Part shown: positions 1 through 64,000 of the stretch, in pieces
Layout of the letters: the number at the start of each line of letters is the position of its first letter
Numbering within the stretch: position 1 is the stretch's first letter
From: Utricularia gibba
Taxonomy: Eukaryota; Plantae; Magnoliophyta
Assembly: GCA_002189035.1 (NCBI GenBank)
Contig: NEEC01000010.1
Span: 3,286,001-3,350,000, forward strand
Length of the DNA stretch: 64,000 nt
Direction: 5' to 3'
Translations under genes and position numbers: made by a program
Notes under the pieces: generated by a model
Databases searched by the model: none
Told to the model about the DNA's origin: nothing
Seen by the model: only the letters and a program-made list of their open reading frames with translations

Positions 1-4
1 GTAG

Positions 5-1477
5 GTGCAGAGCATCTAGCTGCACTTGGAGGCTCTTTGCACAGCATAGCAGTGGCTAAATCTGGCATAATTAAAGAGGGGCGCCCAGTTTGGTGGTTCT
101 TCATTCACTATGAGCAGCATGTGCTATTCATACAATGGGAATCATGATGTTTGCTAAATTTTGCAGGTGGTTTTGGGTGGACCATTTCCTACAGACATAG
201 AGCATATCATCCATCAAAAGGCACTTTCTTTGAATTCTCCTGTCGTATCAGTTTCTGGTCCTGGAAATAGAAGTGCTTTAAAAGGTTTTTCTGGGCCATG
301 TGATGATCCCCGCCAGTTATGTGATATCCTGTTGCAGATTGAGAGAGACCTTCATTTGGTAATAATCCAAATTGATAGGGTTTCCTCTGTTTCCTTTTCT
401 TGTATTGTCATGCCAATGCTTTTGATTCTTATTGCTACTTCATTTTCCATCGTGATGTCTAGTTCATAGAGTTGTTTGATGTACCAATCCGCTTGCTGGG
501 AGTCCACCAGCTCCAAAATGCTGCAACTGCTACTTGTGCTGCTCTTTGCCTTCGTGAGCAAGGTACAAAGAAAAATCTTTCAGCTAGGACTCCATTTTGT
601 CGAAGCTTGGCAATACTTTCTGAAAACTTCCAGTTTGAAGGACATCTAATACTGTATTTTCTGATAACGATATATCAGGATGGGCATTATCAGATGCATC
701 CATTCGTGCTGGTCTCGAAAACGCATATTTGCTTGGCAGAAATCAAATTTTGACATCAGAGGAAGTTGAGATGCTTGGACTCGTAGGATCTACAATACTG
801 CTTGATGGAGGTAATATATGTATATATATAAGGCTGCGAGGCAGTGGATTTCTCACAGAGATAGTAATTCTTTCTTTACTTTCCACCTGCATTTCCAGCA
901 CATACCAAAGAGTCTGCCGAAGCACTGAGGAACCTGATCCAGTTGGTTTTCCCAGAATCAAGGTTGGTTCTTGTGGTTTCTATGGCTGACGACAAAGATC
1001 ACCTTGGCTTTGCCAATGCCCTGCTTCGAGGTCAAGCATCTCTCTTAAAACATTTAACATCCAATTCATATATGTTCCTAGTGAGAGAGATTCAATGAGA
1101 TGCCCTGTCTAAATTCTCCCTCAGTTGGACGCTTGGACGCTGTCTTTTCCACAGAGGTGCAAATCGCAGGCAGCAGTTCCCGCTCTACACCATCATCGAA
1201 GTTAAAAGATTCTTGGATACGAGCATGTCGAGACGCTGGTGCAAACGTCTACGAGCATAGAAGCAAAAGCTACCAGGGAGTCCCACTAGACAATCAGCAG
1301 TGCGTGCAGGAGGCCAAAATGGATGGGAAATCCATTTTGTTGTCTCGGGGTCCCTTGCTCTACTCAATCCGATGTGGGGCTGCTGTCCTTGCCGCCACAT
1401 CCGGTAAGCACCAGCGTGTGGTTGTGGTCACAGGGTCATTACATATTGTCTCAGCCGTTTTAGGCCTCCTTGAGTGA
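5..1477 (+). CDS. DHFS: Dihydrofolate synthetase / folylpolyglutamate synthase family (FolC), 3' part, multi-exon, 5' truncated by window
   Basis: Spliced exons translate to [44 protein letters not shown]|[10 protein letters not shown] and [14 protein letters not shown], which are FolC/Mur-ligase motifs. Introns are GT-AG. Confidence 0.9.
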
Positions 1478-1727
1478 TAGCTTCTGGAGTCCCCTGAAGT
1501 GGATACACAAGTTGCAATACCATGGAGAAAGCACCATTTTTTCTACTTGTGTCCACTCCCTTTGCAGATGCAAAGGACCAACAATGTACTTATCGCTTAT
1601 TTTTTTACAGTTGTAAACCATATTTGAAGTTCAGCATCTTTACAGGTGAATTATGAGCAAGTTACAACAATGTTCGTATGATGTAAAATCCTCTTACTCC
1701 AACAGGAGAACGAACACAAAACTGACC

Positions 1728-2850
1728 TCAGGATCTGCATCCTAAGTTTGCTCGTCCTTCTTCATTAACAGTCTTGTTCACACACAGTTTTTGGATGTCG
1801 ACATAACCGATTATTGTGTCCTCAAAGTCTGCATCCTCGAGTTGTGCACCTTCGAATGTGGAACCTGAGAGGACAGTGTTCTTAAAAATAGCTCCTTTCA
1901 GATTGGCCTTGGCGAAATCCACACGGTCTAAGACAGCATTCGAGAAGTCTGTGCCTGCATGGAGCACCAATATTCTTCAGGCCCGCCAACACAAATGCAA
2001 TCACAGTGAGTACCTCAACTGATTTCTCATGTTGAAATGATGCTTTTCTGATGCAATGTGAGTGGAATCTAGAAATACCATATAGGGAAATAGGCCGACA
2101 AAAGGAAGATGAATCCACAAAGTTACTACCTTTGAAGCTAGCTCCAACAGCATAAGCCTTCGACATCACAACCTCAGACATGTCTGCACCATCAAATTTA
2201 GCATCCGACATGAGGGCTGCTGCTAAGGACTTACCCTTAAGATTGGCTTTATCGTTTGTGTAGTCACAAAACCTAAGGTCTAGTGGCTTGTCATACACTC
2301 CATTCGCTTGGCCTATCGTGTTACCAACAAACGCACGCTCACATCTGTTTGGCTCTGTGGACAATGGAGGCAGCCTCTGGAGTTCATTCCCAAGCCAAAA
2401 GGCCAAATATGAAAGAAGAACAAAGCCAAATTATGCAACCATCAGCTGTCAACTTTTCTTAGAACAGTTCCAATAGCATATATCACATTGCAAAGATCGC
2501 ATCTTCTCATCGCAATACAGTAGAAAAAATGTTCCGACTTCATTTTACCTGACCGGCTGCGATAACTGGCGAAACAGTAGCGTTGAGAGCCCAAACAGCA
2601 AGAGCCCCAAAAGCCACATTTCTGAATTCTTTAAAAAATCTTGGAAATTGGGGATCAGCGCCTGAAGCTGCAATGGAAATTTGGAGTACCGGTTAAAACC
2701 ATGAAGCCCAGGTCGTCGAAAAGAAGCTCACTCACAAGAGCATCTGATAGCGTTTCTGAAGTGGGTAGTTTGATAGGAGAAAGCGGGAGCAAATCCGGGC
2801 TTGGCTGCAGCGACGTTTCCGAGAGACAACGAGAAAGACAGAGTCGCCAT
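1728..2850 (-). CDS. TL17: Thylakoid lumenal 17.4 kDa pentapeptide-repeat protein, 4 exons
   Basis: ATG at 2850, bipartite transit peptide ending AVWALNATVSPVIAAGQ, mature RLPPLSTEPNRCERAFVGNTIGQANGVYDKPLDLRFC, A(D/N)Fxx pentapeptide repeats, C-terminus LGCRS*. Confidence 0.93.
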
Positions 2851-3094
2851 GTTTTCTGTTCGCAAGGTCTCTTCACTGCTTATCCGTTTGCCACCCAATC
2901 CTTCATAATCATCGACAACAGAAACTGGGTGAAATTTACTCGCAGTAAAAAGTTATTTAACACTTGTTAAAAAAATCTTATCAATAATTACTGGACTTTA
3001 AATTCCGAAAATTACTGCGAAATGTAAAAGTTACCGTCATTTTGAACCGACCATTCAATACAAAGAAGACCGAAGACCAAGGGAATCCCCATCT

Positions 3095-3361
3095 ATGGCG
3101 GACGACGGGTACTACGGCAAAGTCGACGGCTTCGCACGGTGGATCGGAACCAGCGTCGCGGCGGCGTTTTTCGCGTCTCTTGAGCGTTGCTCCTGCGTCA
3201 ACGTCGACGCCGACGGTGATGATGATGAAGAAGCGCACGATCGTCCTCTAATGCTTACGACTTTCCCTTCTTTTGCCTCTTCCGCCTCGTCTTCCGATGC
3301 AGCTAAAACCGTCGGATCTACGGTTAATCCACCCCCGGCCATTGAAACCCTTCCCGTCTGA
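3095..3361 (+). CDS. Small conserved plant protein of unknown function (88 aa, FFASLERCSC motif, acidic tract)
   Basis: Single ATG-started ORF. GFARWIGTSVAAAFFASLERCSCVNV...DDDEEAHDRPLML matches a recalled uncharacterised plant family. Confidence 0.75.
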   Translation: MADDGYYGKVDGFARWIGTSVAAAFFASLERCSCVNVDADGDDDEEAHDRPLMLTTFPSFASSASSSDAAKTVGSTVNPPPAIETLPV

Positions 3362-4518
3362 TTCTTGCCTGCCTGAAAGGTCAGCCCTCTTTCTCCTTTC
3401 TCTTTATTTTCTTGATTTGGTTTCGTTGCTCGCTCCTCCATCTTGGATGGAGCCTGATCTACGTTTTCTATGATGATCAAAAGACTCCATGTTTTGTCTT
3501 CTAAGATCCCCATATTTACTTTAACCGTTCGAACATCAATCACTGAAAACCCTAATAACTTCCTGATGATCAGTAGAAGGTGCATTTATAGGCTATTATG
3601 TGAAAAAAAAAATCCTGGAATTTGATACTAACCTCTGATGTTCAAGCCTTTTGCAATTTATCGCCAAAATGTTATGCCTTGGAAGTGTTGTCCTTGTCTT
3701 TTTTCCTTTTGCCTCGAAACAAGATCATGAGTTTTGTCTCTGTATCATTCAGCATCATTTCTTGGTTACACTGTTTTAGATGCTTTGGCACCCTGCAGTT
3801 TTTTGATATGGAGGCATGGACCTTTGCATTTCTATGTCTGGTTTGTCGAAGCCATCATGCTCACCATTGCAACCATCTATATCTGTCCTGCAGCATATCC
3901 AACAAAGGAATTAGAAACTCCCCAAGTGTTGAACCAGACGTAGCATCATCCAAAATTTGATTTGAGAACAATTTCGAATCATGAAGAAGTTTGTTGTCTG
4001 TGCTGGTTCAAGTGAATGTTCCTTGTGTGTTGCAGATTTTGTGTGTAGCACTTTTCAATATACTCTGCTATTCTATGTTGATTGATGAGATTTGGTTGCT
4101 TCTGTTCATGCCCCCTTTGTGCCAAACCAATATCAGAGCTATGGCTTCAGGCACTCCCCATGCTAAGATGATCAACCCAACTCCTGACACTGTGACTTTG
4201 GTTGTGTTTTGGAGGATAGATGTGTTTTAAAATCGAACCAAGTTCAGTTTGAATCAATTACACTTGATTTCGATTTTGATTTCGGTTAAAAACACTGTCG
4301 CATTGTTGATTTAGAAAAACTTTAGATCATTTTGAATATCAGATGTCAGTGAACTCAATAATGGTTAAGATGTACAATGTATTTTTTTTCAAGTCTATAA
4401 GAAATAAAGAAAGTATTTTATTTAATAGTTAAATAAGAAAAATGCTCCTTTCTATTTTGTAATTTTTTCTTTTATGGAGGATGGGGTTCTAGTTCTTTAT
4501 GGCGAGCCCGGCAATTCA

Positions 4519-4526
4519 AAACCCTA
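4519..4526 (+). promoter_or_regulatory. Telo-box AAACCCTA upstream of the RRM gene
   Basis: Exact motif about 70 bp before ATG 4594. Confidence 0.5.
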
Positions 4527-4593
4527 AATCAACGGGTAGCTAGATCTCCAGTTCCCTGTTTCTTGATTCTGCGAATTGATCCGAAGGAAAACA

Positions 4594-6481
4594 ATGGCGG
4601 GTGCCTATTGGAACTACGGAGACGGCACGCAGCAGCCAAACCCTCTTGCTGCAAAGAGACCGCGTTCTGACTACGGTAATTTTCGTGGCAGTAGAATCTT
4701 TTTTGAAACGCGGTGTCTTTGATACGGTGGAGGGTTAGGTTTAATTGTTGTTCCGTGTTCACTTTTGGTTTTTTTTTGTTGCGATTGTAGTCTGTAGTAA
4801 TGTCATGTCTGTAAGCATGCCTTGTGGGATTTAATCGTTGTGGTGTTTGGTTTTATTTTTCGGGCTCTGTAGAATGGCGTCATATGTTGATCATTTTGTC
4901 GTCGAAAAGATCGTTTTTCTTTATCCGGCTTTGACATTTTGAAACCCATCCTCGTCACTTTGAGAGCCCATGAAATGATTTCACATACTTGAGACAGATG
5001 TAGAAATGTGCCCAGTTGAATTGATTAACGTTGAGGCATTTTTAAGGCTGGTATATTGATGTTATAAACTAAACTTGAATGGGAGGTTTGTGTGATGGAT
5101 GGGTATGAAGTCTTTCTGAGCTTTGTAAAAACAGTTTACCTCATATTTCCAAGTGGTAAGAGCCCTGATATCTCTGCTTACTTTTCTTTCAAAGGTGAGG
5201 GAGCAGGAATAACGGTTACTAGCGATACTGATGCCATTAATGCATCATACGACCGCTACTTAAAAAGCACGGTATATCGCTCTTTTTAAAACTCTCTTGT
5301 TGGAGTTTTCAGTCTTTAAGAACAGTGTTAGGATTGCTAATACATTATAGGTTATTGAAACAGAAAATGTCATCATTTACTGCTGATGCGGGTAGATCTT
5401 CTGGCAGTGGGCTTAGTGGGCCTCATCTTGATGAACCACGTGTCGTAGGAATGGGAGTAGCTGATGCAGCAGTGACTGAAAAAATACAACCTGTTGGGTT
5501 GGGAGGACGGCCTGAAATCCCGTTGCCTCCAGATGCTAGTAGCACATTGTTTGTAGAGGGCTTACCCGCAAATTGCACCCGTAGAGAAGTTTCACGTATC
5601 CTTTTTAAGATGTGAAGCTGATAATGATTATTTCCATGGTCCAATATATCTTCCTTTACAGTGTTTTACAGATATTTTTCGCCCATTTGTTGGCTATAAA
5701 GAAGTAAGGCTCATAATGAAAGATTCGAGACATGTGAGAATTAACAAAATATTTATTTTTTGTGTATTTGCATATTTATGATATTTTACCAAGTTGATTT
5801 ATACTTCTTTGTGAACACTCTGCAGCCGGGGGTGATCCACTGGTATATTGCTTTGTTGATTTCGAAAGCCCAGCACATGCTGCTACCGCCATGGTTGCTT
5901 TACAAGGTACATTTTCCCATTTTAGCCTCATGTATGATGACCATTTTCTCATACTTGGTTAATTCAATGACTTAGGATAGTAAATATCCCCTATCACAGT
6001 GTTTAATTATTGCTCCATTGGCTGTTGAAGACGTTATATCTGTAAATCATCAAATTGTTTTGCGGCATTTGAAAAGTAGTCTGTAGGTATCTGAACAACA
6101 GGAGCCTCCTTTTTGGTGTTTTTTTTTTGTCTTGCATGTCATCTATCTCGAGTATGTAATGTTCCTCGGTAGGTTGGACTCGTACTGGATGTAACTATTA
6201 CTCACATGGACTGAGATATACTTATTTCCTTGTATGTTCATGCAAATCCTCAAGGCGCACGTTGATTCGATCCTTTGCTAAGGGGACATGAGGGAATCCC
6301 ATATATTAATCAGTTTTCTGCTGTGTCTAGTTTTTTCTTGAGTATTTGAAACTATTCTTCGTGGAACAATGCATCAGGCTATAAATTTGATGAGAATGAT
6401 CGAGATTCTGTGAACTTGCGGCTCCAATTTGCTCGTTATCCTGGTGCAAGGTCGGGGGGAGCCCATCGTGGGAAACGTTGA
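4594..6481 (+). CDS. NSR: Nuclear speckle RNA-binding protein (NSR-like), single RRM, multi-exon
   Basis: MAGAYWNY...KRPRSDY; ASYDRYL; LPPDASSTLFVEGLPANCTRREVS|HIFRPFVGYKEVRL; PGGDPLVYCFVDF; YKFDENDRDSVNLRLQFARYPGARSGGAHRGKR*. Confidence 0.88.
5596..5671 (+). other. U12-type (minor spliceosome) GT-AG intron
   Basis: 5' site GTATCCTTT and branch-like TTCCTTTAC close to the 3' AG. Removal restores VS-HIFRPF in frame. Confidence 0.8.
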
Positions 6482-7062
6482 AGTCATTTTGATTTCACTG
6501 GTAGAGACTACATGACATCCCAAACTAGAAATTCTATCTGTTCGTTCTCTCGATGGTGCTGCTGCTAAGATGTTTCGCCTTAGTCCACCGAGAGCCTATG
6601 ACAATTGGAAGGATGTATGTGCTTGCTAGAAGCTGTACGACTGAACACTTCCCTCCCTCTCGTTGCATTCCTCAACATGGGGATGTGGTTCGGCATCCTG
6701 CTTGTTGAGGGGTAGTTTAGCGTCACTGTCAAGTATGCTATTTCTTTTTCCTACATACACTTTTTTTCTCACATGGTCTATTCATATCACCCTGATGTTG
6801 TATGACTTTGAGCTGCAAAAACATCCCTCTACCCACCCTTTGTAAATGAACCTGCAAATTGTTAAGGTTGGCTTCAAGGCGATACACATGCTTATGAGTG
6901 GTTTTGAAAAGGCTCTAGTACAAAAGATAAGTTCATCACGCAGACCATTTCTGAAAGCTTCATGGAGACGAGAAAATATAAGCAGCCTCAAACATCTCCT
7001 AAGCCTCACCTATACATCCCCACCTGTGAATCATCCAGTCATGGATGATCTCTTGTTGTTAG

Positions 7063-9181
7063 CTACGAAGTTTCGCCCTGCCGAGCTGATTCTGCAAGCC
7101 GGTACAGTGTGATCTCCTGTTGCTTAAAATATCGACGGTCCTCTTCATCGACAAGGACGAGGTTCAAGAAGTATTTCACACTAAATTTGTTGTTGATGTT
7201 TTGATAAGTAGGAGTTAGCTCATACGGGCTTAGGAATAGTCTGATTGGTATCGATTCACCTGCCAAGCATGTGAAAAATCAGTGAAGGTATTCTTTATCT
7301 CCACAAGCATAGAGGGTACTGGTAAGGTGGTTACCTCTTACTGGAGCACCATCCATTAGTTCAAATTTTGCAAGTGTCTCAGTCTCAACATGGGTATTCG
7401 AGCCTGACCCTGTTGATTCTCGGCGTCGAATCTCAAGATCCATGTTTTTAATCTTGATTCTTACGAGAAGAAAATATATTTTACCAAGAATGATATCTTT
7501 CAAATGATACCTGTATTACAATTCAGCATATCATAGATCATTTAGGATATCATGAAAACAAGACAGCACAGAATTTTGAATGGATCATAATCAGGCACAT
7601 AAACGAAAATAGATAGTGACGTACTTGCTTTTGTTGTATTCAAACTCAATATGAAGACAATCCTCAATTCCAACCTCCATCTACATGTAAAAAATAATCA
7701 TGTGAAATTCTTTCACAGGAAATCCGCATGGTAAAGCTTCAATAGACAATCTTTAAAGAAACAAATAAAACTAGTTCGAAACATTGCTAAGTAACCATAG
7801 TCATCATTCATAACGCTCAAACATCAGATCAGTATTGCCAACGATGCACCCTAGTATAATGATTACCTTGATGCTGCTGTTAATTGTTGGAGAAGGGGTG
7901 TAGTTATAAACCTGATACATAATAGAATAAAGTTAATCAATAACTGTATAAACTTATAGCATGAACGATTACTTCCACCAATTACCACAAAGTCTTGGTA
8001 TTGCACTATGCTTCCACCATAACCTCGATTTATTGTTACTTTTAAAACATACCTGACACATGAGCACAGCCATTACTTAACTTGCACCACATTTAAGGCT
8101 TCAAAAATGAAATATGAAAATGATAGCGGCACACAGAAATCTCAAAAAGTAGTCTAAACTCCGCACATTTATGTGGTGACATGTTTCTATGTTGCATTGA
8201 AAAATTATTTCACACATAAACTTGAAAGTTAGCTCTCACCTAAGCCGTACATTTAGACCATTGTAGGTCTCATATGGCATTTCCACGTTTGAAAATTCAA
8301 ATGGAAATGTTTTCCTTTCATAAATTTCCCCAGGTATATCGAGTTCCCGAACTACAGGTGCATTTACAGATTTATCAGATGAAAAGAAAAATAGAAATAG
8401 CATGAAAAAAAAAACTACCAAATGACTTGTCAAGGAAATAACAGCATCTGCCGTAAGCAGAGGGAAACAAAGTATAAGAAGAGCTTCTATCCAATAATGT
8501 TGCAACTAAATAAAAATCTCACCAAGAGAAGTGAAGTCATAAAAGTTGCCTTTATCTAAGTACATTTCTGCAATAGAAAATCAATTTTATAAATGTATTT
8601 AATTGGAGACAACACGATGCCTGGATAAACAACAACAACAAAAAGAACCCTTCAAGTGTATCATAGCATTAAATGAAATACCTATCTGACCAAGAAGTTC
8701 CATTTTTATTCCACTGTGCTCAACCTTCTTACCAGAAAATGGTTCGATACAGATCTGCAGAGTGGAATATAAGTGCATCACAAACAAGCAGTTATGACTC
8801 AGGCTTACGAGTAAATTCAGAGATACATCAGCATGGAAAATCCAAAACCAGCATATCGACGTACACTTCCAGATATACTGTCCAGACTACGAAAGAGTGG
8901 AACCATCAACGTCTGACCATTCTCCTTTTTCAGTGGCACCTACCACAGCAGAGAGACAGTGGCTCAAGTAAACAGTCTAACGCTGTATTACAAGCATTAA
9001 CCAAAAACATATGTAACACCACTGAAAGCAAACCTTTTTCCGAGATTTTTCATCTGAAAATGTTACCGTAACGTGGCATGCCGGCTTAAAAGCTCCAATT
9101 ATGTAATTCTGGAACCCAAGCAAGAAAATTAGCTAAAAGTGAACAAAAGACTAACCCTGATCGAGCTTGAAGCCGTACCAT
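7063..9181 (-). CDS. VPS26: Retromer subunit VPS26, about 10 coding exons, first coding exon is ATG only
   Basis: M|NYIIGAFKPAC; VPLKKENGQTLMVPLF; GKKVEHSGIKMELLGQI; MEVGIEDCLHIEFEYNKSK; ETETLAKFELMDGAPVRG; DEEDRRYFKQQEITLYR. Confidence 0.95.
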
Positions 9182-9825
9182 TTCTAAAATTTAGCGCCTA
9201 CACAATGAAACCCCAAACAGGAAACACCTGCGGCAAAGGAAATGATCAAACCTCAGTAGCAGCACCACCACTAATTCCTCATCGATGAAATGAGAAAAGC
9301 GGCCTCGAATCAAAGAAGCACAAACACATTCATCATCTCACTCCAGACGCAAAACCCTCAATGCATCATTTCTACAGATAACTCATAAAAAAAATGAAAA
9401 ATCTCACAATCGGATTCTGGATCTTGAAACAAAACAACTCCCACGACCGCCTCCGGCAAGTTCGACGATCATAACAATGCAGATCAACCACCGAAATTAC
9501 GACGTCAATCGTCGTGAAGTACCAAACGGTCAACTTTTCGTTAAAATCTGAAAAACAAAGAATAAATATTGTTTTTTATTCTTTTATAAAACAAATATTA
9601 ATTTCATAATTAGAATATTATTATATTGTGTTTCTATTAAATAACAAATGTAACACTACAATTTCGTACGGATGCATCAGGAATGCTGATGCAGTTGTGA
9701 GGCAAAAACGAAGCATCAGAGCCATGGGGAAGCAGCTCCTTTGAACTCCTTTACTCAGCATTTGCAGCTTCTCCTATGGCAGACAGACACCTCAAAGAGT
9801 CGAAGAACTCACACAGCAGTGTCCT

Positions 9826-12105
9826 TCAACGTGTCCTCGGCACCCCTCTCCTTCCCATGTTTCCGAACCTTCTCGCGACATCGAATACGACAGCCTTCGC
9901 CAGCATTCCTCGATGAAGAGTACATGCTAAGGCAACAGCCCACCGATGATGATCATCAGCTTTGGTATGTGAAGATCCTTTGGTTTCTCATCATCCGAAG
10001 CGAGCAGCTGCGTTTCTGATGAATGTTCATCTCCTTCCAGGATGTTTAAGTAGCTGGGGTCGACCTTTGTGGTGACTCCTGCCATGATTGCATGGTGAGA
10101 CAGCGCTGCTCCGGTTGCCCTGTGCTTCTGGTAAGCTCGGAAGCCGCGTTCCACGTTTCTGACGGCTCCCCACATGCCGTGCCGCACCCCAACTTCAGGA
10201 TCTCCCAAGGGATGCCCATGTCTTCATGGTGGAACAGTATCACTTCACATGCAGGCGAGGATCCGCTCCTCTTCCTTGATTCCACTGGTTGGAAAAAAAA
10301 AAGATGAAAAGCCAGCATAGTCAAAGAAGTGGATGATGAATGGAGCCATGGTATCTATCCTTAGTTTCATATGGCAATCAGTTATGGAGTTTGAGAAAAA
10401 AACAAGGAAATATCAGCATGAAGACAAACTCTTGCTTTCATTGCATTTGTACCTGCTTGAATGAACCAGCTCGAGTAGAACACATCAACACGCCTTGGTT
10501 TGTCTTTCTTAGCAACTGAAGAATGGGGAACCCCCTGATTCACAAACAAGATCAGAACAACTCCAATACTGCTGACGGTTCTCATCAATAAATTCGGAGT
10601 TTTCAGCAAGATATGCTCAGTAAAGAATACAAAAACAAGATTAAAGGGATCCCTGTGGAGTTTTTATGCTTTTCTTACCTTATTCACGCAGTAATATGAT
10701 TGTCCTGACTCCCATATCCGCCGGCCAATTACATACTCTCTGTCACTACAGAAAAACGGGAACTGCACAAGCATTGTAAGAAAAATTAGAACAGGAAAGA
10801 ATAAACAAGCATAAAGCAGATAGAGAGCTAAAACTAATCTCATGGAGGACCTTGCGTATCCACTGAACCACCATTGTTCCTGTCTCAGAGCATTCTTCTA
10901 GAATGTCAGTATGTGCAAACATGTCGTCCCACTTCAGCCGGAATTCATCATCCCAAAAAAAGTCCCTCAGAAGTTCTGCAGATGCATCTTCATAGACAGT
11001 TCTGCTACAATACTGAGGAGGGCCATTCTAGAAAATGATGAATGAAAATGATTTAGACATGAAGCACGTGGGGTATAACACATATAAATTTACAAATAGA
11101 ATCTCATGTCTTTTCAGTACCTCAACATCTCTCTGCCATGCCTGGTAGCTCATATATTCGGTTTCACGATCCATCACATGCTTCCAAGGAGGACCTCCAT
11201 CCCTCCTCTCTACCAGGAGGCATAGATGTTCAAGATCCTGGTCTGTTATTCTGGGACTGGATTCTTTCTTGGAATTGGATGCACTGCATAACCAAAAGAA
11301 GTAGAATGGGATTACACTACAATACCGTATATATAGAAACAACATCCAGTGCTAAAATTGTATATAATACTCAGTTTCAGGCTGAATAATGGTACAAGGA
11401 TGATGCTTGAGAGTTATGGGCATCTCAGTTTCACTGGAACTTATGGGCATCCCAAACAAATACCAAATGCCCACATATTTTCAACCACCTCAGAATACAA
11501 AAAAGCAACACGAAGATAAAACAAGCAAGTAAACAACTAATCATCTGAAGCTGTTTCTCTCTGAATAAACAAAGATACGGAAACGACCAACTCATATTCA
11601 GCTGAATAAGCAAACTTGAAGCCTGCCTATAACTTTTCAGTTTCCCCAATTTGAAACATGTGTGTATCAAATATGAAAAACACAGGGAGAATGATGAAAG
11701 CCAGAAAATTCTTGTATTTGAACAATGAAAACATAATTTCTAATTCGAAAGCAAACACACACAAAAATTTACTCCTGAGTACCTGTATTCAGCATAGCTA
11801 GTCTGCGCCAAATCAAGCTGCTCCTTCGCCAGCGCTTCATCCACCAAACAAGACCTTAAATTTGGAGTCCTAACTTCGCAAATATCCGAACTTTGCCCCC
11901 CACAAGATCCTATAACAGAATTGGGAACTCCAGTGGAAGACATACGAGGAGCTGAAGATCTAGAATTGTAACTTGCCCAACGAGGTTTCCATACCCACCC
12001 CACCACTACACCGAAAACAAAAGCAATCCAAACCCGCACCAAGAACTGCAAAATCCTGATTATTATCATCCAAATTGTTGGCAAGAACGCCTCAGTGAAA
12101 GCCAT
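9826..12105 (-). CDS. START-domain lipid-binding protein with two apparent -1 frameshifts in the last exon (10187-10190, 9939-9941)
   Basis: GGPPWKHVMDR; LRDFFWDDEFRLKW; FPFFCSDREYVIGRRIWE; FHHEDMGIPWEI. One G added at each run restores LGVRHGMWGAV and GGAVALAC...FDVARRFG. Confidence 0.88.
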
Positions 12106-12590
12106 GTTATTCTCAATAGACAAAAACGAGGAGAAATAGACCGCTCTTCAACAAGAAAAACGAGGAGGAAATTTAAACAGTCAATAAGCGAAAAAGGAAT
12201 CTTTACGACTAGTAGGGTCAAAGCTGGAATCCTGATTTTATGGGTTGGAAGCAAAGCATCAATATCATAACACCCAGAAAACTGAAGAACGTAAAACGAA
12301 AGACGACGTCGCTATTAGCCGCTACTGTCAGTCGCTGCGATCCTATTCCTATCGAGCTTCGATTATGGCGGAAGCTGGAGTCTTCAAGCTAAGGTTTTTT
12401 GTAAATACACGAAATGAATTTGTGGTAAGGTTTTAAAGAATGAAATGGTTGTCTCTCGTCCTGAAGCCTCAACAGCCACCTTGTATTTTATTTTCGTTTT
12501 CCATATTCAAGAAACAAACAATATATATAAAAAGATTGCACTTTTAGGATACAGGCGTCAGGCACAGCCACAAGGTGCTCTGCTTCATCA

Positions 12591-14223
12591 ATGGCGGCGA
12601 TTGTGAACCCGTTTACTATTCCCAGAATACCCCCACCCCAGATATCTTCGCTCTGCTTCATTCCTTCGTTTCTCTGCCATTTTCCCCATGTCTTAGAAAC
12701 TTCTCGCGCATCTCAGCGCCAAAAGTTCGCCCACATTCCCCAGGTCTCACCGTTTGCTGCGGCGCAAACACAGCCCACGATGCGCAATATACCGTCGCTC
12801 ATTCCGACACGGGTGAGAAGCGAAAACTTTGAAATCCCCTTTTGCTCCCTCTTGGTGATTGATTATGTGGGTGATGTATGTTTCGTTCCTTTGTCTCCTA
12901 AGATTTGATTTTTACATAAAGGTTTTAAGCTGTTCGCATTCTTTCAAGAATTGGGATTTGGTGACGAGGATATTGAAGCAATTTTGGATGCCAACCAAGC
13001 TATTAAATTCACCAAAGTTGAATCTATTCGTAGAAGAATTCAACTCCTGCAATCTGCTGGATTGAGTCCGTCTGTTATATCGAGATTAGTTATCAAGAGG
13101 CCTCATGTATTGACAGATTCCGAGATAGATGCATTGCTGACCTTTATAATCAGTGATTTCTGTTTAGAATTTGAAGGGAAGATCGAGCTGGTTCAGATTG
13201 AGCGACTACTTAATGGAACAGCTTCTGGTTTCATGGCAGAATTCGATCGAAAGATCAGGTTGTTAGTGGAGTTTGGCATCCCAAAAGACAAGCTTGTACA
13301 TGTTCTTAACAGTGTTAACTTGACAAAGGCGGTATGTCTCAAGTCCATTGAAGAACTGGAGAGATCACTTGCTTACCTGCAACGATTCGGAGGTGTTAAA
13401 CTTATCCTTCGTCGCCCTGCGATTCTCGCGTACAGCTTGGAGGCCCAGTTGATTCCCAGAATCGGGTTCCTATTGCAGTTGAGTGGGGTGATGTTGTAGC
13501 TACCACCGCAGTTTTGACCAAATTTCCATTCTTTGTAGCTTATACAGTAGATCACGTACGTGATCATGTCGAATTCTTGCATTCGTATGCCGGTTTAAGC
13601 TACGACGAGATATTCAAGCTTGTCCTTGTATATCCAGGTTTGCTAAGTGCCAGCAGGAAGAGGAAACTCCACCCCGGATTGAGTTTCTGAAGCAATGTGG
13701 ATTGAATTCCGCAGATCTCTTCAGGTTTCTGGTGAAAGCGCCATTGTTCCTAAGCCTTTCATTTGAAGAGAACCTCGCCAATAAGCTTGTCTTCCTAGTG
13801 AAGCTCGGCTACGAAAACAGAACCAAGCACCTAGCAATGGCAATCGGAGCTGTGACAAGATGCAGTTGCAAGAACCTGCAAAAAGTCATCGGATTGTACT
13901 TGAACTACGGCATAAGCAGCGAGGATATATTAGATATGAGCAAGAGACATCCTCAGGTGTTGCAGTACAACCCGAAATCGTTAGAGGCGAAGCTGGACTA
14001 CTTGGTTGAAGAAATGGGGAGGGAGGTTGGAGAAGTGGTGTCCTTCCCAGCATACCTTGGATATAACCTTGATGACAGGATAAAACACAGGTTTGAGGAG
14101 AGGAGGAAGGTGGTGGGAGAAGGGATGTCCATCAACAAGCTCCTCAGTGTGTCTGCTGCAACCTTTTCAACCAGGAGCAGAAGGGAGGAAGTGCCCACCA
14201 ACCCCATCGATGGAGACCAATGA
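12591..14223 (+). CDS. mTERF8: Plastid mTERF protein (mTERF8/PTAC15-like), with 2-3 apparent -1 frameshifts
   Basis: RRPAILAYSLEAQLIPRI; (HPR)IEFLKQCG; FLVKLGYENRTKHLAMAIGAVTR; HPQVLQYN; FPAYLGYNLDDRIKHRFE match recalled mTERF8. Frame breaks at 13485-13488 and 13672-13675, probably also near 12630-12639. One intron at about 12813-12921. Confidence 0.88.
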
Positions 14224-14476
14224 ACGCAGGCTGTGCCTCGTCTCTTCAAGCAGTTTTGGGTCTGTAAATTCCATGCTTTACCAGAAAACACAGGAATCTT
14301 GATGCAAATTCTTCAAGGCATCCCCAGGCTTTTGACTGCGATCAACAAGCCCATAATTTAGTGTGAATTTTTTGAATATTAATCAATTAAATAATTAACA
14401 AATTAAAAATGACAGGATCTAGGTTGTAGTCTTCCTTTTAGGTTGGAGTTTATAGTATCTCACCTTATTGCATTTA

Positions 14477-14869
14477 TAAAAAATTTAATTTTCAAGTTTC
14501 AAAATTATATAACATATCTCTCAATTTGATTTTTTATAAATAATTTGATTTCAAATTTATAAATTATAAATATAATTCTTTATATTATTAAAACTAATCG
14601 ATTTTAACTTTAATATTATCATAATGATATATCATACGAGATGCAATATAAATCTAACATGAGTATCATTTGATTCATCAAACTTTTAATATGAACGTAA
14701 AGAATCCTAACACAAAATTTTATTGGATTTAAAATTAAAGTATATTAGTGATATAATGAATCAATTAATTTTTTAAAAATTTTAAAACTGTTTAGATTTT
14801 TTTATATAGTTTTGATGATTTAAGATGTTTTTTTTTTAATTTTGAAAATTTGATAATTAAACTTTTTAT
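14477..14869. mobile_element. AT-rich fold-back element with degenerate inverted arms of about 34 bp (MITE-like remnant)
   Basis: Reverse complement of 14477-14510 (tataattttgaaacttgaaaattaaattttttat) aligns with 14835-14869 (tttaattttgaaaatttgataattaaactttttat). The surrounding block is extremely AT-rich. No TSD found. Confidence 0.4.
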
Positions 14870-14968
14870 TATGTTTCAAATTGGAATTATTGTTCTTATA
14901 ATTTTTTTTATTCTTTTTATAGTAAAAAATATATATAATTATTAAAAATAGATAATTCCACTGAAAAT

Positions 14969-15010
14969 TGGGCCCCAGTAATGAATACCGGCCCAAGAAA
15001 GAACTAGGGC
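14969..15010 (+). promoter_or_regulatory. Site II motifs (TGGGCC, GGCCCA) in the RPL9 promoter
   Basis: Motifs at 14969-14974 and 14990-14995. These are typical of plant ribosomal-protein promoters. Confidence 0.55.
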
Positions 15011-15106
15011 TCCCTCATAGGATATAATCGCTCTGTATTTCAGTCATGGTGCCGCCTCCGTTCGCTGAACGGAAAAAATCGCTTGACACTGTAAGGGTGC
15101 GCAAGG

Positions 15107-16136
15107 ATGAAGACGATCCTGTCGTCGGATACTATGGAGATCCCCGATGGGGTGAAGATCAAGGTGAAGGCAAAAGTGATCGAGGTTGAGGGCCGAGGGG
15201 GAAACTCACCAGGGATTTCAAGCATTTGAACCTTGATTTCCAGTTGATGACTGACGAAGAAACGGGAAAAAGGAAGCTAAAGGTGGATGCTTGGTTCGGA
15301 AGCCGGAAAACGACGGCTGCTATTCGCACTGCTCTTAGTCACATTTCGAATCTTATTAAAGGTGTTACCTTGGGTTATCGCTACAAGATGCGATTCGTTT
15401 ATGCTCACTTTCCCATCAATGCTTCGATCACCAACAATGGAAAGGCTCTTGAGATACGGAACTTCCTTGGAGAGAAGAGGGTACCAATTAAATTCGTTTA
15501 TATATTTTCTGTTGCTCAGTCAATCTTCTTTAGGGTTTGCATTGATATTTCCAATTGTGATTTCTGTGTGAAGTGTTGCCAAAATTTATATTGTTGTCTA
15601 ATGCTGCATCCTTGGAGTGCAAAACAATATGCTAAAATGGTGTTTTTCCTCTCAAGATCATTGCTTTATTGCATTTTTTCCTGAATCATGTGCTTGGTTT
15701 CTTGTTATGTCTGGGCACTGCTTCCTGGCTTGTTTTGTTGAAAGCTTCATGTGTGTCGTATTCTTTGGAGAATTTCCGTTTATAGACCGCACACATTTTC
15801 ACATTGTCTGTATCTTGTGTACCAGGTGAGGAAGGTAGATATGCTCGAAGGGGTTAATGTCGTTCGATCCGAGAAGGTGAAGGACGAGTTGGTATTGGAT
15901 GGAAACGACATTGAACTCGTCTCTCGTTCATGTGCCTTGATAAACCAGGCAAGATACGATCACATCGTCTTTCTTTTCCTCCCTATTTTGCTTGCTTGTT
16001 CTAAGCACTCCCTAAGGTGTCACTGATGCTGTTGTCCTCGTTTTAACAGAAATGCCATGTGAAGAACAAAGATATCCGCAAGTTTCTTGATGGTATCTAT
16101 GTCAGCGAGAAGGGCGTCATTGCTGCAGAAGAATAA
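15107..16136 (+). CDS. RPL9: 60S ribosomal protein L9 (uL6), 3 exons, apparent -1 frameshift at 15193-15194
   Basis: [16 protein letters not shown]; [17 protein letters not shown]; [10 protein letters not shown]; [24 protein letters not shown]; [18 protein letters not shown]. One added C restores [15 protein letters not shown]. Confidence 0.96.
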
Positions 16137-16933
16137 GTAACTGGAGTATCCATTGCCTGCAAGGTCTTGCCGTTTTGATTTTTCGTTCCAAGAATGTCAT
16201 CTGTTGAGATCATCCCTCTCCTACCAATGTCATCTCCATTTGCATCTTGCTCAACTCATTCGGCTCGTTTTCTTCCATCTCTTAGGACCCAATATGTCAT
16301 AACTCTGTAGCTCTTGGATCCCTTTTATAACTGCAATGCTTTCTTTACTCTGAACAAGTTTCTTGAGAGTACTTCTATGGCATTAATGCGAGTATATTTA
16401 GGTGTAACTTTATGAAAGTGCCTAATTTGACTTTGATTCTCTTGTCGTAAATTTTGTATTAATGATCTTTGACGTTTGCTGCGCTATCATCACCACTTAC
16501 GAAAAGCTGTCATCTTCTTCTATATTCCAATTCTCAAGAATCATACTCCAACATGAACAATGGAGGAGCACGAGTGAAAGATGCTAGCATTCGTGTGCAG
16601 CTTTCAAAGGTGCTTTCTGACAACGGCCTGGTCTGCGTTTCGAATGTTGACCATGTGGGAAGAAGTTCGTAGCAGTATTAAAAGCGGAGATTATTCTATG
16701 GATCGTGTTCATACTTATCTTCTGATTTAAATGGGGAAAAAAAAAGGCTTCCGGTTTAGGCGTAGGATCGATAGAGAGCTGGTTGGATATGGTTGCCATT
16801 TTTAATGCAACATTGTGACTGAGTGAATGCGAACTGCCAACTGGCTGTTTTGTGTTTGACATCCGAGTTTTTCTCCAGAATCCCAGTCATCGCTCTCGGT
16901 TTGATTTCTTGTTTTTGATCGCAAAGATCAGAA

Positions 16934-18408
16934 ATGGGGTTGGAACGGGATGATGAAGTGAGGGCTGCTACTGGGTCGATGGAGGATCCGCAGAAAAGAT
17001 CGATTTTTCGCTACAATTCGCCTATGGTTCAGGTTATTTTGATCGGAGTAGTGTGTTTTTGCTGCCCTGGAATGTTTAACGCCCTGTCGGGGATGGGCGG
17101 CGGGGCCAGGTTGATCCCACGGCGGCCAACAATGCAAACACTGCTCTATACACAACCTTCGCTGTTTTTGGTGTGCTCGGAGGAGGAATCTACAACGTGC
17201 TCGGCCCCAAGCTCACTTTGTTCGCAGGATGCTCGACGTATGTCCTGTACGCAGGCTCTTTTCTCTACTACAACCATTTCCATCACGAGGGATTCGCCAT
17301 TGCCGCAGGGGCGTTTCTCGGGGTTGGAGCCGGTCTTGTGTGGGCGGCTCAGGGCGCAATTATGACATCTTACCCTTCACATCGTCGGAAGGGTACTTAC
17401 ATTTCTTTGTTCTGGAGTATTTTCAACATGGGTGGAGTCATTGGAGGTTTGATCCCTTTTGTGCTGAATTTTCATAGGAGTGAGGCTGCTTCGGTGAACG
17501 ATGCCACTTATATTGGTTTCATGATCTTTATGTCCATTGGAGCTCTGATTTCCTTGTCTATACTTCATCCCAGTCGTGTGATCCGTGATGATGGATCAAG
17601 GTGTACTAATATTCATTATTCCAGTGTATCAGTCGAAGTCACTGCAATTCTCAAGCTTTTCCTCGATTGGAAGATGCTGCTTCTGGTACCCGCCTGTTGG
17701 GCAAGCAACTTCTTCTACAGTTACCAGTTCAATAATGTGAACGGTGTACTGTTCAACCTCAGAACCAGGGGATTCAACAATGTTTTCTACTGGGGTGCTC
17801 AAATGATCGGCTCTATCTTCATTGGATACATAATGGATTTTAGCTTCAAGAGTCGTCAAAAACGAGGGCTGCTTGGCATCGGCGTAGTAGCCATTCTTGG
17901 GAGCTGCATATGGGGTGGAGGCCTTGCAAATCAGCTTGGTTACAGTCGTAGCAACTTGCCAGCCGAGAAGCTAGATTTCGAGGATGGGGGCGATTTTGCA
18001 GGGCCATTCGTCTTGTATTTCTGCTACGGATTGTTGGATGCAATGTATCAAAGCATGGTTTATTGGGTGATCGGCGGCCTAGCTGATGACTCTGAGATCC
18101 TCAGCAGGTACAAAAACAAAACATAATCTTGCTCACCAGCAGCAGCTTGTGCTGATAAGGTGAGAGATCTGATGATTGGGCTATATGTTCTGTTCTCCAG
18201 GTACTCAGGATTCTACAAGGGAGTGCAAAGTGCAGGGGGAGCAGTTGCTTGGCAAGTAGACACACACAGAATTCCGTTTTTGCATGAACTGATAACAAAT
18301 TGGGCACTTATGACGTTTAGTTATCCCTTGCTGCTTCTGCTGGTACTCAAAGCTGTCAAGGATGATGCTTCCCTTGAAGGAAGAAGGCCATTCCCTAACC
18401 TCCACTGA
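16934..18408 (+). CDS. UNC93-like MFS membrane protein, 2 exons, apparent -1 frameshift at 17102-17105
   Basis: RYNSPMVQVILIGVVCFCCPGMFNALSGMGGG; WAAQGAIMTSYP; FNLRTRGFNNVFYW; SR|YSGFYKGVQSAGGAVAWQVD. Confidence 0.92.
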
Positions 18409-20437
18409 GTGCCTTATCTTACAGCTCGTGCATTCTTCGTAAAACGGAAGAAATTGCTCGAAAGCAAGCTTAGTATGGCATAATCTTACACAAGCCACAT
18501 ATACTTGTTGATAATGAGGAATGTGAGTGACTCTTCCTTCCCACAAGCGCATTGTGCATTGTCTCAGAACACATAACAGAGCTTAAAGCTTCGTTCCCGG
18601 CCTGGGCTAGGCCCTGGTCTGCAGCCATCTAACGCGGAAGCAACGGTGGCCATGATCCTAGCGCCAGGCCCATGCTTAACATGGCGCAATAATCCAACTC
18701 GAACTCGATCGGTTAAATTGGGTGTCCGATGGCGTCCGTAGTTTTGCGGGGACAAAAAACATCTGCAAACAAAATCATTCCAAAGGGAAAATGCTGGTTT
18801 GATGGGGAAGCAATGGTGAAGATGTGCGGTCTCTATTAGCACCAAAACGGAGCACATGCTGAAGAAACTCATAGTTCACCTGTCAATTCCAGGCTCATAG
18901 ATACTGCTACTGGTGTGCCATTTTGGCTCATCATTCATAGTAAATGATGATGGTGATGATGATTAATACGATCATGGCTTGTATATGAGAACCCCCTTGA
19001 ACAAATCCACTGCATGACTTGGACCGCCCATTTGTTTTGACTTCTTTGGATGCATCATCTCCTTCCGGGGGGTTTCCAGAAACAGGAAGCCAATATACGG
19101 GGCCTTTGGTTTCTGTTGGGCGATGGATACAGAAGAGGTATTCGAAAAAAATGGTCTATTTCCCAACTGTACGTGGTCAAATCTCAGAAGACATGCAAAC
19201 CATTTCTTCGATGAAAAGATATCTATCACGTCTGCATCTGCCGGCATCACATCCTCAGCATTTAATGCTTCTGTTGCTGATGACAAAACCCTCCTTTTCC
19301 GTTTTCCTTTAGTTGTTTGACGTGTTTCTGTGGTATGCCTTTGTTTTTTTTATGCTCTTGAACGAATTCCCAACATAGAGAAAGATTGAAATGCTAACTA
19401 AAGGGAGGGCTGGCAATTGCATGGTATCAGATCAGATCCAGATGAGGGGAAACATGAACCAACAACATGGGCATGATGATCAGGAGGGTTATAATGCATG
19501 CAGCTTCTCTAGTAGTCATTCATACTGGAACTACTCCATTCGAATGCGCTCAACTCGTGTACCGGACAGTAAATGGGATGAGATTTGAGAGGTTCGCACA
19601 TACTTGTAGTTTGTTGCTTATTCATATCAGGAAGGTCAAATAAGAATGACCAAGGTGAGGGTAGCAAAATCACTAAAACCCTTTGGTTTTTTATGGTTTT
19701 TCTGAGGCATGATGGGGAGTTTCCAACCCCACCAGCCTCTTTAGAAGCCATCTAAAACTATTAATCAGAATTGGACTGAAACTCGTAACATGTTGTGTAG
19801 TGTGTTACCAAGAAACCAACTTCCTGTAAGTCCTCCTGATCCTCAAGAGCCACCACCCAGGGGGTGCTGTCCTCTGGACTTGTTTCTCTGGATTATGTGT
19901 AAGCAATTACTTCACAACAGATCAACTTTAAAGACAACTTTCCACATCCTATTACCGTCTTGTCTGCTCCCCCAACCATGGCTAATCTTGCGATAATGTT
20001 AGTCACACGCTGCCTTGTTCTTGCCAGTAGTCTCGCTTCATTAACTTCAAACCAACATTAGGCAAATGATCACGTGACAAGTTGCAGTTTTCTCCATACA
20101 TCAAGGCAGGATGGAGAAGGGTAGATATTGTTCCATGTGGCACGGCGTCTGTGGGGTGAGGAGGGGCGACTGTTCATGCAAGATCAAGGCATCATCATGT
20201 TTTTATAGGTTGACTCTGGTGCAACCATTATTCGAGCCCTAGCTAGAACAAAAGAAAGAAAAGAAAAGAATGATGTAAGAAGCTAGAAACTCGTGATGCT
20301 CCAGGTATGAAAATGGCCCACGCCATTCGATTATCCAATGATCATCTCCATCCACAACGTACGTACATGAGTGTAAGAAAATAATACATTGAGCATAACA
20401 ACAATGCTTGATGTCCAGACCAGACGGGAACCACTTG

Positions 20438-21521
20438 TTATTTTTCAGGGCTTTGGCTGCCTGCACAGACAATGGTTCTTAAGGGAGAGGTTGTCGCTGG
20501 ATGCACTGGGGATAATGTCGACTCAGGAGGTGGAGTTGTCAAGCAGGCGACAGTTGTTGTTGACACTAAGGAGGCCATGACAGATTCAATGTAGTCCACT
20601 TGACTAGCACAAGAAAGCTTGGGGATGCCCAAGAATTCATCGAGTGAATGATCATCAAAATTGGATGGCACATAATGAGTTGCAGGTAGATTATCCAGAA
20701 TGAAAGAGTTCAAATGATCCAAATGATGGATTTTGAGCCAATCAAATCCAGGTAAGGAGCCCTCATTGTGTTTCACAAGAAGAGTAGAGGGATTTCCACA
20801 AGAAAGCGGTGGATGAGAGAAGGGAATGTTGGGATCTGGATTACAAACCATGGGTTGATTTAGTCTACCTGCATCATCAAAGCAGCCTTGAACTGGGGCA
20901 GGAACTGAGAACTGGTCATTTTGGATCAGGCTGGTGTTTGGATTTAGGAAGTATAAGTTGTCCGAAATTGAGCCAGTCGAGAACCTTGTCTGGTTTTGCA
21001 TCGAAAACATCTTCTTCTTGATGCTTGAGTTCCAAAAGTTCTTGACTTCATTGTCAGTCCTCCCTGGTAGATGCTTAGCTATCTGAGCCCACCTGCAGAA
21101 ATGGAAATCGGAATTTGGCATGCAAGATCTAAACTTCCAAGTCAAATAGATGGTAGGAAAGATAATTCTTCCTGTTTCCAAGGACATTGTGAAGCTCAAC
21201 AATGAGTGCTGCTTCACTGTGGGAGAAGCTTCCTCTTTTGAGATCAGGCCTTAGATAGTTTATCCATCTCAATCTGCAGCTTTTGCCACATCTTTGTAAT
21301 CCTAGCAAGAAGATTATACATTGTTTTAGATGAGTTGATTTGGGGGTTCGAATCCGATATACTCAAAAGGTAGGAAGATACGTACCAGCAAGTCTAGGGA
21401 CAGAGCTCCAGCAGCCATGGCCATGTTTGGTTATGTAGTTGATGAGTTTCTCATCTTCCTCGGGAGACCAGAGCCCTCTCTTCACTTTCTGTTTGTTGCA
21501 GCAAGTATGGAGACCTCCCAT
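20438..21521 (-). CDS. MYB26: R2R3-MYB transcription factor, MYB26/MS35-like, 3 exons; second intron has a non-canonical GA donor
   Basis: [23 protein letters not shown]; [15 protein letters not shown]; [27 protein letters not shown] match recalled MYB26 residues. Intron 21093-21171 begins GAAGAA. Confidence 0.88.
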
Positions 21522-22167
21522 TTCTCAGGATTTGGAGTGAAAATTTGCAGAAGTTATCCCCTATATAACAAGAGTGAAGGGGCAAGCCATGCAAACTTGT
21601 GGGCTCCCATGGCTTGCAAATCAAGTGATGCTTTCTTTTAAGATCGTTACGCCTATGATCCATGTCCACAACACATTGGAAGTTGATACTGAACTTTGAT
21701 TTTGGAATTTCCATCAAGTGACATTTTTTTTTTCTTTTACTTATGGGTAACAACAAAACTCACACAAAAGTGTAGGAAAAATGAAAGCAATCACAGTAAC
21801 CAGCGGATTGGATAGAAGAACAATAGGTGCACAAAATGAATTGCCAAAACCTCCTTACAATCCAACGAAGGAGTGAGCATCTATGGTTTTATACAAAAAC
21901 ATGGGCACAAATCCTCACAGGAATACTGTAAATGGGTATGCAAGAGTGTGCGCCTACAAACACATTCTGTGGTGAGCGTACGCACTCTTGCATATGTCTC
22001 CCTCCATCAGTAGCCAGGGCAGTGGGCACGGAAACAAGCCATGCAGGTGTCCATTGTGTTCAAGATGAAAATGTTTACCTCCAGATGGGTATGTACACAG
22101 AAGCTGGCTATTCCAATCAAAATCTCAAGAATCAACGAAAAGAGAACCTTGTGATAAGTTTCACTGC

Positions 22168-24523
22168 TCATTGAGGGAGCTCGATACCACTTGTTTCGAC
22201 TAGATGCTGCACAGGTCGAGGTGGACCACTCAACGATGCGCTTATCCTACTGAAGACTACCTTTAATGGGATGCAGGAGGCTATAGGACTCCTGTGGGTT
22301 TTTACACCTGGTTTCCTTGCATGTTGTGGAAATCCACGAGTGCCTGTCAATGTAGATAACTTCCTTGTTTTCTTTGACAACATCCCATTTTTCCTTGATT
22401 TTCTGGATTTCGCTCTTGAGATGAAAGATTTAGAAGACCGTAGCTTGAAGGGGAGCCCCATCCCTTGCTGCTCATCAACAGGTGTGTCTTCATGCATATT
22501 GTCGATGACTAAATCATTGCAGGATCCATCTTCCAGTATCTCGATATTTAAAGATTGTCCTGAAATTGGAAGGTTATTCATCTTGCTCATCAGAGAAACG
22601 CATGGGACATTCTGGGGTTGGATGCCTGATTTCACCTTCACCACGACATTACAGAGGCAAGAATCAGAAAAATGGCCACTCAGAGAAAAATCAACAGAAT
22701 CATGTTTCTTGTTTGTGGAGGACAGGCATTGAGGGAGCAATTTCTGAGAAGCAACAGCAGCCTCTGCCTTTGATCCACTGGGATTACGTTCTTTCTCGTT
22801 CCAACTACAAATGTTCTCATCATCTGTATCCAATTTTCTTGCCCTTGAATTTCTCTTCCCTTTTGTCTGCCAATCTGAAGCAGATTTCTCCATTGTGAGG
22901 GTGATTTGATGAGGGTGACTAGTGGAATTGGTAGAACCCGACACTTTCTCCCCACTTCCAAAAGAGGGAGTTTCAACGAGAGTACTCTGGTTGGAGTGTG
23001 CACTGTCTCCAAGTTGTGCGCTCTGGGATGCATCAGACACAACTGAGATTAAGCCCATAAAAATAAAATTAATATATGAGCGTAATCAGATAAAAAAAAC
23101 ACAAAACATTGGCAGTCAAGTTCATTGTGCGGTAAGCAGGGTCATGGGAAGATGCGTTGCCATAACAAGAAAACTTGCCAAGAATGAGAAGATGCATATT
23201 GATAAGTCATACCTGCTGGCATGCCTTCTGACACGAGAGGTACATCAAACAAGTTTTCACAAGATTCATCGTCACCTTGCACAAAGGACAGGTTATCTTC
23301 CATCCATTCACGTGGCTGCATGGATGCATCCCTCAAGATACCATTACTGCATAAAAATCCCATAGAATCTTCCTCATTCTTGATCACAATTGATACGCTA
23401 TTGATTGATTCATTGACTTCAAAACCAGAAATATAGTGGTCAACTAGCACCTCATCAGAAAGGCCATTTGCACAGGGAAATTGTTCATGGGGTGAAGAGA
23501 GCATGGTACTACTCTCAAGAACTTTTGTCAAAGGCCGGTGACGGTTTTTCTTCTTCAAAGATTCATAAGCTATTTGAGAGCGCTTCCTCTTCAGAGATGA
23601 TCGGATACCCACTCCAAGGTCCTCAAGCCCTCTCATACGCTTCACACCTACGTCTTCCTCTGAGTCATTTGGTGTTTTCCGTTTTACAGGTCCATTCTTG
23701 GGCATTTCTTGTTCCTCAAATGACAGGTCTACTTCAGCTGCTCTGTGGTTGATATCTAAATGCTCAGAGATATGCAGATCCTGATGCTCAATTATTTCAC
23801 CAGTATTGGGTTCAGAAATTGGGCCATAAACCAGCCCAACCGCTCGTCCATTCTCCAATGGTGCAGCCGAAGCTTTGGGGTTGTCTTTGAGAAGAAGAGC
23901 ACTTTCGAGCTCTAGAGCATGACGAATAGCATCTTCTCTTCTTGCTTTTCTGACTCCTTTCTTAGTAATACGGGATGCAGATACCCTGGCTTTCTCAATG
24001 CAGTCTTCATACTCACCACTGCGAAAGGCTTTTATTCTTTTTGATTTCTCTAGATTGTACCAGTCTCTGTAAGGAATTGGAGGGGAGTTTTGGATCAAAA
24101 TACAACAACAAAAGAGTTACATGATCTTATCACACAACCTTTTTCACGCCAAACATGTCTAACAAATGGAAGATGCTGCAACCTAGGAAATCTATCTTGC
24201 AGTGCTGCCCAAACATGTCTAACACTGTACAAGAACACTGGTTATTTCAAACTTTTGTGTTACCCAAGTTTCAAGAAAGCGGAGATCATATTTTCTGTGA
24301 GATGAAATGAAATGAAAGATGCTTATACTTACACAGTTGTACCCTTTTTGCCAAGAAGCTTTACAGGGGTCCCTGATCTCGGTATGGCAGCTCGACCATC
24401 CGGAAGTTCATTCGGGCTGAGAATCTTCCCCGGCCACCATGATCCATTTCTCCGGCGGACCCAAACCAAAGCCCCAACTTTGAAATCATTGCCCGTATTA
24501 TGATCACTTCCAGTGCTGCCCAT
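22168..24523 (-). CDS. PWWP-domain chromatin protein (At1g51745/At3g21295-type), 3 exons
   Basis: VGALVWVRRRNGSWWPGKI; GTPVKLLG; DWYNLEKSKRIKAFRSGEYEDCIEKA; REDAIRHALELES; C-terminal CIPLKVVFSRI. Confidence 0.9.
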
Positions 24524-26051
24524 TTCTATAAGCCACCGAACAAGAAAAAGTTTCTTTGTCAGAAAAAAAAAACAGAGGACCCCAAATAGCCAAAGGCGGC
24601 AGAAAACCAGGGTTAACCCTCAGAAATTCCGATTCAGGTCACGCCCGCATAAACCTTTCAAGAAGATGTACACACAGCTCTCCAGCGACAAAATTTGGTT
24701 TCCTGTGGCATCTGAAGAGTAAAATACGAAAATGCACAGGGCAGTCTGTCAGAAAACATTCATACAAAAAACCCAAATAAAAATCGGAGAAGATAAAGGA
24801 AACCAGAAGAATGAGTTACAGAAGAGACGTAGATCTGAAAAACGTAAGTCACAGAAGGCAACCCTTCTACAGGACATCTATTCGACGAAGCTGTAAACCT
24901 ACAAGAAAAAAAAAAAAAAAAGAAAGAAAGAACTTCACCCCAGGTCATGTTTTTGTGCCCTTCCCCATTTTTCTGATGTTAAAGGAAGAGTTCAATTGAT
25001 CAAGAACGATTCTAAGGCCAGTACTTCAGAGCACCTCGGTATCATTGCTGGGTGCTGCGCATTCATACGTTGCAAGAATCCGAATTCAGAGTTTGTACGA
25101 CAAGAGAGGACTGCAATTTATGGGTGTAGTGGTGTAAAGAAAGTAGAGTTCGACAGCGTCCTTGTTTTGGGACTCGCCACCGCTCACCGGCGAGAAAGAC
25201 TTGAGAAAGATAAATGGAAAAGGAGCTCAAACCGCTGAAGCCTATACACGGCGTGGCCTACCCGTTCATTCGCCATTGAAATACAGGGAAAAGAAACACA
25301 GAAAATACATTAATTTCCACGAAAAAAAGACAGGCTGCTGGCTGCCTTGCTGGGCTGGGGCAGTAGGCACGACACATCTCAACATCTGGGTCGACCCGGT
25401 GGCATGTCGCAGACCATGGCCAAATCAAACCCAAACGAGACCAGGTCGTTGGTGGTGGAGGTTAAAGAGGACGATGGGATTTTCCTTATGCCACCAAATA
25501 GCGAACTGCGTGTGGAGAAGAAATCAAGGACTGTGCGCAATCGCTTTTGTTAGGAAGCTTCTCCTGAACACGAGCTTGTTCGATGACATTCTTGGAAAGC
25601 TACTTATGGGCTGGACCTTCGTGCTTATGCGACACGAGAGCAGAGTGAATATATCTTCAACCATGATTCTAGTACCAAGTTTCACTAGAATATTGTTTTA
25701 TGACTGCATTCCAATGTGACTCAAACTGCAAACAGGGAGGGAGAGGGGGAACTTCAGATGCTGGCATTCTTTGATAACCAAATACTGGGATGGAACGAGT
25801 GTGTTACTTCAGTGACCTCAGCAAACTTCATATGATCAAGATTTGCGAGAAAATGCGTACTGATACTGAAAAGCCAACTGCAATATTAGCCTTGTTCTCT
25901 GAGTTACATAAAAACAGAGCACCCCCAGCAGCTTCAAGCTGCTTTTTCATCTCAGCATCGTGAGACAAACGACATTGCAAACGTACGGTGCAAACAGAGA
26001 AACAAAACTACATCCACACCTCGTGACTCCAGTGAATGAAAATGGCATCAG

Positions 26052-27806
26052 CTAGGTGACGAGAAACTCAGGTGTCATGGATATATACGGAAGCTTCTCC
26101 AGCTTGCATTCATCTGTGGAAAGAAGTCACTTGAAGATGCATCATGCTTGAAAAAGAATACGGAAAAGTTCAAGGAGAACTAACTTTGCAGTCTTGGGAG
26201 CTCAGTGGTCTTCAGTACACGAAGCCTCTTTACTGTTGCTACGAACATGCTGCACACAAGAATGAGGATAAATCATCAGAAGCATTCTTTTCAAAGCTTA
26301 TTGCAGATTGATCAGAATCCGAAGGAAAAAAGTCGACGGAAAAGACGAAGTGTCGCATCAACTTAAGTGAGATGCTTACGGCCAAGGGAGATCCCCCACA
26401 AGCATCCTGTCCCCTTCATCATCTTCATAAACCAGGGTATATTCCCTGCTTTCGTTTACTATACTGGTAAACAACATTCTGCCATCGCTGTCACCTTTTG
26501 TTTTGTCATCAAGACTATTACTTTGAGCTACAACCAAACTCCAATGTAAGTTTTCTACGCAATAATATTGATCAGCTAGCGCATCAATGGATCCATCTAC
26601 CTGGAATAAGATCTCTGAAGAGTTCATCAATAGCCATGGAGAGCTTCTCATAATTATCATATGCACTTATGTCGATTTTCCTTCCGATGGGAACACCATC
26701 CATATTGATCTTTACAAACAGAGGCCTGCATCCTTCAGTCAAGGCCTCATCTGCAGACTGAGTACCTAACTTCGATGAACTTCCAATTTTTTTTGAGAAA
26801 GATCGGATAGGCGGCCATCCCACAACTGAAGCAGGAGAAGTCCTACGGCATCCAAAGCGAGTGCAGTATAGGAGGGAGAATTTAAGGAAACTAGTAGCAC
26901 AAACTAATACTAAATGAAATCTTTGTACTACAAGATGCGGTAAACAGCTTAACACATCACCTACTTCAAGTTAAACGTAAAACCTCCTATCTTAGCTCCA
27001 GATCCGGTGGCATGAACGGTAAAATCTAAAGTTTGGTGTCTTGTTCAAGCGGGTAAAAATGCAATCAAATTTACCAAAAACCATGCAGCCAATCTCAGAA
27101 ATGCAAAAAAAATGAATGAAGAGACCAGAAAACACTCAAAAAGCTAATCTTGCAGCAAGATGGTTATCAGTAACTATAAAGATGTACGTGAACAAAACTT
27201 GCTTTTGAGCAGACAATAAAGAAAACACGCCACACAAAGGACCCCAACAGGCAAAGATTTGGATAAAAGCAGGAAAATACAAACTTTCTTAGACACGGGA
27301 AAAAAGAAGAGTGAAAGATGGAAAAATTTACCTTTTCTGCGAGCTGCTGCAATTCGGAGGAGTTGTATTCACAGGAGCTCGTTGAATCAACTTCTTTTCT
27401 GGGTTATATATCTCTGGGTTTGCTCTACCTCCAATAGGCTGCGATGATTCTTTCGTTAATGATATCAGCTGCACGTGTTTGGGCTCTGAGTTTGCTGATT
27501 CAAGATGAAATGGAACCCTTTTTTCGGGCACCGGAGGTTTAAACACAAGAGAAGTCTGGGAACCAGAGCTCTTAGAGAAGAAGCCATTAGAATATACAAA
27601 TTCGTGGTCGGTTTCTTTAGAAGTTCTGCTAATGTTTCTGATGGACCAACTTCCCCCGGTGGACCAAGCCTCAGTTCAAGCTTTTGATCTAAAGATGGGC
27701 TACGGCTTATCTCCTCCACCCCTTCAACAACTGTATCTCTTTCCTTCTCCATGAAATCATGAAACTGCAGACAACTCCCCTCCGTATTTCTCAGATACCT
27801 CTCCAT
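26052..27806 (-). CDS. IAA26: Aux/IAA repressor, IAA26/PAP1-like, apparent -1 frameshift at 27653-27657; 3' end approximate
   Basis: Domain I LELRLGPPG, degron VVGWPPIRSF, LFVKINMDGVPIGRKID, YTLVYEDDEGDRMLVGDLPW|HMFVATVKRLRVLK. Confidence 0.88.
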
Positions 27807-28595
27807 CTCTTCACAAAGAAGGCTGCAGGGGCACAAACTAACAAACAAAAGACAGCAAAAAGAGAGCTTTTTTATCCAACATTTCAGGCAAAGTTCATAC
27901 CTTGAGTTCCAACTGCTTAGAGGAAGTATAGATTCTCAAAACTCCGCATCATTAAACAGCCAAACGGACGTCTGCAACACTATCTCTGAAGTGCAGCAAG
28001 CTACAGCTCAACACACAGAAAGAAAAAGTAGGCCTAATGGAGTGGCAAAGAGAGGAGGAGCACCACACTTGTTGTAGCTCTGAGTGCCTTAGCCTTTCAA
28101 AATTTTAATAATCTCCGGCAACGTGTAGTGGTTGTCTGACGACTCAACTAAAGGAAAACAGTAGACCCATGAACAAAATAAAAAAGGAATACAATAAGAG
28201 AAAGTGTAGCTGTTGCCATAGCTGTAGCGAGAAAGGGAAACTACTTGCCTACAGATATCATCTACAGACGGACCCGACGAATTGTTTCCTCTCTGCGGAG
28301 TCGCAGGCTCCCTCCAACTAGGCCAGCAGGGAAAACCAAAAAAAAAAAAATCTTCGAAAAAATGGCATGGAATTTCTGTTGACTAGACATCTTATTTTTA
28401 AAAAAATTACAAATATCAAATTATTTTATTAAAAATAATTTTTGAAAACATATTCCCAAAAATCTTATCTGTATGAATAAATTATTAAACAAATTCAAGA
28501 TGGAATGGTGGGCCAGGCCACCCTTTCTTTCTCTATTGTGGAAGTTGTGAATTGGGCTATGTTTTGTAGAGTATGTTGGGCCACTTATATTTGCA

Positions 28596-29012
28596 TTACG
28601 TGGGCCTGGAGAAGCCCAACTGAAATATGCCGGTCGTCCGGAGTTCCGAGGTGTCAGGGCCAAGGGTTTCTACAGGAGCACTTTCTTTGGTATCGGTAGC
28701 GATGAATTCGCGGTGTAAAGCATTCTGGTGTTTCTTGAACACGGGTTTAGATCCCAGATCCCGGTTCCCGATTGAGGCTTGCAATTTTGCCCAGGAAACC
28801 GCCGTGGCGACGATGAGGTTAGAGAGAAATCGGGGGTTGGTGGAGGAAATATGGAAATTCTTGAATACGCTGACAGTGATTTCAGCTTCGCTCCCACGAT
28901 CTTCCGCAGTTGCAGTCAAGGTCTCGGAGAGGAAGCGTTCAGGAAAAAAGGCCGAAGCGTTGGGTTCAGCTTCGACGACTACACTCTTGGGGTTTGAATA
29001 AGGGTGAACCAC
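28596..29012. other. Coding-like block with long open frames on both strands, unassigned
   Basis: A 124-aa ATG ORF on + (28627-29001) and a 138-aa Met-less frame on - (28596-29012). GC is elevated against the AT-rich left flank. No family recognised. Confidence 0.3.
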
Positions 29013-29246
29013 TATTCAGAATGGTTGGATGTGGTCAAAGAAAACATTCAGAAAGTGAGCGGAGAGCGTGGGAGTTCAGGCGGCTTCGATTCTAGATGTC
29101 AAGAGGGGTGGGTGGATGGGGAACAAGTCATGGACAAGAAAAGTATGGGAGTTCAGACGGCTTTGGTTTTCAGCCATCTGAAGGACCATCCACACTGCAC
29201 CTCCACATATACTCTCTTCCTTCTTCCTCCTACTCCAAAGCCAAAG

Positions 29247-29594
29247 ATGGGAAAAACTGAAGAAGCCCTCTGTTTCTCCCCATCTCACAACTGCGGCTGC
29301 TTTAGAACCGTACTGGGCCACGGCCCTTCGAGTTTCCAGGCTAAAAAGAAAGCCTCGACCTTGACACTGGTGTGGCGAAGAATCAAGGCGAAGATGGGGC
29401 TTAGCCATAAGCATCACGGGGATTCCTATAGTAGCACAACAGGGACAGCGGTTTATGATTCGTTCTCGTATTCCCAGAACTTCGATCAGGGGTTGCTGTG
29501 GATGAACGAACCCGAAAATGTGCCTCGTTCGTTCTCAGCACGTTATGCTGCTCCATCATCAAAATTCTTACATGCCTCGTATGCTAATATGTAG
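29247..29594 (+). CDS. Small conserved plant protein with a YD..SYSQNFDQG / RSFSARY motif
   Basis: MGKTEEALCFSP...WRRIK...YDSFSYSQNFDQG...EPENVPRSFSARYAAPS resembles a recalled uncharacterised family. The upstream in-frame extension from 29004 (GTG) is probably not translated. Confidence 0.75.
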   Translation: MGKTEEALCFSPSHNCGCFRTVLGHGPSSFQAKKKASTLTLVWRRIKAKMGLSHKHHGDSYSSTTGTAVYDSFSYSQNFDQGLLWMNEPENVPRSFSARYAAPSSKFLHASYANM

Positions 29595-30147
29595 TAGTTT
29601 TGCTGTGAATGTTTGAATGGATGTTCTTGATCCCTGAGTTGATTTTGTTCATGCTAACTTATATGTACTCATCCATCTCTGGGGTTGGGGGTGTCTTCTG
29701 CTGACATTTTCATTGAACGAGTAATGGGAATCCAAGGGTTTCATGCCTAGTGATTCTTCCATGGCAATGTATTCCTCTGTATCTCAATAAAAAATCATGT
29801 TGTTGGTTTTTGATCATTCAATTTTTGTAAAAACATTCAGAACCGCCAACTGGAATCGAAGTTCTTGTCATTGGGTTGGGCGCATGATTTAATTCTAGTA
29901 CCCAATCCGACATGGCAATCGTGTGGTGGTAAGTGAATATGGTGGTGACATGGCAGGTAAAGAGACAATGGTTTTTAGGAGTGGATAGGTTTCATTTCAT
30001 CCAAACCACCGCCACAGCTGTAGATCGAAACAGACCTGCTATTTTCTTCGATATTATTAAGAATCTTTCCATGGATCAGATAATGTTGCCGGTGTCGCTC
30101 ACAGCTATGGCTGCCTAGAGTAGAGATTATATTCGCTTCGGAGTGAG

Positions 30148-32543
30148 ATGGGATTTCTTGCGGGAAGCTGCTCTTCTGCTTCACTTGTGTGTTCACCATG
30201 GCCCCTGCATCCGCAGATGCAGCACCCACCGTTTTTGTTGACTTCCCAAAGAACGAAAAGGGAAAAAAGAGTGGTTTTCGCTACCCTGCGGGAGGAATCT
30301 GCACCAAAAGGAATGATTTGCAAGAAAAGATTGATTCTTTTTATGGGGTTTGCGATGACTCCGTTTATGAATCTAAGGGGGCAGGCTGCTGAGCAACTTT
30401 CGGCAGGTTGGTGATTCTGTTATTATCTTATTGCTTTTGAAATGTGTTATTCGACACAAAATTGTAATGCTTTTCTATGGGTTTTAGATGACACTGCTCT
30501 TGTTGATCAACAAAACAAACCTGCGGTAAACCAAATGTTATCACATGTGAATGTGATTGGAGTTCTGGGGTCTGCTGCTCTTGCCCCACTCTACTTATCA
30601 GCAAAGAAGGAAAAGGAAGCTTCAGATGCAGTTCTTGAATCTGTAAGTTATCTAGTTAAAGTTCCATTCCTTGCTTGATTTCTGTAAATGTTCCATATAA
30701 TATGATACAGCAGTGTTTTCCCTGGTCTGTGAGCAATAGATCTGAGGTTCCATTTGCGTTGTATACTGTGGTTTATTGGGCTCGTGGGGTATCAATTAAG
30801 GTGGCTTTGATGGCACAGATGAATGCTGAACTGAAGGAAAAGCAAGCCGCCATTGGTGTCCTTAAAAAGAAGCACGAGTCGGATCTTGTGAGTGAGAAGG
30901 AAGCCCGGAAAATGGAACTGGCAAAAGCCAACGAGGAGAAGGGAAAACTTCTCAGTCAAATAGAACAAGCGAATGAGATAATCTCTAGCCTGGGTGAGGA
31001 TTTGAAGTCTGAGAAAGAAATAGCTGAAGAACTTGGCAGCCTTGTCGACAGGCTAGAATCAAGCCTGCAGAAGGCCTTCGAAGAGAAAAAAGAGTTGCAG
31101 CAAGAGCTGGAATTGAAATGCAATTCTATGGAAGTGCTGGAGGAAAGGGTGAGGCTCCTCTCTTCAGAGTTAAACGAAAGGGAAGCTGTTCTTCAGAATG
31201 CAGCTTCTGAGCTTGTTGAAAAGGAAAGGGAGTTGGCTGAGTTAAGCTCTTCTTATGAGGAGGCAAGAGATGAAGTTTCTGCTCTGAAGCAGGAGATCCA
31301 AGAACTAAAGAATGCTGATTCAGAGAAAGGAAAAGAGCTGGAATCGAAAAATTCACTTTTGAGTGACCTGAATGTGGAGTTAGCTTCCACACGGGCTGAA
31401 CTTGACAAATCACGAGAAAATCTTGACACCCTTTTGAAGGAGTACGAGGATTACAAGACATCTGCGGAGATAGAAGCTGCTTCAAATGCCAATCTGCTGG
31501 TGGAGAGAGAGAAAATAGTTCAAGATCTTGAGGACCAGCTTACTGTTGCTCTAGATGATCTTCATAATCACAGAACTTTGGCCGCTGACTCCACAAAAGA
31601 AAGAGATGATTTAGCTGGTTTGCTGAGCACTGAGCTACAGAACGTGAAGAATCTGGAGCATCAACTTAAGATCACTCAAGATTCTTTAGATAAATCAACA
31701 GGTGTTGCATCCGACCTGATGAAGCAGCTTCAGTTATCAAAAACCTTGAACTCGCAACTTGAATCTCAGGCCATCAAGATGAAGGATGATTACAACAAAG
31801 CTAGAGCTTCACTTGAAAAAGATGTTACACAAACAAAACACGAGGCAGAAGTCCTAGCTGATGAGTTGAGATGGACAAAGGAGCAAGCAATAAGCTCAGA
31901 AGAAGAACTGCAAAAGTTGTCCGAAGAGCTGGCTGCGGTGGTTGAAGAACGTGACAGCCTTGAGAAGGAACTTGTCATTGCACGTACAGCGGCTGAAAAA
32001 GCTAGTCTTGATCTTCAAAAAGAAGTGACGGTTGCTTCTTCGTTGAAGAGGGAACTGAATGATTTCGAAGCTCGATTTGCAGACGAAAGGGCCGCAAAAA
32101 CCACAGTTGAGACACATTTAGAACTGGTCAAGAAGTCCCTGGACGAAATGAATCATTACGTTTCAACACTTACCAAAGAATTGGAGGCTGCAACATCTCA
32201 GATTTCCAGTTCCAAGGATGAGAAAGAAGCCCTCCAAAAAGCCCTCGAGGAACAAAAAAAACTATCCCAAGAAGCCAAAGAGAGCTTGGAAGAAGCACAC
32301 AATGTTGTCATGAGGATTGGGAAGGAGAGGGAAATGTTGGACTCGAGAGGAAAGAAACTTGAAGACGAATTAGCCGCTGCAAAAGGCGAACTTCTTCGGC
32401 TGAGGAGCGGACTGAGCACGTCGACAGCTGATCAAGAGAGCTACCCGCAAGTTGAAAATGAAACTAGCAGCAATATTCCCGTGCCCGCAAGAAGAGCTGC
32501 TAGGAGGAGAAAGGTCACAGCTTCTCAGAGAGAAGGGTCATAG
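30148..32543 (+). CDS. MFP1: MAR-binding filament-like protein 1, chloroplastic coiled-coil protein, 3 exons
   Basis: MGFLAGSC transit peptide, hydrophobic IGVLGSAALAPLY segment, about 580-aa coiled coil, GKKLEDELAAAKGELLRLRS and C-terminal RRAARRRK. Confidence 0.88.
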
Positions 32544-32925
32544 TAGAGACACTACACCCCGTCGCATGCACCACTGATCATCCATATAATCAACTCGGGA
32601 ACAGTACTTCATTCCTTTGTGAGGGATTGAGATATCTTGTTAACTGTTTTGGTTATTTTGTATGCAAAAAATATTAAATACACAACAAAACATTGGGAAA
32701 CAAACCTATTTTTCTCCGAAGAATTCAACCAAAAGAACCTTGTCCCAGGAATGCGAATCCGCCACTCCAGAACCACATCTAATTCATTTGGTAGTGATTC
32801 TTAATGCGAGTTGCCTACGTAAGTGATTTGATTCGTTTACCCACTTTATGCATTTGGATGGTTTTCGTAATCTACTGCCACACTTTATATTCCAAGACTC
32901 TGCTCCCGCAAGAAGTTGTGACGCA

Positions 32926-33186
32926 ATGAAGAACTTCAAACCTCAACTTCTTCTCGTTTTGCTCACACTAGTTGCCATCACGGGCACGGCGGTTCTGGAT
33001 TCCCCACCTCCGCCGCCGCCGCCAACATTTTCAGTCTGTTTCCACACTTGCCTGGGAGAATGCCCCTATGACAAATACGATTGCTACAACTGCTGCTTCT
33101 CTGAATGCGCTGCCGGAAGGTTTCGCAACGGCTGTCTCCGGTCCCCCCTCCGCCGCTCCACGGCGGCAAAAAGGGTCATTAAATAA
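32926..33186 (+). CDS. Secreted cysteine-rich peptide, copy 1 (signal peptide, poly-Pro, 8 Cys)
   Basis: MKNFKPQLLLVLLTLVAITGTAVL signal-like N-terminus, then CFHTCLGECPYDKYDCYNCCFSECAAGRFRNGC. Paralog 400 bp downstream has the same Cys pattern. Confidence 0.85.
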   Translation: MKNFKPQLLLVLLTLVAITGTAVLDSPPPPPPPTFSVCFHTCLGECPYDKYDCYNCCFSECAAGRFRNGCLRSPLRRSTAAKRVIK

Positions 33187-33430
33187 GGAGGCAGCTGGAG
33201 GCGTCGGCTTTGATAGAGTTACTACTGTTAGGTGGGCGCCTTTGTTGTTTTCCACCCCCAACCAGGAACCAATAAACTCATGCGTTGGAAGAAAAAATAT
33301 TATTATTATTGGAATATATTTTGGAATAAAAAGGTTGAAAATTCAAGCAAAATGGACGTCGGCATAATTAGTCATTCTTCAACGCGTTAATTATTATTAA
33401 TTTTGTTTCTCAACAAGGGATGAAAAACAA

Positions 33431-33548
33431 AGTCAACCAACGAAATTATATAATTAATATATTAAACGTGCAAAAATCAATTTTTTTTTTAAGTTCGGAA
33501 GAGGAAAAGTCAACTATTTCAGTCTCCGGTCCTAACTATAAATACCGC
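33431..33548 (+). promoter_or_regulatory. Two W-boxes (AGTCAA) and a TATA box upstream of CRP copy 2
   Basis: AGTCAA at 33431-33436 and 33508-33513. TATAAATA about 45 bp before the ATG. Confidence 0.5.
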
Positions 33549-33584
33549 TGCTGCTGCTGCTTACAGTAAGCCGTACAAGAAGCA

Positions 33585-33869
33585 ATGCAAATGGAGAGCG
33601 TCAAGCCTCAGCTCCTTGTTTTCGTGATGCTAACGGTCATCTTCATGTCCGACACAGCGGTCCTAGCTTTGACGGTGCCGCCGCCGCGGATGCCATCATA
33701 TTCCGTTTGTTTCCGTACTTGCCTGAGAGACTGCCCGTATCCTAGATACGATTGCTATAACTGCTGCTTCACTGCCTGCGCCAGCGGAAGGTTTCCTGGT
33801 TCCTACGGCTGTCTCGGGTCTCCGCCTCCGCCGCACCACCCTGGCCGGAAAGTCATCGAGAGGTTGTAG
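33585..33869 (+). CDS. Secreted cysteine-rich peptide, copy 2
   Basis: MQMESVKPQLLVFVMLTVIFMSDTAVLA signal-like N-terminus, then CFRTCLRDCPYPRYDCYNCCFTACASGRFPGSYGC with Pro-rich flanks. Confidence 0.87.
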   Translation: MQMESVKPQLLVFVMLTVIFMSDTAVLALTVPPPRMPSYSVCFRTCLRDCPYPRYDCYNCCFTACASGRFPGSYGCLGSPPPPHHPGRKVIERL

Positions 33870-34118
33870 AAAGCATATATGATTTGGGTTTTGGTGTATA
33901 AAATGAAAATTAGTATAAATGATGGCACAAACCTTTGCATTTTCAGACTGAACAAAAATATTATGGCTGAAAATAGCGAACAAACTCAGCTACTTCGGAG
34001 ATCGAATCATGACCTTACCGAAAAATGAGATCCTCCGCCGAAAATGCATGGCCATTTTCCCTATTCTTTACTTTGCTAAAGCTTCGTAGGTTCATAGGAT
34101 TGTGTTTACTGAGAATCA

Positions 34119-34937
34119 ATGTCGGGACCCAAGAAAATATACTGCGGGATCGGGGTGGAGGTCAAGAACCCAGATCCCGTTTTCAAGAATCTGAGCAGTG
34201 CCGATGGGAAAAGCTCGAGTCTTGGAGCCGATAACGCGAAACCCTTCAAGATTTTCATAGGTTACGATCCGCGAGAGGATCTTGCTTACGAGGTATGCCG
34301 CTATTCTTTACTGAAAAGGTCGTCAATCCCAGTTGAAATCATCCCGATTAAGCAAAGTGAGTTACGGGAAAGGGGCGTTTATTGGCGCAGCAGAGGGGAA
34401 TTGGAGAGTACAGAGTTCTCATTTACTCGTTTCTTGACCCCATACTTGGCCGGCTTCAATGGCTGGGCGATGTTCATAGACTGCGAGTTCCTATACAAGA
34501 GCGATATCAAAGAACTGATCGATTTAATCGATGATAAGTACTCCATTATGTGTGTTAAGCATGATCATGAAACGATGAAAATGGATGGGGTTGTGCAGAG
34601 CCCCAGAAAGAACTGGTCTTCAATGGTGCTGTACAACTGCGGGCATTCCAAGACCAAGATCTTGACACCAGAAGTCGTGAACAAGGAGAGTGAAGCTTTT
34701 CTGCACGGATTTCAATGGCTGGATGATGATGAGATTGGTGAAGTGCCATTTGTGTGGAACTTTCTTGTTGGGCACAATGCATTTGTTTCAGGGGATGCTG
34801 CAGCTCTCCCCAAGGCTTTACATTTTACGCAAGGAGGGCCCTGGTTTGTGCAATGGAAGAACTGTGAGTTTGGGGATCTTTGGTTTGCAGAGATGGAGGA
34901 ATACAAGAAGTCTGGGAAGGCTTCAGATGAAGGCTGA
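34119..34937 (+). CDS. CDI: CDI-like glycosyltransferase, intronless, divergent (DCE for DCD, two in-frame deletions)
   Basis: IFIGYDPREDLAYEVC; ESTEFSFTRFLTP; PRKNWSSMVLYNCGH; HFTQGGPWF. Confidence 0.9.
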   Translation: MSGPKKIYCGIGVEVKNPDPVFKNLSSADGKSSSLGADNAKPFKIFIGYDPREDLAYEVCRYSLLKRSSIPVEIIPIKQSELRERGVYWRSRGELESTEFSFTRFLTPYLAGFNGWAMFIDCEFLYKSDIKELIDLIDDKYSIMCVKHDHETMKMDGVVQSPRKNWSSMVLYNCGHSKTKILTPEVVNKESEAFLHGFQWLDDDEIGEVPFVWNFLVGHNAFVSGDAAALPKALHFTQGGPWFVQWKNCEFGDLWFAEMEEYKKSGKASDEG

Positions 34938-35371
34938 TTAGTTCCTCGGCTGCTGCTTTTCTATTCCTTGTTGATCGACGGGGAGAGCTGAATCGGATCG
35001 GGATATTGATCGGACCGCCGACCGGTCGGAAAGGTTTCTGTGGATAAATCAGTTTTTGGAAATGTATGGGGTGAATTGAAAATACAAATGTTTGGAAGCC
35101 AAAAACACAACGGGTCAATTTAAAAAATATTGGGGTCGAAATTGAATTTGAATTTTAAATCTGGGGGCTAGATATGAGAACTGTTACTGTAAGGGGTTAC
35201 ATTGCATTGTTTGAAAAGTTTTCGGGGTTGAAGTAATAAAATAAAAAAGTTTGATTATTGTTTGTTTACCCTTCGGAGTTGCCGTTTCCGAGGGGCGGGC
35301 GCGAGAGGTTTCACTTGTTGTCACACGGCTGACAAATTCGAAGTTCACTTGCCGTCGCGCCTCTGAACTAA

Positions 35372-35379
35372 AAACCCTA
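35372..35379 (+). promoter_or_regulatory. Telo-box AAACCCTA upstream of NUP107
   Basis: Exact motif about 70 bp before ATG 35447. Confidence 0.5.
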
Positions 35380-35446
35380 AAGACGCATACGTCAGTCTTG
35401 GTTTTGTTCGAGTTCTATTTTGTCACCAGTTTGCTGTTTCTTTGCA

Positions 35447-38400
35447 ATGGATACGGATATGGAGCTTTCTCCGAGCTATTTAAACCCGGAGGATCTCAGC
35501 AGCAGGGAGCGCTTCCGTCGATACGGGTATATCATTTACTTCTTCAATGTTTAAAACTTTCAACGACTGCGGAAAAAGTTCAGGTTTTTCAGTTGCGGGC
35601 ATTGGTTCTTCCAGCTTCTGCTTGATGAGTAGCTGACTAACTGACGTAATGAACGCATTTTTAAAATATGCAGGAAAATGCAATCAAGGTCGGGGCAACA
35701 TGATGGCTCATCCTCGAGATTTAGTAATGCTGCCCTTTTTCTTGAAAATGTGAAACTTGAAGTTGAGAGCCTTGGTGTAGATATGGGGGAATACCTTTTG
35801 ATTTTGCATCCGAAGTCAGTGATGATGCTGGTAAAAGCTGCTTGATTGAGAGAGAATCCATAAAGATCTGCAAGCAGGAGCAACATGATCAAACTGACGA
35901 TGCAGAGACCACATTTTCGTTATTTGCTTCTCTGTTGGACTCTGGTCTTCAAGGTCGTTGGTAGTGTTGTTAGAATATTTTTTGCCCGGCTCGATTTCTG
36001 ACGCGCTCACTTGTCAGTTTTGACATCAGACTCTTCTGCTTGTCTCAGGATTGATGCCTATCTCTGATTTAATATTAAGATTTGAGAGTTGTTGTCGTGA
36101 TGTCTCAGAATCAATAAGGTAGTTTCTTGAGTGCTACCTTTTTATTGTAATTTTTCATATTCTTAGAATCAATAACGCGCTCATTTGCTAACTCTTTGTT
36201 CTGTATGAATGATGTTTTGTGTTACATATTTGATGCTTTTTCTGAAGCAGATATGGTGCTAGTGGGAGGTATGGCGTTGTTAAAGATAGAATCATGAGAC
36301 AGAAAGCCGGGCTATTGCTCGATGAGGCTGCTTCATGGTCACTTCTCTGGTACCTATATGGAAAAGGTAATCTTAGTTTTTATTCACACTACAGTATTTC
36401 ATTTTATCTTGACAAGTATTCAACAGTACCAACGCATGGGAGGGTTCCTCCTGCACCAGTTTGATTGATTTTGTTTCTGAATATAAGTTTGTCTTGCAGG
36501 AAATGATGAACTTCCTGAAGAATTGATGATGGTGATTTTTTAACCCAAATGATTGATATTTCATTTTTTTTGTGTGGGTCAGATAGTTTTGCTATGAATT
36601 TTCGCAGTTCTCAGGGAGTTAAGCTTGGAACTTTCTTTCCCATCATCAGCTTCTAAAAAATGACATAGAGATTGAATTTCTTGGTGACAGGTCCCAACTA
36701 CCTCACATCTAGAAGCCTGCCAATTCGTAGCACTAGATCATACTGCACAACTGTGTCTCAGGATTGTTCAATGGCTTGAAGGATTAGCATCCAAAGCTCT
36801 TGATTTAGACAGTAAGGTAGCAATGCCATCTATTTCTTTTTTCCTGTTCTTCTGAAAACGAGAGAATGTATGTTGTTTGCTTTATCTTGGTGTTCATATG
36901 TTATGTCGTTTAGGCATTCTTTTTCTCTGACGTGAATCAAACTGTCAAAGGCATTGCTCTTTATAGTTTTTCTCCAATAAGTTTCTCATTCATCGGTTGA
37001 TCTCCAGAATGTGCTCTGATTAAATTCTAGTGTACGTCGGAAATATAATTTCAGTATCTCCTTTCATCAGATCAGAGGTTCTCAAGTGGGAACTTGTCTC
37101 TCAAGCTCTGGTGTTTGGCATCACACTCAACGACAACTTAAAAGTGGCATGTCAAATGTGAAGATAGTTCAGCACTTGGATTTTGATGCGCCCACTCGTG
37201 AACATGCCCAACAAAACTCAGATGATAGAGTAACCTTCGACCATCTACGATTATGACTTTCTCTTTCTTGGTTACTAATTCAAAATACTTGCCACTTTCC
37301 AAGTCCGCCTTGTGAAGGCAAGGCTTGTTTTCTCTTGATTCTCTGGAGATAATTTTGAAAATAGTAACTTGGTGTACTCTTCTCTGCAACAGAAGCTAGA
37401 TGAATCATTTATGGAAGATCTGTGGACTCTTGTGAGAGCGGGAAGGCTTGAGGAGGCTTGTAATCTTTGCAGGGCTGCTGGACAGGTCTGAAAATTTGAT
37501 TAAGAGCTTAACTTTCATTGCGACTTCCTATGGTGAAGGATTGCTTTTTTGGAAAGAAATAAGTACATATAGTAATGCATATACTCTTTGACAGCCGTGG
37601 AGGGTTCCTACCATATGCCCATTTGGTGAGTTTAATTTGCTCCCGTCACTTGAAGCCCTTCAAAAAAATGGGAAGAACAGAATGCTACAGGCCATTGAAC
37701 TAGAAAGCGGAATTGGTCATCAATGGCTCCTTTGGAAGTGGGCTTCTTATTGTGCATCAGAAGTAAGTGAATGAAAGATAAATTAGATAGACCAAAAATA
37801 TACTATAGCTTTCTGTCGGTGACATAACCTTTGTGCTGTTTGAAACCTGGATTTTTCAAGTCTTCATTTTTCTTATTCTACTACTCGTAATCATGTGACC
37901 TCTCTGTTTCAGCTTGTTGAAATGGTAAATACTGAGGATCATTTCCTTTTATAACATGTTATAAAACCTTTCACCATTCCTTTATGATTTAGAAAATTGC
38001 TGACCAAGAAGGTGGAAAATTCGAAGCTGCAGTGTACGCAGCACAATGTGGAAATTTGAAGCGGCTACTTCCTGTATGCACTGACTGGGAGGTACTTAAT
38101 ACCAATTTCATCTTGCAATCATAAATAAACAAAACCCACTGTCCTTGTAAAGTCATTCTAAAACTTAGTAGAAAGTCCTGCAGTTATTTTTTTATTATTA
38201 CTTTTTTTTTTCCTGAAAAGCTTTTATGCTATACCATTTTTTCAGTCTGCATGCTGGGCATTGGCCAAGTCATGGTTTAGTGCCCAAGTTGATGCTCATG
38301 TAAGTCGCCTGCGACCTGGTGGATCGGATCAGCTCAAAAACTTTGATGAAGCACTTATGGAAAGTCCAGTGGAGGAAGATCATACTGGTTCGCAACTTAA

Positions 38401-41400
38401 TGGACCCGATGGCTGGCCTCTTCATATTGTGAACCAACAACCTAGAAATCTTTCTTCGCTTCTGCAGAAACTTCATTCAAAGTAATAGGTGTGCTTTTTA
38501 TGACCTGCTTTTTTTTTTTCTGATGCTTCATTGAAATTATGTTTCTTTGTATGTCGTGGGAACATTTAGTTCAACTGTGCATGAGTCTGTTACACGAGCT
38601 TGCAAGGAGCAGCAAAGGCAAATTGAGGTAATACATTCATTAGAAGAGTCGGTTTTTGCACTGTTCTTCATATTATGATTATTATACCAATTTTTGGATA
38701 TTATCTACATGATAGCATTTCTCTTATAAAACCATTTGTGTCATATGCCCTGCATTATTATCGCTTACCTGGTTCATCAACATTTGCAGATGACCCTTAT
38801 GTCAGGTGACGTACCTCACTTGCTTGATCTCATTATTTCATGGGTATCACCTTCAGAAGATGATGAAAGCATTTCGAGGTTTGTAGGTTTTGTACCTTTT
38901 TGTTCCCTTCAGAAGATACGGAAAGCATTGCAATGTTGTACTTCCAAATGTTGGCATTCAGAATTTTTCTCAGTCTTGAGTTGTATTTCTGTTCACCATT
39001 TTCATTTTTTATTCTCTGTATTTTCTTAACTTCGATTTCACCCCTGTGTAGGCCACATGGAGATCCACAAATGATGCGGTTTGGTGCACACTTAGTTCTT
39101 GTCCTTAGATACCTGCTTGTGGATCAAATGAAGGATACATTCAGGGAGAAGATAATGACAGTTGGCGATCTCATTATTCAAATGTGAGTGTTTAAAACTC
39201 TGTTTCATTTTCATTTCATGCTTCATTATATGTTCCTTTTGTCTCTTGTTATTATTATTTTTTCCTTGAGTTTTTTCAGGTATGCGATGTTTCTTTTTAC
39301 CACGCAACATGAGGAACTGGTAGGGATTTATGCTTCTCAGCTTGCTCGCCATCGCTGTGTTGATCTCTTTGTTCACATGATGGAACTACGACTGAATAGC
39401 AGGTCATCAATTTCTGTAGTCTCTTAAAATTTTTCATGGATTTGAATGTTTTTTTATGTTTCAAATGCACTCTTGTATAGTTTTGTTGATCTCTATCTCC
39501 ATATACAGTGTGCACATCAGATACAAGGTTTTTCTTTCAGCTATTGAATACCTGCCATTTTCTTTCGAGGATGATGACACAAAAGGAAGTTTTGAGGAAA
39601 TCATTGACAGGTGGCGTCTATCAATCTTTTATGAAGTTTCTGTTAAGGACATTATAAATGTTGCACATTTCCTGTCACAGAGTACTGCTGAGATCTCGAG
39701 AAACAAATGTTAAAAAATACGAAACTTCGAAAGATATCACTGAGCAGCATCGTTTGCAGAGCCTACAAAAAGCGATGGTTATGCAGTGGCTTTGCTTTAC
39801 ACCTCCTTCAACGGTTCATAATACCAAAGAAGTTACAAGGAAGCTTATACTTTATGCATTGAGGCATAGGTGAATCAATGCTCTTGTGCTCTTCTTGCAG
39901 AATTATTTTTATTATTCATCTAGGACCCTTGGGAGTTAGAGGCAGCTAAATTTGACCTCAGTCCCTGAAGTATTGTTTTTAATTTTGATTTTAGATGTTT
40001 TTCCGTTTTTTCCTTTCTTCCTGACCGATTACCACCTGGCTTTTACGTTACAGCAATTTACTGTTTCGGGAGTTTGCTCTTATTTCAATGTGGAGGGTAC
40101 CGGCAATGCCTGTTGGGGCTCACACAGTCCTTAGCTTCCTCGCCGAGCCTCTGAATCAACATATAGAGGTTCCATCAGTGGATGATGATGACTTTTCTGA
40201 AAACATGAGGGAGTTCCATGACTGGGTAACTTTGAAATCATTCAGTACGATTCTCATTGAGTTCATGTGTTACTGACCCAGTTTCTCATTTTCATATAAT
40301 TACCAGAGTGACTACTATTCATGTGATGCAAAATACCGCAGCTGGCTAAAAATTGAGCTAGAGAACGCTGAAGTGCCACCTCATGATCTTTCAAGTGAGG
40401 AAAAAGACAGGGAAATTAGGGCAGCCCAAGAAGCGCTCCAATCTGCATTGCTGTTGATTCAAAGTAAGTTGGTTTATTTTTCCAATGAGGAGAATATATA
40501 AACAGAGCTTGATGGTCATCAAGGATTTGTTTATAGTGGTGTTATTTTGAATATTCTCCAGTCATCGCACGAACTTGGCACAATGCTTCAAACTTGTGCT
40601 TGATTCTATTCTTGAACATATCTTAGGAAAAGATAATCTCTGGATGATCCCTACTCAAGATCACTTGCATGAGTCTACGGATCCCGTTTACTTGGAATTG
40701 CATGCAGTAGCTGTATTATGCACGCCTAGTGGTGAGTGTATGCTACCTGATGCGACATTATGTGCAACACTGAGTAGTTCGCTGTACTCAACGGTATCCA
40801 AAGAAGTTGAAGATCGGAAACTAATGGTTGGTAATTCCTGAGATTAGCTGAAAAAAACTATTGAAAAATGTCCCCTCTTTTGAAATAGAATTTGCTCATT
40901 TTACTTGTTTTGTTCCTTTGATATGAAGGTAAATGCTTCTATATCTGCAAGAGACAGTTCGTGCATTGAGATTGCCCTCCGTTGCTTGGCTGTGGAGGGC
41001 GATGGGCTTGGACAACACAATCTAAATGATGGTGGCCTTCTGGCTACCGTTATGGCCGCTGGATTTAAAGGTAACCATATCCTTGTCCTTGATGCATGAG
41101 CCGCATGACTGATTTACATGCACCATTACACTGCACTCTTGGTCCGTTTTAGGAGAGTTGCCACATTTCCAAGCTGGTGTGACCATGGAAATTTCTTACC
41201 TTGATGCGTGGTATTCAACTGCTGATGGTTCTCTTGAAAGACAAGCAACATTCATCACACGTGGTCTTTGTCGGAGGTGTTGCATCCCAGAAATGGTTCT
41301 TCGATGCATGCAGGTGAGTGCGTATGCCTATTTCAAGATCCTAAAATGGTGGTGCTATCTCAAATTTCCCTGTGTTGTATGCCGGCAATGTTGTGTAGGT

Positions 41401-41869
41401 CTCAGTTTCGCTAATCAAGGCCCACCACCCACCAGATAATCACTATGAAATGATCGAGCTTGTTGCCTCCCCTGAATCAGATGTCCTTCATCTGTTCAGC
41501 CAACGCCAGCTTCAGGTAAACCATTAACATCTCTACATGCTCGTTTTCCCCTCCAGTTTGTTTGATCATGGCTCTTGGAGTGTCAAAATCGTCTCTCAAT
41601 CGCCTGATTTATTCCAACTGCATTCTTTTTCCATGACCTTAGCCTTCCTGTTGGTCCTTGAAAAAAAAACCTGAAATTGATTATGATTTTCACACTAAAT
41701 CCATGATCAAACAAATGCACACTGAAACAGGAGGAAGAGAATAGTTGACTTTATTTTGTTGGGAACCTATGAAATTTGGTTGCAGGAGCTGTTATTGTTC
41801 GAGAGAGAATACTCAATACACCAGATGGACCACTCTGCCACGGGGGACGAAGGAAGGGAAATCCAGTGA
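35447..41869 (+). CDS. NUP107: Nuclear pore complex protein NUP107, more than 20 exons, apparent -1 frameshift at 35785-35789
   Basis: MDTDMELSPSYLNPEDLSSRERFRRYG; TTFSLFASLLDSGLQG; HLDFDAPTRE; EAAVYAAQCG; HGDPQMMRFGAHLVLVLR; RRCCIPEMVLRCMQ; LLFEREY. Confidence 0.93.
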
Positions 41870-42144
41870 ACTCTGCTACTAACAATTTCACAGGTTCTTA
41901 TCTCAACTTCTGGACTAATCATTATATACCTTCTCTGTACAATGAATGCTCCATAGCTATCGCCAATTCAATGGCTTCTCTCGGTCACCCCAGCTGTGCT
42001 CATATTCCAACCGAGAACCATGTTGTGAGAATTCATCAGAACCATCTCTATGTGCTTTTAACACCAACGCCACTTTGAGCAGCAGCTGCACTTATTACAA
42101 GTACCAACAGCTCCATTTCTGTGTAAGCTGCAATTCTCTAAGAG

Positions 42145-42781
42145 GTGTCTCCCTCTTCATCATCAGTGGCACCATCAAATCGACATCATCCTTCGGGACG
42201 GTTGATCACCCAGATCCTATTCTTCACTCTCCTCGCCGTGGCTACCGCCGTAGCCAACTCTCCGCCCCCACCGCTCAAGCTCTACATGCACAACATTCTG
42301 AGGGGTAGTAGCCCGACGGCTCGCCTCATTACCGGGAAACTAGGCAGCATCTACAGTGGCCAAGTCCCCTTTGCACGCCGACTAGGCCTGAATTCTCAGA
42401 AAGACGGCGTCTCGGTCCCGTCTTCCGATGGCGTCCCACTCGGTACTGGCTTGTCCGGTAACACCTTCGTTGGAGCTCCGGCGGCCAGTAACCATCTCGG
42501 CCCCGACGGCCTTGGACTCGCTTTCGGTAACATTAACGTGATCGACGACTACATGACTTTGGCTCCGGAATTAGGGTCCCAATAACTAGGGAAGGCGCAA
42601 GGGGTGTACGTCGCACGGCGTTGGAGGGTGGGGAGTATGGCGATAGCATTAACTCCTTCGGTGTGTACAAGATCGGCGAGGCCGTGTCAGTGGGCGGAGG
42701 TCTCGGTCATAGGTTCCCACCGGAAAATACGTCGCCGATGAAGTGGAGACGTTGCTCAGAATCACGGTTCATCTCATGTAG
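42145..42781 (+). pseudogene. Dirigent protein DIR16/DIR18 (ESB1-group) pseudogene
   Basis: LYMHNILRGSSPTAR, IYSGQVPFA, LGPDGLGLAFG, LGKAQGVYVA, EGGEYGDSIN and ETLLRITVHL are recognisable. Lesions: no ATG (GTG at 42145), in-frame TAA at 42583-42585, frameshifting deletions after YVA and near the C-terminus. Confidence 0.85.
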
Positions 42782-43023
42782 TAATGGATGAATGAATTGC
42801 TCCCTCTGGGGTGTTGGCTGCATGGCTGTCATATTCAGAACTTCCTAATAATTATAATAATAATTATTATAAATAAATTGTAAGATGTTAAAATTAGACG
42901 CAATTGCACAAACGGTACGGTCAATGGTGAAAAATATCTTGGAAGCTGGAAGGGGAGATTTTGAGGTGGAGAACTGGAACTGGTTTCTGGATATCGATTC
43001 TTGTTCTGTCGCTGGTTCAGGGG

Positions 43024-45863
43024 ATGAAGACTGAAGCCGCCGCCGTGTTGCCATGGAGTTTCGAGACGAATTGGGCCATAGCATGGGGTTCTCTCGATGG
43101 TTCCGTCACCGTCGAGAGTTCGGATCATCCTATTGATGACTCCGATGCGGAGTCTGTGTGCAGGAAATTCCCTCTGGTTCTTCGTCCTCATGCACCGCAG
43201 TCTGCTCCGTGTGAGATCAAGGGTATGCATTTTTCCTTGGAAGCTCGAGTCCCTCTATGTGTTATTTTATGTGTTTTATATGATGTGGTTGCAGTGTCTT
43301 TTGAGGGTATGTACGAGGTTGGTCAGATTTATGTTCGGAGCACCGCTCGGGCATATGAAGTTTACTACTCGAAATCTGCTGATGGGAGCAACGAGTATCT
43401 CTGTACAGTTCGTTGTGGTGTTGCTGAGAGAGAAGAAGAAGTACTAACAGCTCCTTGTTTTTCGGTGGGTGAAGAGGAGCCGTCTGGGGAGTTCACTGAA
43501 GAAACTGTATCAGATAGGGATGCTAGTTCAAATGAAGATGTCTGGGTTAATATCAAGGCCCCTGATGTTTCGGGAATGAAAACTGGCAGAATGTATAATC
43601 CACAGGTATTGTATTTGCACCAGTTACTAAATTGTTGGTCAGTAAAGCTTACAGCTTTTGTTGGCTCTGAAGTACTTCTACAGTTCACTGAAGTACTTCT
43701 ATGGTTTTTTGAGTTGTAAATGCAAAAGTTGTCCAAATTACACTCGTTCTCTTCTTTTTGTGTGATTTTACTTTTTCATCCATAGGCTTTATTGTTATCT
43801 CGATGTTTCCGATGTAATCATGCACTTTATTCCGATGGACAGTTTCACTAGAGCATTAAATGAAATGCCTTTATCTTAGATTTAGGAAATTAACTCATGA
43901 ATCGTGCTCATTACAGGATCTATACGAGGCCACAGCAAATATAAATGATTTGGACGCGTGCTCGTCACTTATAATTCGGTTGTTATCACTTCAAGACAAA
44001 GGTCAGGTTTATGTCGATGAAGTTTATATATATGCCACAACTTTAGGCTCGCACTTCCCTGAGAATGGTATTCATTTGTCTGGAAGTTCAACTCAAAGCT
44101 CCCTTATGTCCATGTTTTTCCCTGCTATTCTTCAGTTATCGAAGTCAGGTGGCACCCAAATTCAAGGCAGTCATACTTCTCAAATCCTTGAAAATAGCCA
44201 TATGGACACAAGATCTAGAGTTGTACAAGAAACTTATGTTCCTTTGGAAGAGAACAAAAAATCTGATGAGCAGTGTGGCAATCTGAATGAGCATGAAAAG
44301 TGCAAAGTTGATCCAGCGGAAATTCAAATGGCATCTGTGGAAAATAAGTGTCAAGAGCGGATGAGTACCAATTATTCACCAGCAGTGAATTTGGAACAAA
44401 CTCTTCATCAGCTCATTAGCCGATTTAACAGAGTAGAAGATGTCTGCTTACGGCTTGAGGGAAACTTGACGAAGCACATCGAGAATGTAGAAGCAAGACT
44501 TCAACAGATAGAGGATAAGCTTGAAAATCTTTCCATGAATTCTCAATATTCAGGTTTAACAAATGGTACAAGAATAGTAGCACCTGCATTTTCATTTAGC
44601 GAGTCAAATTCAAGCTCAATCATGAGTGGTCGTTTCAATTGTAGTATGACATCAGAAGTTGAAAAGGAGAATATCCCATGCAATAGCATGCCTAATGATA
44701 CGAATCTTAATTCGACCATTGTTTATACTGCTCCAGAGTTTTCATGTGAGGAAGATGAAGAAGCGTGCAATGAATTGAATCTGGTGGAGGCTTCTTCAAT
44801 CGCAGAATCAAAGAAAAAGGTTTCAGTTGATGATGCTTTAGCTGCCGCACTTGATGGATTTATATCCGGCTCTAGGGCTCAACCATCTGAGAATAATAAA
44901 GCTAATTCTTCCCATTACAGTGAAGAAGACACAGGAAACCAGTTGTGTGAGAACATTAAATTTTCTGCTGGTGTAGATGAACATTTGCCTACTGCTCAAA
45001 CTGCCAACTTCCATAGTTTTAAGCATCCTGATTTTTCCAAGGATTTGAGGGCTGATGAAACCTGTGGTCATAGGAAGAACTCCTTGGATATAGATTCTAG
45101 AACTGAAGATATGGATAAGGAAAACTGTGACCTGGTGCTTCATCACATTCAAGTGAAGAATTTGCCTTCTCAAAGACTGTGCGTTGAAAATGAAGAAAAC
45201 CTTCATCCAATAGCTGCTAGTAACATATGTCCTACTTCTGTCTGCGTAAATTTTACATGTCTTGATAGTGAATGCACAAGTAGGTCAATTGACATAAATG
45301 CAAGCGATTTGGCTGAGGATTTCCAGGAAACTCAGGTGATGCAGATTCAAGAGGAAACCCGCCCTGAAAGTATAATTTGTACTAATCAGAATTGCAGCAA
45401 CAGTGGTGTTTCCGAGGATGCTCCAAAGCATGATCCTGATGCTTTGCATAATATCCTACGAGAACATGTTAACATCAAAGAGGGTGGTGATAGTGATGCC
45501 CTGATGTTTCTTGAGTCTTCGTACACCTCACTGTTGGACTTCGATTTTCCTATCATGGATGTGAAATTTACTTCTGATGATAACGCATTATCTACGTTTG
45601 AAGATCTTTTATGTGGACTAGGAGAATCTGATGATAACTCTGAAATTCCTTCTATTTCTGGTCAATGTGGAGTCGGTAGCTTTATTGAGCAAGCCAACAC
45701 ATCTATCATCGATGGACATGAATACAATGATGCTTTGCCAATCAAAGACTTTTTGGTGGACTTGGAAGTTCCTACTGAAAATGAACCACCTTCAAGCATG
45801 AAAGGTTTATCTGATGAAAAGTGTTCTTCAAGCAGCCTGCAGTTGTATCCTAGTCTTGTTTAA
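43024..45863 (+). CDS. Conserved uncharacterised plant protein (At5g47940-like), 3 exons
   Basis: WSFETNW...GSL; PCEIK|; QIYVRSTARAYEVYY; EYLCTVRCGVA; DLYEATA; IRLLSLQDKGQVYVDEVYI; central coiled coil; YTAPEFS motif. Confidence 0.8.
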
Positions 45864-46248
45864 TTTTCTGTGTTCTTGCTTTATTTTTCAAAATGGTACA
45901 AACAACAAGAATTTAAAGTTGCCTAATCTTTAAAATAAGAAGATTATTTCTCCCTTTCAGAAATTTCTTCCGTTACCTGTGATAGTGGACCCCTTTGTCG
46001 GCATATATCTTATCCGCCGAGTTAGTATTAATTTGCCTAATGGTCTTAAGAGCCAGACGCTGGTTTATGCCGGGAAGGTTTGGTTTGGGGTGAAAAGATT
46101 TTTCCATTGACTTCATCGTATTTTCCATTTTCTGAGAAAAGAACTAATACTTCAGGTTCACTTTCTACCAGTACTGCTAGCTATACGACAACATTCACTT
46201 AAAAAGTGTGTGCATAAAATGTGTGATGTTTTCAGGAAATACACATAA

Positions 46249-48230
46249 TCAGGTAATTTTCTTGGAACAACTTGGGAAATATTGCTGCTTCTCTGAAAGC
46301 CCTGTTAGCTGACTGCAAAACGCCTCTACATTTCCTCCTTTCTTGTGGGCTGCAAGGTCAACGTTTTCGAGGCTGATATTTCTGCATGGGACTGATTGAC
46401 TGCAGTTGAAATTTATGGCCATCTTCGAAGCACTCGTGCCTCTGATGTTTTTATACACTATGTTCTCTATTTGAACACCTGATTTCTGGTATATTTTCAC
46501 ATTGCGTTAGAAAATAGAACATAAACAGCCTCATGATGCTATGCTCTCTGTACATGGTGAAATTTTGATAAAGAGCTGTTAGTGATATTTACCTGCTGCT
46601 CGCATTTTTTGTTCTTATCACAGTAGTATTGGTTTATGATTATGGGATTGGAAACGTTGCTCATCTCAATATCTTCAAACTCTATGTTTCTTGCAGTCCC
46701 ACGCCCTCCCTAGGATCAAAATGAACTGTTAGGGGAACTGAGAGTAGGGGGTTGTTTCATCTTCTTTACAACTTTTTGCTGCTGAGGAGCATGATAGAAT
46801 TCCCTGTGAGAGTATGTGTTACCTGCCAGGTCTTTATGCGGACTCCATTTGTGGTTCCGGTCATCTTCACTCCCTTCACAAGTATCCCTGAAACATAATT
46901 TTCTGACCCGTTTTCCCCCAAGCTCCCTATGCTGCAGATCAAGTTTATCTCAAGCATGTAATTCATATGTATGTACATATTTTCATCTATATTATGCGCA
47001 TACGTGTGTTTGGTTTTTATACCTGATTCCATGTCCTGGTCCACAGACCACATTCGTAACATGTACATTTCTGGATCCGTTCACCATGGAAATGCAATCA
47101 TCACCTGTTACTCTCTTCTGAGTTAGACAGACCCAATTTTCAAAAGGCTTGACAGAATGCTTTCACTTATTCATTACCCGTTCCAATTACAGAATCTGTA
47201 ATGTAAATGTTTGTTGTCCCCGTAACATGAATGCCATCCGTGTTGGGGCTGTGCTCAGGCGCCAAAATTGAAAGCCCTGAAGCCTTGACATTGCTGCAGT
47301 CTTGGAAATTCATATGCATTTGCTGTGCATTCTTCACCTTCACATCACTCACCTTTAAATTTGTGCAGTTTTTGAATGTCAGGGCCTGGTGATACACGAG
47401 CATATCAAAATCACGAACTGTAATAATGCCTGTGGCATTTCTGGTTAACAAAACGATGCTTACCGTGGGAGCATTTTGACTCTGGCATGGCTTCATAATC
47501 AAGAGGGGAAATGCAGGTTAGGATGGCGCAAATGTAAAGTATATAGATGTATGCATGTACTTACCTTGGTTTTCTTGATTTTACAGGAGTGCTTCCACCA
47601 GACTTCGCCATTACCATCGATGATTCCTCCTCCAAGAATCTCAAGATTTTCAACATCTTCAAATTTGATCCAGAGTTTTCTAGGCAAGTCATACATTTGA
47701 GAGAAAGACTTGATCGTTCCTTGTACCTGAGAATCAGGACCGGGGTATTCATAAAAATTCAGTGAATTCGCTACCACTACTCAGGTGCAGTATTTCTTTT
47801 ATGTCTTGTTCCTCACCTCCAGGGAAACAGAAAAACGGCAGGGGCCAGTGAAGTTTATGTGCTTGACGAAGTAAGTTTTGCCCTTTGGCACCAAAACTCT
47901 CGACGATCCGAAAGACTTGCAAGCACTGTCCCATGCTCTCTTGAATGCCTACACCAGATGTTCAACCACAGCTTATCAAGAAAGCACTTGCTATGCTCAA
48001 AGACAGTCCAAAAGCTCAGCATATGTAAATAAACAAGCTTCTCTGTTGCACCATACCAGGTAATTATCTGTCTTCCCATCTGCCTTTGCACCGAAATCTT
48101 CCACATTGAGAACTCGCTGCTTGTAAGTAGGCGTGGATGTGGAATGGCTATTGCTCCTTCTGCCATGGCAACATGAGGAGGAACACAGCACAACGATGGC
48201 AAGTTTGATGAGGAGATGTTTGCACGCCAT
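46249..48230 (-). CDS. Polygalacturonase (GH28), ADPG/QRT2-like, 9 exons
   Basis: Signal peptide; [11 protein letters not shown]; catalytic SPNTDG, GDDC, CGPGHGIS and RIKTWQ all intact. Confidence 0.95.
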
Positions 48231-48730
48231 GTAAGCAGTCCTCTCTGTTTATCTGCTCAGACACAAGGATGAAATTGCTGTTCTGAATCTCCTGCTAGAT
48301 AAATGCCGAATCCATAGAGTCCTGTATATATATCCAAGGTGTCTGAATCCGAGGAATGGTTGAATTTCGGGTATATTTCAACTCCAGGTCAAATGCGAGA
48401 AGAAGCTTGGGTTGCATTGCAGTAGGATGGTGCTTGTTTACCAGTACACATTACATGCATGGATTTTCTACGCACGTGTGCCTAATCTTTTTTTTTTTTT
48501 TTTTGAGACTGTCATTGGAGTTAATATTTTTTCAATAAATAGAAAAAAAATCGACATTATTACTAATTTTACATGTTATTTCACTGTAAAATTGTGCACA
48601 TATTTATATGTCGTAACGTTCTCATATTTTAATTTATTATTAATTCCCATTTAATAATTTGACAATGATTTTATAATGTTCAGTATCAAACTCTGAAAAT
48701 TAGTCTAATTTGAAAAGTCTAAGCCCTGGT

Positions 48731-48805
48731 CCGTTGAAAACAGTTGGAGATCCACAAGATCCGTTAACGATGAAAGCCTACGGCCTGCTCAGTTGAAATC
48801 GGTTG
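48731..48805 (+). promoter_or_regulatory. Array of five co-oriented MYB-core (CNGTTR) motifs
   Basis: CCGTTG 48731, CAGTTG 48741, CCGTTA 48761, CAGTTG 48790, CGGTTG 48800. Confidence 0.5.
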
Positions 48806-49160
48806 CATATCCACAAAGATGAATAACACATAAGAAATGGAGGAGACAAGTCTCCCCTGTCCTCTGAGCCAAATTCTTTTCAATACCAAAGCACAGACTG
48901 TTGCTTATGTGACTCTGTTTAATACATCTATCATATATGCACGCACATACAACAATAAGGCAAGAATAAATGGCGAGCAAGACGACATGATTTTCGAGGA
49001 ACTCTGAGAAACTGAACCTCAAACTTGTATGTGGACGATAGACAAGCAAACTGGGGCCCCTAACACAAATATAGAAACATGGAGTACCCCAACTGTACCT
49101 TGTGTCCCAGCCACAATGATCTGAATGATGCTGCGTTGCTAGAGAATGGGAAGCACACAT

Positions 49161-49796
49161 CTACACCTTCATGAAGTCATTCAAGGAGAAAGGTTGATGA
49201 CCATCCTTGCAAAGCTCTTGGCTAGCAACAGTTGTCTGCCGTATTAGCTGTTCCATAGCCGAATAGCAGGGGTGTTTGTTGTGTTCAAGGATCGCACGGT
49301 TTAAATTCTTTGCAACTTCCTCCCTAAGTTCTGGGCTAAGCAAGTGAAATATTGGGGACTTCTCAGGTTCCTCATATGCAAGGAGAGCCATCAAGTCTTC
49401 AAGCTTCTTGACATATTTCTCCTCTTTCCCAAAAGGAAAGAATTTTGATTGCGCAAATCCCAAAGCCTCGTTGATTTTTTTTGAGCGCACAAGTTCGATA
49501 AACTGAAGACTCAGGATATCGAAGTGCAGATCTTTATTTCCCTCCAACAATCCAGGGACATACTCATCGGTTAATTCAATGGCCTTCGATGCATTTCCTT
49601 CCATCACAAAACTCAATATTCCTTTCCTTTTCGTCATGTCCTCCATATTCTCAACAGAATTATTCGCCCCAATACAAGCAACAAACGACTCAAGGGTGTC
49701 TACGAAGCAATTATACATGAGATACGACTGAACAATCTTGTGGATATCACTCTCATTCACTACAACCTTGTCATAATCTCTGTGATCGCTATCCAT
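49161..49796 (-). CDS. GID8-like LisH-CTLH-CRA protein (CTLH E3 complex), intronless CDS
   Basis: DIHKIVQSYL (LisH); EGNASKAIELT; NKDLHFDILSLQFIELV; LEDLMALLAYEEPEKSP; NLNRAIL; PFSLNDF. Confidence 0.9.
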   Translation of the reverse strand: MDSDHRDYDKVVVNESDIHKIVQSYLMYNCFVDTLESFVACIGANNSVENMEDMTKRKGILSFVMEGNASKAIELTDEYVPGLLEGNKDLHFDILSLQFIELVRSKKINEALGFAQSKFFPFGKEEKYVKKLEDLMALLAYEEPEKSPIFHLLSPELREEVAKNLNRAILEHNKHPCYSAMEQLIRQTTVASQELCKDGHQPFSLNDFMKV

Positions 49797-50643
49797 TTCC
49801 CCAACTTCTCTGTGCCAATATCCTTCCCCTGAAAGAAAATAAAAGACCAGCTTTCTCACCGGGAAAAACTAATAATGGGTACCGCTCCCTCCTCTCGGTA
49901 TTTCAGATTTGAGAAGGCGTTCCTAACCTCTCTACCCTCTGCCAAAAAACCCACTATCACATTAAAAATCCAAGAAAGATGTCATTACTTCAATCGAAAG
50001 ACTAATCTTTTATCAAATAAAAACCAAATCTTGCCACAATCCACCCCCATTGATCCAAAAGAAACGGATGAAAAAAAGGATCCCTCAGAAATGCCTGTTA
50101 TCTTCTTGACAAGCTACCGGGTGGCGACGATCGGCATTATGGATAGGACCCTCGACCTCCAGAAAGAGGGAGGTCCCACCGCCAAAGCCGCCGCACCCGC
50201 TGCGCATCAGATTACTAAACTTGTCATCCTAGGGATTATTCTCACCGGACCCAACTCCCCTCCCAGACAAAAAACAAAGAAACACACAACAAACCTTTCG
50301 TTTTTTTCCGAGCGACGGAGAGTTCGATGCTCCTCCGCCTCCAGCCCTAGAAATAGAATCCCACCTCCACGACTGCCCTCGGCTGAGATCCCTTTTTTCC
50401 CCCCGAAGAAACCCCCTACTCCTTCCTTCCTATTTAATCATTTTTTTCCCAATATTCAAAAGAATATTTAATATTCATTTTCTTTTTAATTTGTCGGAAA
50501 TAACTTCATCCACTGCTCTTGCTGGTTCTGTGCTAAATTTGCATATTCGGATCCCATTGTAAACTCATTCAAAACCAAAAAAGTAGGTGAATTTTTGTGA
50601 AAACACAGTACACCAGACTCCAGCTTGAGCCCCTGAAAATGCA

Positions 50644-53175
50644 TCACACTCTCTCCATGGACACTGCTTCGGTTCCACATTCCCCTTGGGCACACCCCAT
50701 TTGAAATCTGCGGAAACCGTCAAGAATTGCTACTGCAGCATCATCATCATCCTGCAGTTGAGAAGAGTCACAAATGATCCATTTGTCGACAATGAACTGG
50801 TGTGGATATTGTTGATGCATACCCTTCTGGCTTAACTCCAGTTCTGCAACCCAGTAATGGAGCTGTTTGGATACACATTCAGAACCTGTAGAGCCATAAG
50901 AGGAAAAGTTCCTGATGGAATTTTCCACCCCAAGGAAGTTTGACACATCCTCTTCGAATGCAGGACTTATGGTTCTGAGATCCTCCAGCTTCAGGTGTTG
51001 AAGAAGACAGTTTCTTGATACACACAGAGCAACACACCTTCCAACTATGTCATGGGAAGTTCTGAAAGGTATTCCCTGCAGATTTATTAAAAGAAAAAAT
51101 AAAACAAAAGCCCCACTTCAGAAAACCATCTAGTTCCTGTAAGAACTAAATTTATCAAGCACATCCTCAATGTGTATCATTTAGAAATTTAAAAATTTTC
51201 CATATACCGATTGATTCTCGCTTCTTCATGGATTTGAAATCCATGATGGAAAAAATAATATAAGGACCCTAAACAAGATTAAGTTCTACAAAGATAAAAC
51301 AAAGTGCATATGAACATGCTGTGACCTTCATGGGCAAGTATGGAAGCGACTCACCTTTTTGACAAGGTAGTCGGCAAGGGTTGTGGCATCTAAATGGCCA
51401 GCAGGAAGAGCTTTCATGATTCTCTCCTTATTAAAGGTGATATTATCTGCGAATTCTGCAGACACCTCTAGCATTGCTAAGATTGTTTTAACACTGTCGA
51501 ATAGTGGTTGTTTATCTTCCTGATCCAAAGCAAATCAGATTCACAAGCAATCAGCTGTAATATGAAGATGAATAATTTCATTTTCAGAGGAAGGAGGTTG
51601 CAACCTGCAAATCTCTATTGTATGCTTGAGGAAGACCTTTGCACAGTACAAGTACTGAAACCAGATCTCCAACTACCCGGGCTGATTTTCCACGTACAAG
51701 TTCCATTGGATCAGGATTCTTTTTCTGAGGCATTATACTGCTTCCGGTAGACACAGAATCGCTGGGAGTGATAAAGCCAAATTCTTCTGATGCCCATAAA
51801 ACCCACTCTTCACCCAGTCGAGAGAGATGGTTGGCTATGATAGCATCTGCCGAGAGAAGTTCCAGTACAAAATCTCGATCCGAAACCGCATCAATGCTGT
51901 TTCACAAAAAAATCAACAAGTTTCTACCTCTGCTATAAAATAAGTACTATTACACCTGTACAATTCATGTTTCACTAATCCATCCAAAAGAATGCAAGAG
52001 CTCTCTTTTAAGAAATGAATGAACCATGGTTGATGATTTGTACCTATTTCTGAGGGGTGCAGTGAATCCCAATTCATTAGAAGTCATAAACCTATCAATA
52101 GGGAGGCCAGTGCCAGCCAAAGCACAGGCACCCAAGGGACTGAAATTCAATCTTGCTCGGCAGTCTAGCAAACGGCCGGTGTCACGTTGAAGCTGCAGCA
52201 TATCAGCATATAGTGCATCAATGATATGAAAATTCACATGAAAAATGTCTAAGAGAAGAATTGGATGCTAACATGGCACACTGAAAAAGAAGAATTTACC
52301 TGCTCAACATAAGCTAAGAGAAGATGTGGCAAAAGAACAGGTTGGGCCCTCTGAAGATGAGTATACCCTGGAACAATCAGGTCCTCATACTTCAACGCCA
52401 ACTTCACCAAAGCAACCTGGGAATTTCGAAGTTTAAGAAAGCCCACAACTGATCTCGTAGGAAATGAGTTGCATAAGCACATTAAACATGGTAAATTACG
52501 GATCTTGGTGGCTAGTCTACTGATACCACAAAGTTGAATAGAGCAAAAAGGAACCTGAAGATGCCTGATACGAGAAATGATTGAGTCGATTGCATCTCTA
52601 GACCACAATCTCAAATCTGTGCAGACTTGATCATTTCTGCTACGGGCAGTGTGAAGCTTCTTTGCCGGCTCGCCAACCAAATCTGTAAGGGCTGCTTCAA
52701 TGTTCATATGGACGTCCTCCCTATTAGCCCTCCAAATGAACTCGCCTCTCTCTATCTGCTTCTGAATCTCATCCAAACCCTTGAGTATCGTATCCCGATC
52801 ATCATCACTAATCAATCCCTGTAACCCATCTTCAGATTGCAATCGCAAAAAGACCAAAACTTCAACAAAAAGAAAACTCAAATGCACCTGATTAGCGAGC
52901 ATTGAGGCGTGGGCGCGGCTGCCCATAATGTCATGCTTATACAGGGCTTTGTCAAAAGATATTGACTCAGTGAAGCTCTCAACAGCGTCGGTGACGCTCT
53001 CTTCAAATCGGCCCCCCCAAAGCTTCGCCTCCTTGGAGCTCATCTTCACGGATACGATGTGGCTTCGACGACCTTGCGATGGCAAGGCGGCGACGGCGGC
53101 GGGGATTCGGACAACCCCGGAAGAAAAAGGGTTGGTGGGCGGAGTTGGCGCTAGCCGCTGGAGCATCGAGTCCAT
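50644..53175 (-). CDS. ARGH: Argininosuccinate lyase, chloroplastic, 7 exons
   Basis: KLWGGRF; [12 protein letters not shown]; [11 protein letters not shown]; signature [14 protein letters not shown]; [12 protein letters not shown]. The stop lies about 55 codons later than usual. Confidence 0.96.
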
Positions 53176-53334
53176 AGAAACTCGCAGCAAATTGTTGACA
53201 ATTGACTGGGTTTAGTCCAAACCCCAAGCCCGTCTATACACATGCCCACCTGCCAAATCAGTATATATGGTTTCCAACGCTCGATGTAAAGTTCAGAATT
53301 CTTCTCCTTTGGCAGCTGTGTGAAATTTTGCATT

Positions 53335-53955
53335 TTAAAAGACAGACGGAAACAAATAAAAATCGAATCTTTCACATGGACTACTGCGAATCATCAGCTT
53401 TTGAGTAAGCAACAACGTAGAGTGACTGTTACAGATGGCATAGCCACGCGCCATCCTAAAAGCTCCGGTGCCGCCGACCACCGCCACCTCCCTATCTTTC
53501 CCGTCGATTGGATTTCTCCCCAACAAACACAATGTGCTTCCGTTGTACTCGCCGCTCGTGAACCACAAATTCATGTTCATTGTAACCGCACATTCTTCCA
53601 TCCCCGCTGAGCTAATCATTCCCTGGGCTCTCCCCAGTTTCTCCGATTCCTTCTCTGACCCCGCCGTGATCACGTTATCTAGAACCCGGACTTGGCCAAA
53701 AGTCGTCGGCGAATCTTCAGTGATGGTAGCGCGCGCTACTTCCCACACGGTGGCGTTGATTCCTCCGAGCGCGTCGTGGATGTAAAAGTGGAGCTTCACT
53801 ATTTTCTTCCTGGATTGCAGAAATTCCGCGAATTTTACGACATCCGTTTTGGGGATTATGAAGTCATTCCCAAGCTCATCTGGGTTCTTCTTGAAGATGG
53901 TTTTGCTGCGATAGGCTTTGATTGCTTTTCTGAATGAATCTCCAAACTTCCACAT
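53335..53955 (-). CDS. Dirigent-family protein (DIR-b/d type), lacking a signal peptide and with a frameshifted C-terminus; possibly a pseudogene
   Basis: LHFYIHD; SPTTFGQVRVLDN; LGRAQG; YNGSTLCLLGRNP; VVGGTGAFRMARGYA. Confidence 0.8.
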   Translation of the reverse strand: MWKFGDSFRKAIKAYRSKTIFKKNPDELGNDFIIPKTDVVKFAEFLQSRKKIVKLHFYIHDALGGINATVWEVARATITEDSPTTFGQVRVLDNVITAGSEKESEKLGRAQGMISSAGMEECAVTMNMNLWFTSGEYNGSTLCLLGRNPIDGKDREVAVVGGTGAFRMARGYAICNSHSTLLLTQKLMIRSSPCERFDFYLFPSVF

Positions 53956-54200
53956 GGTTCGATTTTCTGAGAATGGTCCTCTGGTTTCCGCAGGAAACCT
54001 TTAACTGTAAAGTTTTAGCGTGCGTGTATAATGACGAAGTAGTAGGTAGTGTGTATGCTGGTTAGGTGAAGCTTCTTTAATCTGCTTCACTCTCTGACTT
54101 TTGGTCTAGAACATAGCTCAGAGAAATTGTATGCCTTGTTATTACAGTGTAAAAAACTCATGGTACAAGAAAAAAAAAATCAAAAGAATTGGATATCGTT

Positions 54201-55689
54201 TCAACCAGACAATGTGCAAGGTTTAAGGAACCACAGAACATCCACAGATCCTGTTTCCTTTTCTGCAGCAGTCTGAACTCCTCCTCCCTGAGGATCATTT
54301 TTAGACATTTTATTAATATGTTAGAGGTGCCATATGGTCTAATTCTAAAGCATACCTGAGTTCTTGATCCAAAAGGTTTAGGACTAGGAGTCATGGCCTT
54401 TCCTTTTGTTGCTGAGAAACACTGAGGAGTCGGAGGATACATCCGAATCTGTGGTGAGCTTGACAAGTCTTTGTTCTTTGACGTAAGTATAGGTGTTGGA
54501 ATGTTCTCTATATCAGCATCGATTCTTCTGCGAGGAAGCATTGGCTGTACATCAGTGTCATCTGAACCCAAGGTCGAATAACAGGGAAAAGGGTGAACAT
54601 TACTTTTTTCTTCTTGGCTGATTATTGGAACCAGTGATCTCAAGGCCTCTGCTTTTTTCCTTTTGCAACTCTTGCAATGGCTGCTTCACTTCCTTTTCTT
54701 TCTCCTTCAAATCTCTAGGAGTCTCATGCGTACTATGTTGCTTACCAGCTGACTCAACATTCTCCCTGCTTCTTGCTCCGGTTGCCAGCCTTTTCAACTC
54801 AGTGCAAAAATCTGCAACCTTGTTCAGAAAATCGCCACCAGAGAACAAATTCTTAGCAGACATGGTGCTTCTTAGCTTAGTTTTTTTCGATTCACTTCCC
54901 GGCGTATTGATATCACCAAATTGCTTCCCTGTGAATGATGTAACTGACTCTTTCACAGGCTTGGGACTGTGACAAGGATGGTGAGACAAGTTAGGATCTC
55001 GATTCTCATCTTCGTCGACATCTGTATGATATTTTTGGCCTTTGATTGAAAGCAGAGGTTGCCTAAGTGTCCTCTTTTTCAGTTTAGGATCCCTGTACAG
55101 AGAGGTGCTGTTAATGGGGTTGCCCAAACGAGGAATCATAAAATGTGGTTCAATACCTAATGTTTGCATCACCAAAGGGAGAGATTTCTGATACACTGGC
55201 CAGTTTCTTATGCTGCAATGTAATGAAAAACAGGAGTTGAGTGTTACTACAAGTCCAAGAAGGCGTTTCAGATAAAAAACAACACAGTAATTGGAAACTC
55301 AGCGAGACCAGAAGTCTAGATTGAAAGAAAACCATTTTTACAAGAATTGGAAAACAAACAGGGTAACCTTAAGATTGGGCAGTTGTGTCACTTCCATCTT
55401 CTTCTTGAAATCCTCAGCTGTCTTGGGGTGATCACAGCCTAAAAAAATTGAAAGCTCAGCTGATCATCAAGAAACAGCACCCATTTTCCACATCTTCTCA
55501 TACCCAGTTCTTAAAAAAAAAGAATGTTCGTTCGTTTCACTTACCCGGTTTACAAAACCAAGCCACATCGTCAACTGGGTCGTCCCCGGAAGCGAAATCT
55601 ACCCATTTCGGGGCTCTGATGTTTTCGTACAGTTCATCCCTCACAAATCTTGAATCGACGCTTTTCCAATCGATCACCGCCACGTCCAT
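54201..55689 (-). CDS. Uncharacterised protein with N-terminal YExxxAPKWVDF...DDxAWFC motif and C-terminal WFLKPC, multi-exon
   Basis: MDVAVIDWKSVDSRFVRDELYENIRAPKWVDF...DDVAWFCKPG|CDHPKTAEDF; last exon VDVLWFLKPCTLSG*. One internal junction near 54600 is phase-ambiguous. Confidence 0.75.
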
Positions 55690-55819
55690 CCGGAAATCGA
55701 ATCTCTCCCAATCAAATGAAAACACAGAAGAAGAATAAGATTTCAAGATACCCACAGCAGTAGAAAATATAAACAAGATCACGAGTTGAGGAACTTGTGC
55801 GATAGCTGAGACGACAGAT

Positions 55820-55878
55820 GACCGTTGGTGAGAGAGAATATGCGGGTTTTATTTCCATAAATTCTTTCGACCGTTGCG
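55820..55878 (-). promoter_or_regulatory. Two MSA-like elements (AACGG core) upstream of the 54201-55689 gene
   Basis: GACCGTTGG at 55820 and GACCGTTGC at 55869, about 130-190 bp upstream of the ATG. Confidence 0.55.
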
Positions 55879-56155
55879 GTGGGAAGATCAGAAATGGCAT
55901 TTAGTGTTTTTGTGGGGTAAATATGAAATTTTCGTATTTAAGCTACCGTACTGGGCCTATAAATCCATGGCTCAATGGTGGCCCATATTGTTTGGCGAGG
56001 GGAGGGCCTTTATAAACACATCTTCTCATTTTGTTAGGGCGGCCCAAATCCTATTTCTCTTGTCAAAAACAAAAATAGAACCTCTCTTTCTGAAGTTCAG
56101 ACTCGGAAACTCAAGGGCACAGAATCGAGGAGGTAGAAGGAACTTGCCGTCGAAG

Positions 56156-59100
56156 ATGTTAATTTCCCAAGAACTGTACCCGAGTGAAGAAGATTATCTC
56201 TACGAGGAGGAAGTGCTTCGGAATCCCAACAGTTTGAAGCTATGGTGGCGTTATCTGATTGCTCGAAGTGAATCGCCGTTCAAGAAACGTGCTGTTATCT
56301 ACGAGCGCGCACTCAAGGCTTTGCCGGGAAGCTACAAGCTATGGCATGCCTATCTCAGGGAGCGGTTGGAGATTGTGAGGAATTTGCCAGTGACGCATTC
56401 TCAGTACGAGACGCTGAATAACACTTTTGAACGGGCTCTCGCTACAATGCACAAGATGCCCCGGATTTGGATTATGTATCTCACGTCTTTGACGCAACAG
56501 AAGTTGATTACCAAGACAAGGCGGACTTTTGATCGTGCGTTATGCGCTCTCCCGGTTACACAGCATGATAGGATTTGGGAGCATTATTTGATTTTCGTGT
56601 CGCAAAAGGGTTGCCCAATAGAGACCTCTTTGAGAGTGTACAGGAGGTATTTGAAGTATGACCCGAGTCACATTGAAGATTTTATTGACTTTTTGATTGC
56701 TTCTGAGCTGTGGCAGGAGGCAGCAGAGAGGCTCGCGGGGGTTTTGAACGATGACCAATTTCATTCGATCAAGGGGAAAACAAAGCATAGATTGTGGTTG
56801 GAATTGTGTGATTTGTTGACGCAGCATGCTAAGGAGATATCTGGATTGAATGTGGATGCTATAATTAGAGGAGGTGTTAGGAAGTTCACAGATGAGGTTG
56901 GTAGGCTGTGGACATCTCTGGCAGATTATTACATACGGAGAGGTTTACTCGAGAAAGCCAGAGATATTTTCGAGGAGGGAATAACTACAGTGATCAGAGT
57001 GAGGGACTTCAGTGTCATATTTGATGCATACTCGCAGTTTGAAGAGAGCATGCTCCTCATTAGAATGGAAGCTGTAGATGATAGTGATAATGAAGATGGT
57101 GAAGAAAATGTGCAGGAGAAGGATGAGGAAGAAGAGGATGATGACAGGTTAGATATAGAGAAGTTGGAGAAGCGGATAAGCAGTTTTTGGTTGAAAGATG
57201 ACAATGATGTTGACTTGAGATTGGCACGGTTCGAGTACTTGATGGAAAGGAGGCCAGAGTTGGCAAACAGCGTGCTTTTGAGGCAGAATCCACACAATGT
57301 GGAACAGTGGCATCGGAGGGTCAAGCTTTTTGAAGATCCCACCAAACAAATAATTACTTACACAGAAGCAGTGAGGACAGTTGATCCCATGAAGGCTGTT
57401 GGCAAACCCCATACCCTTTGGGTTGCATTTGCAAAGCTTTACGAGAGCCACAAGGATGTTGCTAATGCTCGGGTGATCTTTGACAAGGCTGTGCAGGTTA
57501 ATTATAAAACTGTAGATCATCTAGCCAGTGTTTGGTGTGAGTGGGCTGAGATGGAACTCAGGCATAAAAACTTCAAGGGCGCACTAGAACTTATGCGCCG
57601 TGCAACTGCAGAACCATCAGTCGAAGTGAGGAGGAGAGGTATTGGATCTCTTATTCCTAATTATTTATGCAATATATTCACTTTTTATAGGAAGCTGGGG
57701 AACTTTCTTCCAAATAGTTCAGCTGACTGATTTCCAACACTTTATTCCACCCCTGCTATGTAGTGGCTGCTGATGGCAATGAACCAGTGCAGATGAAGCT
57801 TCATAAATCACTTAAACTCTGGACATTCTATGTCGATCTGGAGGAGAGCTTGGGCACTCTTAAATCGACTCGTGAAGTTTATGAGAAGATACTGGATCAT
57901 AAAATTGCTACTCCTCAAATAATAATTAACTATGCTATGCTTTTAGAGGTTTGAACTTCCTGTTTAATTATTCTGTCTTTTTGCATCCTTTTCCCCTCTT
58001 GTGTAAGCTTTAATGGGTTATGATATTTTCAGGACAATAAGTACTTTGAGGATGCATTCAAGGTTTATGAGAGGGGTGTGAAGATATTCAAATACCCTCA
58101 TGTAAAGGATATCTGGGTCACTTATCTTTCAAAGTTCGTCAAAAGATATGGAAAGTCAAAGCTTGAACGAGCTCGAGAGCTATTTGAGAATGCAGTTGAA
58201 ACTGTATGGTCTGCATATCTTGTTTGACTTTAGAGTTCTGACGCTTTCTTAACACTTGAAATAAGTAATTTGTGTGTGTGTGTGTGTTTTTTTTTTTTCC
58301 CCATATTTTTATATTTGGTTGGGTGAAGTGATAGCCAGAATGATGAATGCGTTTGAGGTTATAGTTTTTGCTGTCTAATTCTTGTGTGGAAATGTTCTAC
58401 GTGCTTTTTCCAATGTAACGGTAGTGGCTATCTCTAAGTATTAATTGCATTATAGAAATGTCTCAAACTGTGATGGTGATTAATGTCTGTCATTGTGTTG
58501 ATGATATCATATGTTTTCTCGTTTCAGGCTCCTTCTGAGTATGTGAAAACTTTGTATCTCCAATATGCTAAGCTCGAGGAAGACTATGGTCTTGCAAAAA
58601 GAGCAATGCGGGTATATGATCAGGCAGCAAAGGCTGTGCCAGATAATGAGAAGTTGGGCATGTATGAAATATACATTGCAAGGGCCGCTGAAATATTTGG
58701 TGTACCCAAAACCAGGGAGATATACGAACAGGCAATTGAATCTGGTCTGCCTGAAAAGGATTTGAAGACCATGTGCTTGAGATACGCTGACCTTGAGAAG
58801 AGTCTAGGTGAGATTGATCGGAGCCGTGCACTATTGAAACATGCATCCCAATTTTCGGACCCCAGGACCGATCTGGAATTTTGGAACAAGTGGCATGAGT
58901 TTGAGGTCCAGCATGGGAATGAAGATACCTTCAGAGAGATGCTTCGGGTTAAAAGGAGCGTTACAACTAGTTATAGCCAGGTTCGGAATCATTAAGCCAG
59001 TGAATCTTCATGTCGTATACGTTCTCTTTTTAGGTTCTTCACTCACCCATCTTTGTTTTTTTTTCTGTGTCAGACGCACTTTATCTTGCCTGAGTATTTG

Positions 59101-59499
59101 ATGCAAAAGGATCAGATGCAGACCACCCTTGAAGAAGCCAAGGATGTATTAAAGAAAGCTGGCATAGAAGAGGACGAGATGGCTGCCCTTGAAAGGAAGG
59201 TGCTTCCTCCCACCACAAATGATTCAAGTGCAGTGAGACGACTAGGATTTGTGAGTGGTGGAACTGTGAACGGCGGAGAACCAGGGATAGCAAACAAGGA
59301 GGATATTGAACTTCCAGACGAAGGCGAGTCCGACGAGGAACAAGAGATTGCTCAGAAGGAGGTGCCTGCTGCTGTTTTTGGAGCTTTGGGTGCTAGGAAA
59401 AGAGAGGACGACGAAGCAGCCGCAGGAGAGGCAGAAGATGGTGATAAGAAGTTGGGTGCACTCGAGAGGATTAAAAGAATGAGGAAAAGCCAACAATGA
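56156..59499 (+). CDS. SYF1: Pre-mRNA splicing factor SYF1/XAB2 (HAT repeats), 5 exons
   Basis: YEEEVLRNPNSLKLWWRY; YERALKALPGSYKLW; NSVLLRQNPHNVEQW; FEVQHGNEDTFREMLRVKRSV; NKEDIELPD. Confidence 0.96.
58271..58298. repeat. (TG)8 microsatellite followed by poly-T, in a SYF1 intron
   Basis: Read directly from the sequence. Confidence 0.85.
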
Positions 59500-60144
59500 A
59501 GATTATTCATCTAGCCCCAATTCCGGGAGTGCTTCTTCCCCATCGCCTTAACACACTGTACGCCATTCGGTTGTCTGTATTCATGGAAGTTTTAGTTTAT
59601 TGCCAGTCCACTTCCAACTATGGCCCATGCTCCATTTTGAATCATACTATACAGCCTAACATTCTTATTTCTAGTCCTTGCTATTGTGATATCTTTCTCC
59701 TACAGGTATGAAGCTAATAACGCCACTGATGCATTACTATGAAGACTCGTTGCAAATACAGTTCAGGGTTATACTCTCTTCTAGCCGAACTCCAGAAGCA
59801 AGAACATGTACCAAAATTGCTCTCAGGGCGGGGCCAGAGATGAAAGATGTAAAAAAGCAAAGTAGCCACTCTTGGTATAAGGCATCTAATTCGTACGCAG
59901 CGAAATCTTGATTGCTCCTCAAAATCGATTACCAGGATATTGATTGCATTTCCAAAGCGAAATCTTGAAATCCACAGTCAGAATGTCGCAATAAAAGTAA
60001 AATGGAGCAGTCCAAATGGGATGATGGGCCTTCCGGTTCGGTTAGTGTAAGAGCCAGAAGAAGAACCGGCACTGCAGCGCAGCGGATAGAATAAAATCCG
60101 CGGACTCCTCCCCTGGGCGCTCCGCTCCGCATCTCTCATCTCCA

Positions 60145-61111
60145 ATGGCTACTCTTTCTTGCTCGCTATCCCTAACTTCTGTAAATTTCCAGCAAGAGCC
60201 CACTAAATCCCTCCAAATCCAAACGAGTCTCAAGTTCTTGCTTGGGAAACCCCAATCTCTCTCCCTCAGAAGACGCCGTGCTTTCTCGGAAACTGTTTCT
60301 GTTGCGGCCGCAGACTCCTCCTCCACTGATGTGAGAAGATTGTATATCGGCAATATCCCCAGAACCGTCACCAACGACGAACTCCAGAAAATCTTCGAAG
60401 AGCACGGCAATGTCGAGAAGGCCGAGGTGCGTACTTTATCTTATCATGATAAACTCCGAATGGATGGTTTTTCAGCTGATTTTTCATATCGTTTTTGGTG
60501 TTTTGGGGGATTTCTCATTTGAAGGTGATGTACGACAAGTACAAAGCGAAAAGCCGTCGGTTTGGGTTTGTAACAATGAAAACCATCGAGGATGCAAACG
60601 CTGCTGCTGAAAAGCTAAACGGAACAGTAAGTTCGTCGCTACGGCGCATGGCTTTTGATTCCTGAGGTGATGAGGTTTGGGTGATTGATTCTCAGGAAGT
60701 TGGAGGACGCAAGATCACAGTGAATTTAACAGAGAAACCACTGGCAACTTCGGACATATCGTTGGTCCAAGCTGAAGAATCTGCATTTGTGGACAGTCCA
60801 CACAAGGTTTACGTGGGAAATCTTGCAAAAACAGTGACTACAGACTTGCTGAAAAGCTTCTTCTCCGAGAAAGGAAACGTTCTTGGAGCCAAGGTGTCAA
60901 GAGTCCCGGGGACCTCAAAATCCAGTGGCTATGGCTTTGTTTCATTTGGTTCAGAAGAGGATGTGGAAGCCGCCATATCGGCTCTAAACAACAAGGTAAG
61001 GCGCCTCCTCATGCTGTTTGCATCAGGATCCGACACCATCATCTTGCTCACTTTCCTCTACTTGCACTGCAGGTGCTCGAAGGCCAGAAAATCCGCGTCA
61101 ACAAGGCGTAG
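60145..61111 (+). CDS. PSRP2: Plastid-specific 30S ribosomal protein 2 (two RRMs), 4 exons
   Basis: RRLYIGNIPRTVTNDEL; SRRFGFVTM; DSPHKVYVGNLAKTVT; SRVPGTSKSSGYGFV; LEGQKIRVNKA*. Confidence 0.93.
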
Positions 61112-61249
61112 ACTAGTTTGAAGGCAACTCAAGTCATCAGCTTGTACGCATCCTTGCAATGTTGGTAGGATAGAATGAATGATTTTGCACATGGATGCGT
61201 GAAAATTTTCACAAGAGGTCTCTGTATCAAATCAATGAACTAAATTCTC

Positions 61250-62792
61250 TCACATTATTTCACCTTCTTCAAGTTCTTCATCTAACAGGAACTGCTCAGC
61301 TACTTTGTCGTCAACATCCAATTCAAAATCAAAAGCGCAACTGATGCCACCAAATGGCTCTACTAGATTCATGTCATCGAAACCAGAAGCACCATAGTCA
61401 GCATTGAGCAGTTGCTCGATTGTAGAATCACCATTGGTCTCCTTCCCAAACATTTGCTCCATATGACCATCGGTAAGGCTCTGGTTCAGGAGGTCCGACA
61501 CGAGGGGTTCTGAAACTCCATCATCCTCAATCTCTTCCTCTTTGAACACGACACCTCTAGGACTCGGGAAGGGTGATCAGCAGGCTTGGTATTTACCTTG
61601 GTTGAAGTGTCTTCAGAAATGATGTCCAGGTCAGAGGCATGCGAGGGCAAAAGCACATGGATCACGGGGTATTCCAATATAACCTTGTTTGCTAACTGAT
61701 CACGGAGAGGTGCCATTATATTCAGCTGGAGGAATGGAGACCGAACCCCCTGCACTGAGAAACTAAGTTAGGATAAACTTACCGGTAAACCCGAATCTCC
61801 ATTCTCCAAATGTACATTGAATGAAGGGGAAGAATGCAGAACCTTTTGATATTTGCGGATGCAGAATATGAGGGAGTCCAAGGGATGGTCACAGAATTGC
61901 TTCAAGGCGTTCTTCCATGGACCAGGCTTCAGATGATTTTCAATCACAGAACACAGCGTGCTATCTTCATGCACCCTGTAGCCATGAAAGTCCTATTAGC
62001 ATGGACTGATCTTAAGATGGGAAAACTCGATGCACAGCTCAAAACTCTCACCCATGGTCGACAAGCACAACATCAGTCTTATGAAACCGCCACTCGATTG
62101 TCCAAGATATGGTCTTCTTCCTAACATTGCATACATGTAAGCTTCCATGGAAAGTATGATCATATTCTGAAAGCAACAATGCAGCAGGGCGCAGAAGTAT
62201 ATCAAAAGGAAACCGAAACAACTCAATTTTTTTTTTTACTTGTAGTTGTAGTATGTCCGATTCGCCTCCCGCTTCGACATCCCTTTTGAAAAGAGCATGA
62301 GCCTTGTCCTACGCTTGAAGGCAGCGTTACGAAGATTTCTGAGAGGTGGAGGAAGTGGAGTCCGGAAAACAGAATACCCACAGACCTCAGTTCTTATCCT
62401 TTTGACAGAGTCGGCAAATCTCTTAACATCCTCAAGCATGTTGTAGTCTGCCAAGATTCAATATTCCCAACAAAAAAAAAAAAAATATCAACACCAACCA
62501 TCGGGGTGATTGAAGCACCCAAGCGTTTGAAAGGCAGAATCACGAAACACAATCAAGGATTATGACCTGAAAGAAGGGTATTATCATCAAATTGAGAGAT
62601 AGGGACGAACTCAGCGACCGGCCTTTTGCCGGTGCAGGAGGTCCGCTTCTTGTGGGAAGTCACGCAAGGTAAGCTACATGTGCGCAGAGAACAGCAGGGG
62701 CATTTGTACTTCGACGGATTAATCTGACATTCTTCGCATAACGAAGGTTCCTTGACATTGTTTGAACCCGGAAAACCACTATCCACCTCCAT
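61250..62792 (-). CDS. BCD1: Box C/D snoRNA protein 1 (zf-HIT, BCD1/ZNHIT6), apparent -1 frameshift near 61566-61573
   Basis: CEECQINPSKYKCPCCSLRTCSLPCVTSHKKRTSCTGKR; DYNMLE; TISWTIEWRF; ILEYPVIHV; C-terminal ELEEGEI. Confidence 0.92.
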
Positions 62793-63402
62793 AGGAACTC
62801 AAAGAGAAGCTTTTGGCGGCTTCAGGGGCTTGATCCCAGGGTTGTCGAGGCTCCGGTGACAATGCGTAGACGACACGAAGGAATGGATCAAGTTAAGCCC
62901 AAAGGCTGCCCAAAGCCCACGGGTAACAAAAATGGGCCGAAAATGTCAAGACACGGCCCAAAACCGCCAATACTCAGGTTTGGGCTGACATCGACCCGTG
63001 GTTGTTTGTGCTGTTTATTATTTGAAAATGTTCGAAAACTTGATTTTGGAATTTGGTAGTCATGAGGCAAAGGAAAGCAATTCCATGTCACTTTTTGAGA
63101 GATCCGCAGAGCTCCGTTTGCCTCTGGCTGCTGCCGTCTAACAAGAGCTAATCTTGAAAGATGAATCGCGAATCTACTATCTGATCTTCACTTCTAAAGA
63201 ACGGGGTAGTTGATGAAACGATGGATGGTTTCTTTTCTATAGGAAGGAGGAAGATGGATGCCCTAATTCGTTTTTTCATGGCCCAGTTTGGCTCTCTTTA
63301 CTGAATTCCGGTACCGCCGTGTGGTTCTTTGTTTCAGTTATATTCAACTGTTGATCGAAGTGGGTTTTATTGTGCTGTGTACGTCTTCTAGCTTTGCGAC
63401 TG

Positions 63403-64000
63403 ATGGATGATGGGGATTTGATAGAAGTCGACTTAACGGATCTTGATTTGAACCAAGAACCATATGGGTCTGCGTTGGAAGCTTCGCAAAGCGTTGAGGA
63501 AAGGAGGGTTCTTCAGTTAGGGCCTGTAACGGGTATTAGACCGCGCCAAAGATGGCGCCAATCGAGGAATTTCACAGAAACTAGTTATTCTCATACTGAA
63601 ATGATGATGGTGGATGGGGTGATTCTCCTGAGGACAATACCAATGCTGGCATTTTCGAAAGAGGTTCTGACAGGGGGAAAGGTTGTAAAAGAGATAGCTC
63701 CCATTTAGTCACGCAGGCTTTGGCATTGGATGCCGAAATTAAGTCTGGGGAGGAGGACGGTAGTTTTTACGACTGCAATATATGCTTGGACCTAGCGAGG
63801 GAACCTGTATTGACTTCATGTGGTCACTTGTTTTGTTGGCCATGTTTTTATCAAGTTTCGAAGGTTGATTCAACAGTTAAACAATGCCCTGTTTGCAAGG
63901 GAGAGGTATCTGATAGCTCTGTAATCCCCATCTATGGAAATGGGGACAATCAATACCTTTCTGGGGAAAAGCTTGGTTTCACTATACCTCCAAGGCCCAA
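63403..64000 (+). CDS. RING-HC E3 ubiquitin ligase (RNF5/RMA-like), 3' truncated by window, apparent -1 frameshift at 63616-63619
   Basis: DLDLNQEP; after one added G: FYDCNICLDLAREPVLTSCGHLFCWPCFYQ...CPVCKGEV...PIYG...IPPRP. Confidence 0.9.

Follow-up and report, generated by a model that had tools for sequence, protein, structure and literature searches.

Tandem intronless paralogues coding for putative secreted, eight-cysteine hairpin peptides in Utricularia gibba

Introduction

Two short open reading frames (ORFs) that follow each other in the genome of the bladderwort Utricularia gibba raise a twofold question: are they real genes, and if so, to which kind of cysteine-rich peptide do their products belong? 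Small intronless genes for Cys-rich peptides are routinely missed by plant annotation. The two frames are located in a contiguous stretch of 64 kb, which we call the window and to which all coordinates below refer. The original prediction on this locus described a tandem pair of Pro-flanked peptides with an unfamiliar spacing of the cysteines. Here we analyse the genes, their divergence, their relatives and the predicted structure of their products, and we ask what the peptides might do.

Results and Discussion

The locus and its gene setting

Copy 1 is found at positions 32926-33186 (+ strand) and encodes 86 amino acids, and copy 2 is found at 33585-33869 (+ strand) and encodes 94 amino acids; the coordinates were taken from the ORF list and the sequence and include the stop codon. 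Copy 2 has a further in-frame ATG at 33591. The proteins are 52% identical and 72% similar by BLASTP (E 2e-29), and both frames are uninterrupted, so the description of the pair as intronless tandem paralogues was correct. A third copy of the peptide gene was not found within the 64-kb window by tblastn, and no Rfam family was found at the peptide locus.

Both ORFs sit between a coiled-coil ORF that ends at 32543 and a gene for a protein CDI that starts at 34119, all four being on the + strand. The upstream neighbour (30675-32543, +) is an open frame of 622 amino acids, rich in Glu, Lys and Leu, and probably represents the final large exon of a gene for a long coiled-coil protein; in Pfam it has sub-threshold matches only (HIP1 clathrin-binding, CALCOCO1, crescentin rod). 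The CDI ORF (34119-34937, +) is intronless, encodes 272 amino acids of the nucleotide-diphospho-sugar transferase superfamily without a Pfam match, and begins 249 bp past the stop of copy 2. Farther away we note large exons of the splicing factor SYF1 (55874-57730, +; HAT repeats, E 1e-83), of an UNC-93-like MFS protein (17173-18126, +) and of a Lyase_1 family enzyme (52249-53190, -). Judged from these three exons, the window is an ordinary gene-dense region of a plant nuclear genome.

Features of the two precursors

The N-termini are signal-like, as had been suggested. Each leader consists of a short charged stretch followed by a hydrophobic core of 12-15 residues, and the best 12-residue Kyte-Doolittle mean is 3.0-3.1. 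Signal peptides were called by a heuristic only, i.e. from the Kyte-Doolittle values and the (-3,-1) rule. The predicted signal peptide of copy 1 comprises residues 1-22 (32926-32991, +), with the hydrophobic core at residues 8-19 and a candidate cleavage site after ..TGTA. That of copy 2 comprises residues 1-28 (33585-33668, +), with a candidate site after ..AVLA, and this leader was modelled as a separate helix (residues 8-30).

The eight-Cys core extends from C38 to C70 in copy 1 (33037-33135, +) and from C42 to C76 in copy 2 (33708-33812, +), and in copy 2 it is predicted to form a helix-loop-helix plus a tail Cys. The gaps between the cysteines are as first noted, i.e. 3, 3, 6, 2, 0, 3, 8 in copy 1 and 3, 3, 6, 2, 0, 3, 10 in copy 2. 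The Pro-rich flanks are a more complicated matter. Copy 1 has an N-terminal Ser-Pro7 tract (S26-P33; 33001-33024, +) that resembles the extensin-type SPPPP motif, and copy 2 has a C-terminal SPPPP motif (S79-P83; 33819-33833, +). The description of the peptides as Pro-flanked holds on both sides of the core in copy 2, but in copy 1 it does not extend to the C-terminal side, where the SPPPP stretch is read out of frame. We considered whether the proteins could be extensin-like hydroxyproline-rich glycoproteins and rejected this, because each has a single SP(n) motif and no repeats; the motif is a possible glycomodule.

The predicted mature parts are 62-66 residues long and hydrophilic (GRAVY about -0.4), with a net charge of about +4 in copy 1 and +5 in copy 2 and a pI of 8.7-8.9. 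The tails are indeed basic and carry most of the positive charge, whereas in copy 1 the Cys core by itself has a slight negative charge (-1.5). A membrane-active, cationic mode of action is thus not obvious for this core.

Divergence and coding constraint

At the DNA level, positions 33007-33161 of copy 1 and 33678-33839 of copy 2 are 78% identical over 155-162 nt (E about 3e-34). There is no detectable similarity between the flanks of the two copies (380-400 bp upstream as well as the downstream stretches), where the best matches are 11-13 nt long with E values above 0.04. As the flanks cannot be aligned, the duplication is so old that any similarity in neutral DNA has since been lost. Over the 86 aligned codons there are 86 nucleotide differences, distributed as 23/23/40 by codon position.

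Constraint was evaluated with a permutation test in which an equal number of differences was placed at random, keeping the observed share of transitions. For the whole ORF, 39 or fewer amino acid changes (39 were observed) arose in 0.06% of the trials, and all eight cysteines were kept in 0.005%. For the Cys core by itself the corresponding values were 0.7% (amino acid changes) and 0.8% (all Cys kept). With the NG86 method, dN/dS was 0.26 over the whole ORF and 0.28-0.43 in the core. YN00 put the core (36-47 codons) at 0.7-1.0. Since the two methods disagree in the short core, pairwise dN/dS is not sufficient by itself for a claim of constraint. In other words, the purifying selection that had been proposed is better supported by the permutation test and by the unalignable flanks than by the pairwise ratios, which are noisy. 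The two copies are real tandem paralogues, intact and under coding constraint.

The synonymous divergence is uneven along the gene: the NG86 dS is about 1.9 in the leader (32926-33010 vs 33585-33680) and about 0.5 in the Cys core. Moreover, none of the eight Cys codons has a synonymous difference. Such a pattern may reflect partial gene conversion or a constraint at the nucleotide level.

Out of seven indels between the copies, five are multiples of three and the other two compensate each other in the DNA alignment. Relative to copy 2, copy 1 has a 1-nt deletion followed by a 1-nt insertion about 27 nt further on. The segment of the copy 1 tail at 33147-33174 (+) is consequently out of frame with respect to copy 2, although its DNA still aligns to the stretch that encodes SPPPPHH in copy 2. 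The tail of copy 1 (33140-33180) thus reads SPLRRST where copy 2 (33815-33860) has SPPPPHH, and it is because of this compensated frameshift that copy 1 lacks the C-terminal Pro tract. Both tails remain basic and rejoin at V-I. The frameshifted tail of copy 1 could be an early sign of decay.

Relatives in sequence databases

The database searches were for the most part blank. No Pfam family was matched by the full proteins at E values up to 1, nor by the isolated cores at E values up to 10. Neither copy 2 nor a two-sequence profile found a match up to E 10 in a word-index search of proteins. Four start variants of the peptides, looked up as exact sequences, are absent from a collection of 15 billion proteins, and no relative was seen in a scan of the JGI metagenomes. 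When both profiles were run against the PDB sequences at E 10, only two matches came up, both by chance and via the leader.

The exception came from a full HMMER scan of 1.84 billion representative sequences with the two-sequence profile, which produced two matches (P0001 and P0002). We discarded P0001, a Cys-free repeat protein, as spurious. P0002, the sole non-spurious sequence match, is the hypothetical protein KAL9686187.1 of Rhodiola kirilowii (E 8.6e-5, a value summed over four weak repeats); a profile-sequence comparison by hhalign assigned it a probability of only 33%. This protein of 275 amino acids has a signal peptide and four near-identical repeats of 65 residues, each with a double CX3CX3C module. 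The modules follow the pattern C-x3-C-x3-C-x6/8-C-x3-C-x3-C, and the loop of module 4 is 6 residues long as in both of our copies. The pattern common to these modules and both cores is [FY]xxCFxxCxx[ED]CP...[DN]CxxxCxxxC..F.N. The agreement goes beyond the cysteines: it includes the aromatic residue three positions before C1, the F after C1 and the [ED]-C-P that ends helix 1, and furthermore the [DN] that precedes the first helix 2 Cys and the F.N after the last Cys. The Rhodiola protein differs from the pair in being multimodular, with six cysteines per module, and its modules are acidic/Lys-rich and have no Pro tracts. A remote kinship between the pair and these 6C hairpin modules is plausible on the basis of the shared pattern. 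In Pfam, the Rhodiola protein itself has a partial TIL match (39.7 bits) and a sub-threshold Ole_e_6 match (18.5 bits vs a cut-off of 27.7).

In the ESM Atlas the nearest cluster was that of the 'BnaA07g00450D protein' (83 amino acids, 118 plant members), with a score of 0.90 for the whole protein (191 shared features) and of 0.79 for the mature part, for which it was again the nearest. This cluster is named in no paper that we found. A 'Thionin-like protein 2'/Ole_e_6 cluster scored 0.83, and an 'Acidic protein' cluster was also listed.

How the blank searches should be read can be judged from the neighbouring gene. The CDI protein is most similar to proteins of Sesamum latifolium (72%) and other Lamiales and to a partial protein of Genlisea aurea (75%), and nothing comes near 100%; the window thus belongs to a Lamiales plant, probably of the Lentibulariaceae. 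Since the best match reaches only 72-75%, the protein collections do not hold the source species, and the absence of the peptides from them therefore says little. The searches show that there is nothing recognisably similar among the annotated or assembled proteins elsewhere, but close relatives may still have the gene. A lineage-specific family is possible on this evidence.

The cysteine framework and the 6C alpha-hairpinins

Six of the eight cysteines form a familiar arrangement. C1, C2 and C3 together with C4, C6 and C7 spell CX3CX3C-X6-CX3CX3C in both copies, and the motif of the 6C alpha-hairpinins is CX3CX3C-X(4-20)-CX3CX3C (PMC11591084). The spacing had been called unfamiliar, but the six-Cys core in fact falls into this published motif class (PMC11591084), with the peculiarity that one 'X' position of helix 2 is itself a Cys. 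A survey of the 1KP transcriptomes predicted a total of 1069 6C alpha-hairpinins, of which 54 have a loop of 6 residues; Nigellin-1.1 (PDB 2NB2) is a member with a solved structure (PMC11591084). The curation rules of that survey allow at most 1-2 extra cysteines outside the core and exclude a CC on either side of it (PMC11591084, Table 1). Compared with these rules (PMC11591084), the pair has two extra cysteines, one of which is within the core and forms a CC, a case on which the rules are silent. The DCYNCC core is absent from the peptides in the supplement of PMC11591084, and the PDB sequence search (E 10) gave no sequence kinship with a characterised 6C alpha-hairpinin.

The pair has in common with the 6C alpha-hairpinins the core motif, a loop whose length of 6 is within the range of 4-20, the predicted helix-loop-helix, the signal peptide and the small size. 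The differences are of three kinds. The pair has two extra cysteines, one in helix 2 (the CC pair) and one 8-10 residues downstream, and because of these a fourth disulfide is expected. It also has Pro-rich flanks with SPPPP-type tracts. Furthermore, its precursors contain a single module, whereas the characterised precursors are vicilin-linked or multimodular (PMC7191063). According to a 2020 review of the alpha-hairpinins, a precursor composed of a signal peptide, one hairpin and a C-terminal tail was still to be found (PMC7191063); many single-module candidates have been predicted since, in the 2024 transcriptome survey (PMC11591084). As far as the motif and the modelled fold go, both of which fit, the peptides are a modest variation on the helical-hairpin scaffold, with no recognisable sequence kinship to a characterised member.

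Predicted structure

The AlphaFold models were built from an input alignment of the two paralogues only and have a mean pLDDT of 64-65. In the full-length model of copy 2, the leader helix (residues 8-30) is followed by helices at 39-49 and 54-66, and the pLDDT of this block is 78-81. When the mature part of copy 2 was modelled alone, helices were predicted at residues 11-21 and 26-38 with a core pLDDT of 74-79, and a short turn (47-50) was placed around C8, while the pLDDT of the tail was below 50. The original prediction of two CxxxCxxxC helices packed as a hairpin that leaves C5 and C8 for a fourth bond agrees with both models (core pLDDT 74-81). From the i, i+4, i+8 spacing and the nested pairing of the alpha-hairpinins we infer, by analogy, the disulfides C1-C7, C2-C6, C3-C4 and C5-C8.

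As fold relatives, Foldseek and VIA-align, run with both models, turned up nothing more specific than small helical domains (Z at most 4, Foldseek E above 6). For a hairpin of about 30 residues such generic matches are uninformative.

Comparison with other families

Several other groups of small peptides were compared with the pair. Ole e 6 has two antiparallel helices, six cysteines and a long unstructured tail (PMC8198727), and the pair resembles it in the predicted helices and in the low-confidence tail. On the other hand, Ole e 6 is acidic with six cysteines, whereas the pair is basic with eight cysteines and Pro-rich flanks, and the Ole_e_6 model (Pfam PF09253) gave no match, even when the cores alone were searched at E 10.

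With the classical thionins and thionin-like peptides of plants the pair shares the small size, the basic charge and the richness in Cys, as well as the predicted secretion and the predicted pair of helices. We rejected a classical thionin, as the N-terminal CC and the acidic 6-Cys C-terminal prodomain are missing and there is no Pfam thionin match; the tails of the pair are basic, with no Cys after C8. The mature peptide of TAXIMIN, a lead from the ESM Atlas, is hydrophobic, is 46 residues long and has six cysteines and three conserved prolines, and the gene has two exons (PMC4526920). It was rejected too, since the pair has eight cysteines, a hydrophilic mature part of 62-66 residues and no intron. 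Finally, the fungal and insect 'hairpin loop peptides' are hydrophobic, uncharged and said to be absent from plants, and as a family we regard them as an analogue only (PMC13357843).

Possible mode of action

Our preferred reading, in which we have moderate confidence, is that the locus comprises two real, intronless genes in tandem, whose products are small hairpin peptides that are secreted, rich in disulfides and most likely active in defence. Signal-peptide cleavage, disulfide pairing, Hyp modification, secretion and the biological role are steps that we infer. The leader would be cleaved in the ER. The mature peptide would fold into two short antiparallel helices with cysteines at i, i+4 and i+8, locked by the nested bonds C1-C7, C2-C6 and C3-C4 as in the six-Cys alpha-hairpinins and Ole e 6. 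A fourth bond between C5 in helix 2 and C8 in the tail would fasten the C-terminal tail to the hairpin. Prolyl hydroxylation and arabinosylation would probably take place at the Ser-Pro(n) tracts that adjoin the core; SPPPP motifs are established Hyp-arabinosylation sites. The resulting cationic peptide of about 7 kDa would be exported to the apoplast or into a secretion, where it may act in defence, as an antimicrobial or a protease inhibitor, by analogy with the alpha-hairpinins that have been tested (PMC7191063).

A different role is conceivable for the same kind of molecule. The peptides might be extracellular signalling ligands, reproductive or cell-to-cell, in which the hairpin is recognised by a receptor and defence plays no part. 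Many plant Cys-rich peptides are receptor ligands, and Ole e 6, likewise a two-helix protein, is a pollen protein whose architecture, two antiparallel helices followed by a long tail without structure (PMC8198727), the pair would share. It is in keeping with this role that the helix faces and the loop ends are conserved while the flanks vary, and that the core of copy 1 is not cationic. Yet the failure of the Ole_e_6 model in Pfam mentioned above speaks against it, as do the divergence of 48% of the residues and the tandem duplication. Fast divergence combined with tandem duplication is more typical of defence-type Cys-rich peptides, and we consider a signalling role rather unlikely. It appears quite improbable that the pair specifically represents alpha-hairpinin-type inhibitors of trypsin-like proteases, in which K50 of copy 1 and R54 of copy 2 at the loop tip would serve as P1. 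These residues are located four positions past the last Cys of helix 1 in a loop, P-Y-x-[KR]-Y-D, that is present in both copies, and several alpha-hairpinins strongly inhibit trypsin by means of a P1 Arg in their loop. VhTI from Veronica, also of the Lamiales, is such a trypsin inhibitor, its P1 Arg15 being four residues past Cys11 (PMC7191063). However, the loop has 6 residues here vs 13 between the corresponding cysteines of VhTI, the PDB sequence search showed no similarity to known inhibitors, and conservation of a K/R in two sequences only is weak evidence.

One may also ask whether the ORFs are now non-functional, i.e. untranscribed or decaying duplicates whose frames were kept by recent history or by gene conversion. 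The absence of the sequences from all protein collections searched and the frameshifted tail of copy 1 would fit this idea, and the Cys codons without synonymous differences and the dS that is lower in the core than in the leader could reflect conversion. Against this, the flanks have diverged beyond recognition and nevertheless both frames are open, the differences are in excess at third positions and all cysteines are kept. Moreover, TATA-like elements are found 40-48 nt upstream of both ATGs, and the absence from collections without the source species carries little weight. We therefore regard non-functionality as very unlikely. The retention of two copies in a very compact genome argues for a real function.

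Returning to secreted hairpin peptides with a probable role in defence, the pair adds an eight-Cys elaboration to the alpha-hairpinin/Ole e 6-like scaffold: a single module, a presumed extra bridge from the tail to the helix, and flanks rich in Pro. Such a scaffold is also of practical interest, as a basis for stable peptides with antimicrobial or protease-inhibiting activity. Much more tentatively, and with considerable doubt on our side, the pair may stand for an uncatalogued family, confined to bladderwort relatives, that is defined by a single-module hairpin, a fourth disulfide stapling the tail to helix 2, and Hyp-glycosylated flanks. If this were true, the family would be the type of single-module precursor sought in PMC7191063, and it may be used in the secretions of a carnivorous plant. 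The pair leaves the general picture unchanged, because thousands of orphan Cys-rich peptides have already been predicted in plants.

Sequence elements around the two genes

A TATAAA motif (33537-33542, +) is found 48 nt upstream of the ATG of copy 2. The putative counterpart in copy 1 is a TATA-like element, TTTATATT (32884-32891, +), about 40 nt upstream of the ATG, and an AATAAA at 33271-33276 (+), 85 nt past the stop of copy 1, is a candidate polyadenylation signal. Two W-box cores (TTGACT) lie upstream of copy 2, at 33431-33436 (-) and 33508-33513 (-), so the TATA box and the two W-boxes first described for this copy are indeed present. The WRKY control deduced from them did not stand up, as two hexamers are no more than chance would give and copy 1 has no W-box. 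At the observed density about 0.3 W-boxes are expected in the 398-bp spacer, and the probability of at least two is about 0.04, uncorrected; pairs of W-boxes at most 100 bp apart occur at several other places in the window. As a minor observation we note that TTGACY is depleted in the window as a whole, with 51 occurrences vs 90.6 +/- 9.8 in dinucleotide-preserving shuffles, and that all 100 out of 100 shuffles contained more.
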